Of a stretch of DNA of 6,074 bases, positions 1 to 6,074 are shown piece after piece (positions within the stretch are counted from its first letter, which is position 1; each line of letters begins with the position of its first letter). Both the position numbers and the translations under genes were made by a program. The stretch comes from a virus. The notes under the pieces are model-generated. The model searched no databases. It worked only from the letters and a program-made list of their open reading frames with translations, and was not told the DNA's origin. The stretch spans positions 1 through 6,074 of the IMG/VR virus record IMGVR_UViG_3300020019_000003, one strand, 5' to 3'.

Positions 1-108
1 CGTGAATATCGATATTATTGCTGTAAGCAAAACAATTATCGAGATCATCACTTTCGCCCATGTCGGTTTCCCCGCCGCCCATTCCTTGATATTTTTGATG
101 TACTCCAT
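1..108 (-). CDS. Redundant copy of the 5' part of the small membrane-protein ORF (equivalent to 5954-6061), truncated by the window edge
   Basis: Lies inside the terminal duplicate. The ATG at 106-108 (cat on the plus strand) corresponds to 6059-6061. This is not an independent gene. Confidence 0.5.
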   Translation of the reverse strand, partial: MEYIKNIKEWAAGKPTWAKVMISIIVLLTAIISIFT

Positions 109-121
109 AACGTAATAGTTC
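1..121. repeat. Terminal direct repeat, left copy; an exact duplicate of 5954-6074 (circular-contig overlap)
   Basis: Base-by-base comparison: 1-121 (cgtgaatatcgatattattg...cgtaatagttc) is identical to 5954-6074. The repeat boundary falls inside an ORF (the TM segment of the 67-aa protein), as expected for an arbitrary linearisation point of a circle and not for a biological LTR or att site. Confidence 0.97.
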
Positions 122-278
122 TTCTTTGATTTGATTTAGTTTGTACTCGATTGTCCAAATGTCTTTTAATAGAGATTCTTTTTTGAGGAGGAGCTCGCCC
201 CAGCTCTGGCGTAGATTTTTGATTTTCCATTCTTTGTTTGTCATAGTGGTGTTGTTTTTCTGCAAATGTATAAAACAT
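48..278 (-). CDS. Small, strongly basic hypothetical protein (76 aa from the ATG at 276-278; the ORF is open up to an ATG at 330-332, giving 94 aa). Candidate DNA-binding/packaging protein.
   Basis: The ATG at 276-278 lies 5 nt after the Rep stop (TAA, 284-286). My count over the 76 aa is 12 Arg, 8 Lys and only 5 Asp/Glu. The C-terminus reads RNGRRGNRHGRK. The stop TGA (48-50) overlaps an in-frame ATG (46-48) of the next ORF, forming TGATG. I recognise no homology, and an A-rich coding strand can produce Lys-rich ORFs by chance. Confidence 0.4.
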   Translation of the reverse strand: MFYTFAEKQHHYDKQRMENQKSTPELGRAPPQKRISIKRHLDNRVQTKSNQRRTITLWSTSKISRNGRRGNRHGRK

Positions 279-283
279 TTTCT

Positions 284-1222
284 TTATAATCCAAATTTTT
301 TGCGGCTTTTTTTGTATTTTTTCAAATTCCATGGTTCCGCAGGATAGCCGAGAGCTACGTTTTCGTCTTGTCTGTATTTTAGTGCTTGTTCATATTCTCG
401 TTCACCCTCCATTGTTGAAATGTCGATTTTTTCACCTCTGACGTATCGTGTTTGTTTGTTGAGTTTTTGTAGCCATAGTTGTTCGCGTTCTTCGTCTGTC
501 CATAGTTTGTTTCGAAAGTATGTTGGCATGGCCAGCTTTTGCCCCGATGGCGCTTTGTAATATTCCCTTGTGTTCTCTCCTTGAAATTTGTTAAGTCTTG
601 CGTCGTATCTGTTTAGCCAGCCTTTGCCCAACCCTTTTGACGCGAAGACTTTACTTGTGAATCCTGGATGCGCCGCGTCTACTTTGCTTACGTATTTCAC
701 GCAATAACCTACTGACTTGTCGTTCACGTATTCACCGGTATCCACCCACCCGTATCCCCATGTTTCCTCGATTTCTGAGGCACTCTTTGTCGTCCATAGG
801 AAACCATGTAAATGTAGCCTTTCTGTGCTTTTGTGAAACTCTGCTCTTTTCCCGTGGCCTAATTCCGTAACGAGCCAGTGTTTGATTGATTCGTTGTATT
901 TCTTTATCCATCGCTTCCCAAATAACTTGATAGCTCGGGCCGCTATTTCGTTCGGGTCTTCGTTTTTGCATTCTTTTTCTAATTTGTCGAGTGCTTCGTC
1001 GCTAAAGGTCATTGTCATGAAGAGTGCACGCGCGTCGTCTTTCAGCTCCTCGTGTAGTCTTACTTGCCACTCGCGCGCCTTTTTTTGGCGACATTCTATG
1101 CATTTTCCGCATCCGAACGGTACCGCTTTTACGCGTGCGTCTGGCGCCTCCGGCACAAAGCCGCCGTTTTTTTTGTTCGGCAAATATTTTGGATTTGCCC
1201 CTATTCTGCTATACAGACACAT
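284..1222 (-). CDS. VP4: Rolling-circle replication initiation protein (Microviridae VP4 / phiX174 gene A-like HUH endonuclease), 312 aa
   Basis: All three HUH superfamily motifs are readable. Motif 1 is FMTMTF (1004-1021). Motif 2 is the HUH sequence LHLHGFLW (His codons at 812-814 and 806-808). Motif 3 has paired catalytic tyrosines, GYCVKYVSK (Tyr codons at 704-706 and 692-694), which matches the YxxKY spacing of phiX174 protein A. The N-terminus MCL...NP plus the Cys cluster CGKCIEC is typical of microvirus VP4. Confidence 0.93.
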   Translation of the reverse strand: MCLYSRIGANPKYLPNKKNGGFVPEAPDARVKAVPFGCGKCIECRQKKAREWQVRLHEELKDDARALFMTMTFSDEALDKLEKECKNEDPNEIAARAIKLFGKRWIKKYNESIKHWLVTELGHGKRAEFHKSTERLHLHGFLWTTKSASEIEETWGYGWVDTGEYVNDKSVGYCVKYVSKVDAAHPGFTSKVFASKGLGKGWLNRYDARLNKFQGENTREYYKAPSGQKLAMPTYFRNKLWTDEEREQLWLQKLNKQTRYVRGEKIDISTMEGEREYEQALKYRQDENVALGYPAEPWNLKKYKKSRKKFGL

Positions 1223-1301
1223 AATGATAAGGAAAACACCGTAGGTATATACTAATCGCGCTGCCGTTAAGAACGGCCGAGTGATGGTTTCCGGCGCCGA
1301 A

Positions 1302-1321
1302 GATATCGCGGACGCGAGATC
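1302..1321. repeat. Inverted repeat / hairpin GATaTCGCG-ga-CGCGAgATC
   Basis: Pairs 1302-1304 with 1319-1321 and 1306-1309 with 1314-1317. There is one mismatch (1305/1318). The apical nucleotides are GGAC. Confidence 0.6.
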
Positions 1322-1367
1322 GAGGCCCCGAAACCGCGCAGGCCGTTTAGGCGCGCAGTTCTCGCGC

Positions 1368-1387
1368 TCGAAAGTACCGTCTTTCGA
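1368..1387. repeat. Hairpin TCGAAAG-taccgt-CTTTCGA (7-bp perfect stem, 6-nt loop)
   Basis: 1368-1374 is the exact reverse complement of 1381-1387. The stem can extend by 3 bp (1365-1367 with 1389-1391) if A1388 bulges. It directly flanks the AT-rich core. Confidence 0.65.
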
Positions 1388-1407
1388 AGCGTATAGTAAT
1401 TGTTATG

Positions 1408-1435
1408 AAGGCAGAGCGGTTGTCCGCCCTGCCTT
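1408..1435 (-). repeat. Strong GC-rich hairpin; on the coding strand AAGGCAGGGCGG-acaa-CCGCTCTGCCTT
   Basis: 11 Watson-Crick pairs (1408-1414 with 1429-1435, and 1416-1419 with 1424-1427). The 1415/1428 position is an A/C mismatch on the plus strand but a T-G wobble on the minus strand. The stem is therefore continuous (12 bp) only on the coding/virion-sense strand. It directly flanks the AT-rich core on the other side. Confidence 0.7.
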
Positions 1436-1456
1436 GCTTGCGCGTTGTGACTTGTT

Positions 1457-1491
1457 GCGTGTGTGCGCGTGTCTGACACGTGCGCGCGCGC
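1457..1491 (+). repeat. 35-nt imperfect palindrome made of alternating purine-pyrimidine tracts, abutting the VP2 stop codon
   Basis: 1457-1472 (gcgtgtgtgcgcgtgt) and 1477-1491 (cacgtgcgcgcgcgc) are strictly alternating Pu/Py. Folding them gives 12 Watson-Crick pairs plus 4 G-T pairs on the plus strand, with a 3-nt loop at 1473-1475. Those four positions become A-C mismatches on the minus strand. Confidence 0.65.
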
Positions 1492-2646
1492 TTACCAGAT
1501 CATCCGTGCCACAGGTTTTCCATCGGCGCCGTATATTGTAGGCACATCTACTTTTGTCACAGCGTTTTGCGGGCCTCGTAGTGCTTTTGCGCCGGCTCTG
1601 AATCCGATGACCCGTCCGGCGATGTCCGTGAGCATTTGTGCTCCTTGCGCTGCGTAATCTGCCCATGTCCGCCAGGTTACGTAGTCGCCCGTTTCGAATA
1701 GTGTCGCCAGCTCTTTGGCTTTGGCTTCGAGCAAGTGTGCGTCCGCGTTTTTTGCCGCTGCCAGTGCTTCCATGTACACGTATTTCTTTTTCTCCGTGTT
1801 CAGTGCGGCGAGCGCTTTGGCTGCTTTTGCGTTCTGCTGTCGTTCGTAGATTTGTGCCTGCGTGTTTAGCACGTCTTGCGTTCCCTGTCGTGATTTCAAG
1901 CGCCGTCCGATGATCGAGTATTCTCCGAACATGTCGTCATTTACGTCGAGCCTGTCTTTTTCGTTCCCCTCGAAAGCGTCCTCGAAGTAGCTTTCCAGAT
2001 TTCGAATATACTCGCCTTTTCCTTTCTCGAAGAGCTCCCGATATCTGATCGGCCGCATTTGCATTTCTGTGATTTTTTGTTCGGCGATGTGCGCTGCTTC
2101 TGCTCGCTGTTTTGCCGCCGCTGCGTTGATTTCGTCAATCTGTGCATCTTTCATCGCGAGGTCTTTTTTCATCGACACGAGCCCGAGCCCCATCTGTGCT
2201 TGCTGTATCGCTGCTGCCTGTTGCGCCGCTGCGCCGTCAGCTCGCCCTGCTTCTGCTCCTCCTGTTTCGCCTTGAGGAGCTCCAGTAGTTGCTCCGCCAG
2301 CTCCGCCAGCTCCGCCACCGCCATACATAAGCCCGATCGATAATCCTGCGTCTTCCATTTGTTCCCGCATAGCACCGTAAGATTGATCTTGATAGGACCT
2401 TTCGTACATTTCCATTTGACGCTTGTACGCGTTCTCTGCGGCTTTTTCTCCGTATTCATAGTTGAGTTTTGCTGCTTGTTCGTTTAGTTCCTTTTGCGCC
2501 TCTACTTGGCGCTTCATGCGCTTTTTTGCGCCGATTCCGCCGAATAGGGCTCCGACTGCTCCTGATAAACCCGAAGCCAGTCCGCCTGTTAGTCCGTCTG
2601 CTGCTGCGTTTCCTGCGACATTGAGCGCGTTTCCAAACCATCCCAT
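1492..2646 (-). CDS. VP2: Minor capsid / DNA pilot protein (Microviridae VP2, functional analogue of phiX174 H), 384 aa
   Basis: Gly/Ala-rich N-terminus (GGLASGLSGAVGALFGGIG). A charged region rich in Gln, Glu and Lys follows and looks coiled-coil. The motif AGLSIGLMYGGGGAGGAGG resembles the conserved AGLNP.LMYGGG block of gokusho/alpavirus VP2. Ala/Gln-rich helical repeats come next. Its position between the scaffold-like gene and Rep is typical. The assignment rests on remembered family features, not on a search. Confidence 0.85.
   Translation of the reverse strand: MGWFGNALNVAGNAAADGLTGGLASGLSGAVGALFGGIGAKKRMKRQVEAQKELNEQAAKLNYEYGEKAAENAYKRQMEMYERSYQDQSYGAMREQMEDAGLSIGLMYGGGGAGGAGGATTGAPQGETGGAEAGRADGAAAQQAAAIQQAQMGLGLVSMKKDLAMKDAQIDEINAAAAKQRAEAAHIAEQKITEMQMRPIRYRELFEKGKGEYIRNLESYFEDAFEGNEKDRLDVNDDMFGEYSIIGRRLKSRQGTQDVLNTQAQIYERQQNAKAAKALAALNTEKKKYVYMEALAAAKNADAHLLEAKAKELATLFETGDYVTWRTWADYAAQGAQMLTDIAGRVIGFRAGAKALRGPQNAVTKVDVPTIYGADGKPVARMIW
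2291..2317 (-). repeat. Perfect 3 x 9-nt tandem repeat (gctccgcca on the plus strand) encoding the (GGA)n stretch of VP2
   Basis: 2291-2299, 2300-2308 and 2309-2317 are identical and are followed by a partial copy, ccgcc. On the minus strand the repeat translates to the GGAGGAGGA part of YGGGGAGGAGGATTG. Confidence 0.9.
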
Positions 2647-2745
2647 TGTTCAATTCGTTTTATTTTTTCGCGATTTTTTGTAAAAAAATCTAAAATATAC
2701 CTTCTTGTTATATAAGTATAATCGTTCACCAAAAACGATTTTGTT

Positions 2746-2771
2746 AAAAAGGTCGGATTTTAACCCGACCT
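2746..2771 (-). terminator. Candidate intrinsic terminator downstream of the VP3-like gene
   Basis: The minus strand reads AGGTCGG-gttaaaat-CCGACC-TTTTT-aacaa. That is a 6-bp GC-rich stem (2751-2756 with 2765-2770; an A2750-T2771 closing pair is possible but uses the first T of the run), an 8-nt loop, then a T5 run (2746-2750). It sits 41 nt after the stop at 2812-2814. The stem is short, so this is moderate confidence. Confidence 0.55.
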
Positions 2772-2811
2772 ATCAAAAGTTCGTCACGGGTGCGATTATA
2801 CGACTGCTCTG

Positions 2812-3150
2812 TCAAGAGGGGTCCCCACTGGGGGTTACTTCTCCGGCTTCTCGGCCGCTTTGTTTTTCGAGGTTTTGACCTCCCACAATTTCTTCCGTTT
2901 TTGCTGCCTCGGCGAATTTCACGCTGTTGAGCTTCTCCATGGCTGCCTGTGCGATTTCGAATCTGTCTGTACGGATGTCGTATTCAGGGATTACTCCTCT
3001 GCTTTTCTCCGTGTAAATCATCGGTGCAACCGCTTCGATTGGTTTTTTCTCTTCCGTTGCCTTCCGTAATTTTACTTCCAGCGGTTCTGCCTCGTAGCTG
3101 TCATTTTTGATAATGCCGTGTGTTTGACGGCTAATCCATTCTTTGTACAT
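2812..3150 (-). CDS. Putative internal scaffolding protein (VP3-like conserved microvirus protein), 112 aa
   Basis: Contains the block PMIYTEKSRGVIPEYDIRTDRFEIAQAAMEK. I recognise this as the conserved (I)YTER.dGV.PeYdIRTDRwe(i)A motif of a small protein found between VP1 and VP2 in Bacteroidota-associated microviruses. The leader is A-rich (caaaacacctaaaaATG). The scaffolding function is inferred from position and size, not demonstrated. Confidence 0.6.
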   Translation of the reverse strand: MYKEWISRQTHGIIKNDSYEAEPLEVKLRKATEEKKPIEAVAPMIYTEKSRGVIPEYDIRTDRFEIAQAAMEKLNSVKFAEAAKTEEIVGGQNLEKQSGREAGEVTPSGDPS

Positions 3151-3179
3151 TTTTAGGTGTTTTGAAGTGTTTTTGAATT

Positions 3180-3203
3180 AAGGTGAGGGTTTCCCCTCAC
3201 CTT
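3180..3203 (-). other. Very stable 10-bp hairpin capped by a GNRA (GAAA) tetraloop on the coding strand; function unknown
   Basis: The minus strand reads AAGGTGAGGG-GAAA-CCCTCACCTT. 3180-3189 is the perfect reverse complement of 3194-3203. It starts 2 nt after the stop of the 64-aa ORF and ends 29 nt before the VP3-like ATG. It is followed by AATTCAAAAAC, with no U-tract, so it is not a canonical intrinsic terminator. Confidence 0.6.
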
Positions 3204-3205
3204 GG

Positions 3206-3400
3206 TTATTTGAGTTGATTTGCGAGGATTTGAATGTGTTCCACGACCTTTCTACGAATTATTTCCTCGTCGATTGCCCTTTTTAGGTCGCGTAGTTCCT
3301 CGTTGGACATCTGTTTTGTCGTGTCTCGATTTTCTATCCTCTGCATTAGCTCTTTGAATTTTTCTGAGAAGGCTGGCCCTCCCGCTACTTCGTCTTTCAT
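3206..3400 (-). CDS. Hypothetical small charged protein, probably helical, 64 aa from the ATG at 3398-3400 (the ORF track extends it to 3499, inside VP1)
   Basis: The ATG at 3398-3400 lies 4 nt after the VP1 stop (TAA, 3405-3407). The upstream 33 codons would overlap VP1 and look non-protein-like (CRQKTSGYSAQ...). The sequence is MKDEVAGGPAFSEKFKELMQRIENRDTTKQMSNEELRDLKRAIDEEIIRRKVVEHIQILANQLK, which looks amphipathic and helical. I recognise no homology. Confidence 0.5.
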   Translation of the reverse strand: MKDEVAGGPAFSEKFKELMQRIENRDTTKQMSNEELRDLKRAIDEEIIRRKVVEHIQILANQLK

Positions 3401-3404
3401 AGTT

Positions 3405-5396
3405 TTACAGATTAGGGATTTGCTTTGCTGACATTTTCCGTCGTACGATACAATCGATTGCGCACTGTACCCAGATGTTTTTTGCCGACAGTTTTGCATC
3501 CGCGAATGCTACGTTGTACTTCGTCGGGTCAATGTATGTTGTTAAATCGCTGATTGCCCCTGTGCTGTCGTGTTCGTAACTTCGATTCATCGCCATGTGT
3601 GCCAGTTCCCTGTATGCCGAGAACGACCCGAACGACTGGTCTATATTCGTCATATACTCTTGCCATGCCACTTGTTTTCCGGCTGATTTCCATGCTATCG
3701 TTCCGTCGGCGTTCACCTCTGTGTCGAATGCAGCCATTTCGTCTGTGATTAGTTCTTGAAAGGCAATTCCGTCGAGGTTAGGCTTATGGAAGTCGTTCAT
3801 CGTCTGCAACCTTGTCCACCATTTGTTGCCCTGTGAATAGTCTACCCGAGGCGTAAAGCTGCCGATGATCATGATCATCGACGGTTCTCGAATTTTGATC
3901 TTGATGCTGTTGCCTCCTCTCGCTTTGCGTTCTGCTCCTCGGCCGGCCAGTGTTCCCAGCGGCTGATCTTCTGTTGCGCTGTTGCTTACTACTTCGTCGA
4001 ATACTACTTCTGATGACATTCCGCCGACATACATGGGCGATTCTGCGATTCGCAGCGCTTTCTCGTCGTACACTACTTCCTGCCATGACTGATAACTTCC
4101 ATCGCTTACGGCGATTCTGTTCATCATGTCGTAGATTTTTTTTGCGAGTATCAGTGCGTCCATCTTCAGCATGCCATCGCTGACATCTACGCTTGTGATA
4201 TCTGCGATTCCGCCCTCGCCGTCTATCCATTCAGTAGATAACCAGTTGTTGAATCGGTCGGAGAGATATGTTTTGATACCCAGTCCTGCCTGGTTGAACC
4301 ATGACGCGTTGCCGTTTCCGTTCGTTTCGTTTACTGTTGCGTTTGCAAGACTTGCCGTGTATGGCATGCTGTTGAGGCTTTCGATGTTGAACGGCGCTGT
4401 TTTCGGTGCGGCGAGAATTGCTTCTCGCATTTCGTCGATGTTTGACAACTCGAATTCCGACAAGCCGATAGTTTGGTTATCTACTTCGTACGCGCTATCT
4501 CCCGGTTGAAAGTCTGTTGGGTTTGAGCTCGATTTTGATGTAAATATCCAGCTGGTCGATTTTTTCCCTACCCAGCCTGTCGGTCGTGCATCCCACAGTG
4601 CTTTGTTTTCCAAGTCGAACGTTGTACCGCTTTCTGGCGTTATTTTTACGCTTCGCGCTGTGCTTTCGTTTACTTCGCCGTTGAATATCACGTTGATTCT
4701 CCATTCGCCAGTTAATGTCGTTGAACCTATCTCTTGCCACTTCTTTTCGCTGTTTGTTTGATACTCAGTCGCTCCGTTTGCATTATATACGGTTATTGTT
4801 TTGATTAATCCCTGTCCTTGGGTAATTACGTACCCTACTTCCTCCTGCTTGTTTGCGTAGTAGTTCTTGTACGTGTCCCAGTACATGAGTATGAACATTG
4901 CCGGAAACGTTCTTGTAAACGTCGTTTCCCCTGTTTTGCTTCGGCCAAGACCTCGAATTCCCGTGTATGCTATTAGGCTGTCTTGACTGATTTGCTGACT
5001 GTTTAGGTCGTCTTTCGTCATGTCCGGCTGATTTGCGCGTAGTTTCATTACCGGCAGTTTGACGTTCTGCATTTTCATACCGATTCCCAGTGCGTTGTTG
5101 TGCAACACCCTGATGTATAGCCGTATAGGCGCGTGGAAAACGTCGATTTGATGTTTCAGACGTCCGAATATTGGTCCGTTCGTCGGAAGCGTCCGAATTT
5201 TTGTTGTCAGGTCGATGTTATACGTCGTGCCGTTTAGTCCGATGTCGCAGAAGTACGGCACGAGAGTTCCTATTGCTTGGTCAGTTTTGAATAACTGTCC
5301 GATGTTGTGACTACTTCTGTTGAATCCGTGCAGAGTCACGTTCATTTTGTTGCCGGAGCCGAGTCTCTCGCCTCCGAGTGCTTTTGTGATTGCCAT
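3405..5396 (-). CDS. VP1: Major capsid protein (Microviridae VP1 / phiX174 F-like jelly-roll), 663 aa
   Basis: The N-terminus is typical of microvirus MCPs (HGFNRSSHNIGQLFKTDQAIGTLVPYFCDIGLNG). Other family-like blocks are FPAMFILMYWDTYKNYYAN, YLSDRFNNWL and LAGRG...REPSMIMIIGSFTPRVDY. It is the longest ORF and has an A-rich leader (aaaaaaaagtagaaaaacATG). The length above 600 aa is characteristic of Alpavirinae-type capsids. Confidence 0.95.
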   Translation of the reverse strand: MAITKALGGERLGSGNKMNVTLHGFNRSSHNIGQLFKTDQAIGTLVPYFCDIGLNGTTYNIDLTTKIRTLPTNGPIFGRLKHQIDVFHAPIRLYIRVLHNNALGIGMKMQNVKLPVMKLRANQPDMTKDDLNSQQISQDSLIAYTGIRGLGRSKTGETTFTRTFPAMFILMYWDTYKNYYANKQEEVGYVITQGQGLIKTITVYNANGATEYQTNSEKKWQEIGSTTLTGEWRINVIFNGEVNESTARSVKITPESGTTFDLENKALWDARPTGWVGKKSTSWIFTSKSSSNPTDFQPGDSAYEVDNQTIGLSEFELSNIDEMREAILAAPKTAPFNIESLNSMPYTASLANATVNETNGNGNASWFNQAGLGIKTYLSDRFNNWLSTEWIDGEGGIADITSVDVSDGMLKMDALILAKKIYDMMNRIAVSDGSYQSWQEVVYDEKALRIAESPMYVGGMSSEVVFDEVVSNSATEDQPLGTLAGRGAERKARGGNSIKIKIREPSMIMIIGSFTPRVDYSQGNKWWTRLQTMNDFHKPNLDGIAFQELITDEMAAFDTEVNADGTIAWKSAGKQVAWQEYMTNIDQSFGSFSAYRELAHMAMNRSYEHDSTGAISDLTTYIDPTKYNVAFADAKLSAKNIWVQCAIDCIVRRKMSAKQIPNL

Positions 5397-5402
5397 GTTT
5401 TT

Positions 5403-5762
5403 CTACTTTTTTTTCGTTCGATTTTGTGCCTCCCATGCGTCGCGATACACTGCCGTGGCGATGAAAATCAAGTCCCACCCTTTTTCATCCACTGCTTTCT
5501 GTGCCGCTTCGATGGTTTTGTATTTTTCCGGGCTTACTGCTTGTCCGGCCAGTACCAGCGTGTACCCTCCTTTTCGTTTTCCAACGGCGTAGAACGGTCC
5601 GCGTTTGAGCGGCACCCAATCGAAATTCTCGACTTTTTCCGTTGTTTCTTTCACTTCAGAAGAGGTTGAGCTGTTGAGGAGTTTCCTGTATTTTCCCGAT
5701 TCTTCTGATTGTGTGCACGTAGGTGCCGTAGGGTTCTTTTTGCTCGATGATTTCTGTGCCAT
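5403..5762 (-). CDS. Hypothetical protein, 119 aa from the ATG at 5760-5762; an alternative 83-aa product could start at the GTG at 5652-5654
   Basis: Ends 6 nt upstream of the VP1 ATG. The N-terminal 36 aa are low-complexity Ser/Thr/Lys and overlap the preceding ORF. The C-terminal part (FDWVPLKRGPFYAVGKRKGGYTLVLAGQAVSPEKYKTIEAAQKAVDEKGWDLIFIATAVY) looks like a folded domain. A GTG lies 1 nt after the upstream ORF's TGA (TGAaGTG). Confidence 0.55.
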   Translation of the reverse strand: MAQKSSSKKNPTAPTCTQSEESGKYRKLLNSSTSSEVKETTEKVENFDWVPLKRGPFYAVGKRKGGYTLVLAGQAVSPEKYKTIEAAQKAVDEKGWDLIFIATAVYRDAWEAQNRTKKK

Positions 5763-5856
5763 AGCTTTTGTAAATTTTGTTAGTTAGTTGTTGTTTTGTC
5801 CATATCACCCCGTCTTCGTCTACGTAAGTAACCGGGAGATATTTTTTTGTTTTCAC
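5656..5856 (-). CDS. Hypothetical protein, 66 aa, GTG start
   Basis: The GTG at 5854-5856 lies 1 nt after the TAA (5858-5860) of the upstream ORF (TAAcGTG). There is no internal Met. The 3' 107 nt overlap the 119-aa ORF in another frame. The sequence (YLPVTYVDEDGVIWTKQQL...YGTYVHTIRRIG) is protein-like, but I do not recognise it. Confidence 0.45.
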   Translation of the reverse strand: MKTKKYLPVTYVDEDGVIWTKQQLTNKIYKSYGTEIIEQKEPYGTYVHTIRRIGKIQETPQQLNLF

Positions 5857-5857
5857 G

Positions 5858-6061
5858 TTAATACACTGCGTTGTTTGTTTTTGTTTTTATCCACACTTCT
5901 ACTGAATCTGTGTGTACGCCTTTTTTGTGCAACATGTAACTTGCACTACAGCTCGTGAATATCGATATTATTGCTGTAAGCAAAACAATTATCGAGATCA
6001 TCACTTTCGCCCATGTCGGTTTCCCCGCCGCCCATTCCTTGATATTTTTGATGTACTCCAT
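5858..6061 (-). CDS. Small membrane protein with one TM helix / lipobox-like signal, 67 aa (alternative 47-aa form from the ATG at 5999-6001). Candidate lysis or superinfection-exclusion factor.
   Basis: Residues 20-37 (VMISIIVLLTAIISIFTS) form a hydrophobic helix. They are followed by Cys38 (5948-5950) in an IFTS-C context that fits a relaxed lipobox. The tail is basic (HKKGVHTDSVEVWIKTKTNN). The ORF spans the circular junction. Its internal ATG overlaps the stop of the basic ORF (TGATG). Confidence 0.6.
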   Translation of the reverse strand: MEYIKNIKEWAAGKPTWAKVMISIIVLLTAIISIFTSCSASYMLHKKGVHTDSVEVWIKTKTNNAVY

Positions 6062-6074
6062 AACGTAATAGTTC
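5954..6074. repeat. Terminal direct repeat, right copy; an exact duplicate of 1-121
   Basis: Same comparison as the left copy. The offset is 5953 nt, so the genome unit length is 5,953 nt. Confidence 0.97.

Follow-up and report, generated by a model that had tools for sequence, protein, structure and literature searches.

Single-strand origins (sso) of rolling-circle plasmids, among them ssoA, ssoU, ssoT and ssoW, are folded cassettes of 100-300 nt that work in one orientation on the displaced single strand, depend on host enzymes and not on the plasmid Rep, are dispensable and are exchanged between replicons; on ssoA, a short primer RNA is made by host RNA polymerase. The complementary-strand origins of coliphages are located on the packaged strand and recruit host PriA, primase or RNA polymerase. 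To our knowledge, all microviruses are assumed to package the coding strand and none has been described as antisense-packaging. In reekeekee- and roodoodoo-microviruses, covarying hairpins upstream of Rep have been tentatively assigned to negative-strand initiation; these are single hairpins of 13-64 nt, located on the coding strand and found in one clade (PMC9865509).

The locus analyzed here is a noncoding island in a stretch of 6,074 nt, from now on referred to as the window, and its main component is a cassette of 150 nt. Similar to sso elements, this cassette is long, imperfectly folded, noncoding, dispensable and exchanged between replicons with unrelated Rep proteins, and both carry a short conserved loop motif (TAGCGT in ssoA, TACCGT here). 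The extensive imperfect pairing of the ssoA type is present in a rod at 1258-1356 and a hairpin at 1364-1392, and presence/absence and modularity at a single locus resemble sso cassettes by analogy. However, there is no sequence similarity, the cassette belongs to a phage of gut bacteria instead of a Gram-positive plasmid and, if nicking occurred at its border palindrome GTATATAC, the cassette would be the first part to be displaced, not the last. The ssoA loop motif CS-6 reads TAGCG(T/A); TAGCGT is absent from the window genome, and TAGCGA is found only inside Rep, at position 999. With the phiX174 primosome assembly site, the G4 origin and the M13/f1 minus-strand origin, the locus shares intergenic hairpins of conserved structure with compensatory changes; it differs from them in lacking sequence homology and in being optional, swappable, present in multiple lineages and, in the window clade, antisense to the genes. 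The reekeekee- and roodoodoo-hairpins are likewise intergenic, upstream of Rep and marked by compensatory substitutions and a conserved loop (PMC9865509), whereas the element described here spans 150 nt and several helices, occurs as alternative alleles, has been transferred across lineages and shows an inverted orientation.

Genome organization and composition of the island

The window represents a circular microvirus genome of 5,952 nt (positions 1-122 recur at 5953-6074) with all genes carried by the minus strand, including Rep/VP4 (1222-284, Pfam REP_ORF2-G2P), VP2 (2646-1492) and VP1 (5396-3405, Pfam Phage_F). The island occupies positions 1223-1491, between the VP2 stop codon (1492-1494, minus) and the Rep/VP4 start codon (1222-1220, minus). 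An earlier note on this DNA had called it the largest intergenic region, with about 60% G+C over 1261-1490 and an abundance of GCGC/CGCG, and our measurements agree: at 269 nt it is the longest ORF-free gap, the runner-up being 165 nt long (2647-2811), and its G+C content is 57.2% across 1223-1491 and 60.4% across 1261-1490, compared with 46.8% in the remaining genome. Just 4.4% of all 269-nt segments equal the island in G+C, and the segment with the genome's G+C peak begins at 1263. The CpG observed/expected ratio is 1.74 in the island and 1.35 in the remaining genome, and the density of GCGC/CGCG is ~10 times higher.

The view that the island is noncoding holds up as well. Two Arg-rich ORFs (1267-1479, minus; 1281-1541, plus) were rejected as genes based on four 1-nt indels among related copies (type B, see below); the ORFs of the island have no Pfam match, and substitutions in the cassette are paired across helices rather than codon-spaced. 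A 23-codon ORF beginning at 1405 on the plus strand is frameshifted in the relative L050.

Ten inverted-repeat pairs were located within 1180-1530, where at least six had been proposed. Compared with 200 dinucleotide shuffles, the island folds better than expected on both strands, with z-scores of -4.0 (minus) and -4.2 (plus) for DNA and -5.1 (minus) and -5.9 (plus) for RNA, and no shuffle (0/200) matched its folding energy on either strand. The island is 96.6% identical in a relative whose whole genome is 93% identical, and clear covariation is found within the cassette; these features support the earlier reading in part.

Modular architecture of the island

The island is a mosaic of modules: the 150-nt cassette, a hairpin at 1408-1435 and an alternating GC/GT hairpin at 1457-1491. 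The cassette (1245-1392) consists of the palindrome GTATATAC, a covarying rod of 100 nt and a hairpin with a conserved TACCGT loop. Its 5' border, in cassette orientation, is formed by a short hairpin, ACC-gta-GGT (1238-1252, plus), which overlaps the palindrome (1245-1252); the latter occurs only once in the window genome. In other lineages, a small covarying hairpin with TAT(A/G)NA(C/G) immediately behind it precedes every cassette, and pair 16-23 is split evenly between A-U (36 sequences) and G-C (36 sequences). Clade members without this cassette carry similar GTAT(A/T)TA motifs upstream of Rep. Two core types, A and B, have been swapped precisely at this 5' border of the cassette.

The core found in the window, type B, is an imperfect rod-like hairpin of ~100 nt (1258-1356, plus). 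It is followed by the 3' hairpin GCGC-TCGAAAG-TACCGT-CTTTCGA-AGCGT (1364-1392, plus; loop at 1375-1380), an exact 20-mer of which is present in 71 IMG/VR contigs, while its 24-nt pattern was found in 43 metagenome contigs, chiefly from the human gut. The loop reads TACCGT in 76 cases, TACCGC in 16 and TGCCGT in 1, and in L316 and L071 the stem covaries with an unaltered loop. On the plus strand of the window and L083 the stem is closed by a G-T pair, which corresponds to A/C on the coding strand.

The GC/GT hairpin (1457-1491, plus) abuts the VP2 stop codon. It forms a continuous 16-bp stem on the plus strand (-14.1 kcal/mol) and is broken on the minus strand (-7.5 kcal/mol). Homologous hairpins in five other lineages are continuous on the T-rich strand only, regardless of which strand carries the genes, and the BLAST matches to this hairpin in pig microviruses are inverted relative to the genes.

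The 12-bp hairpin at 1408-1435 (minus) is perfect on the coding, mRNA-sense strand only. As the earlier note had pointed out, the plus strand has an A/C mismatch where the coding strand has a G-T wobble, and this mismatch is retained in L001, L033, L050 and L083. The hairpin is confined to the window lineage, lacks a trailing U run on the coding strand and is probably a 3'-end hairpin of the VP2 transcript. Its preference for the coding strand is a counterpoint to a plus-strand reading of the island.

The rod, the 1457-1491 hairpin and the pair that closes the 1364-1392 hairpin are unbroken on the plus, non-coding strand only. The strand preference claimed previously is correct for the 1408-1435 stem, whereas most helices are best on the strand antisense to the genes. 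The earlier note had also taken the coding strand for the virion strand, with no evidence to that effect.

Covariation and strand preference of the cassette

Covariation of type B was analyzed with RNAalifold using 9 copies from three lineages. The consensus contains 47 predicted pairs, 36 of them in the rod (helices 1-3), with 98.8% of cells paired and compensatory double changes at 10/47 pairs. None of 500 shuffles was as good, and slid controls yielded 0-1. Type A cassettes show compensatory changes at 9/36 pairs, again with 0/500 shuffles as good, and across both types 98.8-99.5% of cells are paired. Four internal G-U pairs of the rod are found in the plus (cassette) orientation only, and the type B consensus folds at -63.9 kcal/mol, against -54.7 kcal/mol when reverse-complemented. 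C-to-T mutation pressure accounts in part for G-T wobbles on a T-rich strand. When both strands of the largest noncoding gap were folded and compared with shuffles in 38 A-rich and 18 T-rich genomes, no clear general strand preference emerged.

Distribution and exchange of the cassette

The window cassette is 95.5% identical to the copies in L056 and L014, with Rep proteins only 23-32% identical to that of the window and VP1 below tblastn detection. It is absent from some relatives of these carrier lineages. Near-identity in unrelated backbones combined with absence from some relatives indicates, at the level of sequence comparison, that the cassette is a horizontally transferred accessory module. 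Of 69 genomes of the main carrier lineage, 12 have an empty cassette locus and 7 have the rod but no 3' hairpin; as an origin, the cassette is thus not essential. A covariance model of type A, run against 98 sources, recovered B-type copies only and none in ~90 other microvirus genomes; the cassette is thus not universal. The cassette of L084 had no BLAST match anywhere in the phage collection. The cassette is present in faeces of pigs and dogs, in metagenomes of the human gut and in further viromes.

Cassette orientation and base skew

In the carrier lineages the cassette lies on the coding strand, whereas it is inverted in the window clade (the window, MG945515 and relatives including L084-L086 and probably L106-L111). 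It is co-oriented with a T-rich coding strand in 99 contigs and inverted with an A-rich coding strand in 14. Orientation follows the T-rich strand in 113/113 contigs with no real exception, a count that reflects only about 3-4 independent transfers, so that agreement by chance has a probability of ~6-12%. When 90 A-rich genomes were compared with 88 T-rich genomes, every noncoding match was inverted relative to the genes. These matches span at least 3 element families, including an unrelated cassette common to L110 and L192/L193. A protein-coding gene common to A-rich and T-rich genomes is, unlike the noncoding matches, co-oriented with the genes.

Four-fold sites in the window clade (A45 G27 C18 T9) have the complementary composition of those in phiX174 (T61 C21 G11 A7) and in the carrier lineages. 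T-rich third positions are a recognised signature of the packaged strand in ssDNA phages (PMC3278643). Polarised substitutions are mirrored too, in small counts and at partly saturated sites. Gokushovirus-like phages, the cultured phiMH2K among them, widely have A-rich coding strands, so skew alone is no proof of which strand is packaged.

Search for known elements

The suggestion that the island is captured host DNA did not survive a search of 185,579 species genomes: the 20-mer was found in four of them, each time as a chance match inside a host gene, and three of the four adjoin the elongation-factor gene tsf (an SKDGTFD-type coding coincidence). Positions 1100-1600 and five related genomes gave only chance-level matches to Rfam 15 (E about 1), and ARAGORN detected no tRNA or tmRNA. 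The viral-strand origin of phiX174 is a conserved 30-nt sequence, CAACTTGATATTAATAACACTATAGACCAC, nicked after CTTG; its best match in the window genome has 10 mismatches and lies inside VP1. As other origin candidates, CTTGATAT (85-92, plus) is not conserved in relatives, and the pC194-type CTTGATA is absent or not conserved, its excess on the non-coding strand being a composition effect. Scans for sigma-70 promoters and terminators gave counts not above shuffles and nothing convincing in the island, with no intrinsic terminator on either strand of 1223-1491.

Proposed strand-specific modules and alternative explanations

We tentatively favor, at a little short of an even chance, the interpretation that the island modules act as folded ssDNA on one strand only, much as the single-strand origins of rolling-circle plasmids do. 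In its favor are the covarying structure, the strand-specific helices, the horizontal sharing, an orientation that goes with base skew, the mirrored four-fold sites, the sso-like modularity and the precedent of Rep-adjacent hairpins proposed to initiate the second strand in other microviruses (PMC9865509). The island would then be a variable noncoding control region built from exchangeable modules that act as folded ssDNA on the T-rich plus strand, which is the antisense strand of every gene. Both the cassette and the GC/GT hairpin would most likely work as sso elements or as complementary-strand origins of the phiX174/G4/M13 kind: a host replication factor (primase, RNA polymerase or PriA) would recognise the structures on the entering single strand and second-strand synthesis would follow. 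Recognition by a host enzyme would make the modules dependent on the host and not on the phage Rep, allow them to move between unrelated microviruses and leave them helpful yet dispensable. The earlier note had proposed a role for folded ssDNA in replication, possibly as an origin; of this, the folded single-strand role is our best reading, whereas the empty loci speak against an essential origin. Sequence cannot separate DNA from RNA action; G-U pairs and covariation fit both.

An independent small noncoding RNA gene of ~140 nt, transcribed on the plus strand from just past the TATATAC box to the 1364-1392 hairpin, is an unlikely but serious alternative. Such an RNA would supply an accessory, exchanged function, acting as a regulator or counter-defence decoy, and its orientation relative to other genes would be irrelevant. 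The strongest folding z-score is indeed that for RNA on the plus strand, covariation and G-U pairs suit RNA equally well and the 3' hairpin with its moderately U-rich tail is terminator-like. Accessory genes typically show presence/absence polymorphism and alternative alleles at one locus, as seen here with A, B and C, and in the carrier lineages the cassette follows a classic terminator and precedes the first ORF of the Rep operon. However, the structured RNA that the earlier note had considered is, going by Rfam, not a member of a known family. The upstream box varies (TATATA, TATGAA, TATGCA, TATATC) without the invariant final T of a sigma-70 -10 element and is unlike the Bacteroidetes motif TAnnTTTG. 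A small RNA also gives no reason for the orientation of the cassette, and of unrelated elements, to track base skew, a rule that the GC/GT hairpin follows as well despite lying outside the putative transcript.

It is quite unlikely that the cassette is a selfish, non-autonomous element moving as ssDNA, similar to hairpin-ended PATE/REP elements, mobilized by IS200/IS605-type HUH transposases or the phage Rep and inserting beside TATA(C) on the exposed strand. Precise presence/absence at one locus fits such an element, as do hairpins at both ends, with the palindromic GTATATAC as the 5' border, and near-identical copies in three unrelated backbones; empty sites keep the 3' flank AAGCGTAGA, and one also keeps CACCGGTATAT. 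Strand-specific insertion would likewise yield the orientation rule. A selfish element is harder to reconcile with the finding of just one copy in each genome, invariably at the Rep-proximal site, with the lack of copies in host genomes and of an associated transposase, and with a target-site signature that is not established. Strong covariation throughout the 100-nt rod further suggests a function beyond end recognition.

Ordinary regulation at the dsDNA or mRNA level, with the island serving as Rep promoter or operator, as 5' leader or as terminators of the VP2 operon, is improbable. The island is directly upstream of Rep, the carrier-lineage cassette sits between a terminator and the Rep operon, the 1408-1435 hairpin favors the mRNA-sense strand and a weak sigma-70-like match is present at 1224-1253 (plus). 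Yet a cis-acting leader must be co-oriented with its gene, whereas in the window clade the cassette and Rep point in opposite directions; the mRNA-sense strand weakens most helices, the promoter and terminator scans stayed at shuffle level and Rep is expressed in relatives without the cassette. Finally, use of the folded island as a host Xer recombinase substrate for integration (an attP/dif mimic, as in CTXphi), which had been suggested earlier, is highly improbable: dif sites consist of two 11-nt arms flanking a 6-nt spacer and the window has no such sequence (best matches with 11-13 mismatches), all 14 window-clade contigs are free genomes of ~6 kb or fragments with none integrated, and in the related cassette-carrying lineage that is temperate and does integrate at a dif-like core (L062 versus L014), the attP core AATTTAACATAATGA lies ~500 nt outside the cassette.

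Packaged strand and implications for microvirus biology

If the modules do act as folded ssDNA in the manner of single-strand origins, the T-rich strand would be the packaged one. It is conceivable, on a balance tipping slightly toward doubt, that the strand packaged by the window clade is the complement of its mRNAs and that the clade represents a negative-sense microvirus lineage. The small hairpin and GTATATAC beside Rep are a candidate Rep recognition or nick site, and the orientation of the cassette together with this adjoining putative site would determine the strand to be displaced and packaged. If the genes had been flipped with respect to the module, the mirror-image codon composition would have followed. 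Similar to the antisense or ambisense ssDNA viruses of the Anelloviridae, Circoviridae and Geminiviridae, such phages would have genes read from the complement of the packaged strand and a base composition that mirrors that of sense-strand relatives; those families, unlike the phages considered here, infect eukaryotes. A literature search, which was not exhaustive, found no reports of negative sense or strand polarity for Microviridae.

The locus offers a concrete and widely shared candidate for a second-strand signal, namely the 150-nt cassette with its TACCGT-loop hairpin. Structured noncoding modules follow base skew and not gene direction, a rule that may make the polarity of the packaged strand predictable from sequence. 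If the proposed reading is true, gene orientation and genome polarity would be separable in rolling-circle phages, unrelated phages would trade replication modules as plasmids trade sso cassettes and host prediction from codon usage would have to allow for polarity in these phages.

Genome context and structure of the intergenic island

Positions 1-122 of the window are identical to 5953-6074, a terminal overlap of 122 nt, and the sequence is therefore a complete, circular microvirus genome, 5,952 nt in length. All credible genes are encoded on the minus strand, including Rep/VP4 (1222..284; Pfam REP_ORF2-G2P, E 2.6e-10), VP2 (2646..1492) and VP1 (5396..3405; Pfam Phage_F, E 2e-10). Among public genomes, MG945515 from dog faeces is the nearest, with 93% identity across 94% of the length; within the island, identity is above this average, at 96.6%. 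A second, AT-rich non-coding gap (2647-2811) carries a coding-strand hairpin (2775-2756) followed by TTTTT as well as the only other GGTATAT of the genome (2695, minus strand), and probably comprises a terminator and the VP2 promoter. The top match of a terminator scan, scored on the plus strand, is a perfect 14-bp hairpin (AAGGTGAGGG-TTTC-CCCTCACCTT, 3176-3207) inside a 55-nt gap between two small ORFs.

The island (1223-1491) is the largest ORF-free gap of the genome, and its earlier description as GC-rich, hairpin-dense and non-coding is confirmed. G+C content is 57.2% (60.4% across 1261-1490) compared with 46.8% elsewhere, the CpG observed/expected ratio is 1.74 versus 1.35, GCGC/CGCG density is enriched about ten-fold and there are ten inverted repeats. 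On either strand, folding is more stable than in all 200 dinucleotide shuffles, with z-scores of -4.0 and -4.2 as DNA and -5.1 and -5.9 as RNA. In plus-strand order, the island comprises a minimal hairpin and the unique palindrome GTATATAC (1238-1252), an imperfect 100-nt rod (1258-1356), the hairpin GCGC-TCGAAAG-TACCGT-CTTTCGA-AGCGT (1364-1392), a 12-bp hairpin (1408-1435) and an alternating GC/GT hairpin adjoining the VP2 stop codon (1457-1491).

Several possible identities of the island were rejected, among them the captured host DNA and the Xer substrate raised in the earlier note. The island is not protein-coding: its Arg-rich ORFs lack a family match, copies differ by 1-nt indels and substitutions occur as base-paired couples. 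Capture of host DNA does not hold either: just four of the species genomes contain a diagnostic 20-mer, each time within a host gene and in three of the four adjoining the elongation-factor gene tsf. The window contains no dif-like sequence that could represent an Xer site, and the dif-like core of a related lineage lies about 500 nt from its cassette.

A mobile cassette under structural selection

Positions 1245-1392 form a module of about 150 nt, here called the cassette, which, unexpectedly, is traded among unrelated gut microviruses. A 20-mer of hairpin 1364-1392 was found in 71 IMG/VR contigs and a 24-nt pattern of the same hairpin in 43 metagenome contigs, most of them from human gut; nearly all of these contigs are ~6-kb microvirus genomes. 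Three backbones are represented: the window clade, a large carrier lineage (about 30% Rep identity with the window, VP1 undetected by tblastn) and a temperate lineage typified by contig L014 (Rep 23-24% identical). Despite this divergence, window positions 1245-1397 share 95.5% identity with their counterparts in L056 and L014. Conserved ends flank two alternative cores, type A, a three-way junction, and type B, the core present in the window. L033 carries a type A core in the window backbone, exchanged exactly between GTATATAC and the 3' hairpin. A covariance model based on type A detects type B over its full length and has no hits among about 90 further microvirus genomes.

The structure of the cassette is under selection. 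Across 72 distinct type A copies 99.5% of cells are paired and nine pairs show compensatory double changes; the nine type B copies are 98.8% paired, with double changes in 10 of 47 pairs. None of 500 shuffles reached these covariation values, and slid-partner controls gave 0-3. In the 3' hairpin the loop hardly varies (TACCGT in 76, TACCGC in 16, TGCCGT in one), while the stem covaries around the loop in L316 and L071. The latter, a 10-kb contig, has a different extended stem (CCGGCC/GGCCGG).

The cassette is accessory. Among 69 carrier-lineage genomes selected by Rep protein, not by cassette, 42 contain a type A or B cassette including the hairpin, three have variant hairpins, seven a B rod without the hairpin and five another kind of structured cassette, with GTATATAC behind it; 12 are empty. 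A third structured cassette (...CCCCAGGGGACAACCGAAGGTTGTGGCCACCGCGAAGCGGTAAGGTAC...) occupies this locus upstream of the Rep operon in several carrier-lineage genomes (L247, L266, L303, L312 and L315), with GTATATAC next, just before the ATG. Within the window clade, the cassette of L082 (Rep 96% identical) is unrelated, L084-L086 have yet others and Dulem virus 222 has just 35 nt here. A border made up of a hairpin and GTAT(A/T)TA adjoins Rep also in genomes without this cassette and is a candidate Rep recognition site.

In the carrier lineage, a small conserved ORF (about 70 codons, MDYFDFRPRFSP...; 2526-2744 in the rotated genome L076) lies between cassette and Rep, and it has no counterpart in the window. 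In the L014-type lineage, L062, L071 and L046, a further conserved non-coding block (...ATATGCCAGATGTGGAAACG...; L014 ~2990-3040) follows the cassette. L062, a 10-kb contig with the same cassette, carries the provirus form of L014. The integrated copy is flanked by a direct repeat (L062 1985-2008 and 7799-7822; L014 2526-2545) whose 15-nt core, AATTTAACATAATGA, is similar to the XerD arm of dif. As this lineage is also found inside metagenome contigs of 49-111 kb (L225, L229), it is temperate.

Cassette orientation follows base skew

Carrier and L014-type genomes have the cassette on their coding strand, some 25 nt ahead of the Rep operon's first ORF and directly behind a classic terminator. 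All window-clade genomes have it the other way round with respect to the genes, though it adjoins Rep there too. This orientation is, unexpectedly, tied to base skew, not to genes. At four-fold sites, coding strands of the window clade contain A 45, C 18, G 27 and T 9, the exact complement in rank order of phiX174 (A 7, C 21, G 11, T 61) and the carrier, L014-type and pig lineages (approximately A 10, C 27, G 14, T 47). In ssDNA phages, a preference for codons ending in T is the accepted mark of C-to-T pressure acting on the packaged strand (PMC3278643). Among suitable contigs, 99 combine a co-oriented cassette with a T-rich coding strand and 14 an inverted cassette with an A-rich one, without genuine exceptions; perhaps three or four independent transfers underlie these counts. 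One apparent exception, L214, proved to be the host flank of a provirus. Polarized singleton substitutions, though few, are mirrored, with more G-to-A than C-to-T in the window clade and more C-to-T than G-to-A in the carrier lineage.

In an all-against-all comparison of 90 A-rich and 88 T-rich genomes, all set genes-forward, every non-coding match between the two groups is inverted. These matches cover the cassette, the GC/GT hairpin and an unrelated cassette that the A-rich bajarodmic virus 1124 has in common with two T-rich genomes (AT4 -0.75 and -0.80), Dipodfec virus 720 and bajarodmic virus 163. Only one protein-coding gene is clearly shared, and it runs in the same direction as the other genes, the opposite of all shared non-coding elements. 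It comprises 76 codons (MKWLDEHPEVWAKL...; L112 777-1014 versus L004 2882-3119, 79% nucleotide identity). Coding strands that are strongly A-rich and T-poor at four-fold sites characterize the window clade and, across many environments, 76 of 80 Rep relatives (L106-L187, L191), while three relatives (L088, L169, L170) show similar A and T with extreme C depletion. T-rich coding strands are found in phiX174, SpV4 and Chp2; that of cultured phiMH2K is A-rich (A47 T23 C23 G7), with a C>G pattern which does not mirror phiX174.

Helix integrity indicates that the active strand is that of the cassette orientation. Four internal G-U pairs of the rod and the closing G-T of the 3' hairpin, which arose in inverted copies (window, L083), form only in this orientation, and consensus energy is -63.9 kcal/mol compared with -54.7 for the complement. 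In six lineages the GC/GT hairpin has an unbroken 13-17-bp stem on one strand only, non-coding in the window clade and coding elsewhere. The exception is hairpin 1408-1435, which favors the mRNA-sense strand and plausibly forms at the 3' end of a transcript.

Proposed function and packaged strand

Modules that ignore gene direction and follow the skewed strand would most simply act as single-stranded DNA, on the displaced, packaged strand. The folded, origin-like ssDNA proposed earlier is the best-supported class of explanation, while its assignment to the coding strand is not supported, as most helices in the window fold best on the strand opposite to the genes. Single-strand origins (sso) of rolling-circle plasmids are likewise independent of Rep, horizontally mobile, multi-allelic and dispensable, and the modules fit the same logic as the complementary-strand origins of phiX174, G4 and M13. 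By analogy, the island would be an sso-like or complementary-strand-origin-like module. A similar proposal has been made for the simpler hairpins of other microviruses (PMC9865509).

The main rivals are a selfish hairpin-ended ssDNA element, which would imply the same packaged strand, and an independent small RNA gene. Searches of the island against Rfam and for tRNA and tmRNA gave no match. The inversion of the cassette relative to genes in the window clade contradicts a conventional role as leader or promoter.

If the modules do reside on the packaged strand, the window clade would package the strand antisense to its genes. We hold this corollary tentatively, at slightly less than even confidence, because transfers are few, any strand subject to C-to-T pressure should to some extent show G-T wobbles, gokushovirus-like phages commonly have A-rich coding strands and a broad folding comparison of 56 genomes revealed no general strand preference. 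Cassette exchange and skew-tied orientation together make the packaged-strand polarity of the whole clade directly testable.
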